Shown here: piece after piece, positions 1-64,000 of the stretch
How the letters are laid out: each line of letters starts with the position of its first letter
Position numbering within the stretch: the stretch's first letter is position 1
Assembly (NCBI GenBank): GCA_963840455.1
Contig: CAWIYV010000008.1
Location: 31,977 to 95,976 of the forward strand
DNA length: 64,000 bases
Direction: 5' to 3'
Source of the DNA: Nitrospirota bacterium
GTDB lineage: Bacteria; Nitrospirota; UBA9217
Notes under the pieces: generated by a model
Database searches by the model: none
The model's input: the letters and a program-made list of their open reading frames with translations, nothing else
What the model was told of the DNA's origin: nothing
Made by a program: the position numbers and the translations under genes

Positions 1-930
1 CAGAGATTTTTAACGGGACCATGCCTGGGGATCGAGTTCACGTCCCGGGCGTTCAGGATGGGTCTGCTCACCGGCAACGGCGCATCGAGGTCCGTGCTCG
101 CCTCAAGAACGGTGCCGATGGAGGCGGGCATGGTGACCGAAGCGTTCGCAGCCCAGAACATCAGGGACAGCGAAGGCCTCGCATCCCTTGTCCGAAGCAG
201 TCTGAAGGACCTTACCACGCTTTCCCTCCGCCGCGCAGCCCTCAGTCTTCCGGACGGGATCTTCCGCGTCCAGACCCTCGAGTTCGATGAACTTCCGTCA
301 CATCGTCGGGACCGCGACCGGCTGGTCCGGTGGCGCTTGGAGAAGGGCGCGGCCTTTGACGTGTCGAACACGGTGCTGCGCTATCAGGTCGTTCCGCGCC
401 GCGACAAGGGCTGTTCCGTGCTCGCCTGCGTTGCAAAACAGGAGGTCATTTCCCAGTACGAAGACCTGCTGACAGGACTGGGCCTCGAACCATGGGCGGT
501 GGCGCCGTCCTCTTTCAACGTCTTGAACTTCTACGGCCCCTATCTCGAGGTGAAGAACATCCCCTCCTTTGCCCTCGCATGGGTCACCGAAGGTTCGTAC
601 ACGACGATCATCCTGGAACAGGGCGGACCGCGGTTCTACCGTCACAAGGAGATCAAGGCGGTCACGCCGGCCGACGTTACCGCGCGGCTCATTCGCGAGC
701 TCGACGACTCGCTCCACTTCTATCTGCACATGGACCGCCAGCAGCAGTCCGAAGTCGGACGCCTCTATCTTACCGGTGAACAGGCCGTCGTGGCCCCGCT
801 GTTCGAGAGCCTGAAGAACGAAACGACCCTTGAGATCGAAACGCTCGTGCCCGCCGTCGTCCTTACTTCGGGAAGGGATGCAGCTGCGTCCCTTGCGGCG
901 GCCTTCGGTGCGGGAGGTGTCCGGAGATGA
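1..930 (+). CDS. pilM: PilM/GspL-like actin-fold assembly protein (5'-truncated by window)
   Basis: Frame open from base 1 (QRFLTGPCLGIEFT...); first gene of a pilM-N-O-like, secretin, pseudopilin cluster. Confidence 0.75.
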   Translation, partial: QRFLTGPCLGIEFTSRAFRMGLLTGNGASRSVLASRTVPMEAGMVTEAFAAQNIRDSEGLASLVRSSLKDLTTLSLRRAALSLPDGIFRVQTLEFDELPSHRRDRDRLVRWRLEKGAAFDVSNTVLRYQVVPRRDKGCSVLACVAKQEVISQYEDLLTGLGLEPWAVAPSSFNVLNFYGPYLEVKNIPSFALAWVTEGSYTTIILEQGGPRFYRHKEIKAVTPADVTARLIRELDDSLHFYLHMDRQQQSEVGRLYLTGEQAVVAPLFESLKNETTLEIETLVPAVVLTSGRDAAASLAAAFGAGGVRR

Positions 931-1502
931 AGCGGGCGGCGGTGATCACCATCAACTTTGCCCGGACCGACTTCGGGCTTATCGCACAAGTTCGCCAGTG
1001 GCTCATCGCTGGTATTGTCGTGCTCGGGATCCTTGCAGGCGCGCTCCTGTGGATCGCGAACGCTACCGTGCATCAGGGCGCAGCTGCGGAACAGCGCGTC
1101 AGGGACCTTGCCGCCTCGGCAGAGAAGTTGCATCCGGCATTGGAAGAACGGCAGCAGCTGGTGAAGAACCTGGGCGCCATGTCGGGCCTGATCGAGGCCA
1201 GGCGGCATTCGTGGACGCAGTTCCTGAGCAGGATCGAGGCAGTATTCCCCTCCGGCATCGCCCTGACGAAGGTGGATTTCAACATCCGTGAGATGACCGT
1301 GGCCCTTGAAGGATCGGCGCAGTCGCCTGAGGCGCTCAGCAATCTCATGATCGGGCTGCAGCGGTCCCGCTCGTTCAAGAACCCCCAGTTAAAGCACCAA
1401 TCGCTGGAAAAAGGGAGCCTATCGTTCAATGTGGCAGTCTCGTATCAGGAACATGGTGTCGCCGGACCCGCTCCGGACACTGATCGGAAACCCGGCAACT
1501 AA
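927..1502 (+). CDS. pilN: PilN-like assembly protein
   Basis: INF N-terminal motif, single TM, 'P.GI.LT' and 'LEGSA' PilN-type segments; ATGA overlap with upstream gene. Confidence 0.8.
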   Translation: MKRAAVITINFARTDFGLIAQVRQWLIAGIVVLGILAGALLWIANATVHQGAAAEQRVRDLAASAEKLHPALEERQQLVKNLGAMSGLIEARRHSWTQFLSRIEAVFPSGIALTKVDFNIREMTVALEGSAQSPEALSNLMIGLQRSRSFKNPQLKHQSLEKGSLSFNVAVSYQEHGVAGPAPDTDRKPGN

Positions 1503-1989
1503 GCGGCTTCGGGTCCTTGCGGCAGTGTGTGCGGGGCTCATCGTGCTGAACCTGCTGTTGTATGCCTTCACCGTTGTCCCGGCCGCCGCGCGTCTTGCGG
1601 CGAGCAGGCAGCAGTACGCCGACCTCAAGAGGGAATACGCCGAGGCGGCGCTGTTCCAGAAACAGAAACAGCTCTTTGCCGGCCTCATGTCGGGCATCCC
1701 TGCGCAGAAGGACGTTCCGCTCCTGATCAAGGACCTGGCTCAGACGGCCCGCAGGCTGAACCTCTCGGTGGATGCGATCAATTCGGACATCCCCACGCAG
1801 GGGACCGGCGGTCTGACCATGCTGACGTTCACCTTTCCCGCGGCAGGTTCTTATCCCGATGTGAAGCGGTTCATCTACCAGGTCGAGACCTCATCCCGCC
1901 TCGTGGGGATCCAGGACCTGAAACTGGGCTCCGAGAAGGGGCGGGTAAAGCTCCAGATGAAGCTGGTGACCTATATTCGGGGAGAGTAG
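1453..1989 (+). CDS. pilO: PilO/GspM-like assembly protein
   Basis: N-terminal TM, coiled coil, 'GSYPDVKRFIYQVE' motif; gene order; start approximate. Confidence 0.75.
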   Translation: MVSPDPLRTLIGNPATKRLRVLAAVCAGLIVLNLLLYAFTVVPAAARLAASRQQYADLKREYAEAALFQKQKQLFAGLMSGIPAQKDVPLLIKDLAQTARRLNLSVDAINSDIPTQGTGGLTMLTFTFPAAGSYPDVKRFIYQVETSSRLVGIQDLKLGSEKGRVKLQMKLVTYIRGE

Positions 1990-2038
1990 GGAGCCTCCCC
2001 GGGCGCGAGCCGCAAGCGGGAGAGCGCCGTAAAGCATC

Positions 2039-2632
2039 ATGACATTGGCAAAATCGCAGCAGATAACAGTTCTGGCGGTCCTGGCAACGGCCCTTGTCGC
2101 GCTCTCCGTGTACCAGCGGGTCTCTCAAGAGGCGCCCCGGACCCAGCCGCTGACCTACACACGCGGCATGAAGGTCTCTGCGCCGGTCCGCAGGGGGATA
2201 TCCGCGTCCGGTCCGGCGGCCGACCTGCTCGCGGTTGTTGTGGAGCGGCGGGCGGATACCTATCCCCGCGTCATGCGGGATATCTTCCGGATGAGCGTTC
2301 CGGAGCCGGCGGGGAAGCGGAAACCGGTCGTTGCGCAGTCCGCAACGATCATCACGCAGCCGGTGTCAACGGTACCGGTGAAGACCGCAGAGGAGGTCGC
2401 TGCGGACCTGGCGCGGGCCGACCTCTCAAAGTTCCGGTTCCTGGGATACCTGACCGACAAGGACAGTTCGCTGTTTCTGTCCAAAGAGGGCGAGCTCTTC
2501 ATCGTCAAGAGCGGCGAAACAGTGCTCAAGAACTATCAGATAAAGGCCGTGGGGAAGGACCATGTGGTCATGCAAGACACGGTCACCAAGGTGGAGGCCC
2601 GGATTGAACTGACCGGAAGCGGCGGCAAGTAG
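2039..2632 (+). CDS. PilP/GspC-like (PulP-like) secretion accessory protein
   Basis: N-terminal TM, 'RDIF' motif and C-terminal beta domain (FLGYL...LFIVKSGE); lies between pilO and secretin. Confidence 0.55.
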   Translation: MTLAKSQQITVLAVLATALVALSVYQRVSQEAPRTQPLTYTRGMKVSAPVRRGISASGPAADLLAVVVERRADTYPRVMRDIFRMSVPEPAGKRKPVVAQSATIITQPVSTVPVKTAEEVAADLARADLSKFRFLGYLTDKDSSLFLSKEGELFIVKSGETVLKNYQIKAVGKDHVVMQDTVTKVEARIELTGSGGK

Positions 2633-2768
2633 GTCCGGATATCCGGGTGCGGCCGCCTTGCTGCGATCGTCGGAAAAGTCATGATGATCAGCGTGAGCGA
2701 TCGCCGCAAGAGTGCCCTGATCGGTACGCTCGATTCTCGTGATCGTTGTTATCATTCTGGAGGGGAAG

Positions 2769-5108
2769 ATGAAAAAGATCGGCATGCTAATGCTGACCAT
2801 GGTCGTGCTGCTCGGAGGCTGCGCCGGCTCGCGGGCGTTCCAGCGCGGGGACCAGTACGCGAAGGACGGCGAATGGGACCTGGCGGTGAAGGAATACCGC
2901 GATGCCCTGAAGAGCAATCCCCAGGACATCGAGTACCGATCGGCGCTCCTGCGCGCGGAGGAAACGGCGGCGAACCAGCACTACAAGAGGGCCCGGAACT
3001 TCCTGAAGGAACGCAAGCTGGACACGGCCATCCTCGAGCTCCAGCAGGCCATCTATCTGAATCCCACCAACTCGGCGATCCAGGGCGCCCTCAAGACCGT
3101 ATTGAACATGAAGCAGGCGGAAGAGCACTATCGCGCTGCCCTGACCTTCCAGGAGCTGAACCGCCTCAGCGAGGCGGCCAACGAGCTGAACCGGGCGGTG
3201 GAGCTTGATCCGGAGAACGCGAAGTATGTCGATACCCTGGAAAAGATCCAGAAAAAGAGGAGCGAGGCCGAGCCCGATGAAGCCCTGACCCTGGCGTCGG
3301 ACAAGCCGATCACCCTGAACTTCAAGAACACGAACATCAAGGAGGTCTTCGAGCTCCTTTCCAAGCTTTCGGGCATCAACATCATGTTCGACGAGGAGAT
3401 CAGGGCGCAGCCTGTTACGGTCTTTGTGAAGGATGTGTCGTTCCAGTATGCGCTCAACCTCCTCCTGTCCACGAACAAGCTCTTCATGAAGAAGGTCAGC
3501 GCCGACACGATCATCATCATTCCCAAGACAAAGGCGAAGATGGACCAGTACCAGGACCTGGTGATGAAGACATTCTACCTGAACAATGCCAAGTCAAAGG
3601 ATATGGTGAACCTGCTCCGCTCGATGCTGGACACACGGAAGGTCTATGTGAACGAGGTGCTGAACTCCATCACGGTCCGGGATACACCGGAGAAGATCAA
3701 GCTGGTCGACAAGATCATCGCTGCGAACGACCTGAAGGAGGCTGAGGTCATCCTCGACGTGGAGATCCTCGAGATCTCGAGGACCAAAGCCCTGTCCTAC
3801 GGCTGGAATTTCCAGCCGGGGCTGACGGTCGGAGCCTCGGTCTCGGGGACGAAGCTGACCCCGGAAAATCCCAGCAGCAGCAACGTGGGGGTCACCCAGG
3901 GGATCAGCCTGAGCCAGTTTCGGAGCGCGACGAGCGATAATATAATCTTGACGCTTCCGAGCCTCCTCCTGACGCTGATCAAGCAGGATTCCGACGCGCA
4001 AACGCTTGCGAACCCGCGCGTCCGGGTTCTGAACAATAAGCAGGCAAAGTTCCATATTGGCGACAAGATCCCGATCCAGACAACAACGAGCCAGGCGACG
4101 ATTGCCGGGACAGTGGTCTCAACCTTCGAGTACAAGGATGTCGGCATCAAGCTGACCATCGATCCGAACGTGCACTTGAGCAACACGGTGACGCTCAAGA
4201 TGAACCTGGAGATCAGCAGCCTCGGCGATGCCATCGACTTCGGCAACGGCCAGAAGCAGTACAAGTTCGGCACGCGCAACGTGGATACGACCATCAACCT
4301 GCGCGATGGCGAGACCGTGATCATCGGCGGGTTGATCAAGGACGAAGAGCGGAAGAGCAGCAACAAGATCCCCCTGCTGGGAGATATCCCGGTGGTCGGG
4401 AAGCTCTTTTCGCGGAGCGACGACGGCACGATCAAAACGGACATCCTCATGTCAATCACGCCCAACATCGTGCGTTCTCTCGAGCTGCCCGACAAGGACC
4501 ATCAGTCGTTCTGGTCGGGCACGGAAGAGGCGTACGATGTCAAACCGGTCTTCACCAGCGCTGGCAAGAGCTCGAAACCGGCCGAAAAGGCGCTGGAGAA
4601 GACCGCGGTGCTCGATGCGCTCGCGAAGCGCGAAAAGCCGGCTCCGCAGAAGCCTCCCGAGGCTAAGGCGGAGGTCCCCGAGGCGGCGAGTACCGTCGCG
4701 GTGCTCGAACTCAAACCGGCAGAAACGGCAGCGGCGGTGGGGCAGGAGGCGAGGTACGAACTGTCCGTGACCGGCGTCAAGGACCTCTATGGTGCGATCA
4801 TTACGCTCAGCTACGATCCCAAGATCGTGGATTTCAAGGCCGCGGCCGAAGGGGCCTTCCTGAAGAAGGACAATCAGCAGACGTCGTTCCTCTTCTCGAA
4901 CAATCTCAAGGCGGGGACCGTGGACATCTATATCACCCGGATCGGCGATGTGGGCGGCATCGAGGGGGCAGGGAACCTTTGTACCGTCGTGTTACAGGGA
5001 AAATCCGCCGGAACGAGCCCGATCGTGTTCAAGAGCGTCAAGCTGGGGAACTACAACCGTGAGCAGGTCAAAGCGGACGTCAGGGCAGCGACGATCGTTG
5101 TAAAATAG
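2769..5108 (+). CDS. gspD: Secretin (GspD/PulQ-like) lipoprotein with N-terminal TPRs and C-terminal cohesin-like domain
   Basis: Lipobox LGGC, TPR repeats, 'LANPRVRVLNN', 'DGETVIIGGLI...KIPLLGDIPVVGKLF' secretin signature. Confidence 0.9.
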   Translation: MKKIGMLMLTMVVLLGGCAGSRAFQRGDQYAKDGEWDLAVKEYRDALKSNPQDIEYRSALLRAEETAANQHYKRARNFLKERKLDTAILELQQAIYLNPTNSAIQGALKTVLNMKQAEEHYRAALTFQELNRLSEAANELNRAVELDPENAKYVDTLEKIQKKRSEAEPDEALTLASDKPITLNFKNTNIKEVFELLSKLSGINIMFDEEIRAQPVTVFVKDVSFQYALNLLLSTNKLFMKKVSADTIIIIPKTKAKMDQYQDLVMKTFYLNNAKSKDMVNLLRSMLDTRKVYVNEVLNSITVRDTPEKIKLVDKIIAANDLKEAEVILDVEILEISRTKALSYGWNFQPGLTVGASVSGTKLTPENPSSSNVGVTQGISLSQFRSATSDNIILTLPSLLLTLIKQDSDAQTLANPRVRVLNNKQAKFHIGDKIPIQTTTSQATIAGTVVSTFEYKDVGIKLTIDPNVHLSNTVTLKMNLEISSLGDAIDFGNGQKQYKFGTRNVDTTINLRDGETVIIGGLIKDEERKSSNKIPLLGDIPVVGKLFSRSDDGTIKTDILMSITPNIVRSLELPDKDHQSFWSGTEEAYDVKPVFTSAGKSSKPAEKALEKTAVLDALAKREKPAPQKPPEAKAEVPEAASTVAVLELKPAETAAAVGQEARYELSVTGVKDLYGAIITLSYDPKIVDFKAAAEGAFLKKDNQQTSFLFSNNLKAGTVDIYITRIGDVGGIEGAGNLCTVVLQGKSAGTSPIVFKSVKLGNYNREQVKADVRAATIVVK

Positions 5109-5156
5109 GTGCAGTATGAGTTGACCGCCGAATTGAAATGTGAAGACGGTCATGCT

Positions 5157-5666
5157 ATGTGCAACCTCCGATCTTCCATGATGGATAAACGAGGCCTTAC
5201 TCTCATAGAAATGCTCGTGGTCATCGCGATCGTCAGTATCCTGGCGGCGGCGGTCATGCCACTCTCGCGCATGACCGTGAAACGGGTGAAGGAAATCGAG
5301 CTCCGGAGCGGCCTGCGGACGATCCGGTCGGCGATTGATGCGTTCCGAAAGGACTGTGAACCTACAGCGAAGAAACTTTCCACGGATTACTGCAAGGCAG
5401 ACCAGGATTACTATCCTGAGTCACTGGAGCAGCTAACCCAGCCGCTGAAGCTTGCCGGTACGGGCGACAAGACAAGGAAATATTTGCGCCGGATCCCGCG
5501 GGACCCCATGATGACGTCAAGCTACGATGGCGACGCGAACGGCTGGGGGCTCCGTTCCTACAGCGACCCCCCCGATTCGACGCAGTGGGGAGGGGGGAAC
5601 GTGTACGACGTGTATTCGAAGAGCGAGGCAGTTGCCCTTGACGGGACGAAGTACAGTACGTGGTGA
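5157..5666 (+). CDS. Type II secretion pseudopilin (GspG/PulG-like)
   Basis: Prepilin site G|LTLIEM, 'YLRRIPRDP', C-terminal 'DGTKYSTW'; start uncertain (5109/5157/5178). Confidence 0.85.
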   Translation: MCNLRSSMMDKRGLTLIEMLVVIAIVSILAAAVMPLSRMTVKRVKEIELRSGLRTIRSAIDAFRKDCEPTAKKLSTDYCKADQDYYPESLEQLTQPLKLAGTGDKTRKYLRRIPRDPMMTSSYDGDANGWGLRSYSDPPDSTQWGGGNVYDVYSKSEAVALDGTKYSTW

Positions 5667-5866
5667 ATCCAGGAGCGAGCGAGACCCCCGTGGGCTAGCG
5701 AGCGATTAGAATAATAGCTTCCTTGAGGATCGAAGATTCAAAGCCGTCGGCAGCTGGAAGCTTCAATCCAGGAGCGAGCGAGACCCCCGTGGGCTAGCGA
5801 GCGATTAGAATAAATAACTTCCTTGAGGATCGAAGATTCGAAGCCGTCGGCTGCTGGAAGCTTCAA
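5666..5866 (+). repeat. Repeat family A, two head-to-tail ~99 bp units
   Basis: AATCCAGGAGCGAGCG...GATTAGAATAA...TTGAGGATCGAAG...GCTTCAA at 5666 and 5765. Confidence 0.9.
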
Positions 5867-5888
5867 ATGGTCAAAAGAACGGGGACCG

Positions 5889-6335
5889 ATGACAGACATC
5901 AGAACAGAACGGAAAGAACTGACGGACCGGCAGAGTGTCGGGACCGCCCGCAGCCTGTCTGCCCGCGGCTTCACGCTCCTGGAGCTCATGATCGTGCTGG
6001 CGATCATCGGTGTCCTGATCACGATCGCCCAGCCGAACCTGAAGACCTCCATCACCCGGGCCAGGGAGGCCGTGCTGCGCGAGGACCTGTTCCAGATGCG
6101 GGATGCCCTTGACCAGTTCTATGCCGACAACGGAAAGTATCCCTCCCGGCTTGAGGACCTCGTCAGCGAGTCGGAAAAGTCCAAAAGCTATCTGCGCAGC
6201 ATTCCGAAGGACCCCTTCACCGGCGCCACGGACTGGATCACCGTTGCTCTTGATACCGAAGACGGCGGCGTTTTCGACATTCACAGCGCCAGCCCCCTTG
6301 TCGCAACGGACGGGACCGCCTACAACACCTGGTAG
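5889..6335 (+). CDS. Type II secretion pseudopilin (GspG/OxpG-like)
   Basis: G|FTLLELMIVLAII, 'REAVLREDL', 'YLRSIPKDP', C-terminal 'DGTAYNTW'. Confidence 0.88.
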   Translation: MTDIRTERKELTDRQSVGTARSLSARGFTLLELMIVLAIIGVLITIAQPNLKTSITRAREAVLREDLFQMRDALDQFYADNGKYPSRLEDLVSESEKSKSYLRSIPKDPFTGATDWITVALDTEDGGVFDIHSASPLVATDGTAYNTW

Positions 6336-6380
6336 ACCATCACTTCTCCGTTTTTTCAAGGAATTCCGCGGAAAAAAAGC

Positions 6381-6409
6381 TTGCAAGCCTCCAGTAAAAT
6401 CAGTAATAT
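6381..6409 (+). promoter_or_regulatory. Putative sigma70 promoter of the DUF502-glmU-glmS operon
   Basis: TTGCAA-17 bp-TAATAT. Confidence 0.5.
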
Positions 6410-6415
6410 AACGGC

Positions 6416-7051
6416 GTGAAAAAACTGAAGAATTTTCTGAAGAAAAACTTCATCACCGGTCTTCTCGTGCTGGTCCCTGTGGGTGTGACCATCTTCGTGC
6501 TCAAGGGCCTGCTCGGGTGGATCGACAACATCCTGGGGGACATCCCCGGGGAAGTGATCGGGATCCGATTCCCGGGCCTCGGCATCATCACCCTGATCCT
6601 GTTCATCCTCGTCGTCGGCATGATCTCCGCCAACTATTTCGGGAACCGGATCGTCCGCTACTGGGACGAGCTCATGCAGAAGGTGCCCCTGGTGCGCGGG
6701 GTGTATTCCACGGTCAAGCAGGTAATGGAGACGTTCTCCGTCAAGCACAACTTCCACGGCGTGGCTCTCGTGGAGTACCCGCGCAAGGGGTGCTACAGCA
6801 TCGGGTTCGTGACCTGTGACGTCCCGGGCGAGTCCGTGGGGCTCATCGGAAAGTACGAGACGGTCTTCGTGCCGACGACCCCCAACCCCACGGCGGGGTT
6901 CCTCCTCATGCTCCCGGAGGCGGAAGTGCGCCATCTCGACATGACGGTGGAGCAGGGCATGAAGTTCATCATCTCTCTCGGCCTCGTGTCGCTCTCCGAA
7001 CGGGAAGCTTTGAAATTGAAGCGACAGTGCGCCAGAGGGGGCGCCGCATGA
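6416..7051 (+). CDS. DUF502 membrane protein
   Basis: 'FITGLLVLVP', 'LVEYPRKG', 'VFVPTTPNPTAGFL' motifs. Confidence 0.9.
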   Translation: MKKLKNFLKKNFITGLLVLVPVGVTIFVLKGLLGWIDNILGDIPGEVIGIRFPGLGIITLILFILVVGMISANYFGNRIVRYWDELMQKVPLVRGVYSTVKQVMETFSVKHNFHGVALVEYPRKGCYSIGFVTCDVPGESVGLIGKYETVFVPTTPNPTAGFLLMLPEAEVRHLDMTVEQGMKFIISLGLVSLSEREALKLKRQCARGGAA

Positions 7052-8430
7052 GACCCACGGTGATCATTCTCGCGGCGGGCCTGGGGACGCGCATGCGGTC
7101 AGCCCTGCCCAAGGCCCTCCACCTGCTTGCGGGCAAGGCGCTCATCCGGCATGTCCTGGACGCGGTCAAGCCGCTCGGGCCGGGGAAGACCGCCGTCGTA
7201 TTGGGACACCAGGCCGACCGCGTCCGGGAGGCCATGGACGGCTATGCCGTTGAGATCGTCCACCAGGCCGAACAGCTCGGCACCGGCCACGCCGTGCGGC
7301 AGGCCGTTGATATAATCACCGCAGCGGCGGGACCGGTCGTCGTGCTGTGCGCCGACACGCCGCTCATTACGCCGGGAACGCTGATCTCCCTGATCGAGGC
7401 ACATTCCCGGGCAAAGGCCGCGGTCACGGTGATGACCGCGATGGCCGAGGACCCTGCGGGGTACGGGCGGGTGGTGCGCGGGAAGCCCGGCGTCATGCGG
7501 ATCGTGGAGGAAAAGGACGCCTCGGCCGCGCAGAAGAAGATCCGGGAAGTGAACGCCGGCGTCTACTGCTTCGAAAAGAAGTTCCTGCTGTCGGCGCTCG
7601 GCGGCATCAAGAACAGGAACGCCCAGGGCGAGTACTATCTTCCCGATACGATCGCCCTTGCGCGGAAGAAGAAGCTGAAGGTAGCCGCTGTCCTGTGCCC
7701 GGACACCGACGAGACCATGGGCATCAATTCGCGCTTCGATCTGAGCCAGGCGGAGATGGTCCTGCAGGCCAGGACCAACCTGCGGTGGATGCTGGAAGGC
7801 GTCACCCTGCCGGACCCGGCCACGGTCTTCATCGGCATGGACGTGAGCATCGGCAGGGACTCCATCGTATACCCCAATGTACGGCTGGAAGGGAAGACGA
7901 CGCTGGGCGAAGGTTGCACCGTGTATCCCGGGTCCCGCATCGTGGACAGCACTCTCGGAAGCGGCGTTGTGATCAAGGACTGCTGCGTCATCGAGGACAG
8001 CAGGATCGAGGATAGGGCCTCCGTGGGTCCCTTCGCCCATCTCCGGCCCGGCACCGTCCTCGGCGCTGGCTCGCGCATCGGCAATTTCGTCGAGGTCAAA
8101 AAATCCGTCATCGGCGAGGGGAGCAAGGCGAACCACCTGGCCTACCTGGGCGACGCGACCATCGGGAGGGACGTGAACATCGGCGCCGGAGTGATCACCT
8201 GCAACTATGACGGGTACCAGAAGCACCAGACCGTCATCGAGGATGGCGTGTTCGTGGGAAGCGACGCCCAGCTCGTTGCGCCGGTCCGGATCGGCAGGGA
8301 CGCGCTCGTGGCCGCCGGCACCACGGTGACCCGCGACGTGCCGGCGGAAGCGATGGTCATCAGCCGCGTGCCCCAGGAGGTCCGGGAAGGCGTGGCAGGC
8401 CGCCGGAAGAAGATGAAGCAAAAAAAATGA
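7048..8430 (+). CDS. glmU: Bifunctional UDP-GlcNAc pyrophosphorylase / glucosamine-1-P acetyltransferase
   Basis: 'ILAAGLGTRMRS.LPK', 'QLGTGHAV', hexapeptide repeats, 'GNFVEVK', 'TCNYDG'. Confidence 0.97.
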   Translation: MRPTVIILAAGLGTRMRSALPKALHLLAGKALIRHVLDAVKPLGPGKTAVVLGHQADRVREAMDGYAVEIVHQAEQLGTGHAVRQAVDIITAAAGPVVVLCADTPLITPGTLISLIEAHSRAKAAVTVMTAMAEDPAGYGRVVRGKPGVMRIVEEKDASAAQKKIREVNAGVYCFEKKFLLSALGGIKNRNAQGEYYLPDTIALARKKKLKVAAVLCPDTDETMGINSRFDLSQAEMVLQARTNLRWMLEGVTLPDPATVFIGMDVSIGRDSIVYPNVRLEGKTTLGEGCTVYPGSRIVDSTLGSGVVIKDCCVIEDSRIEDRASVGPFAHLRPGTVLGAGSRIGNFVEVKKSVIGEGSKANHLAYLGDATIGRDVNIGAGVITCNYDGYQKHQTVIEDGVFVGSDAQLVAPVRIGRDALVAAGTTVTRDVPAEAMVISRVPQEVREGVAGRRKKMKQKK

Positions 8431-8520
8431 AAAAGGTAAAAAGGAAAAAAGCACCATAAAGGCGTTACCCGCCATTTTTTTCATTTTGCGTTGAGCGTTT
8501 TAGATTGGAGCTAATCGACC

Positions 8521-10350
8521 ATGTGCGGCATCATCGGCTACATCGGCAATGAACCTGCCGTCCCCATCCTGATCGAGGGGCTGAAGAAGCTTGAGTACCG
8601 CGGCTATGATTCCTCGGGCATTGCCGTACTTCAGAACGGCAGGCTCGAGCTCCGCAGGGCGGTGGGCAAGCTCCAGAACCTCGAATCGGTCCTCCGGAGC
8701 GACACCCTGACCGGGACCATGGGGATCGGCCACGTGCGCTGGGCCACCCACGGAAGGCCGTCGGAGGAGAACGCCCATCCCCACCGGGCAGGCAGCGTCG
8801 TGGTGGTCCATAACGGCATCATCGAGAACTATACGGCCCTCAAGAAGGACCTCATGGCCCGGGGACGCGTGTTCCTGTCCGAGACCGACACCGAGGTCAT
8901 CGCCCACCTGATCGACAGCATCGCCGCGACGGGGACGAGCCTCGAGGATGCGGTGCGGGAAGCGGCGCGCCATCTGGAAGGCGCCTATGCCATCGCGGTC
9001 ATCGACGAGCGGACGCCGGACATCGTTGTCGGCGCGCGCAAGGGGAGCCCGCTCGTGGTGGGGCTGGGCCAGGGGGAGTTCTTCCTGGCCTCGGACATCC
9101 CGGCGATCCTCCACCGCACGCGCGACGTGCTGTTCCTCAACGACGACGAGATGGCGGTCCTGTCGGCGGAGGGGGTCCGCATCACCGATCTCAGGGGCAA
9201 CGAGGTCTCCCGCGAGGTCACCCGCGTGCTCTGGAACCCGGTCATGGCCGAGAAGGGCGGCTACCGCCACTTCATGCTGAAGGAGATCCACGAACAGCCG
9301 CGCGCCATCATGGACACGATCCGCGGGAGGATCTCGCAGGACAGGGGCGTCGTCCACCTCGAGGAGATCGGCATCACCCGGGAGCGCTTCACCGCCATCA
9401 AGAAGATCTTCATCGTTGCCTGCGGCACGTCCTGGCACGCCGCGCTGGTGGGAAAATTCATCATCGAGGAAATGGCGGCCGTCCCCACCGAGGTCGACAT
9501 CGCGTCGGAGTTCCGGTACCGCAAGCCTCTGGTGAACGGCGACACGCTCCTGATCGCCATCACCCAATCGGGCGAGACCGCCGACACGCTGGCGGCCATG
9601 CGCGAGGCAAAGGCGCGCGGCGCCACGGTGGTGACCATCTGCAATGTGGTCGGCTCCACGGCGAGCCGCGATGCCGGCGGCGTGGTCTATACCCATGCCG
9701 GTCCGGAGATCGGCGTTGCGTCGACCAAGGCCTTCACCGCCCAGCTCACCGCGCTCTATCTCTTCGGGCTCTTCCTCGGCAGCCTGCGGGGCGTCTTGTC
9801 GCCGGACGATATCCGGAAAGGGCTGGCGGACCTCGTGCGCGTCCCGGCGCTGGTGGAGCAGTGCCTCGAACAGAACGACGCCATCGAGCGGGTCGCCCGG
9901 CGCTTTTTTCAGGCCGCTGATTTCCTGTACCTGGGGCGGGGGCCGAACTATCCGGTCGCCCTGGAAGGCGCGCTGAAGCTGAAGGAGATCTCCTATATCC
10001 ACGCCGAAGGCTATCCCGCAGGCGAGATGAAGCACGGTCCGATCGCGCTCATCGACGAGAAGATGCCGGTGGTCGTTCTTGCCGGCAGGAACAACGTCTA
10101 TGAGAAGGTCCTCGCGAACATCCAGGAGGTGAAGGCCCGGAGCGGCATCGTCATCGCCGTTGCGAATGACGGGGATCCCGAGATCGCGAAACTGGCGGAC
10201 CACGTCATTACCGTGCCGGGGACCAGCCCGCTCCTGCAGCCCATCGTCATGTCCATCCCGCTTCAGCTCCTCGCATACCACATCGCCGTGCTCCGGGGCG
10301 CCGACGTGGACCAGCCACGGAACCTGGCGAAGAGCGTGACAGTGGAGTAA
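8521..10350 (+). CDS. glmS: Glutamine-fructose-6-phosphate transaminase
   Basis: MCGI N-terminus, 'EYRGYDS', 'RWATHG', C-terminal '[11 protein letters not shown]'. Confidence 0.98.
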
Positions 10351-10352
10351 CA

Positions 10353-10419
10353 ATTGCGGATTGTGAATTTTGGATTGAAAAGCTTATAAATCCGCAATTG
10401 ACAATCCGCAATCCGGAAT
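10353..10419. repeat. Inverted heptanucleotide repeat tract (ATTGCGG / CCGCAAT)
   Basis: attgcgg attgtga attttgg ... aatccgc aattgac aatccgc. Confidence 0.7.
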
Positions 10420-12679
10420 GAATCGCATGGATTATCTCAACGACCTCAATCCTCCCCAGCGCGAAGCGGTCCTGCACGGCGACGGTCCGCTCCTGATCCT
10501 TGCCGGCGCGGGCAGCGGCAAAACGCGCGTGATCACCTGCCGGATCGCGCACTTGATCCGGGAGCGGGGCGTCCATCCGGGGAACATCCTGGCGGTGACG
10601 TTCACGAACAAGGCGGCGACGGAGATGCGCGAGCGGCTGGAACGCCTGCTCGCCATGCCGCTCCGGGGTCTCTGGATCAGCACGTTCCACGCTGCCTGCG
10701 TCCGTATCCTCCGCCAGCATATCAACGCGCTGGGCTACAAGAAATCCTTCGTGATCTACGATGAAACGGACCGTTCGTCGCTGATCAAGACCTGTATGCA
10801 GGACCTGCGGATCGACGACAAGCATTATCAGCCCCGGGCCGTCATCGCGCGCATCAGCGCCCTCAAGAACAACCTTACGGACCCCGAGCAGTTCGCGAAG
10901 AGGAGCGCGGGGTTCGGCTTCGACGACGCCGTGTACCGGACCTACAGCCTCTATAACGAGCGCCTGAAAGAATCGGGCGGCGTGGACTTTGATGACCTGC
11001 TGATGCTCACGGTCCGGCTCCTGGAGCAGCACCCGGACGTGCTCGCGTACTACCAGCAGCTGTTCCACCACGTCCTGATCGACGAGTACCAGGACACCAA
11101 CCACGCGCAGTACCGGCTGGTCCGTCTCCTGACCGCGAAGAGCAGGAGCCTGTGCGTGGTGGGCGACGACGACCAGAGCATCTACAAGTTCCGGGGCGCT
11201 GACATCACGAACATCCTGAACTTCGAGAAGGACTATCCGGACACGACGATCATCAAGCTGGAGCAGAACTACCGCTCCACGGAGAACATCCTCGGCGCGG
11301 CCAGCGCCGTGGTGAAGCGGAACCTGGGCAGGAAGGACAAGACGCTCTGGACGAGCCGCCGCGGCGGGGAACAGATCCTCTGCTACACTGCCGTTGACGA
11401 AAAGGACGAGGCGCGCTTCATCTGCAGGAACATCGAGCGGTTCATCGACGACGGCAGGGCGCTCGCGGAGATCGCGGTCCTGTACCGCACCAATGCACAG
11501 TCCCGCGCCCTCGAGGACGCGCTCCGGAACCGCGGCGTCGCGTACCGGATCTTCGGCGGTCTCCGGTTCTACGACCGCAAGGAGATCAAGGACATCATCG
11601 CCTACCTCCGGGTCCTGCACAATCCGGCGGACGCGGTCAGCCTGCGCCGCATCATCAATGTCCCTGCCCGCGGCATCGGCGACACGACCGTGGACCGGCT
11701 CGAACGGACGGGCCAGCAAAAGGGCCTCTCGCTCTACCAGGCGGCGATGGACCCGGCCGGTGCCGATGTTTCGACGGCTGCTGCGCGAAAGCTCGGAGAG
11801 TTCACCGGCATGATGGAGCGGCTTCGCGCCGGGCTGGACGGCCTGACCCTGACCGACCTCGTCCGGAAGGTCATCGAGGACTCGGGCTACGTGAGGTCCC
11901 TGGAAGAGGAGCGGTCCATCGAGGCCAGGATCAGGATCGAGAACCTGACCGAGCTGCTCACGGCGACCGAGGATTTTCAGGAGCAGAACCGCGAGGCCAC
12001 GCTTCCCGCGTTCCTGGACCAGGTGGCGCTGATCACCGACATGGAACAGCAGTCGGCAGGGGAGGGGAAGGGGAGAACGACAGCGAACAGCGTGACGCTC
12101 ATGACCCTGCACAATGCCAAGGGGCTGGAATTCCCGGTGGTGTTCATGGCCGGCATGGAAGAAGGCCTGTTCCCCCATGCACGCTCGGCTGAAAGCGAAG
12201 AGGAGCTGGAAGAGGAGCGGAGGCTCTGCTACGTGGGCATGACGCGGGCGAAGGAGCGGCTCATCCTGACCCACGCGTCGGAGCGCAGGATCTACGGTTA
12301 CCCTCAGGCGAACCTCGTCTCACGGTTCGTCGAAGAGATCCCCGCAGAGCTGATCGAGCGGGAAGGAATGCCGGTCTTTACCTCAGGTACCGGGAAACGG
12401 TATGTCCGGTGGGAGGACGCAATCGCACCTGACCATGCGCCGCCGGTGCTCGTGAACGCGGGACGCAAGGCGGCGAGCGGGCCGCCAACCGCAGCAGCGG
12501 CAAGGTCCGGCGATAAGACCCCGTACTACAACGGGGCTGTGGTGAAGCACGCGAAGTTCGGCATCGGGACGGTCCAGCGCTCGGAAGGCGCCGGGGACGA
12601 CCTGAAGATCAGCGTCAGCTTCCCCGGCCACGGGGTGAAGACCCTGGCGGTGAAGTACGCGAACCTTGAAGTGATATAG
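10418..12679 (+). CDS. pcrA: ATP-dependent DNA helicase PcrA/UvrD
   Basis: 'AGAGSGKT', 'DEYQDTN', 'VGDDDQSIY', 'EERRLCYVGMTRA', C-terminal Tudor-like domain. Confidence 0.95.
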   Translation: MNRMDYLNDLNPPQREAVLHGDGPLLILAGAGSGKTRVITCRIAHLIRERGVHPGNILAVTFTNKAATEMRERLERLLAMPLRGLWISTFHAACVRILRQHINALGYKKSFVIYDETDRSSLIKTCMQDLRIDDKHYQPRAVIARISALKNNLTDPEQFAKRSAGFGFDDAVYRTYSLYNERLKESGGVDFDDLLMLTVRLLEQHPDVLAYYQQLFHHVLIDEYQDTNHAQYRLVRLLTAKSRSLCVVGDDDQSIYKFRGADITNILNFEKDYPDTTIIKLEQNYRSTENILGAASAVVKRNLGRKDKTLWTSRRGGEQILCYTAVDEKDEARFICRNIERFIDDGRALAEIAVLYRTNAQSRALEDALRNRGVAYRIFGGLRFYDRKEIKDIIAYLRVLHNPADAVSLRRIINVPARGIGDTTVDRLERTGQQKGLSLYQAAMDPAGADVSTAAARKLGEFTGMMERLRAGLDGLTLTDLVRKVIEDSGYVRSLEEERSIEARIRIENLTELLTATEDFQEQNREATLPAFLDQVALITDMEQQSAGEGKGRTTANSVTLMTLHNAKGLEFPVVFMAGMEEGLFPHARSAESEEELEEERRLCYVGMTRAKERLILTHASERRIYGYPQANLVSRFVEEIPAELIEREGMPVFTSGTGKRYVRWEDAIAPDHAPPVLVNAGRKAASGPPTAAAARSGDKTPYYNGAVVKHAKFGIGTVQRSEGAGDDLKISVSFPGHGVKTLAVKYANLEVI

Positions 12680-12683
12680 TTTA

Positions 12684-12778
12684 TTTTCACCGCAGAGACC
12701 GCGGAGGACGCAGAGAAGATCTCGGGATTTATGTTGGTTCATCATTCCTCAGCGCTCTCTGCGATCTCTGCGGTAAAA
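12684..12778. repeat. Inverted 9-mer-based palindromic repeat (CACCGCAGAG...CTCTGCGGT)
   Basis: Related copy at 16648-16731; half copies near 15008, 52470 and 54860. Confidence 0.7.
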
Positions 12779-12798
12779 GAATATTCAGGAGTCAATGT

Positions 12799-13086
12799 AT
12801 GAAGATATCGAAACAGGAAGTGGAGCATGTGGCGAAGCTGGCGAGGCTGGAGCTTTCGGAGCAGGAGAAGGAAAAGCTCACGGACCAGCTCTCGAACATC
12901 CTCACCTATGTGGAGACGCTGAACTCGCTGGACACGAAGGGCGTTGAACCGACCTCCCATGTCCTCGACCTCAAGAACGTGATGCGCGACGACGTGGCCG
13001 TACCGGGCCTTACCCAGGAGCAGGCCCTGGCGAACGCGCCGGACAAGGCAGCGGGGCATTATAAAGTGCCGAAGATCATCGAATAG
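12799..13086 (+). CDS. gatC: Asp/Glu-tRNA amidotransferase subunit C
   Basis: '[10 protein letters not shown]', 'VEPTSH', 'VPKII'. Confidence 0.96.
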
Positions 13087-13180
13087 ATTGCGGATCGCAG
13101 ATCGCAGGTCGCGGATCGTGAAGCGACCGCGGCGAACTATTTGTGCTCATTCCACAATCCGAAATTCGCAATCCGCAATT
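13086..13180. repeat. Inverted heptanucleotide repeat tract
   Basis: gattgcg gatcgca gatcgca ggtcgcg ... aatccga aattcgc aatccgc. Confidence 0.7.
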
Positions 13181-13192
13181 AAAGGGAGACCC

Positions 13193-13543
13193 ATGTTACG
13201 ACTGATGTTGAGATCGAAGATCCACCGGGCCACGGTGACGGACGCGAACCTGGAATACGAGGGGAGCCTGACCGTGGACCCCCTGCTGCTTGAGGCGGCG
13301 GGCATCCTGCACTACGAGCAGGTGAGCGTCTCGAACCTGAACAACGGCGAGCGCTTCGAGACTTACGTGATCCCCGGCAAGCGCGGCTCCGGCGACATGG
13401 TCCTGAACGGGCCCACGGCGCGGAAGGGCGCGAAGGGGGATAAGGTCATCGTCTTCTGCTATGAGTACTATAGCGAGCAGGAGCTCAAGACCTTCAAGCC
13501 CCGGATCATCATGGTCGACGACCAGAACAGGATAAAGGAGTAG
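13193..13543 (+). CDS. panD: Aspartate 1-decarboxylase
   Basis: 'SKIHRATVT', G|S autocleavage in 'YEGSLT', 'NGERFETY'; RBS AAGGGAG. Confidence 0.95.
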
Positions 13544-13545
13544 CA

Positions 13546-15003
13546 ATGGACCTCTTTTCCCTCACGGTCAACGAGCTGGGCGGCCTGCTTGCGAAGGGCG
13601 AGACCACATCACGGGCCGTGACCGAATCCGTCCTGGAGCGGATCAAGGCCGTGGACAGCAAGGTCCGGGCATATATCACGGTGACCGGCGACGCTGCGCT
13701 TGCGCAGGCAGACAAGGCGGACAAGGACCGCAAGGCCGGCACCGCATCGCCTGTGCTCGGCATCCCCGTTGCCATCAAGGACAACATGTGCACCGCAGGC
13801 ATACGGACGACCTGCGCATCGAAGATCCTGGGGAACTTCATTCCGCCCTACGATGCCACGGTTGTCAGTCGGCTCGGCCAGGCGGGAACGGTGATGCCCG
13901 GCAAGGTCAACATGGATGAGTTCGCCATGGGCTCTTCCACGGAGAATTCGGGGTTCTTCGCGACGAAGAATCCCTGGGACCTCGAGCGCATCCCCGGCGG
14001 GTCCAGCGGCGGGTCCGCGGCAGCGGTGGCCGCGGGAGAATGCATCGCAGCGCTGGGGTCCGACACAGGCGGCTCCATACGCCAGCCGGCTGCCTGCTGC
14101 GGCGTGGTGGGCCTCAAACCCACCTATGGCAGGGTCTCGCGCTTCGGGCTCGTTGCCTTTGCCTCGTCCCTGGACCAGATCGGTCCGCTCACCAAGGACG
14201 TGACCGATTCCGCCATCATGATGAACGCCATTGCGGGCCATGATCCGAAGGACTCGACGTCCGCCGACGTGCCGGTCCCGGATTTCAGGTCGTCGCTGGT
14301 CAAGGATGTGAAAGGCATGAAGGTCGGCATCCCAAAGGAGTACTTCATCGAGGGCATGGATCCCGAGGTGGACAAGGCGGTCCGGGACGCGGTCAGGACG
14401 CTCGAGGGCCTCGGCGCCAAGATCGTGGACGTCACCCTGCCGCACACCGGCTATGCCGTGGCCACGTACTACATCCTCGCCACCTCTGAGGCGAGCTCGA
14501 ACCTCGCCCGCTACGACGGGGTCAAGTACGGGTTCCGCGCCGAGGGTGCGAAGGACCTCCTGGACCAGTACATGAAGTCCCGCAGTCAGGGCTTCGGGCC
14601 CGAGGTAAAGCGCAGGATCATGCTCGGCACCTATGCCCTCTCGGCGGGCTACTACGAGGCCTACTACAAGAAGGGTCAGCAGGTCCGCACGCTGATCAAA
14701 CAGGACTTCGAGGAGGCCTTCAAGAACGTTGACGTGATTGCCACGCCCACGGCGCCGACAGCCGCGTTCAAGCTCGGGGAGAAGTCATCGGACCCGCTCC
14801 AGATGTACCTGTCGGACATCTTCACCATCAGTGTGAACCTGGCCGGCATTCCCGGCATTTCCTTGCCCTGCGGGTTCGCGACGGGCAACCTCCCCATCGG
14901 ACTCCAGCTGCTGGGCAGGCACTTCGACGAGGCCTCGGTCCTGCGCGCGGCCTTCGCGTATGAGCAGGCGACGGATTGGCATAAGAAAAGACCGAAGATA
15001 TGA
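13546..15003 (+). CDS. gatA: Asp/Glu-tRNA amidotransferase subunit A
   Basis: Amidase signature '[11 protein letters not shown]', '[12 protein letters not shown]', 'EVKRRIMLG'. Confidence 0.97.
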
Positions 15004-15184
15004 TAATTTGCCGCAAAGACATAGAGGGCACGGAGAAGACCGAAAAGCATATTTTGACAGGATCAACAGGACAGCACCACAACCTGAGTTTTGTTGGTGC
15101 AGCGAAAGAAGAGAACCTTTAATCAGTAAGCTTTACTTTGTATCGCCGCGCCTCTGCGGCGGATGTTCCTGAAAGGATGTTACG

Positions 15185-16615
15185 ATGAAATACGAAGCAG
15201 TCATCGGACTGGAGGTGCACGCGCAGCTCCAGACCAACACCAAGATCTTCTGCGGCTGCGAGACCGCGTTCGGCGAGGAGGCCAACACGCGGACCTGTCC
15301 GGTCTGCATCGGCATGCCGGGCGTGCTGCCGGTGCTGAACAGGAAGGCCGTCGAGTTCATCATCAAGACCGGCCTGGCAACGCACTGCACCATCAGCACC
15401 TTCAGCAGGTTCGCCCGGAAGAACTATTTCTATCCTGACCTGCCCAAGGGCTACCAGATCTCCCAGTATGAGCTGCCGCTGTGCGAGCACGGGTATGTGG
15501 AGATCGTGGTCGACGGTGCGGTCAAGCGGATCGGCATCACGCGCATCCATCTCGAGGAGGACGCAGGCAAGAATCTGCACACCGCCGAGAGCGGCGCGAG
15601 CCTGGTGGACCTGAACCGCGCCGGCACGCCGCTCATGGAGATCGTATCCGAACCCGATATCCGCACGGCCGATGAGGCCGCGGAATATCTCAAAAAGCTC
15701 CGCTCCCTCCTGCGCTATATCGAGGTGTCCGACGCCGATATGGAGAAGGGGAACTTCCGGTGCGACTGCAACGTGTCGATCCGGCCCGTGGGCGCCAGGG
15801 AGTTCGGCACCCGGGCGGAAGTCAAGAACGTCAACTCCTTCAAGTTCGTGCAGAAGGCGCTGGAATACGAGATCAAGCGCCAGGCCCAGATCCTCGACGA
15901 AGGAGGGCGGGTGGTTCAGGAGACGCGCCTGTTCGATTCCACCAAGGGGATAACCTTTTCCATGCGGAGCAAGGAAGAGGCGCACGACTACCGGTATTTC
16001 CCCGAGCCTGACCTCGTGCCTGTGGTGACCTCACCGGCGACCGTTGAGAGCATCAGAGCGACCATCCCCGAGCTGCCGGACGCAAAGCGGGAGCGGTTCG
16101 TGAAGGAGTACGGACTGCCGGAATACGACGCCGACATGCTGACCCAGAGCAGGGGGCTTGCGGCGTACTTCGAGGAGTCGGCAGCGCTTTCGGGGCAGCC
16201 CAAGGTGATCTCGAATTGGATGATGGGCGAGCTTATGCGGCTCATGAACGCGGACAACAGGGAGATCGAGGCATGTCCGGTTAGGCCGGACCGGCTCGCC
16301 GGCATGGTCAAGATGATCGCGGACGGAGTGATCAGCACCAAGATCGCCAAGACCGTGTTCGAGGAGATGTACAGGACCGGCAAGGACGCCGGGACGGTGG
16401 TAAAAGAGCAGGGACTGGTGCAGGTGTCTGACACCGGAGAGATCGAGAGGATCATCGCTGAGGTGATCAAGGCCAACCCATCCCAGCACGCCGACTACAA
16501 GACTGGAAAGGATAAGCTGTTCGGATTTTTCGTGGGACAGGTGATGAAGGCGAGCAAGGGCAAGGCGAACCCGGATATCGTGAACCAGCTGCTGAAGAAG
16601 AAACTGGCAGAATAA
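15185..16615 (+). CDS. gatB: Asp/Glu-tRNA amidotransferase subunit B
   Basis: 'IGLEVHAQL', '[17 protein letters not shown]', '[10 protein letters not shown]'. Confidence 0.97.
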
Positions 16616-16647
16616 GGAAAATGATGCGGTGAGGTCGACAGAATCAA

Positions 16648-16731
16648 TTTCACCGCAGAGGACGCAGAGATCGCCGAGAAAAAGTGATCTGGCCGATTCA
16701 CCTCTGCGGCCTCCGCGTTCTCTGCGGTAAA
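16648..16731. repeat. Inverted 9-mer-based palindromic repeat
   Basis: tttcaccgcagag gacgcagag ... ctctgcggc ctccgcgtt ctctgcggtaaa. Confidence 0.7.
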
Positions 16732-16782
16732 TAATATCTATTTTGTGAATCGGAAATCTACTACGATGTAGGGGGATATCAG

Positions 16783-17475
16783 ATGCTTGAACAAATGCGG
16801 AAACATATGAACTGGATCATGTGGATCATCCTGATCCTCGTGATCATCTCTTTCCTGTTCTTCGGGATATACCCGTCCGACCGGGGGCGGGGCGAGGCGG
16901 CAACGGTCAATGGCGATGTCATCACCGCCGGAGAACTGGACCGGGCATACCGGAACATGTACGAATCGTACCGCCAGATCTTCAAAGACAAGTTCACCGA
17001 CGCCATGGCCAAGACCCTCCGGCAGCAGGCGCTGCGGGACCTTGTCCAGAACCGGCTTCTGGTCCAGGAGGCGTCAAGGATGGGACTCCGGGTGTCCGAT
17101 GAAGAGATCCAGGCGGCGATCATGCGGACACCGGCATTCGCGCCGGGTGGCAGGTTCGACAAGGCCGCCTACGACCGCTACCTTGACTACATCAACGTCA
17201 AACACAGCGTGTTCGAAGAGACTCAGCGGGAATTCATGCTGAAGCAGAAGATCGAACGGATCATCGAAGATGCGGTCGATGTGACCGAGGACGAGCTGAA
17301 GGCAGCGTATGCCTCCCGCAATGCCAAGGCAAAGGCCGGAGACTTTGACAAGGACCGCGAGGCCTTCCGGAAGACCTATTTGGCGGAGAAAAGACGGGAT
17401 GCCGTGAACGCTTACGCCCAGGCCCTCTTCAAGAAAGGCAAGATCACGTTGAACCAGGCGGAGCTCGCATCGTAA
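16783..17475 (+). CDS. SurA/PpiD N-terminal domain chaperone without a recognisable PPIase domain
   Basis: 'MLEQMRK', TM helix, 'ATVNGDVIT', 'GLRVSDEEI', 'F...GRFD...Y'. Confidence 0.8.
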   Translation: MLEQMRKHMNWIMWIILILVIISFLFFGIYPSDRGRGEAATVNGDVITAGELDRAYRNMYESYRQIFKDKFTDAMAKTLRQQALRDLVQNRLLVQEASRMGLRVSDEEIQAAIMRTPAFAPGGRFDKAAYDRYLDYINVKHSVFEETQREFMLKQKIERIIEDAVDVTEDELKAAYASRNAKAKAGDFDKDREAFRKTYLAEKRRDAVNAYAQALFKKGKITLNQAELAS

Positions 17476-17499
17476 AACGCATCTTGCCGGAAAAACAGC

Positions 17500-17535
17500 G
17501 GGGCACGGCCGTTCGATCGGCCGCGCCCCTTTTTA
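17500..17535 (+). terminator. Rho-independent terminator
   Basis: GGGGCACGGCCG / CGGCCGCGCCCC stem followed by a T run. Confidence 0.75.
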
Positions 17536-17617
17536 ATTGGATCTTCTCCCTGTTAAGTGGGCAAAACATACCAGACAAGGGCCGGGTTTTTGCATATCCC
17601 CTTCGCGTTCTGAATGG

Positions 17618-17743
17618 ACCCCTCCGCACCTCCCCTTGTTAAGGGGAGGCTGGGTGGGGTAGGCCACGTCCGCTCGCCCGATAATAAAGCACCCTCTCCC
17701 TTTTCCCCTCTCCCCTCGAGGGAGAGGGGCGGGGGTGAGGGGC
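17618..17743. repeat. Two REP-like GC-rich palindromes
   Basis: CCTCCCCTT-GTT-AAGGGGAGG and CCCCTCTCCC-CTCGA-GGGAGAGGGG...GGGGTGAGGG. Confidence 0.6.
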
Positions 17744-17777
17744 AGTCTTGATACTTCGGCCTCAGACATGCGCGTTT

Positions 17778-17810
17778 AAGCTCCATGCAGTTTGCTTTTG
17801 GGAGCTTCAA
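17778..17810 (+). repeat. Repeat family A, isolated right-end fragment
   Basis: AAGCTCCATGCAG...GGGAGCTTCAA. Confidence 0.55.
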
Positions 17811-18085
17811 CAGGTCTGTGCACAAGCATGCGCAAGCGGTCACAGTCGATCACATCACGAAGCCAAGCAGACACGGCCGAGCCCGGTTTAACGGGCGAAG
17901 GGATGTGCCGCTTTGCCCGATGAATATTGATATCAGTACCAGCCCTGCATGCCTGCACTGAGCTGTGAGCCGGGGTGCAGAAAAGAAAGTGAATTATTCT
18001 TGTACCTGATTTAAATCGTTGTATGATACCCACTTGTTTAAGATGTGATCCCTTCTGGTATTGTCCGGAACGAACGGACCGTGCG

Positions 18086-19480
18086 TTACTTCCGCTCCCC
18101 AAGCTCCGCGAACAGATGGATCAGGCTCCTGCAGGCGCTCTCCCAGTCGGCGATGACCAGGCTTTCGTTCTCCGAATGGTTGGCAGCGTAGGGATCGCCG
18201 ACACCGAAGAGCAGGGCCGGCACGCCGCCCAGGGTCTCGGTGATGGTCTGGACAAACGGTATCGATCCGCCGGCGCCGGTGACCACGGGTTTCCTGCCGT
18301 ACCCTTTTTCCAGCGCTGCCAGAGCCGCTTCGAAGATCGGCCCCTCCGTGTCGGTCCGCCACCATCGCGAGGGAGATTCCGGGTTCACCGTCACCTGCAC
18401 CCCCCAGGGCGCCTGTTTCATCAGGTGGTCCTTCAGAAGTCCCAGCGTCTCTACGGGGTCCATGTCCGGGACGATGCGGATGCCGACGCGCGCCCACGCC
18501 GCGTCGTTGATGATGTTTGCCGCCTGTTTTCTGCTGCTGGCCTCGATGGCGTTCACGGCGATCGATGGCCGGTACCACATCTTCTCGTACACCGTTCCCG
18601 TTCCGCCGATAATGTTCACGCTGTCGAGGACCCGGGACTGCCTCCGGTAGACGGCTTCCTGGAACGGCAGGCTCTCCAGGCTTGCCCTGTCGCGGGGGGA
18701 GAGGGGCCGCACCTTGCCCAGGATCCCCGGAATGGCAGGCCTTCCCTGATCATCAACGAGCGTTGCGAGCATCCTGGCAAGGGCCAGGACCGGATCGGGC
18801 AGGGGGCCTCCCCAGGTGCCCGAGTGCACGCTTGAGGACAGGGACCTGACCTCGACGGTCACGGTAACGATGCCCCGAAGCGATGCCGTAAGCGACGGCG
18901 TGCCGGTCTCGAAATTCTCGCTGTCCGCGATGACCACTGCATCGGCCGCGAGCAGTCTGCCGTGTTCCTTGAGAATCTGCTCCAGGTTGCCGGACCCGAC
19001 CTCCTCCTCGCCTTCGATCAGCACCTTCACGTTCACGGGAAGTCTTCCCGCGCCCTGCAGCCAGGAACTGACCGCGGCAAGGTGCATCATGACCCCGCCC
19101 TTGTCGTCCGAGGCGCCGCGGCCGTAAAGCCTTCCCTCCCGCTCCGATGGTTCGAACGGAGGCGTCTTCCAGAGGTCCTCTCTCCCTACGGGCTGGACAT
19201 CATAATGGGCGTACAGGAGCAGGGTGGGCCCGCCGGGTGCGCCGATCCGCTGTCCGAACACCGAGGGGTATCCGGCGGTCGTCCCGAGGACCCTGACGTC
19301 GTTGAGCCGGTGTTTCCGAAGCAGCGTTGCCACGGCCCCTGCGCACGCCATGACCGGAGAGGCGTCGAAGCCGGGAAAACTGATGCTCGGGATGCGGACG
19401 AGGTCCTTCAGGTCCTGCAGATGGTCCTTTGCATGTTGTGAGAAGTGGTCCAGTGCGGTGGAGAGCGGTTTTCCTGTCAT
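18086..19480 (-). CDS. M20/M25/M40 family metallopeptidase (dipeptidase/deacylase)
   Basis: 'YAHYDVQP', 'YGRGASDDKG', 'EGEEEVGS', 'HSENE'. Confidence 0.93.
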   Translation of the reverse strand: MTGKPLSTALDHFSQHAKDHLQDLKDLVRIPSISFPGFDASPVMACAGAVATLLRKHRLNDVRVLGTTAGYPSVFGQRIGAPGGPTLLLYAHYDVQPVGREDLWKTPPFEPSEREGRLYGRGASDDKGGVMMHLAAVSSWLQGAGRLPVNVKVLIEGEEEVGSGNLEQILKEHGRLLAADAVVIADSENFETGTPSLTASLRGIVTVTVEVRSLSSSVHSGTWGGPLPDPVLALARMLATLVDDQGRPAIPGILGKVRPLSPRDRASLESLPFQEAVYRRQSRVLDSVNIIGGTGTVYEKMWYRPSIAVNAIEASSRKQAANIINDAAWARVGIRIVPDMDPVETLGLLKDHLMKQAPWGVQVTVNPESPSRWWRTDTEGPIFEAALAALEKGYGRKPVVTGAGGSIPFVQTITETLGGVPALLFGVGDPYAANHSENESLVIADWESACRSLIHLFAELGERK

Positions 19481-19558
19481 CGAGGCTCCTTGCCGGGAAG
19501 AAGACCTGGCCCGTTTGGCCGTCCATGCGGTCCGAAACGGTCTGAGCGGATACCCGGT

Positions 19559-19587
19559 ATTATAATCGCGTCATGCCGGATTATCAA
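19559..19587 (-). promoter_or_regulatory. Putative sigma70 promoter of M20 peptidase
   Basis: Minus strand TTGATA-17 bp-TATAAT. Confidence 0.6.
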
Positions 19588-19624
19588 CCGGTCGCCTTGC
19601 GAAGAGGTATCTTGACCTGATCGT

Positions 19625-19699
19625 AGGAGCGAGCGCGTTCCCGGCTGTTCTTTACGGGGATAGCGAGCGAATAGGATGAGCATTCTTCCTTGAGGATCG
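19625..19699 (+). repeat. Repeat family A, degenerate partial copy
   Basis: AGGAGCGAGCG...TAGCGAGCGA...TTCCTTGAGGATCG. Confidence 0.7.
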
Positions 19700-19702
19700 T
19701 CT

Positions 19703-20380
19703 TCAGAGACCTCTGCGGCCTCCTCTCCTGAGCTCGATCCCCGCTCTCACCAGCGCCGCCTCGAAATCCGGAAAGTCCTTCGGCTGCATCCCTGCATCCT
19801 TCCATGCTCTCACGAGATGCTCAAGGACCTTCCTCCTGTCATGCAAGGTCTTCGGGACGATGCCCCTGTGGTGTGCCGCCATGACAACGAGGTCGGAAGG
19901 GAGGGGATCGGCCTTTTCCCAGATGCCGCGCATCTCTCTGAGGAAAATGCCCGCGGTCACGTCGCCGATGCCTTTGGCAAGTGACTTGATCCGCTGTTCG
20001 AGGTTCTTGCCATCCGCTGCAGCGGCGTGGAGGTTCGCGAGATCAGCCTGGTAGTCCTGCGTCAGCGCCCTGCACAGGTCCAGCAGCTTGGTCGCGGTCT
20101 TGAAGTCGTACCGCACATAGCCGCCTTGGTCCAGGACCTCCACGAGGCCGTCCCATCCTGTTTTGAGAACGGCTTTAGGCGAAACGATGGCCCTGGAAGC
20201 GAACTCGCGGAAGGTCTTTTTCACAATGGTTTCCGATATCCTCGCACCGAAGAGCACGGACGCGAGGAACCACTTGAATATCTCCCGCGAGCGTCCCCGC
20301 GAAAGGTCGATCCCGAGCTCATCGGAGAACCTTCCCGGGTACTGCCCCCTAAGCGCCCGTATGGCGGATGCCGCGGTCAT
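19703..20380 (-). CDS. Helix-hairpin-helix (HhH-GPD-like) DNA-binding/repair protein
   Basis: 'FKWFLASVLFGARI', 'GGYVRYD', 'KGIGDVTAGIFLRE' HhH motif; ATGA-coupled to upstream gene. Confidence 0.6.
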   Translation of the reverse strand: MTAASAIRALRGQYPGRFSDELGIDLSRGRSREIFKWFLASVLFGARISETIVKKTFREFASRAIVSPKAVLKTGWDGLVEVLDQGGYVRYDFKTATKLLDLCRALTQDYQADLANLHAAAADGKNLEQRIKSLAKGIGDVTAGIFLREMRGIWEKADPLPSDLVVMAAHHRGIVPKTLHDRRKVLEHLVRAWKDAGMQPKDFPDFEAALVRAGIELRRGGRRGL

Positions 20381-20613
20381 GATGCGTAATACCATGCCAG
20401 GACATTCTCGTCGAAATAGATCCGATGGGTATTCCCGTCGCTTCCCTTGACCCTGAAGAACCGCTTTCGCACCCTGTACTCGGACCCTTCCTCGATCCAG
20501 CGGTCCGCGATCTCCACAACGTCGATGCGCAGCCCCCGGAGGATGAATGTCACGGGCCGCTCATCACCCTTGTTGCCTGAATAGGATATGACGTCGATCT
20601 GTTCTGCGTACAT
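20377..20613 (-). CDS. Small hypothetical protein (DUF6504-like)
   Basis: RBS GGAGG; 'ERPVTF...V.EI.DRW...FRV' pattern. Confidence 0.6.
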   Translation of the reverse strand: MYAEQIDVISYSGNKGDERPVTFILRGLRIDVVEIADRWIEEGSEYRVRKRFFRVKGSDGNTHRIYFDENVLAWYYAS

Positions 20614-20776
20614 GCGACGACCTCCTTTTTCGGGACAGGGGAAATGCACGATTGTGCTCATCTTCGCTCGCGTCATAGCATTACCGGCACACATCTTCTT
20701 GAACTCTCGTTCATTACAAAAAAGACTCCCCCTTTCTTAGAGTATGCCATAATTAAAGCAGGGAGGTGATGTTCTC

Positions 20777-21511
20777 ATGTTCCCATCCGCGAAAACGGTC
20801 GTCCGGATCCTGCTCTATTTCCTGGTCATGCTCCTTATCCTCTTGTATCTTGCCCTCTCTGCTGCAGCGGACCAGTACACGCTCAAGCGGCAGCAGATGG
20901 TCGAGCAGGATATCAGGGGAAGGGGCATCCAGGACCCTGTCGTTCTTGGTGTCATGGGCAGAGTTCCGAGGCATGTGTTCGTGGATGCATCCTACCGGGA
21001 CAAGGCATATGGCGACCATCCACTGCCGATCGGAGAGGGGCAGACAATCTCGCAGCCCTATGTGGTCGCGCTCATGACCGAGGCTCTGCTGCTGAGGCCT
21101 GCCGACCGGGTGCTGGAGATCGGAACGGGCTCTGGCTACCAGGCGGCAGTGCTTGCCGAGATCGTGAAGGAGGTCTATACCATCGAGATACGCAAGCCCC
21201 TTGCCGACCGGGCTGCGAAGACCCTCGCTGACCTCGGGTACCGGAATGTGAAGGTCAAATCCGGCGACGGGTACTTCGGTTGGGCGGAGCAGGCGCCTTA
21301 TGACGCGATCATCATCACGGCTGCGGCAAACCACATCCCCCCGCCGCTCATTGAGCAGCTCAAGGAGCGCGGCAGGCTCATCGTGCCGCTCGGCAGCACG
21401 GTGTATTTCCAGACCCTCACTGTCGCGACGAAGCGGAAAGGGGAGCTGGACGTTGAACAGATATGCCCCGTGGCCTTCGTGCCCATGACCGGAAAGATGC
21501 AGGAGCGGTAA
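20777..21511 (+). CDS. pcm: Protein-L-isoaspartate O-methyltransferase with N-terminal hydrophobic leader
   Basis: 'VPRHVFV', 'GQTISQP', '[13 protein letters not shown]', 'APYDAII', 'FVPM'. Confidence 0.93.
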
Positions 21512-21686
21512 ATATTGAGGTTCTTCTCCTTGCTGAGCGGATAGATAACGGTGAGAAAACTTCGTTCTCGCAGGCTGTGACAACACCTTTCTCAATCTAC
21601 CGGCTGTTCTCATATTCTGCACGCACAGTCGTCTTAACCGAGCTGCCCGGGGTTGAGGGTACATCAGATTCAAAGGCTTCGGTTCT

Positions 21687-21876
21687 CACCTAACCCTCCG
21701 CACGTCCCCAGAACGGCCCTACGAAATTCCTGGGCACCCGACTTGGCCTAAGGAAGCGTCCCAGCGGGGCGAACGCGCATGTCTGAGGCCGCAGGCCGAG
21801 TTTGCGCGGACGAGCGGACGTGGCCTTAGACGGGTCGGGAATTTCGTTCAGGCCGCGAAGGGGATGTGCAAAAAAA
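21687..21876 (+). repeat. Repeat family B (~185 bp structured element), copy 1
   Basis: Shares GCACGTCC...TTGGCCTAAGG...TGTCTGAGGCCGCAGGCCGAGTTTGCGCGG...GCGAAGGGGATG with 34308 and 47376. Confidence 0.9.
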
Positions 21877-22149
21877 GCCGTCATGGTTCCGCTTCTTATC
21901 GTTAATATGTATTTAGGGCAGCGTAGTGCTCGTCAGGCTGCATGCCCCACCTTATCGCGAACAATAACCAAACTCAAAGCAGCTTGTCCGAAGGGGAAGC
22001 GCTGCCGGGATATGCTGGACCGTGACAATAATGCGCAGGTTCATCCGGACATGCTTAGCACGGCGGATTGCTGCGTTGCCTAAAAATGAGACCTGCTTTC
22101 TCTGCAGCTTGGTTTGAAGCTTCCTGAAGCAAACCGCATGGATCTTCGA

Positions 22150-24552
22150 TCAGATTTTCCCCGGACCTTTTTCAGCATCCCCTCCCCGCCGGATCACCCC
22201 AAAGGCCGCCATATACGCCGCTGCGCCGCAGAGCAGCACGAACTGATATCCCGTTGACAAGGCAAGCATGACGGCTAGGATCGGGGCGATCACCGAGAAA
22301 CAGCCGTTCACTGCCCACGCCCAGGGAACGAGACGGGGAGCAGTCGAGCCGATGATCGAGATGCCGAGGGGGAAGGGGATGCCCATCAGTACGCCTGCAG
22401 GCATGACGATACAAAAAGAAAGAAAGATCCGTATCATCAGCGATTGGCCGCTCATTGCCCCGATGGTCCGGGGCAACAGGAGGCTGTAGAGAAGCACGGT
22501 CCCCACAAGGACAAGAAGGATGCGGGGGCTCCTCATCGACCGTATGCGGCCGCCCAACGCGCTCCCGATGCCCGAGCCGATCAGGACCGATGCGATGACC
22601 GTGCTTGCCGCCGAGGACGGGTTCTCAAGACCGAGGATCATTTTCTGGATGAATGCGATCTCGACGAACAGATACGCCACGCCGAGAAGGGCGAAATACG
22701 AGAGTGCCCGAACATGGCTATACGTGAAAGCCGCGGCTCCTGTGCGCCTCTGTGTGACGAGCGGAAGGAGGACCAGGAGCGCGCTCACGACGAGCACTTG
22801 CACGAAGACGACCGGCAGGAGGTACCCCTCTTCGATAAAATAGTGCCATTTCTCTCCCATGACCCGGTAGATCGCCTTGATGTTTCCGATCTTCAGATAG
22901 TAATGAAAGAAGGGCCGTTCATCCGTAGCCGGCCGGACGTCGAAGAGGTAGTCGGCCATGAACCGCTCCCGGCTATCGCTCTTCAGCAGCCGCTGGAAGG
23001 CTTCGGCATATTCGTTCCCCGGCTGCTTGATGTAGACATTGCTTTCTCCCGGCGCGATGCCGGGGTAGTACACGATGTCGAACCGCATCTCGCGTGAAAA
23101 TGTCCTGATCCGCTGGATGTCCTCCCCGGTCAGCGGCGATCGTTTCACGAGCACGGTCAGGGTGTCCCAGCTCCGCACGGCAGCCACGTGCCGGGAGATG
23201 TCTGTGATGCCGAATGCCTCCGCGCTTTCGGCCAGGGTCGCCATCAGGCGAAGCTCCGTTCTCGGCGGCGGAACGATATACAGGTTCAGGGAAAGGAATC
23301 CCCCGGATCTCAGGTGGGCCAGGTACTGCTCGAAGGCCTCGATGGTGAACCGGTAGTCTTCTGCAAACCCGAAGGCTGCAGACGGCCACGAACCCATCAG
23401 CGAGAGATCGATCAGGTCGAACGTTTGTGCCGATGCAGCAAGCCACGTCCGCGCCAGCCCGGCCCACGCCTGGCGCTCAGGAACGGGCAGTGCATGCGTC
23501 CGGCCATATTCCCGCATCACGCGAAGGGCGAGCGGATTCGAGTCGATGGCGGACAGGGTCCCGGCCCCGAACGCCCGCGCAGTAAGGAGCGCGAGACCGG
23601 CCCGCGGTTCGATGATCAGCACATCGCTGGTCCTTCCCATCCGGTAGGCCAGGCTGGAGGGGAGGGAGCGGACAAAGGAGAGCTTGCTGCTGTCCGATGC
23701 ATCGGTCATGGCATAGATGTCGCCTGCGTCAACGGCCATTCCTGTTTGTTCGGGAAGCGGTTTCCGGTACGTAAAGCTCAAGCCGGGTGCGAACCGTACT
23801 GCAGGGCTCGTGAACAGGTCGACACGCGAGTACGGGCTGTACGCGGTGCCGAGGTGCCTGGCGCCGGGCATCTGCATGGCAAGCGAAAAGGGCTTGTAAG
23901 GCGATATCCTGGGCTGGAAGAAGGCCGGATGCAAAGAGAGGACGACGATGTTCACCACGATCAGCAGCGCGGAGGCCAGCCGGATCGTCCGTCCGGCAGG
24001 CGGGAAAAGAAGCGCCGCGGCAAGGAGCGTGGAGATGATGAGCACGCTCGTCTCGGGTCCGCCTAAGGAGAGCAGCCAGACCATGGCAAGCGCACCGGCG
24101 CCGGCCCCCGTGAGGTCAGACGCATAGATCGCGTTCGCATCATGCAAAAGGGTGGAATAGGCAATGGAGACGATCATTCCGAAGCAGAGGAAGGGAACGC
24201 AGAGAATGACGTAATAAAGTCCGATGGCGAGAAGCTGGAGCCTGTCCCAGGAGAGCTGTACCGGGTCGAAGGAGACGCTGTTCGCAAGGAGATAGGACGC
24301 AGGGATCCCGATGGCGAGAAGGAGCGCGTAGCCCGGCAGCCGGCGGATGTCCTTCAGACCGGGAAGAACGGAAAGCACGGTACCGCTGGCGCCGATGCCC
24401 AGCATGGCTATGCTGATGACCATGAACGCGAAATGATACCAGAGGGAGATGGAAAAGATGCGCATAAGCGCCAGTTCGTAGGAAATGCCGGCGAACGAGG
24501 CGGCGAAGATGAGCCTCAGGAAGGCGCGGTTGGTATCGCCGGATCTCTCCAT
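22150..24552 (-). CDS. Spermidine-synthase-like membrane SAM-dependent methyltransferase (TM + MTase + TM)
   Basis: 'YELALMRIFS', 'SPYSRVD', 'TDERPFF', 'WAWAVNGCFSV'; many TM helices. Confidence 0.8.
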   Translation of the reverse strand: MERSGDTNRAFLRLIFAASFAGISYELALMRIFSISLWYHFAFMVISIAMLGIGASGTVLSVLPGLKDIRRLPGYALLLAIGIPASYLLANSVSFDPVQLSWDRLQLLAIGLYYVILCVPFLCFGMIVSIAYSTLLHDANAIYASDLTGAGAGALAMVWLLSLGGPETSVLIISTLLAAALLFPPAGRTIRLASALLIVVNIVVLSLHPAFFQPRISPYKPFSLAMQMPGARHLGTAYSPYSRVDLFTSPAVRFAPGLSFTYRKPLPEQTGMAVDAGDIYAMTDASDSSKLSFVRSLPSSLAYRMGRTSDVLIIEPRAGLALLTARAFGAGTLSAIDSNPLALRVMREYGRTHALPVPERQAWAGLARTWLAASAQTFDLIDLSLMGSWPSAAFGFAEDYRFTIEAFEQYLAHLRSGGFLSLNLYIVPPPRTELRLMATLAESAEAFGITDISRHVAAVRSWDTLTVLVKRSPLTGEDIQRIRTFSREMRFDIVYYPGIAPGESNVYIKQPGNEYAEAFQRLLKSDSRERFMADYLFDVRPATDERPFFHYYLKIGNIKAIYRVMGEKWHYFIEEGYLLPVVFVQVLVVSALLVLLPLVTQRRTGAAAFTYSHVRALSYFALLGVAYLFVEIAFIQKMILGLENPSSAASTVIASVLIGSGIGSALGGRIRSMRSPRILLVLVGTVLLYSLLLPRTIGAMSGQSLMIRIFLSFCIVMPAGVLMGIPFPLGISIIGSTAPRLVPWAWAVNGCFSVIAPILAVMLALSTGYQFVLLCGAAAYMAAFGVIRRGGDAEKGPGKI

Positions 24553-24816
24553 GTGATGATTCTAACATACAACCGTCTTTCATGAGAGCGGCATGAAGGC
24601 CTGCAGAGGCATACGATGGCCGTTGCCGGAACCCCATGCCCCTTGTGTACCGCTCGCCCGCAGTCCCGTAATAAAAAGGTTGTTCCGATGGCCGACCCCC
24701 GGTTGTTCCTGACTGAACCGGAGGGGTTGCGCTCCAGTTCACGAGCATGGCCTATCTCGCCGTGTATTCCCTTGAAGCATGGGGGGCTTTTTGCGCTGCT
24801 ATCCGGGCTTTTTGCA

Positions 24817-24845
24817 TTGTCATACGACCAGGTTTCTGCTATCAT
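24817..24845 (+). promoter_or_regulatory. Putative sigma70 promoter with extended -10
   Basis: TTGTCA-17 bp-TATCAT with TG preceding; same boxes at 39858. Confidence 0.6.
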
Positions 24846-24926
24846 TCATTTTTAAACGGACGTAATAGCACCTGCCGCTCATAAACCGAAAAACGTTTCC
24901 CTTCGACGCAAAGGAGAACATACTGC

Positions 24927-25529
24927 ATGGGAAGGACCCCCTCCCTTTCCTTTCAGGTCCTGCCGGCTGCTGCAATGCTGATGCTGCTTTCGGCCTGCGC
25001 GTCCACGGACCTCACCTCGGTCTGGAAGGACGTTCAGTATAAGGGCCATGCCCGGAAGATCATGGTCATCGGCATCCTGCAGTCGCCGGTGATCCAGCGG
25101 CAGTTCGAGGATGAGATGGCCCGGCGTCTCAAGGAACACGGTGCTGACGCGATCGCCGGGTACACCGTGCTCCCGGACCGCCCGGAAGATGACCGGGCAG
25201 CCGCGGAGCAGAAAATCCGGGAGCTCGGCGCCGATGCCGTGATGATCGTGCAGGTGGTGGACAAGAAGACCGTAACGAACTATGTCCCTCCGCCCGGATA
25301 TTATGGTTCGACCTGGCGGGGGTATTATGCGTATTCTTCCGGGACCGTGGTTCAGGACGACTACGCGGTGGTCCAGACGAACCTCTATGACCTGGCCTCC
25401 GGAAAGCTCATCTGGAAGGCATCTTCGGAGACCCTGTTGGGCGACAATGCCGGGTCCCGGGTCGCGGCGTTCGTCAAGGTCATCGTGAAGAGCCTCGCTG
25501 ACAATAACGTGATCGCGCCGCCGCAATGA
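24927..25529 (+). CDS. Lipoprotein, DUF4136-like (paralog 1)
   Basis: Lipobox LSAC, 'SVWKD', 'QTNLYD...KLIW'. Confidence 0.8.
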   Translation: MGRTPSLSFQVLPAAAMLMLLSACASTDLTSVWKDVQYKGHARKIMVIGILQSPVIQRQFEDEMARRLKEHGADAIAGYTVLPDRPEDDRAAAEQKIRELGADAVMIVQVVDKKTVTNYVPPPGYYGSTWRGYYAYSSGTVVQDDYAVVQTNLYDLASGKLIWKASSETLLGDNAGSRVAAFVKVIVKSLADNNVIAPPQ

Positions 25530-25535
25530 AACGTG

Positions 25536-25761
25536 AATCCAGGAGCGAGCGCATTCCCTGCAGCTTGCTGCGGGGTTAACGAGCGATTAGAATAACCATA
25601 GTTCCTTAAGGATCGAAGCTCCATGCATTTCTCTGTAGGGAGCTTAAATCCAGGAGCGAGCGCATTCCCTGCAGCTTGCTGCGGGGTTAGCGAGCGATTA
25701 GAATAAATTGCGCTACCTTGAGGATCGAAGATTCCCTGCAGCTTGCTGCAGGGAGCTTCAA
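25536..25761 (+). repeat. Repeat family A, two tandem ~111 bp units
   Basis: Units start at 25536 and 25647, each with CCCTGCAGCTTGCTGCGGGG hairpin. Confidence 0.9.
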
Positions 25762-25804
25762 ATGCCGTCACCGGAGAACGGTGCGGCCGGGAAGGACGAA
25801 AAGA

Positions 25805-26440
25805 ATGACGACGAAGAGGATCGTGGCAGTGGCGTTTTCGGCAATCAGTGCGGCCGTCATCATGACGGCCTGCGCGGGGACCAAGCTGGTCGCCCAATGG
25901 AGGGACGATGCCTACTCGGGTCGTGCGGTAAAGGTCTTCGTGATCGCCTTGCTGCTGGACACCCGGGTCCGGGGGCCGCAGACCCTGGTGGAGGACGAGT
26001 TCGTCAAGCAGTTCAAGGCCCGGGGGACCGAGGCCGTCGCGAGCTATACGGTGTTCCCGGAAGGCCCCCGGCCGACGAAAGAGGAGGTCCTGGCCAAGGT
26101 CAAGGAAGTGGGCACCGACAGCATTCTCGTTGTGAGGTTCCTCAAGAAGAGTATGGAAGAAACGCACACGCCGAACCTGCGGTATGCTGTGCCCAGCGGA
26201 TTCGACTCGAGTTGGAACTCCTATGGATACATGTCCACATCGTCCGATGTGGGCATTCGCGATGTTTCTTATGACTATGACTTCTTGACCGCGGAGGTCA
26301 CCCTGTATCAGGCCACGACGGGCAACCCGATCTGGTCCGCCATGTCCCAAACGAAGTACCAGCAGGGGCCGCTCAAGGAGATCAAACCATTCACCACCTC
26401 GATCATGAAAGGACTCTCCCATGCAAAGGTCATTCAATAG
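25805..26440 (+). CDS. Lipoprotein, DUF4136-like (paralog 2)
   Basis: Lipobox MTAC, 'QWRD', 'EVTLYQ...PIW'. Confidence 0.8.
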   Translation: MTTKRIVAVAFSAISAAVIMTACAGTKLVAQWRDDAYSGRAVKVFVIALLLDTRVRGPQTLVEDEFVKQFKARGTEAVASYTVFPEGPRPTKEEVLAKVKEVGTDSILVVRFLKKSMEETHTPNLRYAVPSGFDSSWNSYGYMSTSSDVGIRDVSYDYDFLTAEVTLYQATTGNPIWSAMSQTKYQQGPLKEIKPFTTSIMKGLSHAKVIQ

Positions 26441-27075
26441 ACGGGTGCTGAAATCGCTGGCCGTGCTGCTTCCTGCGGTCTGCCTCGCGCTTTCCGGATG
26501 CGCAGCCACAAAGGTCACGCAGGTGTGGCGGGACGAATCCTATCGGCCAGTGAAGCTGAAGAGCGTCCTGGTCATCGCCCTCGCAGATGATCCCGACCGT
26601 CCAGCGGGAGATCGAAAGCCGGTTTGCGAAACAGTTCCAGGACCGCGGCATTACGGTGACCGAGGGCTTCCGGATCCTTTCGGCTGACCAGCGCAATGCA
26701 CCTGACGCCCGGGACGTGGTCGCTGCGAAGGTCCGGGAACTGGGAGTCGACTCTGTCCTGATCATTGAGCGCGATTCCGGCAGGACGGAAACGGCATACA
26801 TCCCCGGCATGACCATAGTCCATGGAACGGGATATGGTATGGGTGGGGGAGGAACAGCGGTCATTGCATCCTCTCAACCCATGGCCCCCACGACGCAGGG
26901 ATACGAACATACGAACAAGTTCTTCGGCATGCAGACCCAGTTGTACGATGCAGGGACCGGGAAGATCATCTGGTTCGTACGGACCGAGACGCGGATGAGC
27001 GGGCCGCTGCAGGAGGAGATCAAGCCGTATGTTGCCGATGTCTCGGCAAGGTTGTTCGGGGAGCGGTTCTTTTGA
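26421..27075 (+). CDS. Lipoprotein, DUF4136-like (paralog 3), split by +1 frameshift near 26592
   Basis: Lipobox LSGC 'VWRD' in one frame continues as 'TVQREIE...QTQLYD...IIW' after removing one C from 'gatcccg'. Confidence 0.7.
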
Positions 27076-27080
27076 ACCCG

Positions 27081-27179
27081 TTGATTCTCCCTGCAGCAAG
27101 ACTTCGGCGAGCTCAGTCGAGTCGCTGCAGGGGATCTTCGTGCAGAATGTTTGTTCTCATCGATCGCTCCCGGATCTAA
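27081..27179 (-). repeat. Repeat family A, inverted copy lacking the left hairpin, with a 24 bp insert in the right hairpin
   Basis: Reverse complement reads ATCCGGGAGCGATCGATGAGAACAA...CGAAGATCCCCTGCAGC[insert]TTGCTGCAGGGAGAATCAA. Confidence 0.7.
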
Positions 27180-27296
27180 ATGACTGGGGAAAAAGGTAGG
27201 GAAGAGGCTGGAGAAGGTCAGGAACTTCTCCGTGTCTTCCGCTACTCTGCGGCGAAAAGGTCTTTACAGCACGGACAACGACTCAAGGAGGAAGGC

Positions 27297-27707
27297 ATGA
27301 AACAATATCTTTTAGCGATGTTCAAGGCAGGCGTATTGGCAGGCGTGTTCCTCATGGCGCTTTCAGAAGGAATGCCTGTGTACGCGCTGGAGATAGGCCC
27401 CTGCACCGATGACTTCAAGCAATACTGCGGTGATGTCACGCCCGGCGGCGGCCGACTGGTCCGCTGCTATGAAGAGCGCAAGGGCAAGATGTCGGCCGAC
27501 TGTGTCGGCTGGGTTGAAACGGCAAAAGCGAACGCCAAGGCGTTGCAGGCGGCGTGCGCCAAGGAGCTCGATGCGCGCTGCAATTCCGAAAAGGGCGATC
27601 TCTTCGAAACACTTGACTGCCTCCAGAGCAACTATATCGACCTTTCCATGGGCTGCAGGGAAAAGTTGAACGCGTTCAAAGGCAGATATCCTAAGCCGCT
27701 TCAATAG
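27297..27707 (+). CDS. Secreted cysteine-rich repeat protein (Cys_rich_FGFR/GLG1-like)
   Basis: Signal peptide; two 'C..D...C...G.....C......S..C' repeats; RBS AGGAGG. Confidence 0.8.
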   Translation: MKQYLLAMFKAGVLAGVFLMALSEGMPVYALEIGPCTDDFKQYCGDVTPGGGRLVRCYEERKGKMSADCVGWVETAKANAKALQAACAKELDARCNSEKGDLFETLDCLQSNYIDLSMGCREKLNAFKGRYPKPLQ

Positions 27708-27954
27708 TGCGGTTGATTGCGCGGGACAGGCCAATGCGGCAGCGGATCTGACGGATATCCAGTGCGTTGCGATTCCTCAAGATGCAGCCTAGGTTGCGCG
27801 GTGCAGCACAGATCATCGACAATATGTACGAGCAGCTCGCTTAGTTGGGAGAGCGAGCAATCCATCCCCCGATGCCAGCGTCGTTCGTCAATATGCTGTA
27901 ACCGTCGCGGGATCATAGGACCTCGCAAAAGGACAACAAGCCGCTGAGGGAAGA

Positions 27955-28887
27955 ATGATTGCGATGTTAAGCATGAAGCACAGAGCTGCTCTTCTCCTGT
28001 CGTGCCTTATGCTGGCGACGTTGTTTGGAAGCGGCAATTCTGTTCAGGCGCAGCAGCTCGAGCCCCGGGCCTACTCGCCGGCGCCTATAGGCCTGAACTT
28101 CATCGGCTTGGGCGCCCTGTATACGAGCGGCGGTGTGGTCACCGACATGGCTTCGCCGATCCAGAACGTTCAAGCAAGGGTCTACGCCGTGGCGCCCTAC
28201 TACGGGCGTACGTTCGGCCTCTTCGGCCGTCTGGCGAACGTGACCGTGACGACGCCTTTCGCTACGGCCAATGTCCATGGCGACGTGTACGATGTGGGCC
28301 GAAGCATTGATCGTTCCGGGCTGCTCGATCCTCAGCTGCGGTTCGCCGTGAACCTCCTCGGTGGGCCGGCACTGACGCCGCAGGAGTTTCACCAGCACAA
28401 GCCGGAGACCACGCTCGGCGCGAGCATCACTGTCAATGCCCCCTTCGGCCAGTACGATTCCGCGAAGTTGATCAACCTCGGCACGAACCGGTGGGCATGC
28501 AAGCCCGAGCTGGGGCTCTCCCATCCCGTGGGTGACTGGACCTTCGAGCTCTACGCAGGCGTCTGGCTTTTCGAGGCCAACGATAACTTCTTTGGCGGCC
28601 AGGTCCGAAGGCAGGACCCGTTGCAGTCCTATCAGGCGCATATCGTATACGAGGTGCGTCCGCGTCTGTGGGCCGCCGCCGACTTCACTTACTACGCAGG
28701 CGGGGAGACCACGCTCAACGACAAGCCGCAGAACGACCGGCAGGGCAATACCCGCGCGGGTCTGACGGTCTCGGCCCCAATCAAACAGGACCAGTCCTTC
28801 AAGCTGACCTGGGCGCGGGGCGTGTCGACACGGATCGGCTCGAACTTCGACACGTTCGGTGCCGCCTGGCAGCTGCTCTGGTTCTGA
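27955..28887 (+). CDS. Outer-membrane beta-barrel transporter (MetA-pathway phenol degradation-like)
   Basis: 'QQLEPRAYSPAP', 'GQYD..KLINLGTNRW', C-terminal WF. Confidence 0.8.
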   Translation: MIAMLSMKHRAALLLSCLMLATLFGSGNSVQAQQLEPRAYSPAPIGLNFIGLGALYTSGGVVTDMASPIQNVQARVYAVAPYYGRTFGLFGRLANVTVTTPFATANVHGDVYDVGRSIDRSGLLDPQLRFAVNLLGGPALTPQEFHQHKPETTLGASITVNAPFGQYDSAKLINLGTNRWACKPELGLSHPVGDWTFELYAGVWLFEANDNFFGGQVRRQDPLQSYQAHIVYEVRPRLWAAADFTYYAGGETTLNDKPQNDRQGNTRAGLTVSAPIKQDQSFKLTWARGVSTRIGSNFDTFGAAWQLLWF

Positions 28888-29049
28888 AGACGGGTGCTGT
28901 CCCGGCATCGGTAACAGGAGAATCGTGATATTGCGGGATATGCGTGCCGTGAGGATAATGAAAAATCCCACAAATACGGGAACCGATGAGCATCAGCACC
29001 GGTAGCGCATCAGCGTGCCGGAATACAGCACCACCGAAAGGGGAATGAT

Positions 29050-29623
29050 ATGAAAGCAGCATGGTCAGCAGTTGCAGCAGTGCTCATGGTTATTGCAGTG
29101 GCAATGCCAGGGATGGCGGAGCAGAAGAAGGCGGATCGGCCCGGAGGTGCCATGGTCGAAGCAACGAGCATAACGGCCACGATCGAGAAGATCGACCCCA
29201 AGACCCGGGAGATTACGCTGAAGGGGCCCAAGGGCGGACTGGCGACGTTCATCGCCGGCGACGAGGTGAAGCGGTTCAACGAACTGAAGAAGGGCGACCA
29301 GGTGACCTTCGATTATACCGAGGGCGTCGCGATCGACGTGCAGAAGTCCACCGAGGCGCCGAAGATGGTGGAGACGCAATCCGTCAAGCGGGGTTCCGGC
29401 AAGAAACCGTCGAGGCAGCATCGAGACCGTTGGATTCCTGACCGCCCGGGTCGACGAGATCGACTACAAGACCCGGGTCGTGAAGCTCGCGCTGCCGGAA
29501 GGCCAGTCCCTCAAGTTCACGGTCGGCGACCAGGCAAAGCGGTTAAACGAGGTGAAGAAGGGCGACGAGGTCGTCGTTCAGTACATGCAGAAGCTGACCA
29601 TCAAGGTCGCTTCGCCGAAGTAA
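29050..29623 (+). CDS. Periplasmic protein with duplicated OB-fold-like domain, +1 frameshift near 29413
   Basis: Domain 1 'TATIEKID...KRFNELKKGDQV' repeats in the shifted frame as 'TARVDEID...KRLNEVKKGDEV'; stop TAA at 29621-29623. Confidence 0.7.
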
Positions 29624-29642
29624 CGCAACGGTCTGGAAGGCC

Positions 29643-29677
29643 GGGGGCACGGCATCAGCCGTGCCCCCGTTTTATTT
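29643..29677 (+). terminator. Rho-independent terminator
   Basis: GGGGGCACGGC / GCCGTGCCCCC stem plus T run. Confidence 0.8.
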
Positions 29678-29727
29678 ACGGTTATCAGACCGTCCGCCGG
29701 AGAAGGCGCGGCGATACAATTCCCCTC

Positions 29728-29756
29728 TTGAATGCCCGATGCATTCGTACTACAAT
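29728..29756 (+). promoter_or_regulatory. Putative sigma70 promoter
   Basis: TTGAAT-17 bp-TACAAT upstream of the 29813 gene. Confidence 0.5.
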
Positions 29757-29812
29757 AACGATCAGGTCACAGGCATACGCAGAGCGATCACTGACCTCAA
29801 GGAGGAGAGAAT

Positions 29813-30633
29813 ATGAAACATTCCGGACGATGGGTATGTGTTTGTATGGTGGCCATGGTTGTGCTGTTGAGTGTCCCCGCATGGGCGGAAGAAGAGCAGC
29901 TGCCTGACCGGTTCATGCTCCGGCTCGGAGGGTATGCTGTCAAGGGTGCCGACACCATCGCACGTCTAGACGCAAATAACGGTCCCGTCGGCACCTACGT
30001 TGATTTCGCATGAGACCCTGGGCGGAGATATCCGACGCAACGGTCTTCAGACTGGATGGGCTGTACCGTTTCAACGACACGTCACGCTCTTGGCTTTTCC
30101 TGGTACGCTCTCAGATTCACGGGTTCAAGGGACTTGAGCTAGGACATTCCTGGGGAGACGTGTGACCATTTCAGCAGGCACCCATGTCAATAGCGAGCTC
30201 AAGTTCGACGTGTATAAGCTGAACTACCAGTACTCTCTGCTCCATAATAAAGAGGCCGAGCTCGGAGTGTTGGTCGGCTTTCACGTCATGCGCACTTTCG
30301 CTAGCATTGATGCGTCCGGAATCGGCGAGTCCAAAGCTGAAGCGATAACAGCGCCCCTGCCCGTATTCGGCCTCTATGCGGATTACAATTTCACGCCACG
30401 TTTTTCCGCCTTTTACAACTACCAGTTCTTCTTCGTCAATTACCAGGACAAGGTCAAGGGTGGGCTGCAGGATTTCCTGATCGGACTGGAATACCGGCTC
30501 TTCCGAAATTTTGCCCTGGGCGTAGCGTATAACCGTTTCGCTCTGGAGCTGCAGAGGGAAAGGGAACAACGCGACGCTGAATGTCAAAACTAGTTGGAAC
30601 GGCGGGATGTTGTATGGAGCATTGTATTTCTAG
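29813..30633 (+). pseudogene. Outer-membrane beta-barrel protein with multiple indels (pseudogene or sequence error)
   Basis: Signal peptide, pieces 'FRLDGLYRFN', 'HALGFSWY', 'TAPLPVFG', ending 'GMLYGALYF*' across several frames. Confidence 0.65.
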
Positions 30634-30636
30634 ATC

Positions 30637-32247
30637 ATGCAGGAGAGGGGCCGTGTGCGCAGTCTGAAGATCGGGTATTCTGCTCCGCTGGCGGTGCGGC
30701 GGGTCACCCTGTTCACCGCTGCGCTGCTTGTCATGATCAGCGGTTGTGCGACTTTACCGAAGGACTATCCCCGGGAACCATCCCGGGCCTGGGACCGGCC
30801 GCAGGAAACGAATCTGGGCCAAGCGTTCGCGCCGGCTGCGGCGCAGCATCCCGGAATGTCGGGCTTCCATGTGCTGGGGAACGGCATGGACGCCTTTGTG
30901 GCGCGAATGGCGCTTGCGGAAGCGGCAGAGCGCACGCTGGACCTGCAGTATTACATCTTCCATGGCGACCTGACGGGGAAGTTGATCCTTGACAGCCTGG
31001 TCAGGGCGGCGGACAGGGGTGTGCGGGTCCGCCTCCTGATCGATGATACTGCCGCCAAGGGCAAGGACGCCGTGCTCGCCGTCATTGCATCCCATCCGCA
31101 GATCGAGGTGCGGGTGTTCAATCCGTCAGCCGGAAGGTCGGGGGCAGCCTGGCTCTTCGGCGCTGCCGCGGATTTCGACAGGATCAACCACCGCATGCAC
31201 AATAAGATGTTCGTGGCCGACAACCAGGCGGGGGTCGTGGGCGGTCGGAACATCGGTGATGAATACTTCGGCGCCCGGGAAGGCGTGAACTTCGCCGATA
31301 TGGACCTCCTGGCAACGGGGCCCGTGGTGCAGGACCTGTCGCGGAGCTTTGACGAGTTCTGGAACAGCGAATGGGCCTATCCCATCGAGGCGCTGCATGC
31401 GGCCAATCCCGACCCTGCTGCCCTCGAGAAGGGGAGGGAAATGCTGGCCTCGCACCGGTCGGCTGCACAAGACTCGGACTATGCGAAGCGGCTGCGCGAC
31501 TCGGACCTTCTGAAGCGGCTGGAGGGGCACGATCTTCCGCTGGTCTGGGCTCCGGCACGGATCGTGTACGACAGGCCGGAGAAGGCCGGAAGCGAGGGGC
31601 AGCCTGCCGATGACCTGAAGCTGGGCCCGCAGCTCAAGTCCGCCGTCGCCGAGCCGCGGTCGGATTTTCTCATCTCGTCACCCTACTTCATTCCCGGCGA
31701 GCGGGGGGTGGCTTCGTTCAGGCGGCTGCGGAAGAAGGGCGTTCGCATCAGGATCGTGACCAACTCCTTTGCCGGCAACGATGTCGCTCTCGTGCACAGC
31801 GGATACGCCAAGTACCGCAAGGACCTGCTGAAGCTCGGCGTGGAACTCTATGAGCTGAAGCCTTCGCTTGCCGCGGCGCCGGAAAAGGACCGGCAGCGCT
31901 TCGGGTCCTCCGGAGCCAGCCTCCATGCCAAGGTATTCATCGTCGACCGGGAACAGGTGTTCGTGGGATCGCTCAACCTGGACCCGCGGTCCCTGGACCT
32001 GAACACGGAGCTGGGCTTCATCGTCGAGAGCCGTGAGCTGGCGGAAATGCTTGCGCGGCAGTTCGATGAGCTCATCCGGCCCGCGTACACCTATCGCCTG
32101 GTGCTCGAACCGCCGGACGGGGACCTTGTCTGGATAAGCGAAGAGAACGGCAGGGAGGTCCGCTTTACCCGGGACCCGGAGGTAGGGTTCTGGCGAAGGT
32201 TCTCCACCTGGTTCCTGTCGTTCTTCGCTCCCGAGTCCCTGTTGTGA
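30637..32247 (+). CDS. Phospholipase D family lipoprotein (ClsC/YmdC-like)
   Basis: Two HKD motifs 'HNKMFVAD' and 'HAKVFIVD', 'GGRNIGDEYF', 'NLDPRS'; lipobox ISGC. Confidence 0.9.
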   Translation: MQERGRVRSLKIGYSAPLAVRRVTLFTAALLVMISGCATLPKDYPREPSRAWDRPQETNLGQAFAPAAAQHPGMSGFHVLGNGMDAFVARMALAEAAERTLDLQYYIFHGDLTGKLILDSLVRAADRGVRVRLLIDDTAAKGKDAVLAVIASHPQIEVRVFNPSAGRSGAAWLFGAAADFDRINHRMHNKMFVADNQAGVVGGRNIGDEYFGAREGVNFADMDLLATGPVVQDLSRSFDEFWNSEWAYPIEALHAANPDPAALEKGREMLASHRSAAQDSDYAKRLRDSDLLKRLEGHDLPLVWAPARIVYDRPEKAGSEGQPADDLKLGPQLKSAVAEPRSDFLISSPYFIPGERGVASFRRLRKKGVRIRIVTNSFAGNDVALVHSGYAKYRKDLLKLGVELYELKPSLAAAPEKDRQRFGSSGASLHAKVFIVDREQVFVGSLNLDPRSLDLNTELGFIVESRELAEMLARQFDELIRPAYTYRLVLEPPDGDLVWISEENGREVRFTRDPEVGFWRRFSTWFLSFFAPESLL

Positions 32248-32323
32248 CGGATAACGGACACTGACATACTACGGTACCCGCGTGCCGTGGTGATGATCTT
32301 TCATTACATTTACGAGGTCCGCT

Positions 32324-33953
32324 ATGCTGAAGAACATCATATGCATCCTTACGCTGGTCCTGTCACTCGCAGGCAGCCAGACCCAGACCGCTTATTCCGC
32401 GGGACCTCCGCAGCCTGCACCTGTCAGGGAAGAGGTCGTGCAGACCGCGCCCGTCAGGGTGGACGGCGCTGTCCTGTTCACGGTGCAGGGCCTGGCGTCG
32501 TATACCGCCCATGAGCGGGCCGGGAACATCGCTGGCCGGATCACGGCGATCGCCGGCGACCGCGAGGTGAAGCCCGAGTCGATCGTTGCGGTCGAAACAG
32601 AGCAGAGCACCGAGATCCGGGTGGGGACCAGACTCATCATGTTCGTGTTCGATGATGATGCCGACCGCGAGGGGGTCTCCCGCCAGATGCTCGCACGGGC
32701 CTATGTGGCCAGGATCCGGACCGCCGTGGAGGTCTACCGGCGGGACCGCGATTCCCGGAGCATTGCCTGGGCGGCGGGGTCAGCGCTCGGGGCGACACTG
32801 GTCTTTGTGGCGCTGGTCCTCCTCATCCGGTTCCTCTTCCGCAAACTGATCGCCGCCGCCGAGAAACGGTATGCACTGAAGATCCGGCAACTTCAGGAAA
32901 AGTCCCACGATATCGTCCGAACCGAATGGATCTGGACCGCTTTCAAGGGGGGACTCAACACCGCACGGATCATCATCGTCCTGTTGCTTGCTTTCTTCTA
33001 TATAGATGTAGTGCTGCACCTCTTCCCCTGGACGCGGGCCTTCGCGATACCGATGCTGGACCTGCTGCTCACGCCGCTCCGCAGCATTGGCCGGGCTGTT
33101 CTCGATTATCTCCCGAATCTGGCATTCCTGATCATCCTCGTCCTGGTCGCGCGGTACGGCCTCAACCTCCTGCGGGCATTCTTCCTGGGCGTCCAGCACA
33201 ACAGGATCAGCTTTACGGGCTTTGAACCGGCCTGGGCGCTCCCGACCTACAAGCTTGCGCGGCTTGCCGTCATAGCGTTCACCGTCGTGGTGGCATATCC
33301 CTACATCCCGGGCTCGGAATCCCCGGCCTTCAAGGGTGTGTCTCTCTTCCTCGGCGTCGTTTTCTCTCTCGGCTCCTCGTCGTCCATAGCGAACATCGTG
33401 GCCGGGTACATGGTCATCTTCCGCAGGGCCTTCAAGGTCGGGGACCGGGTAAAGATCGGCGCACAGACAGGTGATGTCGTCGAGATGCGGCTTCAGGCCA
33501 CGCACCTCCGGACGATCAAGAACGAGGAGATCATCGTCCCCAATTCCCTCATCATCAATACCGAGGTGGTCAATTACAGTTCGTTGGCGCGAAAGGGCGG
33601 CCTGATCCTCCACACGTCCGTGACCATCGGCTACGATACCCCCTGGAGGCAGGTCCACGCCATGTTGCTCCTGGCGGCAGAACGGACGCCGGGACTGCTC
33701 AAGGAGCCGCGGCCCTTCGTGCTCCAGACTGCGCTGAACGATTTCTATGTGAGCTACGAGCTGAACGTCTATACTGATCGCCCCCTCGAGATGATCGACT
33801 ATCTACTCGGACCTGCACCGGAACATCCAGGACGCCTTCAACGAATTCGGCGTGCAGATCATGTCGCCGCACTACCTCGGCGACCCTGCGAAGGCCAAGA
33901 TCGTCCCGAAGGAGCAGTGGTACCCGGCGCCGGCCAAGCCGGAACAGCTTTGA
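32324..33953 (+). CDS. MscS mechanosensitive channel with periplasmic N-domain, +1 frameshift near 33800
   Basis: 'FKVGDRVKIG', 'VPNS', 'IGYDTPWRQV'; C-terminus 'IQDAFNEFGVQIMSPHY' is in the shifted frame, stop TGA at 33951. Confidence 0.85.
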
Positions 33954-33992
33954 GGATCGAAGATCCAAAGCAGTTTCACCTGGGAGCTTCAA
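33950..33992 (+). repeat. Repeat family A right-end fragment overlapping the MscS stop codon
   Basis: TTGAGGATCGAAGAT...GGGAGCTTCAA. Confidence 0.65.
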
Positions 33993-34307
33993 CGCCCAGT
34001 CGTCGCAGCCGGGCAGCCCGGAGCAGGGGAAAGGCAGAGTCAAGGATTTTGATTTACGCAGTTCCAAAAGCCCCTGCGGCCCGTGAGCGCTGACGATGCA
34101 TAGGCATGCGTCACAGAAGCATGGCAAATCACCGTGTCGTTTCCAGCACGTGCGCCAGCGGAAGTGCTGAGGATAGGATGTAGATGAAAAGGAAACCACC
34201 GACAAACTGCATGCCTGCAGCGCAGCGCGAATGGGCTGCAGAAATAAGCGATTCTTTTTTTTGGGCAGCCCGGTGTTTTGGATGGGCAGGTTCAAAAGCC
34301 TTGCTTA

Positions 34308-34496
34308 TCACCCAACCCCGCACGTCCGCGGAGCGGCCCTATGAATTTTTTGGGCATCCGTCTTGGCCTAAGGAGGCGTCCCGAGAGGGCGCACGCGCAT
34401 GTCTGAGGCCGCAGGCCGAGTTTGCGCGGGCGAGCGGACGTGGCCTTAGACGGGTCAAAAAATTCATTCAGGACGCGAAGGGGATGAGCAAAGAAA
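34308..34496 (+). repeat. Repeat family B, copy 2
   Basis: Aligns with 21687 and 47376 copies. Confidence 0.9.
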
Positions 34497-34587
34497 TGGC
34501 CCTTTCTTTTTCAGGAAGACATGGGCATTGGTAAAAGCTCCTGACCAATTCAGATAAGAATCCACTCGATGGGAGATAGAGCCTGAA

Positions 34588-36951
34588 ATGATATCCATAA
34601 GGACAGCTTCCCTTCTTGTTCTGGTCCTTTCCGCCATGGCCGTTGGATGCGCCGGAAAGGCTTTGCCCCCTGTGGCGGTTCCCGTGCCAACAAGGACGAT
34701 CCACTACTTGGCCGAGGTCAAGCCGATCCTCGATAAGCGCTGCACCGTATGCCATTCCTGCTACAATTCCCCCTGTCAGCTCAAGCTCGACTCCTTCGAG
34801 GGCGCTGACCGGGGCGCCACCAAGAGGGCCATCTACAACGCCGGCCGTCTGACCTCCATGGACCCCACCCGCCTCTTCACTGACGCGCAGACAACGAAGG
34901 AATGGCGGAACAAGGAGTTCTTCAGCGTCACCGACAGCTCGGTCTCGGGCGGATCGAACGATTCGATCATGATCCAGATGCTGTCCCACAAGATGAAGAA
35001 CCCGAAAAGCGAGGGGGAGTACCGGCCGGAAACGGAGGAACTGACCTGCGCCGAGGACCGGAAAGAACTGGGGAAGTATCTCAAGAAGCACCCGAACCGC
35101 GGCATGCCCTACGGCTTCCCACCGCTCAAGAAGGAAGAGTTCGAGATCATCGCCGGCTGGCTGGTCCAGGGAGCGAAGGGGCCTGATGCCGAGCAACAGC
35201 GGGAGCTAACCGCGCCGAAGCACGTGGACGCCCGCGCTATCGGGCAATGGGAAGCGTTCCTGAACCACGACGGCGCCAAGCACGCCATGACCGCGCGCTA
35301 TCTCTACGAACACCTCTTCCTGGCCCACATCAAGTTCGGCACACCGACCAACGAGTATTATGAACTGGTCCGCTCGAAGACCCCGACCGGCCAGCCCATC
35401 GACCTGATCGCCACCGTACGCCCCTACGACGACCCCGGCGTCGAACGGGTCTATTACCGCTTCCGGAAGATACACTCCACTATCGTCCAGAAGACCCACA
35501 TGGTGTTCGATTTCGATGATGCCCAGCTGCGGCGCTTCCAGGAGCTCTTTATCGATACGGAATGGCTCCAGCCGCCGCATCCCGTGGGGTATGACCCGAA
35601 GCTGAGCGCCAATCCCTTCGCGGCCTTCGAGCAGATCCCGCCGCGCTCGCGCTACCAGTTCCTGCTGGACAACGCGCATTATACCATCATGACCTTCATC
35701 CACGGCCCGGTCTGCAAGGGACAGATCGCCCTCAATGTGATCGACGACCATTTCTGGGTCCTGTTCCTGGACCCGGACCACGACCTCTCCGTCCGGTATC
35801 CGGGCTTCCTGAAGCTGCACCAGGAGAAACTGCGCATGCCCATCGAGAAGGGCAGCGACATGCGCATCTTCTCAGCGCTTACGGACGAGCACCGGAAGGC
35901 GGAGGTGGAGTTCTACAAGGTGCGGCAGGACTATTATATGTCCCACAACTACTCGGGCCTGGACTACAAGGCCATCTGGAAGGGGAACCGCGCCGCGGAC
36001 GCTCCGCTCCTTACCATATACCGCCATTTCGACAGCGCCTCTGTGCACAAAGGGGCGCTCGGAAATTTGCCGAAAACGCTGTGGGTGATGGACTACCCGC
36101 TGATCGAGCGGATCTATTACGCCCTCGTCGCAGGGTTCGATGTGTACGGCACCGGAGGCCATCAGCTGGCCATCCGGCTCTACATGGACGGGCTGCGCAT
36201 CGAAGGGGAAAGCTATTTCCTGGACTTCCTGCCGCAGTCAATGCGGCAGGAGATCATGCAGTCATGGTATAAGGACGTTGATCTCAAAAAGATCAACTAC
36301 TATCCGTCCTCGATGCCCGCCGGGACCGCCTTTGTAACCGGCGATCCCAAACGGGAATTCGTTGAACTGGTCGTGAACAAGCACCTTCTTCCCGAGACCG
36401 CCATCCGTTTCGATCGGGTGAACTACTTGCGGGCGGGCGAATCCTATCCGGACCTTCCGAAGGCCTATGCGACCCCTGCCGACTATGTGCAGGCCTTCCG
36501 CTCCATGGCAAGGCCCGGGACCGCGTTCTTCAGGCTGATCAATGACTACAGCGCCAATCTGGCCTATGTACGGGTCCGCCGGGACGCGGGAAAGGATGTG
36601 GCGTTCACCATCATCGTCAACCGCTGGCACGACAATGTGAATTTCCTGGTGGGCGAGGACGCCAGGCTCGATCCGTCAAAGGACGGCGCCGATTTCATCC
36701 AGGGGCTGATCGGTTCCTACCCCAACTTCTTTGTCGATGTCCGGGAAAAGGACCTGCCCGATTTCATCGACCTCCTTGCCCATTTCGACAAGAGCCCGAG
36801 GGACATGGAGCGGCTGGCCAGATACGGCATCAACAGGGCGGACGAGCGGTTCTGGGATGTCTATGACTGGTTCCAGAAGCGCTTCCAGGAGGATGAGCCG
36901 GTACACTCGGGGCTCTTTGACCTGAACCGGTACTACCACACTGCACGATAG
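34588..36951 (+). CDS. cti: Fatty acid cis/trans isomerase (heme c lipoprotein)
   Basis: 'RCTVCHSCYNSPCQLKL' heme motif, 'RYLYEHLFLAH', 'GPVCKGQIA', 'RHFDSASV', C-terminal 'GLFDLNRY'. Confidence 0.92.
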   Translation: MISIRTASLLVLVLSAMAVGCAGKALPPVAVPVPTRTIHYLAEVKPILDKRCTVCHSCYNSPCQLKLDSFEGADRGATKRAIYNAGRLTSMDPTRLFTDAQTTKEWRNKEFFSVTDSSVSGGSNDSIMIQMLSHKMKNPKSEGEYRPETEELTCAEDRKELGKYLKKHPNRGMPYGFPPLKKEEFEIIAGWLVQGAKGPDAEQQRELTAPKHVDARAIGQWEAFLNHDGAKHAMTARYLYEHLFLAHIKFGTPTNEYYELVRSKTPTGQPIDLIATVRPYDDPGVERVYYRFRKIHSTIVQKTHMVFDFDDAQLRRFQELFIDTEWLQPPHPVGYDPKLSANPFAAFEQIPPRSRYQFLLDNAHYTIMTFIHGPVCKGQIALNVIDDHFWVLFLDPDHDLSVRYPGFLKLHQEKLRMPIEKGSDMRIFSALTDEHRKAEVEFYKVRQDYYMSHNYSGLDYKAIWKGNRAADAPLLTIYRHFDSASVHKGALGNLPKTLWVMDYPLIERIYYALVAGFDVYGTGGHQLAIRLYMDGLRIEGESYFLDFLPQSMRQEIMQSWYKDVDLKKINYYPSSMPAGTAFVTGDPKREFVELVVNKHLLPETAIRFDRVNYLRAGESYPDLPKAYATPADYVQAFRSMARPGTAFFRLINDYSANLAYVRVRRDAGKDVAFTIIVNRWHDNVNFLVGEDARLDPSKDGADFIQGLIGSYPNFFVDVREKDLPDFIDLLAHFDKSPRDMERLARYGINRADERFWDVYDWFQKRFQEDEPVHSGLFDLNRYYHTAR

Positions 36952-36965
36952 AAAGACAAGACGAT

Positions 36966-37892
36966 ATGTCATCCGTTCCCGGAAGGAAGGCGCACCACTG
37001 GTCCATGGCCCCGGCTGCCGCAGTCCTTTTGCTCATTTGCGGCGGGCGGGGTTCTGCGGCAGAACCAGCGACGTCCCTCACCGGCACCACGCCGCCGCAG
37101 GAGGCCTCGGCGATCGAGGACAGGCTCAGAAGCGAGCGGGCGACGCGGGAGAACAGCTTCGTGCTGACGCCGCACCGGCCGAACTACATCCTTCCGGTCA
37201 CGTACAACACCAGCGTGAACAGGGCGCCGTACGGGGCCGAGGGGGAACAACTGCAGCCGGTGGAGGTCAAGTTCCAGATCAGCTTCAAGGTCGACGTTGC
37301 CGAAGACCTTTTCGGAAAGAACGGCGACCTCTATATCGCCTACACCCAGCTGTCGATGTGGCAGGCGTACAATTCGGACTACTCTTCTCCCTTTCGTGAA
37401 ACGAACTACGAACCCGAGGCCTTCCTGGCCTTCGATACCGACGTCCCCGTGTTCGGCCTTCGCAACCGCATCCTGTCGTTCGGCATCGTCCACCAGTCCA
37501 ACGGCAGGTCCGAGCCGCTGTCGCGGAGCTGGAACCGGGTCTACGCCGAGTTCGTGCTCGACCGCGGCCGGTTCGCGCTTTCGCTCAAACCGTGGTACCG
37601 CTTCCGGGAGCCCGCCGCGGAGGACGACAACCCGGACATCGGCAGGTATCTCGGCCCCGGTGAGATCCGGATGTTCTATGAATGGAAGAAATACGTGGTG
37701 GGGCTGATGGTGCGGAACAATTTCCGTCTCCACGATCAGAAGGGCGCCGAGCAGCTCGAATTCAGCTTTCCGCTCACCCGCAGGATCAAGGGATATTTCC
37801 AGTATTTCTACGGCTACGGCGAGACGCTCATCGACTACAACGCGCGGACGAACCGCGTCGGCATCGGCATCCTGCTGACCGACTGGTTATGA
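36966..37892 (+). CDS. pldA: Outer membrane phospholipase A1 (OMPLA)
   Basis: 'EVKFQISFK', 'SPFRETNYEPE', catalytic 'HQSNG...SRSWNRVY', 'GYGETLIDYN'. Confidence 0.93.
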   Translation: MSSVPGRKAHHWSMAPAAAVLLLICGGRGSAAEPATSLTGTTPPQEASAIEDRLRSERATRENSFVLTPHRPNYILPVTYNTSVNRAPYGAEGEQLQPVEVKFQISFKVDVAEDLFGKNGDLYIAYTQLSMWQAYNSDYSSPFRETNYEPEAFLAFDTDVPVFGLRNRILSFGIVHQSNGRSEPLSRSWNRVYAEFVLDRGRFALSLKPWYRFREPAAEDDNPDIGRYLGPGEIRMFYEWKKYVVGLMVRNNFRLHDQKGAEQLEFSFPLTRRIKGYFQYFYGYGETLIDYNARTNRVGIGILLTDWL

Positions 37893-37939
37893 GCGAGGAA
37901 CCGCGGTGGCTCGAGGATCCGGATGCCGTATGCCCATGA

Positions 37940-38470
37940 CTACATGCGGATCGCTCGTGCTGGCTCTGGCCGCGCTCCTCTCCGGATGCGCCGCGAGAGA
38001 TCGACCCCCGGTGGTCGTCAATGTCCCGGCGCGGTGATATGGATGATTTTGACCGAGGTCAAGCAGGTTATCGACACGCGCTGCGTCTTGTGCCACTTCT
38101 GCTACGCCAATGTGCCGCTCTTCCAGTTGATCGGGAAATGGGTCGAGTGATGGGAGATATACAGCGCGACGTGAAGATAAAAGAACTCCGGTCCGTTACG
38201 GGAGTGCGGGCGAGGCGCTGGTCTTCGAGATTGGGCCCTTTGAGGCCGTGCAGGTCTTGTGGAGAATGCGGAGCTGATCGCGGATGCATCGGCGGCATCC
38301 CGGAAAGCCCAGGAAGGCAGGCCATGGCTGCTGCTTGAATTGAACAGCGCGGCCGTGCAAATGCCATCCGGCGGAGGCAGCCGTACCTCTGTTCCAGCGG
38401 CAGGAAAGTCGGGTGCCGGGTATACAGGATGCAACGAATTCTTCGGCCAGCTATGACCTCGATAGGGACG
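37940..38470 (+). pseudogene. Degraded cis/trans isomerase paralog
   Basis: 'LSGCAARDRPPVVVNVP', then 'EVKQVIDTRCVLCHFCY', then 'YDLDR', echoing cti N- and C-termini across stops and frameshifts. Confidence 0.6.
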
Positions 38471-38774
38471 TCGCTCACGTTCGGCCCCATCGCGCTGACT
38501 CGCCGTGTCTGCCGGACGCCGGAGACTGCCATGGAGACGGCATTCTTGAAAGCATTAAGCGAGACCCGTGGATGGAAGTCAAGGAGGGTATGCTGCTTCT
38601 GATCGCTGGCGGCCAGGTCCTTGCCCGCTTCGGAGGATCGTCGGAGCGCCGAAAGGCTGGATGAGGCCACAGCCGATCCTGGTTCGATGACCTATCGTTC
38701 AAAATCGTTCTCCTCGGGCACGGTGACCCTCTCCGGAGGAGAGTACCGCATGCCTGCAGCGCCGGGGTACGTGC

Positions 38775-39840
38775 AAGAAATTCGGTCCCACCGATGCCAG
38801 CGAGAAGCTGGTAATGAAGCATGGGATCAAGATCAGCGTTGAGACGCTCCGGGAGTGGTTTCAAGAGGAACAGATTCGCTATAAGAGTCGGAAGCAACGT
38901 CCCCATCGTCAGAGGCGAGAACGAAAGGCGCATCGGGGTGAGATGATTCAGATGGACGGATCCCATCACGACTGGTTTGAGGGGCGCGGTCCTTGGTGTG
39001 TTCTCATGGGGTACGTGGACGATGCCACCGGGACGGTGTATGGGCGTTTTTATGAGTATGAGGGAACGCTGCCGGCCATGGACGGTTTCAAGCGTTATAT
39101 CAGGCTCTACGGGCTGCCGCAGAGCGTCTATCTGGACCGGCACTCAACGTACAAGGTCACACCCAAGCAGAGCATCGAAGAGGAGCTGAGCGATATCCAG
39201 CCGATGAGCCATTTCGAGAAAAGCCTGGCCGCGCTTGATGTAAGGGTCATCCATGCCTATTCACCCCAGGCCAAAGGTCGGGTCGAGCGGCTATTCGGGA
39301 CCTTTCAGGATCGGGTCGTCAAAGAGATGCGATTGGCCGGAGTAACGAACATCGGGGACGGCAATACGTTCTTGGAGCACTATTTACCCGAGTACAACAG
39401 AAAGTACGCCAAGGAAGCAGCACAAACGGCGGACTTCCATCGGCCGGTTGTAAGTAAACGGGCGCTTGATACGATTCTCTCGATCAAGACTGACCGATCA
39501 CTCCGGAACGACTTTACGGTTGCCCACAACAAGAAGCTTTACCAGATCAAGAGCAACATTCGAACGAAGAAGGTAGTCGTGGAAGAAAGAACCGACGGAA
39601 CCATGCGAATCCTCCATAATGGCCAAAAGCTGAGGTATCAAGAAATTATTGCTCGCCCTCGTCAGACAAAGAAAATCAAGCGAAGGCCAGGATCACTAAC
39701 AACGTGGAAGCCGTCTGCGTCGCATCCTTGGAACGCACCGGGCAGGCAATGGCCAAAGCAAGAGAAGAACTACAGGCAACATCGTAAAACCGGACATTTT
39801 TGCTTTGGTAAGAACCGGACATTTGAACTTTGGCTTGACA
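38775..39840 (+). mobile_element. 5'-truncated DDE insertion sequence (ISNCY/IS1202- or IS481-like)
   Basis: 'FGPT.ASEKL', 'QMDGSHHDW', 'YLDRHS', 'SPQAKGRVERLFGTFQDR'; right end with two ACCGGACATTT motifs and terminal TTGACA; no left end seen. Confidence 0.85.
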
Positions 39841-39857
39841 TCAGAGGATGCCGAACC

Positions 39858-39886
39858 TTGTCAGCCCGCTCCGCTTCTGCTATCAT
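39858..39886 (+). promoter_or_regulatory. Putative sigma70 promoter with extended -10
   Basis: TTGTCA-17 bp-TATCAT, same boxes as 24817. Confidence 0.6.
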
Positions 39887-40034
39887 GTATCCAGTTTTGT
39901 CTTCAGATATCGAGGCAGGTGTGTCGCGGCGGGGAAGGTCATCGGTCGTGACGATGCTGGATGATGAAGAGGCCGGAGAACAGTCAGCGCGATATAAAGC
40001 TGAACCACTGGTCAACGTGAAAGGAGAACTGGAT

Positions 40035-41099
40035 ATGCGGGAAATGACGAAGGGAGCGGGAAGAGGGAGGTCCGGAGCGAAGCAATGGTGCACGGTACTG
40101 GTCTGTGTCATGATGCTATCGCTCCTAAGCGGATGCGCCAAGTTCTCATCGTCGCGCAAGATGGATGCAGGCCCCTTCGGCGAGAACGTGACGGTGATGA
40201 TGGGGGACGTTACCGCCGAGGTGAGGAAACCGTTCTATATCAAAAAATACCTCGAAGGGCCCTCCAGGGATGAATATCAGACTGAATGGGATAACATGAA
40301 AAAAACCATGCGCGGCATCGTGCTCTACTCGTCGCAGGTGGTGAACATCGCGCAGTCGCCGATGACCGAACGAAAGAAGCCGAACGCGATGGCCAAGACC
40401 CTGAGAGAAATGTTAAATCCGGTCCCGGACCAGCGGCTTACAGATTTCCGGCTGACGCGGGAAGAACTGAACGATCTCATCAGGAACGTCGAGATCCAGG
40501 ACACTATGCTCGACGCGCTGTCTGCTGCCCAGCCCCTGGTCGACCGGGTAGCGTCCTATGTTGATAATTCCTTCGAACGGGTGGAGGCAGCGCTGAACAG
40601 GCTCGTCCGGGACATCGACGCGCGGATGGATGCCGTGTGGGGTCTGAACCGGGAGAACGTGCAAGCACTGTACGCGCTCCAGAACCTCACCTTCAGGAGC
40701 TATGCCCTTCTCTACCAGTACCGCGAGGGTGATCCGGCGGGGCTTGACGCGCTTCGTGCGAACGATCCGGCACTTCAGGACGTTTTGGGGAAGGACCGTT
40801 CGGTCAGCGAAAAGGAGCTCGATGCCACGGAAGACCATATCATGGCGCGGCTCAAGAACCTCAACTCGATCCGTGAGCAGATAATGCCCCAGGTGGAGCG
40901 GTATCTCGCCGAAGCGCGCGAGCGGGATGAGCTGTACAACCAGCACAAGGAGACGGGGAAGAAGCTTCGTCTGACCGCAATGCTTTGGGCACGGTCCCAC
41001 CGGAACCTCGCTGCGGGCATCCCGGTGCCGCCGGAGATCGACCTCTACAACGTGCTGATGGGTTCGGTCAAGAAGTTCGCGCCCGTACCCCTGCCGTAG
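40035..41099 (+). CDS. Hypothetical alpha-helical lipoprotein
   Basis: RBS AAGGAG, lipobox LSGC; fused to the transposase frame in the ORF track. Confidence 0.75.
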   Translation: MREMTKGAGRGRSGAKQWCTVLVCVMMLSLLSGCAKFSSSRKMDAGPFGENVTVMMGDVTAEVRKPFYIKKYLEGPSRDEYQTEWDNMKKTMRGIVLYSSQVVNIAQSPMTERKKPNAMAKTLREMLNPVPDQRLTDFRLTREELNDLIRNVEIQDTMLDALSAAQPLVDRVASYVDNSFERVEAALNRLVRDIDARMDAVWGLNRENVQALYALQNLTFRSYALLYQYREGDPAGLDALRANDPALQDVLGKDRSVSEKELDATEDHIMARLKNLNSIREQIMPQVERYLAEARERDELYNQHKETGKKLRLTAMLWARSHRNLAAGIPVPPEIDLYNVLMGSVKKFAPVPLP

Positions 41100-41230
41100 C
41101 ATCGGGGAGCGGAACCCCATGGTTTCCCGCAGCGGTGGGCGCTGCCGGAGGCAGCGCAGTCGGTCGATCCGAAGGAGGAGCTGCACGGGGAATGGCAAAT
41201 GCCTTTCCTGGCGGTATACCGAGGGGATGG

Positions 41231-42109
41231 ATGCCTGATGACAGCATGACCCGGCGAACAACGCGCATACTGCATATCATGGCCGGGTGCCTCTGCGCAG
41301 TACTGGTCCTGGGCCTCTGCACCGTTTCCTCTGCAGGCGAGCCGATCGGCGGCCGCCTTTTCCCGCAGTATTATGGGACCGGCATTCCACCGTTTCCCGT
41401 GCTGGCTGGCGACGCCATGCCGAACGATCATGTTCCGGCACCAGGCACGGACCCTGCGGCGGGAACGGAGAGATGGAGCAGCCGGCTCTGGAATTGGACC
41501 ACCGATACCTTCATCGACGGCGCGAGCATCACCCTCGGGGTCGGTATGCGGCGATCGACCTTCACCTTCACACGCAAGAGCGACAATGCGAGCGGCACGA
41601 TCGTGGACCGCGACTATCCTGCGTACTTCCTTATCTATTCAACGAAACCCTCCTTCTTCGAGAATTCCCGTTTCGGCTACACGTTCATGCTCAAGCTCTC
41701 GACCTTTTCCATGGACCAGCAGGTCGCATCCGGCTCCCTTATCCTGGGCACCCCGGTCGATGTCCATACGTCCCTTCAGGGCATCATCGGGTATGCGGTC
41801 CCTTCGCTGTACTACCAGTGGGGGGAGCATCGCTTCGAAGGCACCTTCTTCCAGATCGGCGTCGGTCTCGGCGTTGCCACCACGACCTATAGTGGAACGA
41901 TCGAACTGCGGACCCCGACGGCATCGGAGCAAGTCAGCGTGCGGGACCAGTCCTATTCTTTCAACCTTGCCTGGAACGTCTTTCTCGAGGCCCGGTGGCG
42001 CCACGGGGGGATCTATCTCAGTATCATGCGCGCCCGCCTTCCGGGTGATGCCTACGACACAAGGTTCGAGGACGCTTCGCTCTATCTCGGTTACCGGATC
42101 TTTTTCTGA
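41231..42109 (+). CDS. Hypothetical outer-membrane beta-barrel protein
   Basis: Signal peptide, amphipathic strands, C-terminal 'YLGYRIFF'; start approximate. Confidence 0.65.
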   Translation: MPDDSMTRRTTRILHIMAGCLCAVLVLGLCTVSSAGEPIGGRLFPQYYGTGIPPFPVLAGDAMPNDHVPAPGTDPAAGTERWSSRLWNWTTDTFIDGASITLGVGMRRSTFTFTRKSDNASGTIVDRDYPAYFLIYSTKPSFFENSRFGYTFMLKLSTFSMDQQVASGSLILGTPVDVHTSLQGIIGYAVPSLYYQWGEHRFEGTFFQIGVGLGVATTTYSGTIELRTPTASEQVSVRDQSYSFNLAWNVFLEARWRHGGIYLSIMRARLPGDAYDTRFEDASLYLGYRIFF

Positions 42110-42221
42110 ATCCAGGAGCGAGCGCATTCCCGCAGTTTGCTGCGGGGTTAGCGAGCGATTAGGATAAACAGACAACCCTGAGGATCGAAGATTCCCTGCC
42201 AGCGTGCTGCAGGGAACTTCA
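42109..42221 (+). repeat. Repeat family A, single unit
   Basis: Begins within the TGA stop of the upstream gene. Confidence 0.9.
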
Positions 42222-42570
42222 TCAGCAGTTCGTGAACAGCTGCCGGTTCGATGATATTCAGGCTGACATCCTTAAGACCCACTTGATTTATGATATACTA
42301 ATGATCATCGGGCCAATCCGGTCCGGTCTCTTACCTCAACGGGCAAAAGTCGTACCTTTGCAGATCCAGGAGGAACAAAAAGAGTACTCCCGGTGCGTGG
42401 TACACCTATGTACTTCCATCGGCATTTGAATTGTCGCAAAATTCTGTTGTTCTGACGCTCCTGCATGGGCCTGCAGGTCCGCAGGAGACCATCGTGGCTT
42501 CCGGAAGCTGTCCTGTTCCTTGCATAGACGATCCTGAGAGAGAAATCAACTATCCGTAATAAAGGAGGGA

Positions 42571-43371
42571 ATGAACATGAAAAGGTATCTTCGCATCAGT
42601 CTGGCAGTTCTCGCGGCTGGGGTCATCGCGAGCGGTTGTGTCAGTTCCGGCACGTTCAAAAAGATGGAAACAGCAAAGAATGACGAGATCACGGCACTGC
42701 AGCAGAACAAGGCCTCCCTGGAGAAGCAGAAGGGTGATTTGGAGAAGCAGAAGACCGCGATGGAGAAGGACAATGCAGCCTTGAAGCAGCAGATCGATTC
42801 TCTGGCGCAGCAGAACGCTTCCATGCAGAAGGAAGTCGGGTCCCTGGCACAGGAAAAGGCCGCTCTCGTCGCAGCAAACCAGCAGCGGCAGCAGCAGTAT
42901 GAGTCACTGGTGCAGGGCCTCTCGAAGGAAGTGGAGAAAGGCCAGTTACAGGTGAGGCAGTACAAGAACATGCTGGCTGTTGACCTGGCGGAGCAGATAT
43001 TCTTCGACTCCGGCAAAGCGACGCTGAAGAAGGGGGGCAAGGAGGTATTGAAGAAGGTCGGCGATGCATTGAAGGGCTATGAGAACAAGATCATCCGGGT
43101 CGTGGGCCATACGGACAATGTGCCGGTCGCAAAGTCACTGCAGGCCACGTTCCCGTCGAACTGGGAGCTGTCGGTCGCCCGGGCCACCAACGTCGTCCGT
43201 TATCTTCAGGAGGTCGGCGTTCCGCCAGAGCGCATGGTCCCGACCGGACGGGCTGAATACGATCCTATCGCTCCGAACGACACACCGGAGGGACGCCAGA
43301 AGAACCGCCGTATCGAGATCATGCTGCTCGACAAGGGCCTGGTGAGCGAAATGACCAGGACGGCCAACTAA
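42571..43371 (+). CDS. OmpA/MotB-family peptidoglycan-binding lipoprotein with coiled coil
   Basis: Lipobox ASGC, 'VGHTDNVP', 'NWELSVARA', 'NRRIEI'. Confidence 0.9.
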   Translation: MNMKRYLRISLAVLAAGVIASGCVSSGTFKKMETAKNDEITALQQNKASLEKQKGDLEKQKTAMEKDNAALKQQIDSLAQQNASMQKEVGSLAQEKAALVAANQQRQQQYESLVQGLSKEVEKGQLQVRQYKNMLAVDLAEQIFFDSGKATLKKGGKEVLKKVGDALKGYENKIIRVVGHTDNVPVAKSLQATFPSNWELSVARATNVVRYLQEVGVPPERMVPTGRAEYDPIAPNDTPEGRQKNRRIEIMLLDKGLVSEMTRTAN

Positions 43372-43530
43372 CGTAAAACCTGTTCTGTTCGGTCCCTGTT
43401 CATCATACGATCTGCCCCGTGCCGCTGCTGCCGGAAAACGGCGGCTCAGAGCGGATGCTGGCGGCATTCTAGGCACTCCCCCGGTTTCTGCCGGGGGAAT
43501 GCAGATCCCTGAGGGAGGCAAAGAATAGCG

Positions 43531-44427
43531 ATGAGAAATACCATCGTCAATACGATCGCTCTGGCCGGCATGTTGCTGCTTCTGGCCGGGGGATGCACCA
43601 CGCCCGGCCCTCGCTGGCCCGCCATAAGCGATACGCCAACGGATGTCCACATCCAGGGGCGGTGGGTGTGGGGGGAGTTGCTGGCGGACAATGTCGAGGC
43701 GGAGAAGACCTTCTACCGGGAGGTCTTCGGCTGGCAGTACGACACCCAAGGTTCAGGCAAGGATGCCTATACCCTCGTGCGTGTGAACGGGCGACCGATC
43801 GCAGGGATCATCCATTATGCGAAACCCGCCGATGCCGCACGCTCGGCCCGATGGCTTGCGCTCATGTCGGTGCCTGACGCGGCCCGCGCTGCGCAACAAG
43901 CTGCCGCTTCCGGCGGCAAGGTCTTGGTGCCGGCGAAAACGCTTCCGGGACGGGGTGAGATGGCCGTGCTGGCGGACCCCGAGGGAGCGCTTTTCGGCGT
44001 GATCCACACCGCGGGCGGCGATCCGCCCGACGCGTTCCCCTCCGACAATGCATGGCTCTGGCTGGAGCTCTGGGCCAAGGACGCCGCGAAGATGTCGGAG
44101 TTCTACCGTCCTTTGGGCGCATACACTGTAACCCGGCAGGAATCACCGGGAGACCGGCCGGAACTGCATCTGGTGGCGGCCGGATTTCCCCGAGCTGGAA
44201 TCCTCGAGATCGAACGCGCGGACGTCCCGTCCACATGGCTGCCCTATGTGCGGGTGAAGGACGTGAAACAGACCGTGGCCAACATCGAGCGCGCCGGCGG
44301 TCGCATTGTCATCGTGCCGAGCCCGGAGATCCGGGGCGGGAAGGTCGCGGTGTTCCTCGATCCTGCGGGCGCGGCGCTTGCCGTGGCTGAGTGGAAGGAT
44401 GAGACCGAAGGGGAGGGAAAACCATGA
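43531..44427 (+). CDS. VOC/glyoxalase-like double-domain lipoprotein
   Basis: Lipobox AGGC; 'FYREVFGW', 'ADPEGALFG', 'WLPYVRV', 'LDPAGA'. Confidence 0.85.
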   Translation: MRNTIVNTIALAGMLLLLAGGCTTPGPRWPAISDTPTDVHIQGRWVWGELLADNVEAEKTFYREVFGWQYDTQGSGKDAYTLVRVNGRPIAGIIHYAKPADAARSARWLALMSVPDAARAAQQAAASGGKVLVPAKTLPGRGEMAVLADPEGALFGVIHTAGGDPPDAFPSDNAWLWLELWAKDAAKMSEFYRPLGAYTVTRQESPGDRPELHLVAAGFPRAGILEIERADVPSTWLPYVRVKDVKQTVANIERAGGRIVIVPSPEIRGGKVAVFLDPAGAALAVAEWKDETEGEGKP

Positions 44428-44780
44428 TATACCTCGCCCGTAGAAAGGTGGTCACTGGCCTCCTGTTGATGACGATGGCTCTGCTTGCATCGGGCTGCGC
44501 CTCGGACGGCTCCTACTCCGGCACTGCCTCCGTAGACGTCTACGGCGGATATTACGGCGGCTATTATGGCGGCTATCCGGGGTATTACGGAGGCAATGTG
44601 GTCGTCGGTGCTCCTATGCCCCCCCCTGGAGGTGTGCATCCTCCAGGAGGTGTGCCGCCACCGAACGTCAGGCCGCCCGCACCGCCGCATGCATCGCAAA
44701 TGCCGTCGCGGCCCATGCCGGCCCCGGCCCCGAGGCCGATGCCGGCGGCACGCGGCGGAGGAGGGGGAGGGCGTCGTTGA
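44424..44780 (+). CDS. Small Gly/Tyr- and Pro-rich lipoprotein
   Basis: Lipobox ASGC, (GGYY)n then Pro-rich tail; ATGA overlap with upstream gene. Confidence 0.7.
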   Translation: MIYLARRKVVTGLLLMTMALLASGCASDGSYSGTASVDVYGGYYGGYYGGYPGYYGGNVVVGAPMPPPGGVHPPGGVPPPNVRPPAPPHASQMPSRPMPAPAPRPMPAARGGGGGGRR

Positions 44781-44900
44781 AGAGGCTGCAGCGCGGCCCC
44801 TACCGATGACAGGTGATACCCCCTTTTTTTCATTCAGCGCGATAGTTTCTATCCTTCATGAACGAGAACGCACTTCGGTGCAGAGAAAGGCAGCCAAGCC

Positions 44901-45524
44901 ATGCAACCACGAGTATTTCATCTCTTTGTCGGTCTCCTTATTGCCGGAATGGCAATGACCTCTCCTGCAACGGCAGCCGAGTTCGAGATCACGCCGTTCG
45001 CCGGGTACACCATGGGCGGGGAGTTCGCCAATGCGGCAACGGGCAATACACTCAGCTTCGATGACACGTCGAGCTATGGCATCATGCTGGACTTCAGGCA
45101 GGCCGAGGAGTCCTGGATCGAGCTGTATTTCAGCCGCCAGCAGACGAAGCTGAAGGCGGACCAGGGGCTGTTCTACGGCGATCCGCTGTTCGACGTGAAC
45201 GTCGAATACTATCATATCGGAGGGACCTACAGCCAGGCCACGGGCAAGGTGAAGCCTTTTGTGGTCGGGACCTTCGGCGCGACGCATATGGTCCCGAAGG
45301 GAGAAGGGCTGCATTCGGAGACGAAGTTCTCGCTCAGCCTGGGCGGCGGTGTGAAAATGTACCTGACGGATCATGTGGGGATCAGGCTTGACGCCCGGTG
45401 GTTCGGCACATTGTTCAATGGGAGCGGCTCTGCGTTCTGCTCATCGGGCGCCTGTCTGGTCACGGTGCAGGGCGACGTGCTCTCCCAGTATGTGGTAAAT
45501 GCCGGCGTCATTCTGGCATTTTAA
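44901..45524 (+). CDS. Small outer-membrane beta-barrel protein
   Basis: 'FEITPFAGY', 'SLSLGGGVK', C-terminal 'GVILAF'. Confidence 0.8.
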   Translation: MQPRVFHLFVGLLIAGMAMTSPATAAEFEITPFAGYTMGGEFANAATGNTLSFDDTSSYGIMLDFRQAEESWIELYFSRQQTKLKADQGLFYGDPLFDVNVEYYHIGGTYSQATGKVKPFVVGTFGATHMVPKGEGLHSETKFSLSLGGGVKMYLTDHVGIRLDARWFGTLFNGSGSAFCSSGACLVTVQGDVLSQYVVNAGVILAF

Positions 45525-45748
45525 TCCAGGAGCGAGCGCATTCCCCGTAGCTTGCTGCGGGGTTAGCGAGCGATTAGAATGACAATAATTCCTTGAGGAT
45601 CGAAGCTCTATGCCTCTTGCAGTAGGGAGCTTAAATCCAGGAGTGAGCGCAATCCCCATAGCTTTCTGCGGGGTTAGCGAGCGATTGGAATAAATAGTAC
45701 TACCTTGAGGGTCGAAGATTCCCTGTAGCTTGCTGCAGGGAGCTTCAA
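45523..45748 (+). repeat. Repeat family A, two tandem ~111 bp units
   Basis: Units at 45523 and 45634; begins within the TAA stop of the upstream gene. Confidence 0.9.
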
Positions 45749-45808
45749 TCCATGAGTTGAAGCAAATCGCCGGGAAGAAAATAATCCTACTTTTTAAGGA
45801 GGTTCACT

Positions 45809-46504
45809 ATGTGTGCTGTGAGGAGGTTCGTGGCTGTCGTAGTCGTTCTGGCTGCTCTTTGGGCGATCATGCCGGGTCCTGCTGATGCGCAGTCGTACAC
45901 CGCGGTCCGGCCCGGAGGACGGGCAGGGACCTGGGACTTCACCCTCCCGCTTATCTATGCAGATTCTGTTAGAATCGACGGTCAGAACGGGTCCAGCGTG
46001 GACATAAATGGTGGCTATGGTTTTGGCTTCGGTTTCGGCTACAACTTCACCGATAACTTTCAATTGAATGGTCTCTTCAGCTGGAATTCCCGGAGCTATG
46101 ACGCAACAACGGTCAATACCGACGGCACATCAACAAGAAAATACAGCAATTATATGGACACTTCCACCCTCTCGGTGAATGCGGTCTATTACTTCCTGAA
46201 AGGGGACATCACGCCCTTCGTGTCCGGTGGGGTCGGTATCACCTATGTGGACACGAATATCCCGACCGGCTCAGGATCGACTTCCTGCTGGTATGACCCC
46301 TGGTGGGGTTACGTCTGCAGCTCCTATCTTCCAACCAAGACCGAGAATGACATCAGCTACAGTGCCGGTATCGGCGTGCGGTTCGACCTGAACCGCCAGT
46401 TCGGCCTTCAGGGCAGTTTTAACAGGACCTGGATCGATATCAGCAAGGCGACGGGATCACCCGAATTTGACACATGGAAGCTGGATTTCGTCTTCCGGAT
46501 GTAG
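45809..46504 (+). CDS. Small outer-membrane beta-barrel protein
   Basis: 'GFGFGYNF', 'TPFVSGGVG', 'CWYDPWWGYVC', 'YSAGIGVRFD'. Confidence 0.8.
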   Translation: MCAVRRFVAVVVVLAALWAIMPGPADAQSYTAVRPGGRAGTWDFTLPLIYADSVRIDGQNGSSVDINGGYGFGFGFGYNFTDNFQLNGLFSWNSRSYDATTVNTDGTSTRKYSNYMDTSTLSVNAVYYFLKGDITPFVSGGVGITYVDTNIPTGSGSTSCWYDPWWGYVCSSYLPTKTENDISYSAGIGVRFDLNRQFGLQGSFNRTWIDISKATGSPEFDTWKLDFVFRM

Positions 46505-46571
46505 AGACTGAACGACCTGTGCCGCAGCATGCCTGCTGCGGCGGAGCGCTATTTAAAAGGAGGAGGGGGAA

Positions 46572-46982
46572 ATGCGGTTTGCAATGGTTGTTGTTGCGGC
46601 GATCGCGCTGCTAGTGCTGACAGGCAGCAGCGTCTCTGCCCAGCAGACGCTGCTCGACTCGGTGGCAAAGGGATGCGAAAAAGAACTGACGACCCACTGT
46701 AAAGAGGTGACGCCCGGGGAGGGCAGGGTGCTTGCCTGCCTCTACGCATTCGAGGACAAGCTGTCCCCCAAATGCGAGTATGCTCTGTATGACGCGGCTT
46801 CCCAGCTTGAGCGTGCGGTGGCCGCCTTGTCCTACGCGGTGAACGAGTGCCGGGACGACTTGCAGAAGTTCTGCTCAGATACCAAACCCGGCCAGGGGCG
46901 TTTGCTGGTCTGTCTTAGCAAGAACGAAAAGAGTGTGACCAAACGCTGCAAGGACGCTCTCAAGGAAACGGGTCTGAAGTAA
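46572..46982 (+). CDS. Secreted cysteine-rich repeat protein (Cys_rich_FGFR/GLG1-like)
   Basis: Two 'C..E/D...C....PG.GR.L.CL' repeats; paralog of 27297. Confidence 0.85.
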   Translation: MRFAMVVVAAIALLVLTGSSVSAQQTLLDSVAKGCEKELTTHCKEVTPGEGRVLACLYAFEDKLSPKCEYALYDAASQLERAVAALSYAVNECRDDLQKFCSDTKPGQGRLLVCLSKNEKSVTKRCKDALKETGLK

Positions 46983-47027
46983 TATATATATATTGAAGAC
47001 ATCGATCCGGATTAACTGATAAGGCTT

Positions 47028-47071
47028 GAGCCCTGCCGTTCTGTCGTATGAGCGGCAGGGCTCTTTTCTTT
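47028..47071 (+). terminator. Rho-independent terminator
   Basis: GAGCCCTGCCG / CGGCAGGGCTC stem plus TTTTCTTT. Confidence 0.8.
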
Positions 47072-47172
47072 GCGATGATCAGCAGGACGGTATTGTTATT
47101 CTGGATCTTCTGACTTTTATGTGGGTCGTTAAGTGTAAACGTGTTGATTTATGTTATTTAAAAAGTTTTTTC

Positions 47173-47340
47173 GTCACCTTTCTTGCGTGCCCAAGAAAGG
47201 TGACCGAAAGAAGGGCACCCGGCAAAAATTCTTTACGCCAGGCTCGGTCGTCCTCGGTACATTTCGGAAACTCGCCCTTTGGGCTCAGACAGTCCGAAAT
47301 GCTTCACCCTCGAACTCAGCCGCCTGGCTAAATTTTCGCA
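47173..47340 (-). repeat. Structured element related to family B, inverted
   Basis: Minus strand contains TGTCTGAGCCCAAAGGGCGAGTTT and hairpin GTCACCTTTCTTG...CAAGAAAGGTGAC. Confidence 0.55.
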
Positions 47341-47375
47341 TGGGAACCACGCAAGAAAATTTGATCCTAATCTTT

Positions 47376-47563
47376 ACCCAAACCCCCGCACGTCCCCGGA
47401 GCGGACCTATGAAATTTTGGGGCACCTGTCTTGGCCTAAGGTAGCGTCCCAAAGGGCGAACGCGCACTGTCTGAGGCCGCAGGCCGAGTTTGCGCGGTCG
47501 AGCGGATGTGGCCTTAGACAGGTCAAAAATTTCATTAAGGACGCGAAGGGGATGTGCAAAAAA
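47376..47563 (+). repeat. Repeat family B, copy 3
   Basis: Aligns with 21687 and 34308 copies. Confidence 0.9.
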
Positions 47564-47700
47564 TCATAATTCATACTCTTGAGGACGCAAGCAGAATAAA
47601 AGCGGCCCACATCAAACCCAGAAGACCCGTTATTGTTTTGACCGACGCAGGCGGCCCCTGATCAGGATCAGGGAGGATATGTACAGTTCACGAGCGCAGG

Positions 47701-48225
47701 TCAGAACGCTATGGCAAAGATGATCTCGGGATAGGTGTCGCTGCAGGAAAGATAGACCGATTGGTCGCAGGAGAGATATTTCTCATAGACCACACCGGCA
47801 CCGAAGTAGCTGCCCTGTCCGGACACCAGATACAGGCCGGCGCGGCCTCCGGTGGAGTTGAGGTCATCGAAGTTATCGATCATGGTCCGTCGGTAGAAGG
47901 CGCCGACATAGGGCCTGAGCGCGCTGCCGGTGGGCACCACGTACCGCACAGACGGGCTGATCTTGGTGATGCCCGGATCGCTGCCCGACCAGAACTCTGC
48001 ATCCAGTCCAACTTCCAGCCCTTTTGCAAAGAAATACCCGACGCCGATGCCGACGATGAGATAGGACTCATTGAAGGCGTATCCGTTCCCGATGAGGACC
48101 GAGGCCCGCCCGCTGCCGCTGGAAAAGGGGTCCCTGTCTGCGGCAACGGCCGGCGGCACCGTGCAGAGCAGCACAAGGGTGAGGAGTGCAAGCATGGTGA
48201 TGGGGCGGATCGCGATCGGTAGCAT
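47701..48225 (-). CDS. Small outer-membrane beta-barrel protein
   Basis: Signal peptide, 'GVGYFF..GLEVG', 'PYVGAFY', C-terminal F; RBS GGAGG. Confidence 0.75.
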   Translation of the reverse strand: MLPIAIRPITMLALLTLVLLCTVPPAVAADRDPFSSGSGRASVLIGNGYAFNESYLIVGIGVGYFFAKGLEVGLDAEFWSGSDPGITKISPSVRYVVPTGSALRPYVGAFYRRTMIDNFDDLNSTGGRAGLYLVSGQGSYFGAGVVYEKYLSCDQSVYLSCSDTYPEIIFAIAF

Positions 48226-48537
48226 TGGACGGCACCTCCGGAAGAGAATGGCCTCCCCCCTGCGACAGGAAGCTTGTATGATGAAATTATAGGCGACCAG
48301 GTCAGTAAATGCAAGTGACCATGAATGCTTTCCTTCTGGCCTGGGAGGTTGGTCTCCTCAGGTACTGCTGCGGGGGCGCTCAAAAGACTGTTCAGCCCAA
48401 CATATCTTTGGTAATTTTGCTATAGTTACCTTAGAACTATTCCTTCAGGGAATCGCTGCATCCCGCCTGCCAAAAAATCAGATAGGAAACCGTACTGGAT
48501 ATGGGGAAATCGGTATTACATCCGAAGGGAGGCCGTT

Positions 48538-49371
48538 ATGAAAAAGCTAGATGAAGAACCCGGGTTGTGTTCGCGACGGAGCATCCTGACAGGGTCCGCT
48601 GTACTCCTGGCGGGAGGGCTTGTGGGGCGTGTCAGCAACGCCTTTGGTGCGGAAAAACCTGCAGTCGACAAGGCGCCGCCTCTGCCGTGGAAGTGGGTCA
48701 AGCTCGATCCGCTGGAGGCAGGCAGGAGGGCATATCGTGCCTACCTTGAACATGGCGGCTGAGGGAACGGAGCATGGCTGGGGGTCCTCAGCCTGTTGAA
48801 GGAAAAGGCCGGCCATCCCTGGACAACGCTGCCGGACCACATGTTCGCCCATGCCGCGGCAGGGTACGGCGGTCAGGGCACGCTGTGCGGCGCGCTCGGG
48901 GTCTGCAGCGCCCTCATCAACCTGGTGGAATACGACAAGGACAAGACCTATGCGGTCATGGTGGATGACCTGCTGGACTGGTATGCCAGGTCCTCGTTCC
49001 CCACGGACCGCTTCGATGACATCTCGAAGATGCCGAAGCAGATCCAGACCAAGGCAATGTCGCCGCTCTGCCATACATCGGTGTCAAAGTGGACCATGGC
49101 CGCGGGCGCGCAGGTCACCTCCAAGGAGAAAAAGGAGCGCTGCGCCAAGGTGACGGGCGAGGTCGTGTATACGACCGTCCACTATCTCAACCTCTACAAG
49201 GAAGGGAAATGGCAGCCCGTGAAATGGACGCCGAAGAAGGAGATCAGCCACTGCATCGATTGCCACGGGCCGGACGATATGTGGCATGAGAAGGGCGGCA
49301 TGAACCACCAGCAGGGTCATATGGACTGTTTGCTGTGCCACTCGGACCATACGAAAATATCCGCAAAGTAA
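48538..49371 (+). CDS. Tat-exported C-GCAxxG-C-C family (split-Soret cytochrome c-like) diheme protein, candidate selenoprotein (UGA at 48760-48762)
   Basis: 'SRRSIL' Tat signal; ORFs 48538 and 48796 are in frame and separated only by TGA in 'HGG*GNG'; 'GTLCGALG', 'PLCHTSV', 'ERCAKV'; CIDCH and CLLCH. Confidence 0.85.
48772..48796 (+). promoter_or_regulatory. Candidate bacterial SECIS element
   Basis: GCA-U(bulge)-GGCUGGG-[GGUC]-CUCAGCC-UGU; apical loop starts 21 nt after the UGA. Confidence 0.75.
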
Positions 49372-49456
49372 GTTCGTGCGGGAAAAGAAGCTCCTCGGAG
49401 CGATGGACATATTACCAGAGAAACGCGCGCTGTATGGGCTTGCTTGTCTTTGCTTG

Positions 49457-49694
49457 AATCCAGGAGCGAGCGCATTCCCCGAAGGGGTTAGCGAGCGATT
49501 AGGATAATAACCTGCCCTGAGGATCGAAGCTCCGCGCCTCTTGTAGTAGGGAGCTTAAATCCAGGAGCGAGCGCATTCCCCGTAGCTTGCTGCGGGGTCT
49601 TGCCCCCAGCGTTTGCGAGTGGAACCGCGAGTGCAGGGGATCAGCGAACGATCAGAATAAATATTCTTCCTCGATGATCGAAGATTCCCTGCAG
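49457..49694 (+). repeat. Repeat family A, two tandem units, the second with a ~40 bp insert
   Basis: Units at 49457 and 49558. Confidence 0.85.
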
Positions 49695-49715
49695 ACAGAA
49701 AGGAGCATCACGAAA

Positions 49716-50804
49716 ATGAAAGAAAAGAATCCTGCCCCGCTCGATATCACCCATACGACGCTGTCCGTGCTCTTTATCGCGATCCTGGTCGTATCAAGCT
49801 TCTGGGTCATGCGGCCATTCCTGCTGTCCCTTATCTGGGCATCGGTGATCGTCGTGGCCACCTGGCCTGCCTTCGAAGGGCTCCAGCGGCGGCTGGGGGG
49901 AAGGCGCGGCCTTGCCGTAGCGACCATGGCAGTGTTGATCCTGCTGATCATCCTCGTTCCGATCACCTATGCCATCGTCACCATCCTCGGCAACGTCGAT
50001 AACATATCCGCGCAGGTCCGGACCCTGTCCACGCTGTCCCTCGCTGCTCCGCCGGACTGGGTCAGCAGCATTCCGGTGGTCGGCGACAAGCTCGCCGGCC
50101 GCTGGCGGGAATCCGCCGCGCTGAGCGCCGAAGAACGCACCGCTATCGTGCTCCCCTACGCGCGGACGGCGATACAGTGGTTCATGGCGCAGGCGGGCAG
50201 CATCGGGATGACGATAGTGCAGTTCCTGTTGACGATGATCATCGCGATGATCCTCTACGCGAACGGCACGGTCGTCCGGGAAGGGGTCCTGAACTTTGCG
50301 CGAAGACTGGCCGGTCGCCAGGGAGAGGAAGCAGCCATTCTCGCCGGGAAGGCCGTGCGGGGCGTCGTGCTGGGCGTCGTGGTGACCGCGCTTATCCAGG
50401 CGGCCGTGGGTGGCATCGGTCTGTTCGTGACCGGCATTCCCGCCGCGGGCCTGCTGACCGCAGTGATAGTGCTCCTTTGCCTGGCCCAGGTCGGCCCGTT
50501 CCTGGTGATGGTCCCTGCGGTCATCTGGCTTTACTGGTCAGGCCAGCCGGTACGGGGCACGGTGCTGCTGGTCTTCCTTGTCGTCGCGGGCACCATCGAC
50601 AACTTCCTCCGTCCCTTCCTCATCCGGAAGGGGGCTGACCTTCCGCTCCTGCTGATCTTCGCCGGGGTCATCGGCGGCCTCATCGCCTTCGGGATCATCG
50701 GCCTCTTCATCGGCCCGGTGATGCTTGCCGTGACCTACACGCTTCTCAAAGAGTGGGTTGTGGGCGAGACGCGGGACGAAGGGGAACGTTCCGCTGCCGA
50801 GTGA
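49716..50804 (+). CDS. ydiK: AI-2E family transporter (YdiK-like)
   Basis: 'PFLLSLIWA', 'DNFLRPFLI', 'GVIGGLIAFGIIGLFIGPV'. Confidence 0.88.
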   Translation: MKEKNPAPLDITHTTLSVLFIAILVVSSFWVMRPFLLSLIWASVIVVATWPAFEGLQRRLGGRRGLAVATMAVLILLIILVPITYAIVTILGNVDNISAQVRTLSTLSLAAPPDWVSSIPVVGDKLAGRWRESAALSAEERTAIVLPYARTAIQWFMAQAGSIGMTIVQFLLTMIIAMILYANGTVVREGVLNFARRLAGRQGEEAAILAGKAVRGVVLGVVVTALIQAAVGGIGLFVTGIPAAGLLTAVIVLLCLAQVGPFLVMVPAVIWLYWSGQPVRGTVLLVFLVVAGTIDNFLRPFLIRKGADLPLLLIFAGVIGGLIAFGIIGLFIGPVMLAVTYTLLKEWVVGETRDEGERSAAE

Positions 50805-50889
50805 AGGCCATATATGAGCGGCAGCATCAGCGCAGATACACATAGCCGCCTTGCCTATTTGGCTTTTTCATCCCGATGGGAGAAGGATC

Positions 50890-51597
50890 TTATTTGCCGC
50901 TGCGCCGTGTTTCGAGCTGCAGGGTAACCAATCGGGCGATCAGGATGGCTGGATAGAGCTGGCCGATCAGCGCTTCGAGCATGACGAGGGAGCGGACAAA
51001 GGGGTGGACCGCAGTGATGTCGCCGAAGCCCACGGTGGTAAGCGTCACGATGCTGAAATAGTAGAAGGCCTCGCCTCTCGCCACGCCGCTGGGTCGTGTC
51101 CCGGGCATGGTGAACGCGCCGGGTGCGAGCTCCTCGGTGAGCCCGTAGAGGAAGGCAAAGAGTATGGCGATGAGGAGGTAGAGGGCCACGGCGCCGCGGA
51201 CCCGGTGTCCGCTCACCGGCCCTTCCTCCGAGACGATGCGGAACACGATGAGTATCAGCGCTACAAGGGAGAGCAGGGTGAAGAGCGTGTCGCAGACGGG
51301 GAGCCAGGGTGCGTCGCTGAGGATCGAGGCAACCCGGAACGTTATCGTCCCGGCTACGAGGACGATACCGAGCCGGCGGAGAATACGCCGCTGAAGAGCA
51401 AGGATACCGGCGAGCAAGGCAAGGGAAAGGAACAGGGCCGCAACCATTTGAAAGGCGCGTCCGAGGAACGTTCCCGGTGTTAAAACGAAGAAGTGGAGCA
51501 GCAGCAGCATGAGCATTACGGTAAGGCTCCGTTCCTCGGTCCAGAAGGCAAGGAAGCGGGTAAGCACATGTTCATGTTCTCGGGAGTGTTTCTGCAT
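50890..51597 (-). CDS. Potassium channel family (ion channel) protein
   Basis: Pore motif 'YFSIVTLTTVGFGDI', 'EALIGQLYPAILIARLV'. Confidence 0.88.
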   Translation of the reverse strand: MQKHSREHEHVLTRFLAFWTEERSLTVMLMLLLLHFFVLTPGTFLGRAFQMVAALFLSLALLAGILALQRRILRRLGIVLVAGTITFRVASILSDAPWLPVCDTLFTLLSLVALILIVFRIVSEEGPVSGHRVRGAVALYLLIAILFAFLYGLTEELAPGAFTMPGTRPSGVARGEAFYYFSIVTLTTVGFGDITAVHPFVRSLVMLEALIGQLYPAILIARLVTLQLETRRSGK

Positions 51598-51789
51598 AAT
51601 GGTTGGCTGGGCCTTTCCCTGCGGTCGCTTCCGCACGTTTGCTGAAGTGTAGCATGAGGCTGCAGTTCCGTCAAATAGGGAGTCAGAGCAATGAGCCCAT
51701 CAGTTCCAGGGGACAAACGCTCTATTTGAACTTTTGACCGCTCTTAACAGTGAGCAGGGTATTCTTGGAACACGTACGAGAGAGATTGC

Positions 51790-52509
51790 ATGAAGATATT
51801 GGTCATCGATATCGGCGGGAACAGTGTCAAGATCCTCGTCACTGGACAGACAGACCCCCGGAAATTTCCCTCAGGGCCGACATTAACCCCTCAGAAGATG
51901 GTAGCAGGGGTGCTTAAGCTGACCGAAGACTGGAAGTACGATGCGGTCTCGATCGGCTACCCGGGGCGGGTGCGCGACAACCGGCCGTATGCGGAACCGG
52001 TCAATCTTGGGCGTGGATGGCTCCGTTTCGACTATGCAAAGGCGTTCGGGGTGCCGGTGAAGGTAATGAATGATGCCGCCATGCAGGCCTTGGGGAGCTA
52101 CAAAGGCGGAACGATGATGTTCCTCGGTCTCGGGACCGGGCTGGGAACCGCCCTGGTCGTCAATGGCACGGTGGTGCCCATGGAGCTTGGGCACCTGACC
52201 TACAAGCAGGCGACCTACGAGGACTACCTGGGGCTCAAGGGGCTCGAGAAACTGGGCATCAGGAAGTGGCGGGCCTTCGTACGGGAGGTGGTCTCCCGTT
52301 TCATTCCCGCGCTCGAGCTTGACGACGTGGTCATTGGCGGCGGCAACGTCAACAAGCTGGACAGGCTGCCGCCGAGGTGCCGGGCAGGCGACAACGCCCT
52401 CGCATTTCGCGGCGGTTTTCTGTTGTGGGAGCATGGGAAGGCGAGACGAAAAAGATCTAAAACTATTCTTACCGCCAAGGCGCGAAGGACGCGAAGGGAG
52501 TCAAGATGA
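51790..52509 (+). CDS. ppgK: ROK family polyphosphate/ATP glucokinase
   Basis: 'IDIGG', 'NDAAMQALG', 'GLGTGLG', 'ELGHL', 'IGGGN'. Confidence 0.8.
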   Translation: MKILVIDIGGNSVKILVTGQTDPRKFPSGPTLTPQKMVAGVLKLTEDWKYDAVSIGYPGRVRDNRPYAEPVNLGRGWLRFDYAKAFGVPVKVMNDAAMQALGSYKGGTMMFLGLGTGLGTALVVNGTVVPMELGHLTYKQATYEDYLGLKGLEKLGIRKWRAFVREVVSRFIPALELDDVVIGGGNVNKLDRLPPRCRAGDNALAFRGGFLLWEHGKARRKRSKTILTAKARRTRRESR

Positions 52510-52649
52510 GTAAATAAGAACGATTTTGACACGGATAAAGTCGGATGAAAACCGGATAGAGGCGGATCGTGTTTTGGATTAATCCGCAGTTATCAGGATG
52601 TTGATCCGCTCCTTCCGTGTCAAAGACTTTATCCAGACTGGAGCATCGC

Positions 52650-53939
52650 ATGTCCGATATTGACCTTGATTTCACCATAGCACGCCTGGGCGAGTGCCGC
52701 ACCTCATCGCCCATGTCCGGCGTCCGGTTCACGCGGGACGAGGAGCGCGTGCTGTACCACTCCCGTCTCGAGGAGATACGCCCATGGATCGGCGGGCGCG
52801 CAGATCCCCCTTCAATGGAGGCCGCAGGACCGAGGGAACGGATATTCTTCGATCCATCGAAGCTTGCCTGCGGGATCGTGACCTGCGGCGGGCTCTGTCC
52901 CGGCCTCAACGATGTTATACGCGCGATCGTCCTGAGCCTCTACCACCATTACGGAGTGAAAAAGGTCTACGGGTTCCGCTTTGGCTACGAGGGTCTGGTG
53001 CAGAGGATCGGCCACACACCGCTCGAACTGACGCCCGACAAGGTCAACCGGATCCATGAGCAGGGCGGATCGATCCTGGGCTCCTCGCGGGGGCCGCAGG
53101 ACCCGGCGGAGATGGTAAGGACCCTCGAAGAGCTAAAGGTCGGCATCCTCTTTACCATCGGCGGAGACGGGGCGCTCCGTGGAGCGCAGAAGATCGCCGA
53201 TGAGGCAGTGAGGCGCGGCCTCAAGATCAGCGTCATCGGCATCCCGAAGACCATCGACAACGACGTGTCGTTCGTGCAGAAGACCTTCGGATTCGAGACT
53301 GCGGTCACCGAGGCGCGGCGAGCGACCTACGCAGCCAATACCGAGGCGGAGGCGGCACGCAACGGGATCGGGCTGGTGAAGCTCATGGGCCGCGATTCAG
53401 GCTACATTGCCGCCTATTCGGTCCTGGTCGACAGTCACGTGAACTTCTGCCTTGTTCCCGAGGTCCCGTTCACCCTTGAGCGGTTCCTCTCTGAACTAAA
53501 ACAGAGGCTCCAAAGTCGTGGCCATGCGGTGATCGTTGTCGCGGAAGGGGCTGGCCAGGACCTCATGGAGAGGATGGCCGAGCGCGACGCTTCGGGGAAC
53601 GTCAAGTACGGTGACATCGGAACGTTCCTGAGGGATGCCATCAAGGGCCACTTCAAGCAGACCGGCATGGAAATAAGCCTCAAGTATATCGACCCGAGCT
53701 ACACGATCAGGAGCGTGCCGGCGGACGCCCATGACTCTGCCTTCTGCCTGCAGCTCGGGCAGAGCGCCGTGCACGCGGGCATGAGCGGCAGGACGAACAT
53801 GGTCGTGAGCTTCTGGAACCACCAGTTCACCCATGTGCCCATCTCCCTGGCTGTGTCGCAGCGCAAGAAGATCGACCCCAAGGGAGTCCTCTGGAGCAGC
53901 GTGCTCGCCTCGACCGGGCAGCCGGCGGACATGCGGTGA
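52650..53939 (+). CDS. pfkA: 6-phosphofructokinase, long-clade, probably ATP-dependent
   Basis: 'TCGGLCPGLN', 'GGDG' (Gly suggests ATP), 'PKTIDND', 'MGRDSG', 'YIDPSY'. Confidence 0.92.
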   Translation: MSDIDLDFTIARLGECRTSSPMSGVRFTRDEERVLYHSRLEEIRPWIGGRADPPSMEAAGPRERIFFDPSKLACGIVTCGGLCPGLNDVIRAIVLSLYHHYGVKKVYGFRFGYEGLVQRIGHTPLELTPDKVNRIHEQGGSILGSSRGPQDPAEMVRTLEELKVGILFTIGGDGALRGAQKIADEAVRRGLKISVIGIPKTIDNDVSFVQKTFGFETAVTEARRATYAANTEAEAARNGIGLVKLMGRDSGYIAAYSVLVDSHVNFCLVPEVPFTLERFLSELKQRLQSRGHAVIVVAEGAGQDLMERMAERDASGNVKYGDIGTFLRDAIKGHFKQTGMEISLKYIDPSYTIRSVPADAHDSAFCLQLGQSAVHAGMSGRTNMVVSFWNHQFTHVPISLAVSQRKKIDPKGVLWSSVLASTGQPADMR

Positions 53940-53952
53940 TGGGAAGAATAGC

Positions 53953-54048
53953 ATGGAGATGATCGAGGCAGGCATGAGGGCAGCCCGGCTGATTTTTTCC
54001 CACGGCGACTTTGCGGCCCAAAGGGAGATCGTCGAGCTCAGCCGTTGA
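53953..54048 (+). pseudogene. Pyruvate kinase N-terminal remnant
   Basis: 'MIEAGMRAARLIFSHGD' matches the PK motif AGMNVARLNFSHG; 31 codons only. Confidence 0.65.
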
Positions 54049-54102
54049 GATCGAACATGAGAATATGAAGATGCGCTGACCTGTTGAGAGGGGATATCTA
54101 GT

Positions 54103-54846
54103 ATGAAGAAACTCGTACTGCTCCGCCACGGCGAGAGCACCTGGAACAAGGAGAACCGGTTTACCGGCTGGACAGACGTCGGCCTCACCGAAAAAGGAAG
54201 GGACGAGGCCGTCGAGGCGGGCAGGCTTCTCGCAAAGGAAGGTTTTGTCTTTGATGTGGCCTTCACCTCGGTGCTCAGGCGCGCGATCAAGACCCTCTGG
54301 ATCGTGCTCGAGGAGATGGACCTTATGTGGATCCCGGTCCAGAATCACTGGAGGCTTAACGAGCGCCATTACGGCGCGCTCCAGGGACTGAACAAGGCGG
54401 AGACCGCGGAGAAGCACGGTATGGAGCAGGTCAAGATCTGGCGAAGGAGCTACGACATACCGCCGCCGGCGCTTAGGTCGGACGACGACCGCTATCCTGG
54501 AAAAGACCCACGCTACGCGCACCTGAGGCCGGAAGATATCCCGCTGACGGAATCGCTCAAGGACACGGTCGCGCGCTTTCTCCCGTACTGGCACGAGACA
54601 ATCGCACCGGTCGTTCGGTCTGGAAAACGGGTGATCATCTCTGCCCACGGCAACAGCATCCGTGCGCTGGTCAAGTATCTCGATAATGTGCCTGAGGCGG
54701 AGATCGTCGGTCTGAATATCCCCACGGGGATACCCCTGGTATATGAGCTTGAGGATGATCTGAAGCCGATCCGCAGCTATTACCTTGGCGACCCCGAGGC
54801 GGCAAAGAAAGCGGCCCAGGCCGTGGCGGACCAGCTGAAGAAGTAA
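54103..54846 (+). CDS. gpmA: 2,3-BPG-dependent phosphoglycerate mutase
   Basis: 'LLRHGES.WN..NRFTGW', 'LNERHYG.LQG', 'AHGNS'. Confidence 0.96.
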
Positions 54847-54989
54847 CGCTACTTTGATCTCGCCCTGAGACACTGAGGACACAGAGAGCAACTGGGAAAG
54901 ATCTATCGTTTTTCATCATAGCCTTTGTCAGTGACATCAGTGTCAAAAGCCTTTCTCAGAAGTCGGTACTCAGAAATAAGGAGCCTGCC

Positions 54990-55424
54990 ATGAAGATCCT
55001 GACCACACCCCGCATGGAGCGTTGCATAGGCTGCCATTCCTGCTCCCTTGCCTGCAGCCGGATCGTACACAAGCGGCTCTCCTGGGACACCGCCGGCATC
55101 CGCATCCGGTCCTCCGGCGGCCTGTCCACGGGGTTCGAGGCGCGCGTCTGCCTTGCATGCGACCCGGCGCCCTGCGCCGCGGCCTGCCCGACAGGGGCGT
55201 ACACGCAGCGGAAAGGCGGGGGCGTGGTGGTCCGCAGGAACCTCTGCATCCGCTGCGGCGAGTGCGCAAAGGCCTGCCCCGTGGATGCCATCTATCTCGA
55301 CCCATCGCAGGAGCCCTTTGTCTGCATCCACTGCGGCCAGTGCGTACCCTTCTGCCCGCACGACTGCCTCGAGATGAACGAGGTCGCTGCACCGGAGCCT
55401 GCGCAGCAGGGAGGTGCGTCATGA
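54990..55424 (+). CDS. 4Fe-4S dicluster (polyferredoxin) small subunit
   Basis: Four Cys clusters (CIGCHSC..C, CLAC..C..CP, CIRCGEC...CP, CIHCGQC...CP). Confidence 0.92.
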   Translation: MKILTTPRMERCIGCHSCSLACSRIVHKRLSWDTAGIRIRSSGGLSTGFEARVCLACDPAPCAAACPTGAYTQRKGGGVVVRRNLCIRCGECAKACPVDAIYLDPSQEPFVCIHCGQCVPFCPHDCLEMNEVAAPEPAQQGGAS

Positions 55425-57196
55425 TCAGGGACAACTTCAGGGTCCTCGTGGTCGACCTGGCGACGGGCCGCGGCAGCGTCGTGACCGTGGACGGCAGGGA
55501 CAGCGTCGCGGGCGGCAGCGGGCTTGCGGCGCTCCTGTTCACCAAGTATGGCAAACCGGACCGGCCGTGGAACGATCCGGAGCAGCCGCTCATCTTCGCC
55601 ATCGGCCCCCTGACCGGCTATTTTCCGCTCATGAGCAAGACGGTCTGCGCCTTCAAGTCGCCCTACCACGACCAGTACGCGGAAAGCCACGGCGGCGGCC
55701 GCTCAGCGCTGTCGCTCCGCTTTGCCGACCTCGATGCGCTCGTTGTCATAGGCAAAGCCGCGAGGCCGTCGTGCATTTCGATTGGCTCGCGCCATCTGGA
55801 AGTAAAGGAGGTCCACTACCTCTGGGGAAGGGACCTCTATACCACCGGCAAGATGCTGCGCGGCATGTTCAAGGGAGCGGGCCACCGGAGCATTCTGCGC
55901 ATCGGACCGGCCGGCGAGACCGGCTCCGCCATGGCATGCATCAACGTAGACTCCTACCGCCATTTCGGCAGGCTCGGCGGAGGTGCGGTGATGGGGAACA
56001 AGAACCTCAAGGGCATCGTGATCAACGGCGACGGCTCCTTCGCCCTCGACGGCTCCAAAGAGTATCCGAAGCTCTTCCAGGATCTTCATACCAAGCTGAC
56101 GGACACCGACATGATGAGCAAGTACCACGACATCGGCACGCCGATCAACATGGCAATGCTGAACGAGGTGAAGATGCTTCCGATCCGCAACCTCCAGCGG
56201 ACGACCGATCCCGGCATCAGCGGCATCACGGGAGAGAAGTTCGCGGAGCTGGCCCTGCTCCGGAATGCGGCCTGCGCGGGCTGCCCGGTCGGCTGCATCC
56301 ACATCGGGTTCGTTCGCGAGCGGTTCCGGAAGGAGCACCGCTTTCTGTATCGGCAGGTCTCCTACGACCATGAGCCGATCTTTGCCGTGGGAGCCATGCT
56401 TTCGGTCGAGAACTGCTTCGCTGTTCTGGGCATCATCGATGTCGCCGAGAAGGTGGGGCTCGACATCATGTCGGCGGGTGTTGCCCTGGCCTGGGCCACC
56501 GAGGCGACGGAGAAAGGGCTCATCTCGGAGAAGGAGACGATCACCAAGCTTGCCTTCAGCGATAGCGACGCATACAAGCAGGCGATCCAGTACCTCGGCG
56601 AGGGAACAAACGAGTTCTACCGCCTCCTCGGGCAGGGTACGCTCAAGGCAGCAGAGCGCTACGGGGGGAAGGACTTCGCCTGCGTCCTCGGCCAGGAGAT
56701 GGGGGGGTACGCGACGGGAGAGGTCTTTTTCGTTTCCCAGGCGCTCGGTCTCCGGCATTCGCACCTGGACAGCGGCGGCTATTCCTACGACCAGAAGGAG
56801 AAGGGCAAGGACCCGGCAAAGGCCGTGGACTTCCTGGTGAAGGACGAGCAGGGGCGGGTGCTCCTCACATCCATGGTCGCCTGCCTCTTCGCTCGCGGCG
56901 TGTACACCGATGCGCTGCTGGCCGAATGTCTCAAGTCTGTGGGCTACGGTGCACTCGCCGACAACCTGGGAACGGTATCAAAGAACATCCAGCAGCTCCG
57001 CTGGAGGGCGCGCGTCGCGACGGGCTACCGGCCCGAGGACGTGGAGATCCCGAAGCGGTTCCTCGAGATCACTACCGGCAAGGGGTCCATGGACGCGGCA
57101 TACCTCGCCGCGATCAAGGACCAGTATGCGAAGGCCATAAGGGGCCTTGCGGCACCTGAAACGGACGAAAAATCTGCCCGTACGCAGGGGCCCTGA
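55421..57196 (+). CDS. Aldehyde:ferredoxin oxidoreductase family (W/Mo-pterin) large subunit, GOR/GAPOR-like
   Basis: 'GPLTG', 'KSP', 'IGPAGE', 'GRLGGGAVMGNKNLKGI', 'CAGCPVGC', 'YDHEP', 'GLDIMSAG'; ATGA-coupled to ferredoxin. Confidence 0.9.
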   Translation: MIRDNFRVLVVDLATGRGSVVTVDGRDSVAGGSGLAALLFTKYGKPDRPWNDPEQPLIFAIGPLTGYFPLMSKTVCAFKSPYHDQYAESHGGGRSALSLRFADLDALVVIGKAARPSCISIGSRHLEVKEVHYLWGRDLYTTGKMLRGMFKGAGHRSILRIGPAGETGSAMACINVDSYRHFGRLGGGAVMGNKNLKGIVINGDGSFALDGSKEYPKLFQDLHTKLTDTDMMSKYHDIGTPINMAMLNEVKMLPIRNLQRTTDPGISGITGEKFAELALLRNAACAGCPVGCIHIGFVRERFRKEHRFLYRQVSYDHEPIFAVGAMLSVENCFAVLGIIDVAEKVGLDIMSAGVALAWATEATEKGLISEKETITKLAFSDSDAYKQAIQYLGEGTNEFYRLLGQGTLKAAERYGGKDFACVLGQEMGGYATGEVFFVSQALGLRHSHLDSGGYSYDQKEKGKDPAKAVDFLVKDEQGRVLLTSMVACLFARGVYTDALLAECLKSVGYGALADNLGTVSKNIQQLRWRARVATGYRPEDVEIPKRFLEITTGKGSMDAAYLAAIKDQYAKAIRGLAAPETDEKSARTQGP

Positions 57197-57257
57197 GCCG
57201 CTTCCCCTCGCTCTTAGCCGAAAGGAACGTTTTCAGTCATTTGATCTTCGTCAAACC

Positions 57258-59399
57258 ATGAATTCGGTAACCATCATCTGGTCCATGGTCGCGTCCGCAT
57301 GCCTCACGCTGGCGGCTATGCATCTGCTCGTCTGGTTCAGGGACCGGACGGCCTGGATCAATCTGCTCATTGCACTGACGGCGATGGCGACATCCGCCAT
57401 GATGTTCTGCGAGCTTAGGATGATGCTGGCGGCGACACCCGGACAGTTCGCCACAGCGCTGCGCTGGCTTCATGTTCCGGCGTGGGTGATCATCGTGGCG
57501 CTGGTCGGCTACATGCAGCTCCATCTGCGGGCAGGACGGTTATGGCTCGCCTGGACCGTCTGCGGCCTTCGGACGATCTCGCTCCTGCTTAACTTTCTGA
57601 CGGGGCAGAATCTCAACTATCGCGAGGTCACCATACTGCGGCACATCCCGTTCTTAGGCGAAACCGTCTCGGTTGCCGAGGGTGTGTCGAATCCCTGGAT
57701 GCTCGTCGGACAGGTAAGCCTGGTGTTGTGGGTGGTTTTCGTCGCCGATGCCGCGATCACCGTCAGGCGCAGGGGCGACAGGCGGCTGGCGCTGGCAACG
57801 GGTGGCGCCATAGTTTTCTTTGCACTGGCTGGAACAGTACAGGCCGTGCTGGTGCTCTGGGAAATTGTCCACTGGCCGATGACGGCGAGCTTATTCTACA
57901 TGGGTATTGTCGCGGCGATAGTCTACGAAATGAGCCTCGATGTGCATCGATCAGCGAAATTGGCACAAAACCTCCGTGAGAGCGAAGCGCGGCTGAGGGA
58001 CATCACGTTCAGCATGGGCGATTGGGTGTGGGAAGTGGATGAAAAGGGGGTCTATAGCTATAGCTCGGCGAAGGGCACTGTACTGTTCGGTCACGTTATC
58101 GGGAAGACACCGTTCGAGCTTATGCCGCCGGATGAAGCAAAGCGGGTGGCGGCGATCTTCTCCGAGATCGCGGCAAAGAAGCTGCCCATCAAAGACCTGG
58201 AGAACTGGAATATCGGAAAGGACGGCGAAAGGATCTGCCTCCTCACGAATGGCGTGCCCCTCTTGGACGAAGCGGGCAATCTCAAGGGCTATCGCGGCGT
58301 TGACAAGGACATCACCGAGCGCAAGCTGGCAGAGGCAGCGCGACTGGAAAGCATGGAGCGGTACCGGGCCGTGGTGGAAGCTTTTGACGGTTTCCTCTAC
58401 ATCTGTTCGCCGGATTTCCGCATGGAGTTCATGAACCAGCGATTGATCGATCGCACCGGTCGTAACGCCATCGGTGAGACGTGCTACAAGGCATTGCATA
58501 ACAAAGATTCCATCTGTGAGTGGTGTGTCAACGAGAAGGTCTTTCAGGGCAAGACAGTGCGATGGGAAGTGCAGAGCCCGAAAGACCATCGCTGGTACTA
58601 TGTGGTGAACACTCCCATCCGTCATGCCGACGGGACCATGTCCAAGCAGTCCATGATCATGGATATCACCGAACGCAAACTGGCGGAAGATGCATTGAAG
58701 AAAAGCGAGGCAGCCCTCAGATACTCCCAGAAAGATCTCCAGAAACTGGCGGGCAGGTTGATCTCCGCTCAGGAAGAGGAGCTCCGCAGGCTGTCACGGG
58801 AACTCCACGACGACCTGACGCAGAGGCTGGCGGTCCTTGCCATCGAGGCCGGCAAGCTGGAGCTCGACCTGAAGAAACGGCCGGATGTTCAGGGAAACGC
58901 TGTTGAGAGGATATTGCAGATAAAGGAACAGCTCATCAAGGTATCCGAAGACGTCCACACTATCTCGCGTCAGATCCATCCCACCATCCTCGACGACCTG
59001 GGGCTCGTCCGCGCCATAGAGTCGGAGTGCGCCATGTTCTTGAGAAGGCACTCGATCATGTCCTCCTTCATCAAGGACCACATCCCCGACGCGATTCCCG
59101 ACGATATCGCCCTCTGTCTCTACCGTGTTGTCCAGGAAGGATTGCGGAACATCGCGGTCCATTCCCGGGCGAAGAGCTGCAAGATCGTCCTGCACGTGTC
59201 CGGCGATGCCATTTGCCTTGCTGTCACGGATGACGGCGTAGGATTCGATCCCCTGGAGATCCGGAACACTCCGGGGCTGGGGCTCTCAAGCATGCGCGAA
59301 CGGGTCCAACTTGTCGAGGGTGACTTTGCGATACGGTCGCAGCCGGGAAAAGGCACGGAGATCACGGTGTGCGTGCCTCTTGCAGGCGGTGACGCATGA
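57258..59399 (+). CDS. Membrane sensor histidine kinase with two PAS domains (HisKA_3/NarX-NreB type)
   Basis: Multi-TM N-terminus, PAS/PAC 'DITERK' x2, 'RELHDD', 'DDGVGF', 'GLGL..MRER'. Confidence 0.92.
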   Translation: MNSVTIIWSMVASACLTLAAMHLLVWFRDRTAWINLLIALTAMATSAMMFCELRMMLAATPGQFATALRWLHVPAWVIIVALVGYMQLHLRAGRLWLAWTVCGLRTISLLLNFLTGQNLNYREVTILRHIPFLGETVSVAEGVSNPWMLVGQVSLVLWVVFVADAAITVRRRGDRRLALATGGAIVFFALAGTVQAVLVLWEIVHWPMTASLFYMGIVAAIVYEMSLDVHRSAKLAQNLRESEARLRDITFSMGDWVWEVDEKGVYSYSSAKGTVLFGHVIGKTPFELMPPDEAKRVAAIFSEIAAKKLPIKDLENWNIGKDGERICLLTNGVPLLDEAGNLKGYRGVDKDITERKLAEAARLESMERYRAVVEAFDGFLYICSPDFRMEFMNQRLIDRTGRNAIGETCYKALHNKDSICEWCVNEKVFQGKTVRWEVQSPKDHRWYYVVNTPIRHADGTMSKQSMIMDITERKLAEDALKKSEAALRYSQKDLQKLAGRLISAQEEELRRLSRELHDDLTQRLAVLAIEAGKLELDLKKRPDVQGNAVERILQIKEQLIKVSEDVHTISRQIHPTILDDLGLVRAIESECAMFLRRHSIMSSFIKDHIPDAIPDDIALCLYRVVQEGLRNIAVHSRAKSCKIVLHVSGDAICLAVTDDGVGFDPLEIRNTPGLGLSSMRERVQLVEGDFAIRSQPGKGTEITVCVPLAGGDA

Positions 59400-60034
59400 A
59401 GCGTCCGCGTGTTCTCCTGGCTGATGATCACAAGATCGTGACCGAAGGCCTCAAAGGCCTTCTGGAGCCGGAGTTCGAGCTTGTCGGGATCGTCGAGGAC
59501 GGCCGCGCGCTTCTTGCCGCCGCGGAGAAACTGCGGCCTGATGTGGTCGTGGCGGACATCTCCATGCCGCTTTTGAACGGCATTGATTCCGTCCGTCAGA
59601 TCAAGAAGGCACACGGGGAGATCAAGGTCGTCTTTCTGACCATGCACCCCGATGTGACCTATGCGGTCAGCGCTTTTGAAGCAGGGGCTTCGGGATATGT
59701 CCTGAAGCATTCGGCTCCGACCGAGCTGGTCACCGCCATTCGAAGCGCGTTGAATGGAAAGACCTATGTGACGCCCTTGCTTGCTGATGAGTTCAAGCAA
59801 TTGACCAGTGAAAAGACGGACCAGCGTGACGAGCTCACCATGCTCACCCCGCGCCAGCGCGAGATCCTGCAATTGCTCGCCGAAGGCCATTCCGCAAAGA
59901 AGATCGCCACAGTGCTCAACATCTCCTCGAGGACCGTGGAATTCCACAAATACCGGATCATGAAGGACCTCGGCATCAAGAGCGCTGCAGAATTGGTCCA
60001 CTACGCTGTACGGCACGGCATCGTCACAAAGTAG
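59396..60034 (+). CDS. NarL/LuxR family response regulator
   Basis: 'LADDH', 'DISMP', HTH 'LTPRQREIL...TVEFHK'. Confidence 0.95.
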   Translation: MKRPRVLLADDHKIVTEGLKGLLEPEFELVGIVEDGRALLAAAEKLRPDVVVADISMPLLNGIDSVRQIKKAHGEIKVVFLTMHPDVTYAVSAFEAGASGYVLKHSAPTELVTAIRSALNGKTYVTPLLADEFKQLTSEKTDQRDELTMLTPRQREILQLLAEGHSAKKIATVLNISSRTVEFHKYRIMKDLGIKSAAELVHYAVRHGIVTK

Positions 60035-60212
60035 TATATCCTGCCCATCATCAGACTCCCGCAAAAACCGGTAATTTTACCAGTTCCGCTCACCCCGTTT
60101 CTTAGCTACCCTTACAGAGGATACTAGTGTTCATTGTCTGCCGCTCCGGTTCCAGCTTCCCGGGGTGTGCAGCGTCGCGCGCAGTTCTGTGAAGCATGCG
60201 AAAAGGAGAACC

Positions 60213-60611
60213 ATGAAACAGGGAAAGGTGCTTTTGGCTGACAACCACCAGACCATGCTCGAAGGCGTCCGGAATCTCCTGGAGAATATGTTTGATACGG
60301 TCTTTATGGTCGCCGATGAGGCCTCTCTCATGGAAGCAGCTGAAAAGCTGAAACCCGACCTCATTGTGGCGGACCTCTCGCTGCCGGTCACGAAGGAGAT
60401 CAACATCGTGCGGCGTCTAAAGACGGCTTTTCCCGACATCAAGCTCATCATCCTGAGCATCCATGACGAGCGGGCAGCCGTCAGCGAGTGCATCGAAGCG
60501 GGGGCCGGCGGTGTTGTTCTCAAGCGCATGGCGGTGGATGACCTCATCCCGGCGGTCGAGTCTGTCTTGAAGGGCGGTACTTATGTATCGCCATCGGCCG
60601 TGCAGATATAA
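60213..60611 (+). CDS. Single-domain response regulator receiver
   Basis: 'LLADNH', 'DLSLP'; no output domain. Confidence 0.85.
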   Translation: MKQGKVLLADNHQTMLEGVRNLLENMFDTVFMVADEASLMEAAEKLKPDLIVADLSLPVTKEINIVRRLKTAFPDIKLIILSIHDERAAVSECIEAGAGGVVLKRMAVDDLIPAVESVLKGGTYVSPSAVQI

Positions 60612-60641
60612 AAAATCATCGTCTGAGGGTAGGAAAAAAGT

Positions 60642-61853
60642 ATGAAAAATCTTGAGCTGATGCAGCTAACAGAGGACATATCTTCGTTCAGGACTCACCG
60701 ACATTCAACGAACATTGCCCTGCATAGCACTGCGGCTGGCGACGGACAGGCATACATCGTGGCTTCGGTCCTTCGTGACGAGGATCCCGCCACGGCGGCG
60801 CGGAAATTGTATTGCATGGTCGCAGAGGTACTGCAGAACAGACGCATGACGATCGTTCACGAACGAATATTCGGAAATCTGAGCGTCAAAGCCGCGGTGC
60901 TTCGTGAGCGGAAGGTTGCGCTCTCCGGGCGGCAGATCCCTGCATACGGTGCCGTTACCTATGTTGAAGGCAATCCAACCTGGGGAGAGGGCTTTTCCGG
61001 GGTAATCATTCACGCGGTATCGTCTGATGGTGCAGATGATGTCTGGACCATTATGGATGGGGAAGCCCCCTGCGGACGCGGATGGCGCAGGAGCGGAACA
61101 ACATATCTTCTGCTGCAGAACATTCAGGGAAAGGCAGGCACCAGGCCCGGACAGGTGCGGGCGATCCTTGCCCGCGCCGAAGGCATTCTCCGCCGGAACG
61201 GAGCGTCCTACAAGGATGTAGCGCGAACATGGTTCTATCTCTCCGGAATATTGGACTGGTATCCGGAATTCAACAAGGCACGGAGCGAAAAATACGGGGA
61301 GTTCGGCATCATGCCCGGTCCCGGCGACACCAGGCTTCTGCTTCCTGCTAGCACCGGCATAGGCGCGAATACGGCGTCAGGCGCGGCAGCCTCAATGGAC
61401 CTGCTGGCTGTTATGGAAAACGGTGATATGCCCTCGCCGGTACGAAAGATGACCAACAGAAAACAGCTCGATGCCTTCCGTTACGGAGCAGCATTCTCGC
61501 GCGGGGCTGTCATCGAGGCAGATGATGTAAAGCTCATCCAGGTTTCGGGCACCGCAGCCATAGATGAGCATGGCGTGAGCCTCTATACCGGCGATATCCG
61601 CGCACAGATCAACTGCACACTGGACAAGATAGATTCACTGCTTGGACAGGAAGGGGCGGACCTCAGGAATATCGCTGCAGCCACTGTGTTTGTGAAAAGA
61701 CCGGAATATGCTTCGATCTTTTGGAAAATGGCTGCTGACCGAGGGTTTGCGGATTTCCCGGCTATCTGTGTTGTTGCTGATGTATGCAGGGAGGGGTTGC
61801 TTTTTGAGATCGATGCAGAGGCTGCTGTGAGAAAGGAATCAACATGCGCGTAG
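60642..61853 (+). CDS. Tandem Rid/YjgF-fold protein (FkbO/Hyg5 chorismatase-like)
   Basis: 'RTWFY', 'PASTGIG', 'FSRG', 'VSGTAAID', 'ADVCR..LLFEIDA'. Confidence 0.75.
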   Translation: MKNLELMQLTEDISSFRTHRHSTNIALHSTAAGDGQAYIVASVLRDEDPATAARKLYCMVAEVLQNRRMTIVHERIFGNLSVKAAVLRERKVALSGRQIPAYGAVTYVEGNPTWGEGFSGVIIHAVSSDGADDVWTIMDGEAPCGRGWRRSGTTYLLLQNIQGKAGTRPGQVRAILARAEGILRRNGASYKDVARTWFYLSGILDWYPEFNKARSEKYGEFGIMPGPGDTRLLLPASTGIGANTASGAAASMDLLAVMENGDMPSPVRKMTNRKQLDAFRYGAAFSRGAVIEADDVKLIQVSGTAAIDEHGVSLYTGDIRAQINCTLDKIDSLLGQEGADLRNIAAATVFVKRPEYASIFWKMAADRGFADFPAICVVADVCREGLLFEIDAEAAVRKESTCA

Positions 61854-64000
61854 TCCAAATCCTATTCATCATCTGTTTGTCCTTCTCGCTACTGGCACAT
61901 GCTGAAGAAAAACAAACCGCCCCCTACGCCGGCTCTTCAAGCTGCCGTGAGTGCCATGAGAAGTTCTACCAGCTCTGGTCCACGTCCAAGCACGGACTTG
62001 CCATGCAGCCCTACACGCTGGGATTCGCCGCCATCCAGCTCAGGTCGCATCAGGGTGAGATCATGATCGGCAAGGAGAAATACCGCGCCGATATCGTCGA
62101 AGGCGTGGTGATCGAGACGCGTGAAAAGGTGGTGACGAAATACAAGATCGAGCATGTGCTGGGAGGCAAGAATGTCTACTACTTCCTCACGCCCTTCAAA
62201 AAGGGGAGGCTCCAGACCCTGCCCATTGCCTATGACGTCAACAAGAAGGAGTGGTTCGACACCGCTGCCAGCGGCATGCGCCACTTCCCAGGAGGGGAGC
62301 AGGGCCAGGCAGTCGCCTGGAGGGAATACCCCTACACTTTCAATACCGCCTGCTACAGCTGCCACGTGAGCCAGCTCTCGACCAACTACGATCAAAAGAC
62401 CGACACCTACCACACGACCTGGTCCGAGCCGGGCATCAACTGTGAGACCTGCCATGGCTCGGCGATCGAGCACAACAAGATCGCGAAGGCCACGCCCAAG
62501 GGCCAGCCGCTTCCGGAACTTCGGATCATCCGCACCAAGACCATGACGAAGGTGCAGAGGAACGACCTCTGCTCGAGCTGCCATGCGAAGGCAAGTCCGC
62601 TGACCCTGGAGTACCAGCCCGAGGATCGGTTCTATGACCACTTTGACCTCGTGACCCTGGAGGACCCGGATTACTACGTTGACGGGCGGGATCTGGGAGA
62701 GAACTACACGCTCACCTCGTGGAGCATGAGCCCCTGTGCAAAATCCGGCAAGATCGATTGCATGCACTGTCATACATCCAGCGGCCGCTACCGGTTCAGG
62801 AAGGAGAAGTTCAACAACGCCTGTCTACCCTGCCATGAGGCCAGGGTCAACAACCCGACAGAGCATACGCATCATCTCGCGGAAAGCGAGGGAAGCAAGT
62901 GCATCTCCTGCCACATGCCCATGACCGCTTTCGCGCGGATGAACCGGAGCGACCACTCGATGCTTCCGCCGACACCGGCAGCGACCCTTGTCTACAAGTC
63001 GCCCAATGCCTGCAACATCTGCCACAAGGACAAGGACGGGTCATGGGCCGACAAATATGTACGGCAGTGGCGCACCCGGGACTACCAGGCAGCGGTCCTG
63101 AAACGCGCGGCACTTATTGACGCGGCCCGCAAACGGGACTGGACGAAGCTGCCGGAGATGCTTGCTTACATTAGCGACCCCAAGCACGACGAGATCTTCG
63201 CCACCTCGCTCATCAGGCTCATTCCACCATCGCAGGACCAGGCGGTCCTTACGGCGTTGCTCATGGCGGCCAAGGACCCATCGCCCCTCGTTCGTGGCGC
63301 AGCTGTCCAGGCACTGGGACTGGTGCCGACCACAGAAAACCTCAAGGCCCTGGTCGAAGCAACGGGAGATGACTATAAGTTGGTGAGGGTTCGGGCGGCA
63401 GCAGGGATCGCGGCATTCCCGAGAATGACCACCCCTCCTGCCTATCAGGAGCAGCTCAAGAGGGCGAACGACGAGTATCTCGCGTCCATCACAGCACGGC
63501 CTGACCAGTGGACGTCCCATTACAACATGGGCAACTACCAGCTCAGCCAGGGCGAGACGAAGAAAGCCGTGGCCTCCTATCAGGCAGCGCTGAAACTCGA
63601 TCCCCAGGCGATCATGGCGATGGTGAATACGTCCATCGCCTATGCCCAGATGGGCGAGAACGACAAAGCTGAGCGGTCTTTGCAGAAGGCGCTCAAGCAG
63701 GCTCCTGACAATGCTGCAGCGAACTTCAACATGGGCCTTCTGAAGGCGGAGAAGAACGAACCCAGACAGGCCGAGAAGTATCTCAAGAAAGCATTCAAGG
63801 CCGATCCCCAGATGGCGCAGGCGGCCTATAACCTCTGCATCATCATCGCAAAAGACCGGATCAACGAGGCGGTGACCTGGTGCAGGAAGGCCTCGGACCT
63901 CAGGCCGCAGGAACCGAAATATGCCTATACCCTTGCCTTCTATCTCAATCAGAAGGGCGAGAAGGCCGAGGCGGTAAAGATCTTAAAGCCGATCGTCGAG
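61844..64000 (+). CDS. Octaheme c-type cytochrome with HEAT and TPR repeats (3'-truncated; absent from ORF track)
   Basis: RBS AAGGA, Sec signal, CRECH, CYSCH, CETCH, CSSCH, CMHCH, CLPCH, CISCH, CNICH; 'DPSPLVR..A' HEAT; TPRs; frame open to window end. Confidence 0.9.
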   Translation, partial: MRVVQILFIICLSFSLLAHAEEKQTAPYAGSSSCRECHEKFYQLWSTSKHGLAMQPYTLGFAAIQLRSHQGEIMIGKEKYRADIVEGVVIETREKVVTKYKIEHVLGGKNVYYFLTPFKKGRLQTLPIAYDVNKKEWFDTAASGMRHFPGGEQGQAVAWREYPYTFNTACYSCHVSQLSTNYDQKTDTYHTTWSEPGINCETCHGSAIEHNKIAKATPKGQPLPELRIIRTKTMTKVQRNDLCSSCHAKASPLTLEYQPEDRFYDHFDLVTLEDPDYYVDGRDLGENYTLTSWSMSPCAKSGKIDCMHCHTSSGRYRFRKEKFNNACLPCHEARVNNPTEHTHHLAESEGSKCISCHMPMTAFARMNRSDHSMLPPTPAATLVYKSPNACNICHKDKDGSWADKYVRQWRTRDYQAAVLKRAALIDAARKRDWTKLPEMLAYISDPKHDEIFATSLIRLIPPSQDQAVLTALLMAAKDPSPLVRGAAVQALGLVPTTENLKALVEATGDDYKLVRVRAAAGIAAFPRMTTPPAYQEQLKRANDEYLASITARPDQWTSHYNMGNYQLSQGETKKAVASYQAALKLDPQAIMAMVNTSIAYAQMGENDKAERSLQKALKQAPDNAAANFNMGLLKAEKNEPRQAEKYLKKAFKADPQMAQAAYNLCIIIAKDRINEAVTWCRKASDLRPQEPKYAYTLAFYLNQKGEKAEAVKILKPIVE

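Follow-up and report, generated by a model that had tools for sequence, protein, structure and literature searches.

Two apparent gene fragments in the genome of a Nitrospirota bacterium are almost certainly one mis-annotated selenoprotein gene, in which the stop codon between them is read as selenocysteine (Sec). The locus was found in a stretch of 64,000 nucleotides (hereafter the window, in whose numbering all positions are given). As a whole, the gene appears to encode a periplasmic diheme protein exported by the twin-arginine (Tat) route, and its UGA codon 75 is very probably decoded as Sec by the standard bacterial route. The evidence for decoding, drawn from sequence comparison, is strong, and a solved structure of a cysteine-containing relative makes the chemistry of the selenium site testable.

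Under translation table 11, the gene is split into an open reading frame (ORF) of 74 amino acids (48538-48762) and one of 191 amino acids (48796-49371), both in the same frame. An earlier note on this DNA had described a single frame of 277 codons broken by TGA at codon 75, and that TGA was indeed found to be its sole interruption. The features of the gene are as follows.

48527-48532, forward strand: Shine-Dalgarno-like motif GGGAGG, 5 nt upstream of the ATG
48538-49371, forward strand: whole coding sequence, 277 codons including UGA-75, with the stop codon TAA at 49369-49371
48760-48762, forward strand: UGA codon 75, very probably read as selenocysteine, aligned with an invariant Cys and recurring as TGA in relatives; the surrounding residues are ...LEHGG-U-GNGAWLGVLSLLK

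TGA otherwise serves as an ordinary stop codon in the window, where it closes 20 of the 38 long non-overlapping ORFs and is the commonest stop; a recoded genetic code was rejected on this count. No promoter or terminator was found in a scan of 48200-49650. An Rfam scan of 48300-49600 (E ≤ 10) returned three chance-level matches, each to a eukaryotic or archaeal family, and nothing from a SECIS family.

The two closest database matches (95% and 88% identity) are C-terminal pieces of 191 and 176 amino acids, shortened in the same way as the window ORF. Public gene calls accordingly comprise a 191-residue piece (P0004, 'mono/diheme cytochrome c family protein') and a 176-residue piece (P0111). 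Such split or shortened calls mean that the selenoproteomes of Nitrospirota and of sulfate-reducer-type genomes are undercounted. They also leave an exported protein in public annotation without its signal peptide and without what would be its first metal ligand.

Probable selenocysteine and cysteine at codon 75 of relatives

The earlier note had proposed an alignment of homologs at codon 75, looking for Cys paired with UGA, and this pairing was found. All 23 aligned full-length database homologs (59-69% identical) carry Cys in the UGA column. A scan of species-representative genomes recovered 48 related loci, comprising 15 with TGA at the same codon, 30 with TGC or TGT (one of which loses its frame just after that codon) and three that were unclassifiable. 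Together with the window and a further genome, G007, the TGA set amounted to 17 loci with 16 distinct sequences, and the Cys set to 28 distinct forms. The TGA loci occurred in Nitrospirota/Thermodesulfovibrionales, Desulfobacteraceae and Syntrophobacteraceae. One more TGA form, again at the same codon, was present in a Thermodesulfobacteriota sample (G629) and shared 53% protein and 58.5% DNA identity with the window gene. The recurrence of TGA at this codon in 16 distinct sequences and in G629, from other assemblies, refutes an assembly error as its source.

Sequencing data were also consulted. From four runs, assembly at 85% likeness yielded nothing but short contigs belonging to relatives with 85-95% identity, and the best run matched no more than 0.23 of the sampled words. 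Contigs from an RNA library (X17) flank the TGA, and one of them spans 48757-48807; such libraries may contain DNA, so these contigs speak neither for expression nor for the identity of the bases at 48760-48762. In family genes of several metagenome-assembled genomes (L081, L082, L083, L084 and L085), the frame is lost part-way, probably through assembly indels.

A phylogenetic tree was built from 13 Sec forms, 26 Cys forms and two paralogs, with the fragmentary or frameshifted L078, L081, L082, L084 and L085 and the duplicates L042 and L063 omitted. The Sec forms grouped in a single clade (UFboot 93, SH-aLRT 52, 94% of bootstrap trees) and hence do not count as independent observations. Across the 39 family rows (13 Sec and 26 Cys forms), U75, C117 (in LCGALG), C178 and C202 are invariant. 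Residues specific to the Sec clade are G78, W80, F103, V122, V214, Y216 and L266, and W80 together with the invariant G82 is encoded by the 5' arm of a hairpin described below.

Protein architecture and the probable selenium site

The translated gene contains the following elements, all on the forward strand.

48538-48651, forward strand: probable twin-arginine signal peptide, with SRRSIL (residues 12-17, 48571-48588) followed by a hydrophobic stretch
48682-49176, forward strand: N-terminal domain of the C-GCAxxG-C-C type, residues ~49-213, with the Pfam match at residues 83-213
48886-48888, forward strand: family cysteine Cys117 (TLCGAL)
49069-49071, forward strand: family cysteine Cys178 (PLCHTS)
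49141-49143, forward strand: family cysteine Cys202 (ERCAKV)
49252-49266, forward strand: first haem c motif, C239-I-D-C242-H243, family-invariant and aligned to SCGECH of 1H21
49327-49341, forward strand: second haem c motif, C264-L-L-C267-H268, family-invariant and aligned to DCTPCH of 1H21

The twin-arginine signal, the three further cysteines (in LCG, LCH and RCA) and the two CxxCH motifs that the earlier note had listed are thus all present. Of the 46 extracted family members, 44 have an [ST]RR motif, and genes for TatC and for cytochrome c assembly are present in the genome. Cleavage of the signal peptide may fall near residue 38, which is a guess from the sequence. Passages in PMC4429474 and PMC3623810 describe twin-arginine signal peptides in split-Soret cytochromes, a feature that the window protein probably shares.

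The N-terminal domain scored 33.5 bits with Pfam PF09719 (C_GCAxxG_C_C), whose cut-off is 27, and the cytochrome-fused protein gave no match to TIGR01909 at E ≤ 0.1; membership in the C-GCAxxG-C-C family therefore holds at the Pfam level only. The best NCBIfam model was that of split-Soret cytochrome c (NF047622), which scored 144.6 bits. This value is below the equivalog cut-off of 400 bits, indicating that the protein belongs to a distinct subfamily and is a relative rather than an equivalog. The only solved relative is the split-Soret cytochrome c (Ssc) of Desulfovibrio desulfuricans ATCC 27774 (1H21, chain 1h21_A), with a sequence E value of 9.4e-28 over residues 49-270. The two proteins share the same two-domain layout and fold. 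Their alignment pairs all four positions of the N-terminal domain with Cys and matches both CxxCH motifs, with U75 opposite the Cys of GfGCGfG; the window protein differs from 1H21 in having UGA/Sec in place of this first Cys. The alignment to the mature chain begins at query residue 49, corresponding to chain residue 17, and residues 49-74 align to the ordered residues 17-43 of 1H21. The segment before the UGA thus lies within the folded domain and does not represent a separate peptide.

An AlphaFold2 model built from 26 sequences had a mean pLDDT of 65.5, with values of 83-93 for residues 51-90; its haem domain is of low confidence, with pLDDT below 50 for residues 244-263. The sole significant fold match of the model was again 1h21_A (E 4.1e-09, TM 0.58/0.66, 32% identity). 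By sequence and by predicted fold, then, the protein is distantly related to split-Soret cytochrome c, as the earlier note had suggested from kinship with the Desulfovibrio protein.

The 1H21 entry in the PDB mentions 'a novel iron centre' in its title. [quoted passage not shown] With this relative as the template, Sec would replace the first of four invariant cysteines that are the putative ligands of a non-haem iron centre, and selenium at that centre would tune its redox properties. Folding of the N-terminal domain around its cofactor would take place in the cytoplasm, and attachment of the haems in the periplasm; cytoplasmic insertion of the cofactor would explain export by the Tat route. 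We tentatively propose, at somewhat less than an even chance, that Sec75 is a direct ligand of a non-haem iron (iron-sulfur) centre in a Tat-exported two-haem cytochrome. If true, the Sec clade would offer a natural and structurally tractable case of a periplasmic electron carrier whose iron centre is ligated by selenium. The hairpin that SelB would recognize, being itself part of the coding sequence, would in that case also have reshaped the protein, with Tyr80 changed to Trp, Ala78 changed to Gly and Gly82 invariant.

A different role for the same residue is possible, though on balance unlikely. Sec75 could be a catalytic redox residue that ligates no metal, acting as a selenol or as a selenenyl-sulfide with a family Cys on a periplasmic substrate, while the haems supply electrons. 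Such a residue would have to work without a dedicated partner, as the Sec clade contains no invariant Cys beyond those of the four family positions and the two CxxCH motifs; a Sec-clade-specific resolving Cys was rejected accordingly. The iron centre named in the title of 1H21, with its four reported Cys ligands, and Tat export, which suggests cytoplasmic cofactor insertion, also speak against catalysis and for a metal site. On the other hand, Pfam describes PF09719 as a 'putative redox-active protein'. Most bacterial selenoproteins, according to the text of PMC1976440, moreover employ Sec either for thiol-type redox catalysis or for coordinating redox-active metals.

Whether as a ligand or as a catalyst, Sec75 has a Cys counterpart of solved structure in 1H21, and the Sec clade thereby provides a convenient Sec/Cys pair of natural origin. 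The pair lets one ask what selenium does at an iron site that is reportedly bound by four cysteines. Mutants of split-Soret cytochromes in D. alaskensis are described as showing no phenotype in a passage of PMC4215793.

Hairpin, selenocysteine machinery and translation of both parts

Downstream of the UGA, the earlier note had described a hairpin, which was recovered as described upon RNA folding.

48771-48797, forward strand: bSECIS-like hairpin, with the upper stem 48776-48782 paired to 48787-48793, the loop GGUC at 48783-48786, an unpaired U at 48775 and a weak, non-conserved lower stem

The folded element reads AGCA-U-GGCUGGG, the loop GGUC and CUCAGCC-UGUU, and has a free energy of -13.5 kcal/mol with a 7-bp stem, the unpaired U and three to four weaker pairs. 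Shuffled sequences folded as well in 5 of 200 cases for the 27-nt element (z -2.36), in 18 of 200 for 41 nt (z -1.46) and in 57 of 200 for 61 nt (z -0.50). By shuffling alone the hairpin is thus unremarkable, and its support beyond chance comes from comparison with relatives.

Counted from the UGA, the stem +17..+23/+28..+34 has all seven pairs in 13 of the 16 distinct Sec forms and six of seven in the other three (one mismatch in L044; 6 bp in L076 and L081). In the 28 distinct Cys forms, one to five pairs are formed at these positions, and the upper stem is present in none of them. The mean minimum free energy of +10..+42 is -11.9 kcal/mol for the Sec forms versus -5.9 kcal/mol for the Cys forms. 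In all 16 Sec forms, the apical loop begins with G 20 nt after the UGA and reads GGUC, GUAC, GUUU, GCUC or GUUC. Synonymous sites are fixed within the stem, where CTG accounts for 15 of 15 Leu codons, GGG for 16 of 16 codons and AGC for 16 of 16; the Sec forms differ in the Gly and Leu codons that border the stem. The hairpin of G629 is identical to that of the window. A 26-nt identical run (48769-48794) covers it, and the next longest identical run between the two sequences, of 11 nt, is at the UGA itself.

Section 5 of PMC13188914 gives as bSECIS criteria a loop of 3-9 nt, a stem of 4-16 bp, G in the first two loop positions, a spacing of 16-37 nt and a minimum free energy of at most -7.5. 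The window hairpin, with its GGUC loop, 7-bp stem, 20-nt spacing and -13.5 kcal/mol, falls within every one of these. A likeness to the E. coli fdhF SECIS in the unpaired U, the GGUC loop and the spacing had also been claimed, and was seen when the fdhF sequence (NC_000913.3) was folded: in both genes, the UGA is directly followed by a hairpin with a GGUC loop and a stem that holds an unpaired U. With numbering from the U of UGA, the loop occupies nucleotides 22-25 in fdhF and 24-27 in the window. The two differ in how far below the loop the unpaired U sits (3-4 bp in fdhF, 7 bp in the window), and in that the lower stem of the window hairpin is weak and not conserved. Within the aligned stem, 97.3% of cells are paired, no two-sided changes occur, four of the seven pairs are invariant and two vary on one side only. 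With no compensatory changes and four of seven pairs invariant, a formal covariation test carries no information here, and neither does its shuffle control. Shared ancestry and the amino-acid constraint on W-L-G...S-L could explain part of the conservation of the hairpin.

The earlier note had made its reading depend on selenocysteine machinery in the genome, and this was found. The genome of the window contains selB (383.5 bits), selA (606.9 bits) and selD (359.8 bits), all above curated cut-offs and with selB and selA adjacent, as well as two tRNA-Sec(tca) genes detected by ARAGORN. The selB gene scored above cut-off in four of the five other Sec-form genomes and in two of the five Cys-form genomes; it was not found in the TGA-form genome G007, which is 89% complete. 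With these components, SelB carrying Sec-tRNA(Sec) would bind the hairpin, whose loop starts with G at a distance of 20 nt from the UGA, and would bring Sec to the ribosome.

Several observations on the machinery itself were made in passing. Both tRNA-Sec genes (L014:1501-1599 on G000:C1 and L015:1500-1594 on G000:C9) match Rfam RF01852, at 66.5 and 52.9 bits. The selD gene (L010:1528-1530, G000:C14) has an in-frame TGA of its own, indicating a selenoprotein form of selenophosphate synthetase, and a G-first loop lies ~21 nt downstream of this UGA. The genome of L044 (G041) contains two selB-like genes above the TIGR00475 cut-off, at C1:2609930-2611819 (382 bits) and C1:1451941-1453836 (303.5 bits).

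Stem-loops 3' of stop codons can stimulate read-through, and the hairpin could by this general principle be a mere read-through stimulator, with UGA decoded by a near-cognate Trp or Cys tRNA or through a local recoding signal and no selenium involved. The stem also offers no covariation that would prove SelB binding. Such selenium-free read-through is nonetheless very improbable. The aligned residue is an invariant Cys, a classic Sec/Cys pair, and the hairpin conforms to the bSECIS type in geometry and loop rule and has a loop like the GGUC of fdhF. The genome contains the complete Sec machinery, and the distribution of selB among the other Sec-form genomes points the same way. The same genome furthermore encodes a small paralog of 146 amino acids (L090:1498-1500; G000:C14, ~332607-333041) with an in-frame TGA at the equivalent first family Cys (FS-U-AQAIL). 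This cytoplasmic-type C-GCAxxG-C-C protein matches, at 85.9 bits, the curated model TIGR01909, which NCBIfam titles 'C-GCAxxG-C-C family (seleno)protein'.

Least probable of all, and to be given hardly any weight, is that TGA acts as a true stop, which would make the locus a pseudogene or a 74-residue Tat-signal fragment followed by a 191-residue cytochrome starting at TTG 48796; this agrees with the C-terminal pieces P0004 and P0111 emitted by public gene callers and with TGA being the commonest stop in the window, but not with the presence of this very TGA in 16 distinct sequences and G629, down to 53% protein identity and with the frame intact on both sides. In the 28 codons before the TGA, comparison of the window with 14 Sec forms gave summed codon differences of 159 synonymous versus 43 amino-acid-changing. 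This excess of synonymous differences indicates purifying selection and hence translation of the upstream part, which holds the signal peptide and the residues aligned to the ordered segment of 1H21. Neither the signal nor the first family Cys would be part of the 191-residue piece, and sequence inspection found no Shine-Dalgarno-like motif upstream of TTG 48796.

Distribution, paralogs and catalogued family members

The gene has a patchy distribution. In an even sample of 401 genomes from the phylum of the window, an ortholog (E ≤ 1e-60) was present only in the window genome and in G007, both with TGA. Among 301 genomes from the phylum of G041, 31 genomes contained 34 matches to NF047622, two of them with an in-frame TGA. 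None of the five other species in the genus of the window yielded the gene, although it is present in distant phyla. This pattern of occurrence suggests horizontal transfer. The neighbouring genes were compared between eight loci and the window, and nothing was conserved among them, so the context gives no functional clue; sigma-54 activators flank the gene in two loci.

Selenoproteins of the C-GCAxxG-C-C family with Sec at the first conserved Cys have been catalogued before. The family appears in selenoprotein tables of PMC9312934 and PMC13188914 as 'form 1', from an Olavius symbiont, and 'form 2', and the text and legends of the Olavius symbiont study call form 1 a 'putative redox protein' (PMC1976440). 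The catalogued family shares the PF09719 domain with the window protein, and its small member in the same genome, the match to TIGR01909, likewise has TGA at the first conserved Cys. Judged from the TIGR01909 model (120 positions) and the 146-residue example, the known forms are small; the window protein differs from them in that it also carries a probable Tat signal as well as a two-haem c domain. The window gene is a cytochrome-fused, exported member of a catalogued family, and the decoding mechanism itself is ordinary. The window protein may be identical with the catalogued form 1, a comparison drawn from the text and legends describing that form. A literature search of article texts found no paper on a selenocysteine form of a split-Soret cytochrome. 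Haem and periplasm are not mentioned in the accessible portions of the two papers found on GCAxxG selenoproteins (PMC9312934 and PMC13188914). The accessible texts on split-Soret cytochromes, searched for 'iron-sulfur' and '2Fe-2S', contain nothing on selenium and do not state the nature of the iron centre.

Further members of the family and of the neighbourhood were also observed. The small 146-residue paralog has a hairpin with the loop GGUCU ~36 nt after its UGA. A Cys-form paralog in the same genome (L041; G000:C11:74392-75108) is 35% identical and has a Tat motif, the four Cys positions and one CxxCH before its stop. Upstream of the gene, positions 46572-46982 of the window (forward strand) encode a secreted-looking protein of 136 amino acids that matches PF00839, 'Cysteine rich repeat' (Cys_rich_FGFR), with an E value of 1.4e-14.

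What the first reader, a model, noticed from the sequence alone, without database searches (positions are those of the whole stretch)
51790..57196. Glycolytic cluster with a two-subunit AOR-family enzyme: probable GAPDH/PGK bypass
Seen: ppgK-like ROK kinase, pfk, pyk remnant, gpmA, then a 144 aa polyferredoxin ATGA-coupled to a 591 aa AOR-family protein with YDHEP where typical AORs have EYE. There is no gap or pgk in the cluster. Known: archaeal GAPOR and the heterodimeric GOR of Caldicellulosiruptor bescii oxidise GAP directly to 3-phosphoglycerate with ferredoxin. Inference: a ferredoxin-reducing, possibly polyphosphate-primed Embden-Meyerhof variant in a Gram-negative anaerobe, with gpmA taking the product.
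Basis: partly seen in the sequence, partly recalled or inferred. Interest (0 to 1): 0.72.

Follow-up and report, generated by a model that had tools for sequence, protein, structure and literature searches.

The report
GOR-like tungsten enzyme in glycolysis island
A two-gene, ferredoxin-linked tungsten-type oxidoreductase sits in a sugar-breakdown gene cluster of a Syntrophales-like anaerobe and most likely oxidises glyceraldehyde-3-phosphate without making ATP, an enzyme type already known from Caldicellulosiruptor.

Summary
Window 51790-57196 encodes a ROK kinase, an ATP-phosphofructokinase, a 31-codon pyruvate kinase remnant, gpmA, a 144-aa 4x[4Fe-4S] protein (WorS), and a 591-aa AOR/WOR-family protein (WorL) joined to WorS by an ATGA overlap.

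WorL is not a classical AOR. It lies in a well-separated superclade of two-subunit enzymes, with signatures Y-D-[YH]-E and R-H-S-H. All cofactor ligands and the four second-shell catalytic residues are kept.

In 13 of 19 orthologous loci (window included; five families of the phylum) WorS-WorL lies beside pyk, gpmA, eno, pgi, phosphoglucomutase, pfk, gap or glk, in at least six gene orders. None has pgk. More distant superclade members sit beside pyk, PFK, PPDK, or archaeal FBP aldolase/phosphatase.

The genome keeps a gap-pgk-tpi operon elsewhere, so this is a parallel branch, as in C. bescii, not a replacement.

Best reading (0.65): a GOR-type glyceraldehyde-3-phosphate:ferredoxin oxidoreductase in a catabolic glycolysis/glycogen island.

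Two points remain open. I could not obtain the CbGOR sequence, so clade membership is untested. Polyphosphate priming is not supported.

The scan has noted the same kind on other DNA (four earlier notes). Verdict: new member of a known kind, moderate interest.

The parts
51790..52509 (+). ROK-family sugar kinase (239 aa), substrate and phosphoryl donor unknown
   Evidence: PF00480, E 2e-07. Best NCBIfam hit is PPGK at 62.6 bits against a cut-off of 250. PDB 3lm2 'putative kinase' E 2e-74; polyP/ATP-glucomannokinase 1woq E 3e-08. Not found beside the orthologues in 0 of 18 loci.
52617..53939 (+). ATP-dependent 6-phosphofructokinase (440 aa)
   Evidence: PF00365, E 7e-62. NF005301, 659.8 bits against a cut-off of 400.
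53953..54048 (+). Remnant of pyruvate kinase (31 codons from the N-terminal part; about 1.35 kb deleted)
   Evidence: tblastn against the pyk of same-genus locus L037, E 1e-07. DNA is 77.5% identical over 80 nt. An intact pyk stands at this place in L037, L044 and L045.
54103..54846 (+). gpmA, 2,3-bisphosphoglycerate-dependent phosphoglycerate mutase (247 aa). It is a second PGAM beside the genome's iPGM.
   Evidence: NF010713, 429 bits against a cut-off of 305. iPGM is on contig C7.
54990..55424 (+). WorS: small polyferredoxin subunit with 16 Cys in four CxxCxxCxxxC-type motifs (4 x [4Fe-4S]) and no twin-arginine signal
   Evidence: It aligns end to end with the Fe-S subunits of P. furiosus WOR5/ASOR (6x1o_B) and 9mqx_E. 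AGGAG lies 7 nt before the ATG.
55421..57196 (+). WorL: AOR/WOR-family catalytic subunit (591 aa), GOR-like superclade
   Evidence: AFOR_N plus AFOR_C. ATGA overlap with WorS. Tree and signatures. Kept residues: Cys285/288/292/488, Thr240, Glu318, Tyr430, His448.
57147..59399 (+). PAS sensor histidine kinase (HisKA_3 type). Possible regulator; true start probably later than 57147.
   Evidence: Found next to WorL only in the same-genus locus L037, so the link to the enzyme is weak.
59396..60034 (+). LuxR/GerE-type response regulator paired with the kinase
   Evidence: 93% identical copy at the same place in L037.

Best explanation
WorS-WorL is a cytoplasmic, two-subunit (Class II) tungsten/pyranopterin oxidoreductase of the bacterial GOR type.

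**Proposed mechanism.** WorL oxidises glyceraldehyde-3-phosphate directly to 3-phosphoglycerate at the metallopterin site. Electrons pass through its own [4Fe-4S] cluster and the four clusters of WorS to ferredoxin. gpmA, which is encoded just upstream, converts the product to 2-phosphoglycerate.

**Proposed role.** The island gathers the catabolism-specific steps: sugar kinase, PFK, formerly PYK, and this enzyme plus a dedicated mutase. The reversible gap-pgk-tpi operon elsewhere serves gluconeogenesis. The branch gives up one ATP per triose. In return it yields low-potential electrons that a syntroph can release as H2 or formate. It probably acts in the breakdown of stored glycogen or sugars.

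**Shown here:** gene anatomy, family placement, conserved ligands, and conserved linkage to glycolysis genes.

**Inferred:** substrate, metal, electron acceptor and physiological role.
For: **1. Anatomy.**
- The two genes are translationally coupled, and WorS has four cluster motifs and no Tat signal.
- All four [4Fe-4S] cysteines of WorL are kept in 19 of 19 orthologues. So are the equivalents of the second-shell residues Thr243, Glu313, Tyr427 and His448.
- The review PMC12096430 (passages read) says the GOR clade keeps all four of these residues, while archaeal GAPOR keeps only Thr and Glu.

**2. Not a classical AOR.**
- The best solved structure scores 160 bits.
- Among 50%-identity representatives, a set of relatives scores 290-730 bits, while the rest of the family scores 200 bits or less.
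- In a 148-row FastTree the superclade (81 rows) has support 100 and the window's clade (19 rows) has support 99.
- The genome's two other AOR paralogues fall in the outgroup.

**3. Linkage to glycolysis genes.**
- In 13 of 19 orthologous loci (window plus 12 of 18 fetched), at 66% identity or more and across families f1, f11, f24, f25 and f26, WorS-WorL lies within 8 kb of glycolysis genes.
- Gene orders differ between loci: pyk-gpmA-WorSL; pyk-gpmA-eno-gap-WorSL; eno-PGM-WorSL-pgi-pyk; pgi-WorLS opposite pyk-gpmA-PGM; pfk..gpmA-WorSL..glk; pyk-WorSL.
- None of the 19 loci has pgk.

**4. Wider superclade.**
- Pfam scans covered the nearest neighbours (77 ORFs) of 40 distant loci. About 10 of the 40 loci had a sugar-metabolism neighbour: pyk, PPDK, PFK, archaeal FBP aldolase/phosphatase, PfkB kinase, DeoC-type aldolase, a GH57 branching enzyme, or trehalose-P synthase.
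- WorS stands beside WorL in 71 of 80 loci. Five others are cut by a contig end.

**5. Genome background fits a parallel branch.** The genome has gap-pgk-tpi, iPGM, glycogen phosphorylase, and TupA/TupB-like tungstate transporter genes. The transporter genes score below the equivalog cut-offs.
Against: **No direct comparison with CbGOR.** Six searches returned no Caldicellulosiruptor row. The tie to the characterised enzyme therefore rests on shared class, residues and context.

**Some orthologous loci lack the linkage.**
- Five of 19 loci have no glycolysis neighbour (L041, L042, L052, L053, L054), and one is uninformative (L040, contig end).
- L041 and L042 (78% identical) lie among Tct and CitMHS transporters, a tautomerase and a PrpR-type activator.

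**Neighbours also fit another aldehyde.** Some loci carry ackA and ldh/mdh, which would also fit an acetaldehyde or lactaldehyde role.

**The broad screen was weak.** Only 3 of 80 distant loci had glycolysis genes by the phmmer screen.

**No clear phosphate-binding signature.**
- The superclade replaces an Arg that is common in other AORs with Gly433. It has Asp450 where others often have Arg.
- What it gains is His446.

**Related genomes are not independent samples.**

**The island may be decaying here.** pyk is deleted, and the class II FBP aldolase elsewhere reads in two frames. The latter may be an assembly error.

**No activity, metal or expression data exist.**
Confidence: 0.65

Rival explanations
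1. It oxidises, or reduces the acid of, a different fermentation-linked aldehyde. Candidates are acetaldehyde, lactaldehyde/methylglyoxal-derived aldehydes, or unphosphorylated glyceraldehyde. It would be co-located with glycolysis genes because it belongs to the same fermentation regulon.
For: ackA, a GNAT gene and ldh/mdh lie in the same islands in L037, L038, L039 and L044. A glycerate-kinase-type gene (DUF4147/MOFRL) lies next to a distant member, L063. An earlier scan note (e1-4649342, unchecked) raised an acetate-reducing branch.
Against: The tightest and most repeated partners are gpmA, pyk, eno, PGM and pgi. Often only a few dozen bases separate them from WorS-WorL. ackA and ldh are farther away and appear only in family f1. 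The superclade is distinct from the broad-spectrum AORs.
Confidence: 0.15
2. It is a general aldehyde-detoxifying Class II WOR of unknown substrate. On this view the glycolytic neighbourhood is inherited gene order within one lineage, not a functional link.
For: Five of 19 orthologous loci have unrelated neighbours. Only 3 of 80 distant loci scored in the phmmer screen. According to PMC13328260 (section read), 38 Class II clades have no characterised member.
Against: At least six different gene orders keep the link, across five families. Distant bacterial and archaeal members sit beside non-homologous sugar-phosphate enzymes. Inherited order cannot explain either point.
Confidence: 0.12
3. It runs in reverse, reducing 3-phosphoglycerate to GAP with reduced ferredoxin. 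That would give an ATP-saving gluconeogenic shortcut in an organism that lives on fatty or aromatic acids.
For: Relatives carry Syntrophales, Syntrophus or Syntrophorhabdus names. From general knowledge, such organisms are mostly gluconeogenic. AOR-type enzymes can reduce acids with very low-potential donors (abstract of PMC9295118, seen in the listing).
Against: The partners are the catabolic, irreversible enzymes PFK and PYK, not FBPase or PEP synthase. The review PMC12525153 (passages read) states that GAPOR works only in the catabolic direction and gives about -26 kJ/mol for it.
Confidence: 0.05

Closest known systems
GOR (formerly XOR) of Caldicellulosiruptor bescii: heterodimeric glyceraldehyde-3-phosphate:ferredoxin oxidoreductase, WOR clade 20, Class II
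   Same: It has a two-subunit WorL plus WorS (4 x [4Fe-4S]) architecture. It is cytoplasmic, and all four second-shell residues are kept. It works beside a conventional GAPDH, and ferredoxin is the presumed acceptor. Sources: PMC13328260 section 9 and PMC12096430 passages, and my.
   Different: The host here is a mesophile-type Syntrophales-like bacterium, not a thermophilic cellulolytic Firmicute. The gene pair is built into a glycolysis island. The window's clade has His at the position of PfAOR Tyr312 in 19 of 19 rows. Sequence relatedness to CbGOR itself was not measured. That XOR and GOR are the same enzyme is recalled and repeated in earlier scan notes; I did not read it in a paper.
Archaeal GAPOR (P. 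furiosus, WOR clade 23, Class I)
   Same: It catalyses the same proposed reaction and has the same pathway logic: a non-phosphorylating, ferredoxin-linked step with GAPDH/PGK kept for gluconeogenesis.
   Different: GAPOR is monomeric and has no WorS. According to PMC12096430 it lacks recognisable similarity in the Tyr/His region. Here WorS is present and Tyr430 and His448 are kept.
P. furiosus WOR5/ASOR (PDB 6x1o, 6x6u), the other characterised Class II WOR
   Same: It has the WorL-WorS architecture, and WorS aligns along its whole length.
   Different: WorL scores only 85 bits against it. ASOR acts on aliphatic sulfonates and aldehydes.
P. furiosus AOR sensu stricto (PDB 1aor)
   Same: It has the same fold family, the same cluster cysteines, and the same Thr/Glu/Tyr/His set.
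   Different: It scores 158 bits. It is a homodimer without WorS. The outgroup, where classical AOR-type rows sit, has P-E-Y-E, P-R and G where this superclade has Y-D-[YH]-E, T-G and H446.

Membership tests
Bacterial GOR (Class II WOR, clade 20) | Catalytic WorL subunit with metallopterin domains and one [4Fe-4S] cluster | tested here: met
   AFOR_N plus AFOR_C. Cys285/288/292/488 align with PfAOR Cys288/291/295/494 and are kept in 19 of 19 orthologues.
Bacterial GOR (Class II WOR, clade 20) | Small subunit WorS with four [4Fe-4S] clusters, cytoplasmic (no Tat signal), encoded beside WorL | tested here: met
   Four Cys motifs, an ATGA overlap, and no twin-arginine N-terminus. Matches the WOR5 and 9mqx Fe-S subunits.
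Bacterial GOR (Class II WOR, clade 20) | All four second-shell residues (Thr243, Glu313, Tyr427, His448 in PfAOR numbering) conserved | tested here: met
   Thr240, Glu318, Tyr430 and His448 are kept in 19 of 19 orthologues. The criterion comes from PMC12096430.
Bacterial GOR (Class II WOR, clade 20) | Groups with C. bescii GOR-L in a phylogeny | not testable with these tools
   No Caldicellulosiruptor sequence appeared. The papers with the trees are not held, and the clade table of PMC13328260 is too large to read. Earlier scan notes claim a sister relation, but these are unchecked.
Bacterial GOR (Class II WOR, clade 20) | Specific oxidation of GAP to 3-phosphoglycerate with ferredoxin; tungsten in the active site | not testable with these tools
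   Only indirect evidence: glycolytic linkage and TupA/TupB-like genes below their cut-offs.
Archaeal GAPOR (Class I, clade 23) | Single subunit; Tyr/His region not conserved | tested here: not met
   WorS is present and coupled. Tyr430 and His448 are conserved.
AOR sensu stricto / FOR / WOR5 / BamB / YdhV | Close sequence relation to the characterised enzymes | tested here: not met
   PDB scores are 160 to 60 bits, against 290-730 bits for superclade representatives. The YdhV model NF007354 scores 97.7 bits against a cut-off of 868. The PDB sequences themselves were not in my tree.
Polyphosphate glucokinase (PPGK), for the ROK gene | Score above the equivalog cut-off of NF045942 | tested here: not met
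   62.6 bits against a cut-off of 250.

The most novel reading that the evidence does not exclude
The whole Y-D-[YH]-E / R-H-S-H superclade would consist of GAP:ferredoxin oxidoreductases. It includes the Thermodesulfobacteriota clade of this window. It also includes the Methanothrix and Methanocellales enzymes that sit beside FBP aldolase/phosphatase.

If so, non-phosphorylating, ferredoxin-linked glycolysis would be a common way for mesophilic syntrophs and acetoclastic methanogens to burn stored glycogen, not a thermophile speciality. The window's clade would be a separate lineage with its own active-site His317.
Probability: 0.3. Interest if true: 0.6.

Novelty: new member of a known kind. 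Interest (0 to 1): 0.4.

Why it matters
If the assignment is right, syntrophic Thermodesulfobacteriota split central carbon metabolism the way hyperthermophilic archaea do. A reversible gap-pgk-tpi set would serve sugar synthesis. A separate, irreversible, ferredoxin-producing route would serve sugar or glycogen breakdown.

That route costs one ATP per triose. In return it delivers electrons at a potential from which H2 or formate can be made even under syntrophic conditions. This changes energy and redox budgets in models of these organisms. It would also make tungsten a nutrient for their carbohydrate catabolism.

The kind of enzyme is already known, and this scan has already met the same arrangement on other DNA. 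The value here is added breadth, not a new principle.

Tried and rejected
**1. Obtaining CbGOR-L for a direct tree.** I tried:
- three word-index searches;
- two cluster look-ups;
- the genome-contig scan;
- the Atlas.

None gave a Caldicellulosiruptor row.

**2. Papers.**
- Scott 2019, Schut 2021 and Scott 2015 are not held.
- The supplements of PMC13328260 and PMC9424855 that I could read hold no clade list with these taxa. The full clade table is too large to read and may bear on clade membership.

**3. Prior reports.** The paper search 'glyceraldehyde-3-phosphate ferredoxin oxidoreductase' plus 'Syntroph' listed 15 of 16 papers. No title or abstract start in the listing concerns such an enzyme in Syntrophales, but I did not open them.

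**4. Expression.** No RNA holder was listed.

**5. Promoter and terminator scan.**
- It found no + strand terminator between gpmA and WorS.
- It also found no promoter there, so co-transcription is not settled.

**6. Classical AOR assignment.** Rejected.

**7. Archaeal GAPOR assignment.** Rejected.

**8. Class V (membrane or Tat) assignment.** Rejected, because WorS has no twin-arginine N-terminus.

**9. Structure and complex prediction.** Not run. WorS-WorL is a textbook pair, and the tools return no coordinates for inspecting the pocket.
Full report
**What is there**

On the + strand the window carries the following genes.

| Coordinates | Product | Evidence |
|---|---|---|
| 51790-52509 | ROK-family kinase | |
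| 52617-53939 | ATP-dependent phosphofructokinase | NF005301, 659.8 bits against a cut-off of 400 |
| 54103-54846 | gpmA | NF010713, 429 bits against a cut-off of 305 |
| 54990-55424 | 144-aa polyferredoxin (WorS) | |
| 55421-57196 | 591-aa AOR/WOR-family protein (WorL) | AFOR_N plus AFOR_C |

- The ATG of WorL overlaps the stop of the polyferredoxin gene as ATGA. Both genes have Shine-Dalgarno-like sequences.
- The polyferredoxin has 16 cysteines in four cluster motifs and no twin-arginine leader.
- It aligns end to end with the Fe-S subunits of two solved WOR complexes.
- Between pfk and gpmA, positions 53953-54048 read 31 codons. They match residues about 27-52 of the intact pyruvate kinase that stands at the same place in a same-genus genome (tblastn E 1e-07; DNA 77.5% identical over 80 nt).

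About 1.35 kb of pyk has been deleted in this genome.

A PAS histidine kinase and a LuxR-type regulator follow WorL. That pair is next to the enzyme only in the same-genus relative.

**Which organism**

The closest proteins (78-92% identity) carry Syntrophales, Syntrophorhabdus and Syntrophus gentianae names. The genome has 4.03 Mb in 14 contigs and is rated 100% complete.

**Genome background**

The genome holds three AOR-family genes. Elsewhere it also holds:
- a canonical gap-pgk-tpi operon on contig C11;
- a cofactor-independent phosphoglycerate mutase;
- enolase next to a phosphoglucomutase-type gene, and a full pyk;
- glycogen phosphorylase;
- two TupA-like genes and a TupB-like gene. 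Their best NCBIfam hits are the tungstate transporter models, but the scores are below the equivalog cut-offs.

The island therefore adds a branch. It does not replace GAPDH/PGK.

**What kind of AOR-family protein**

*Scores against known and representative sequences*
- Against solved structures, the best scores are 160 bits (9mqx_D) and 158 bits (P. furiosus AOR). WOR5 scores 85 bits and BamB 60 bits.
- An exhaustive search of 1.84 billion representatives shows a step in scores. One representative reaches 727 bits (55% identity). About twenty full-length ones reach 290-500 bits (31-45%). The rest of the family lies at 200 bits or less.

*The tree*
- I built a FastTree of 148 rows. These were the window, full-length representatives, 18 orthologues, 40 named loci, and the genome's two paralogues.
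- Rows under 520 aa, and 40 of the 80 loci, were left out.
- The tree has a superclade of 81 rows (support 100). Inside it, the window's clade has 19 rows (support 99).
- Both paralogues fall in the outgroup.

*Residues*
- Kept in 19 of 19 orthologues: the cluster cysteines and the equivalents of Thr243, Glu313, Tyr427 and His448.
- Nearly invariant superclade signatures are Y315-D316, T432-G433 and H446. The outgroup has P-E (45 and 59 of 67 rows), P-R (51 and 63 of 67 rows) and G (67 of 67 rows) at these positions.
- His317, the 'H' of YDHEP, is in all 19 orthologues. The other superclade rows have mostly Tyr there (44 of 62), and so does the outgroup (59 of 67).

**Gene neighbourhoods**

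*Orthologues*
- A search of 401 genomes of the phylum found the protein in 50.
- Eighteen genomes besides the window's own hold an orthologue at 66-92% identity. The rest hold relatives at about 40%.
- Presence is patchy: 7 of 63 genomes of the family, and 1 of 5 other genomes of the genus.

I fetched up to 8 kb on each side of the 18 orthologues. I annotated them by tblastn, Pfam and phmmer.

| Result, counting the window (19 loci) | Loci |
|---|---|
| Glycolysis genes beside WorS-WorL | 13 |
| Cut by a contig end | 1 (L040) |
| Unrelated neighbours | 5 (L041, L042, L052, L053, L054) |

The gene orders differ:
- ackA-GNAT-pyk-gpmA-WorSL (L037);
- pyk-gpmA-eno-gap-WorSL (L044);
- pyk-gpmA-WorSL (L045);
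- pyk-WorSL (L043);
- eno-phosphoglucomutase-WorSL-pgi-pyk (L046);
- pgi-WorLS facing pyk-gpmA-phosphoglucomutase (L048);
- pfk..gpmA-WorSL..glucokinase (L049).

An isoamylase-type gene follows WorL in L038. No locus has pgk.

*Distant superclade members*
- A scan of one genome per species found more than 560 relatives carrying the superclade motifs. The 80 kept come from Thermotogota, Synergistota, Bacillota, Nitrospirota, Chloroflexota, Atribacterota, Methanothrix and others.
- WorS is beside WorL in 71 of the 80. Five more are cut by contig ends.
- My phmmer screen used Thermodesulfobacteriota queries. It found glycolysis genes in only 3 of the 80.
- Pfam scans covered the single nearest neighbour on each side in 40 of these loci (77 ORFs).
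- About 10 of the 40 loci had a sugar-metabolism neighbour:
  - pyk, PPDK and PFK;
  - archaeal FBP aldolase/phosphatase (three methanogen loci);
  - a PfkB kinase and a DeoC-type aldolase;
  - a GH57 branching enzyme;
  - trehalose-phosphate synthase.

**Reading**

The pattern has four parts:
- tight and repeatedly reshuffled linkage to the enzymes just before and after the triose oxidation step;
- absence of pgk from these islands;
- a dedicated mutase next door;
- a conventional gap-pgk-tpi operon kept elsewhere.

This is what one expects of a non-phosphorylating GAP:ferredoxin oxidoreductase. Two such enzyme types are known:
- monomeric archaeal GAPOR;
- heterodimeric bacterial GOR of C. 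bescii, a Class II WOR. [quoted passage not shown]

The architecture and the four conserved residues fit GOR and exclude GAPOR.

I give this reading 0.65. The main gap is that I never obtained the CbGOR sequence, so placement with it is untested. Activity, metal and expression are unknown.

**Against the reading**
- Five orthologous loci lack the linkage.
- Two of those five lie among tricarboxylate-type transporters.
- ackA and ldh in some islands would also suit another aldehyde.
- The sequence shows no clear gain of phosphate-binding basic residues.
- The island in this genome has lost pyk.

'Polyphosphate-primed' is not supported.
- The ROK kinase scores 62.6 bits against a PPGK cut-off of 250.
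- Its nearest solved relative is an uncharacterised kinase.
- It is absent from all 18 related loci.

**Novelty**

The enzyme kind is known. Four earlier notes of this scan describe the same arrangement on other DNA. Three of them share sequence words with this protein. They are unchecked notes and I did not count them as evidence.

I found no listed paper about such an enzyme in Syntrophales (listing only).

I rate this a new member of a known kind, with interest 0.4.

Noticed in passing
window 34588-37892: A fatty acid cis/trans isomerase (PF06934, 871 bits) is followed directly by a phospholipase A1 (PF02253). From general knowledge, the isomerase is known mainly from aerobic Pseudomonas and Vibrio, so the pair is unexpected in a Syntrophales-like anaerobe.
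   Followed up: no
window 60642-61853 and 61844-64000: A 403-aa protein combines a weak FkbO/Hyg5 chorismatase match with a Rid/L-PSP domain. A large protein follows it, with multihaem cytochrome c motifs, HEAT repeats and TPR repeats, and runs off the window.
   Followed up: no
own genome G000:C11:241366-242326: The only class II fructose-bisphosphate aldolase match is split into two adjacent pieces in different frames. This is either a frameshift or an assembly error. It bears on whether the Embden-Meyerhof route is complete here.
   Followed up: no
L041 and L042 (genomes G042, G063; orthologues at 78% identity): Here WorS-WorL lies between TctABC and CitMHS-type carboxylate transporters. 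A tautomerase and a PrpR-N sigma-54 activator are also nearby, and there are no glycolysis genes. This is a different regulatory setting for the same enzyme.
   Followed up: partly
L078, L084, L092 (Methanocellales, Methanothrix, Methanocrinis): Superclade members of methanogens lie directly after the bifunctional FBP aldolase/phosphatase gene. A PfkB kinase or a DeoC-type aldolase follows them.
   Followed up: partly
L038, L039 (genomes G209, G215): pyk and gpmA beside WorS-WorL are broken into pieces in several frames. In L050 no WorS was found beside WorL. Together with the pyk deletion in the window, this hints that the island decays in several lineages, or that these assemblies are poor.
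   Followed up: no
L052 (genome G291): A MoaB/MogA-type molybdopterin gene and a MOSC-domain gene lie within 2 kb of WorL. This is a cofactor-related neighbourhood.
   Followed up: no
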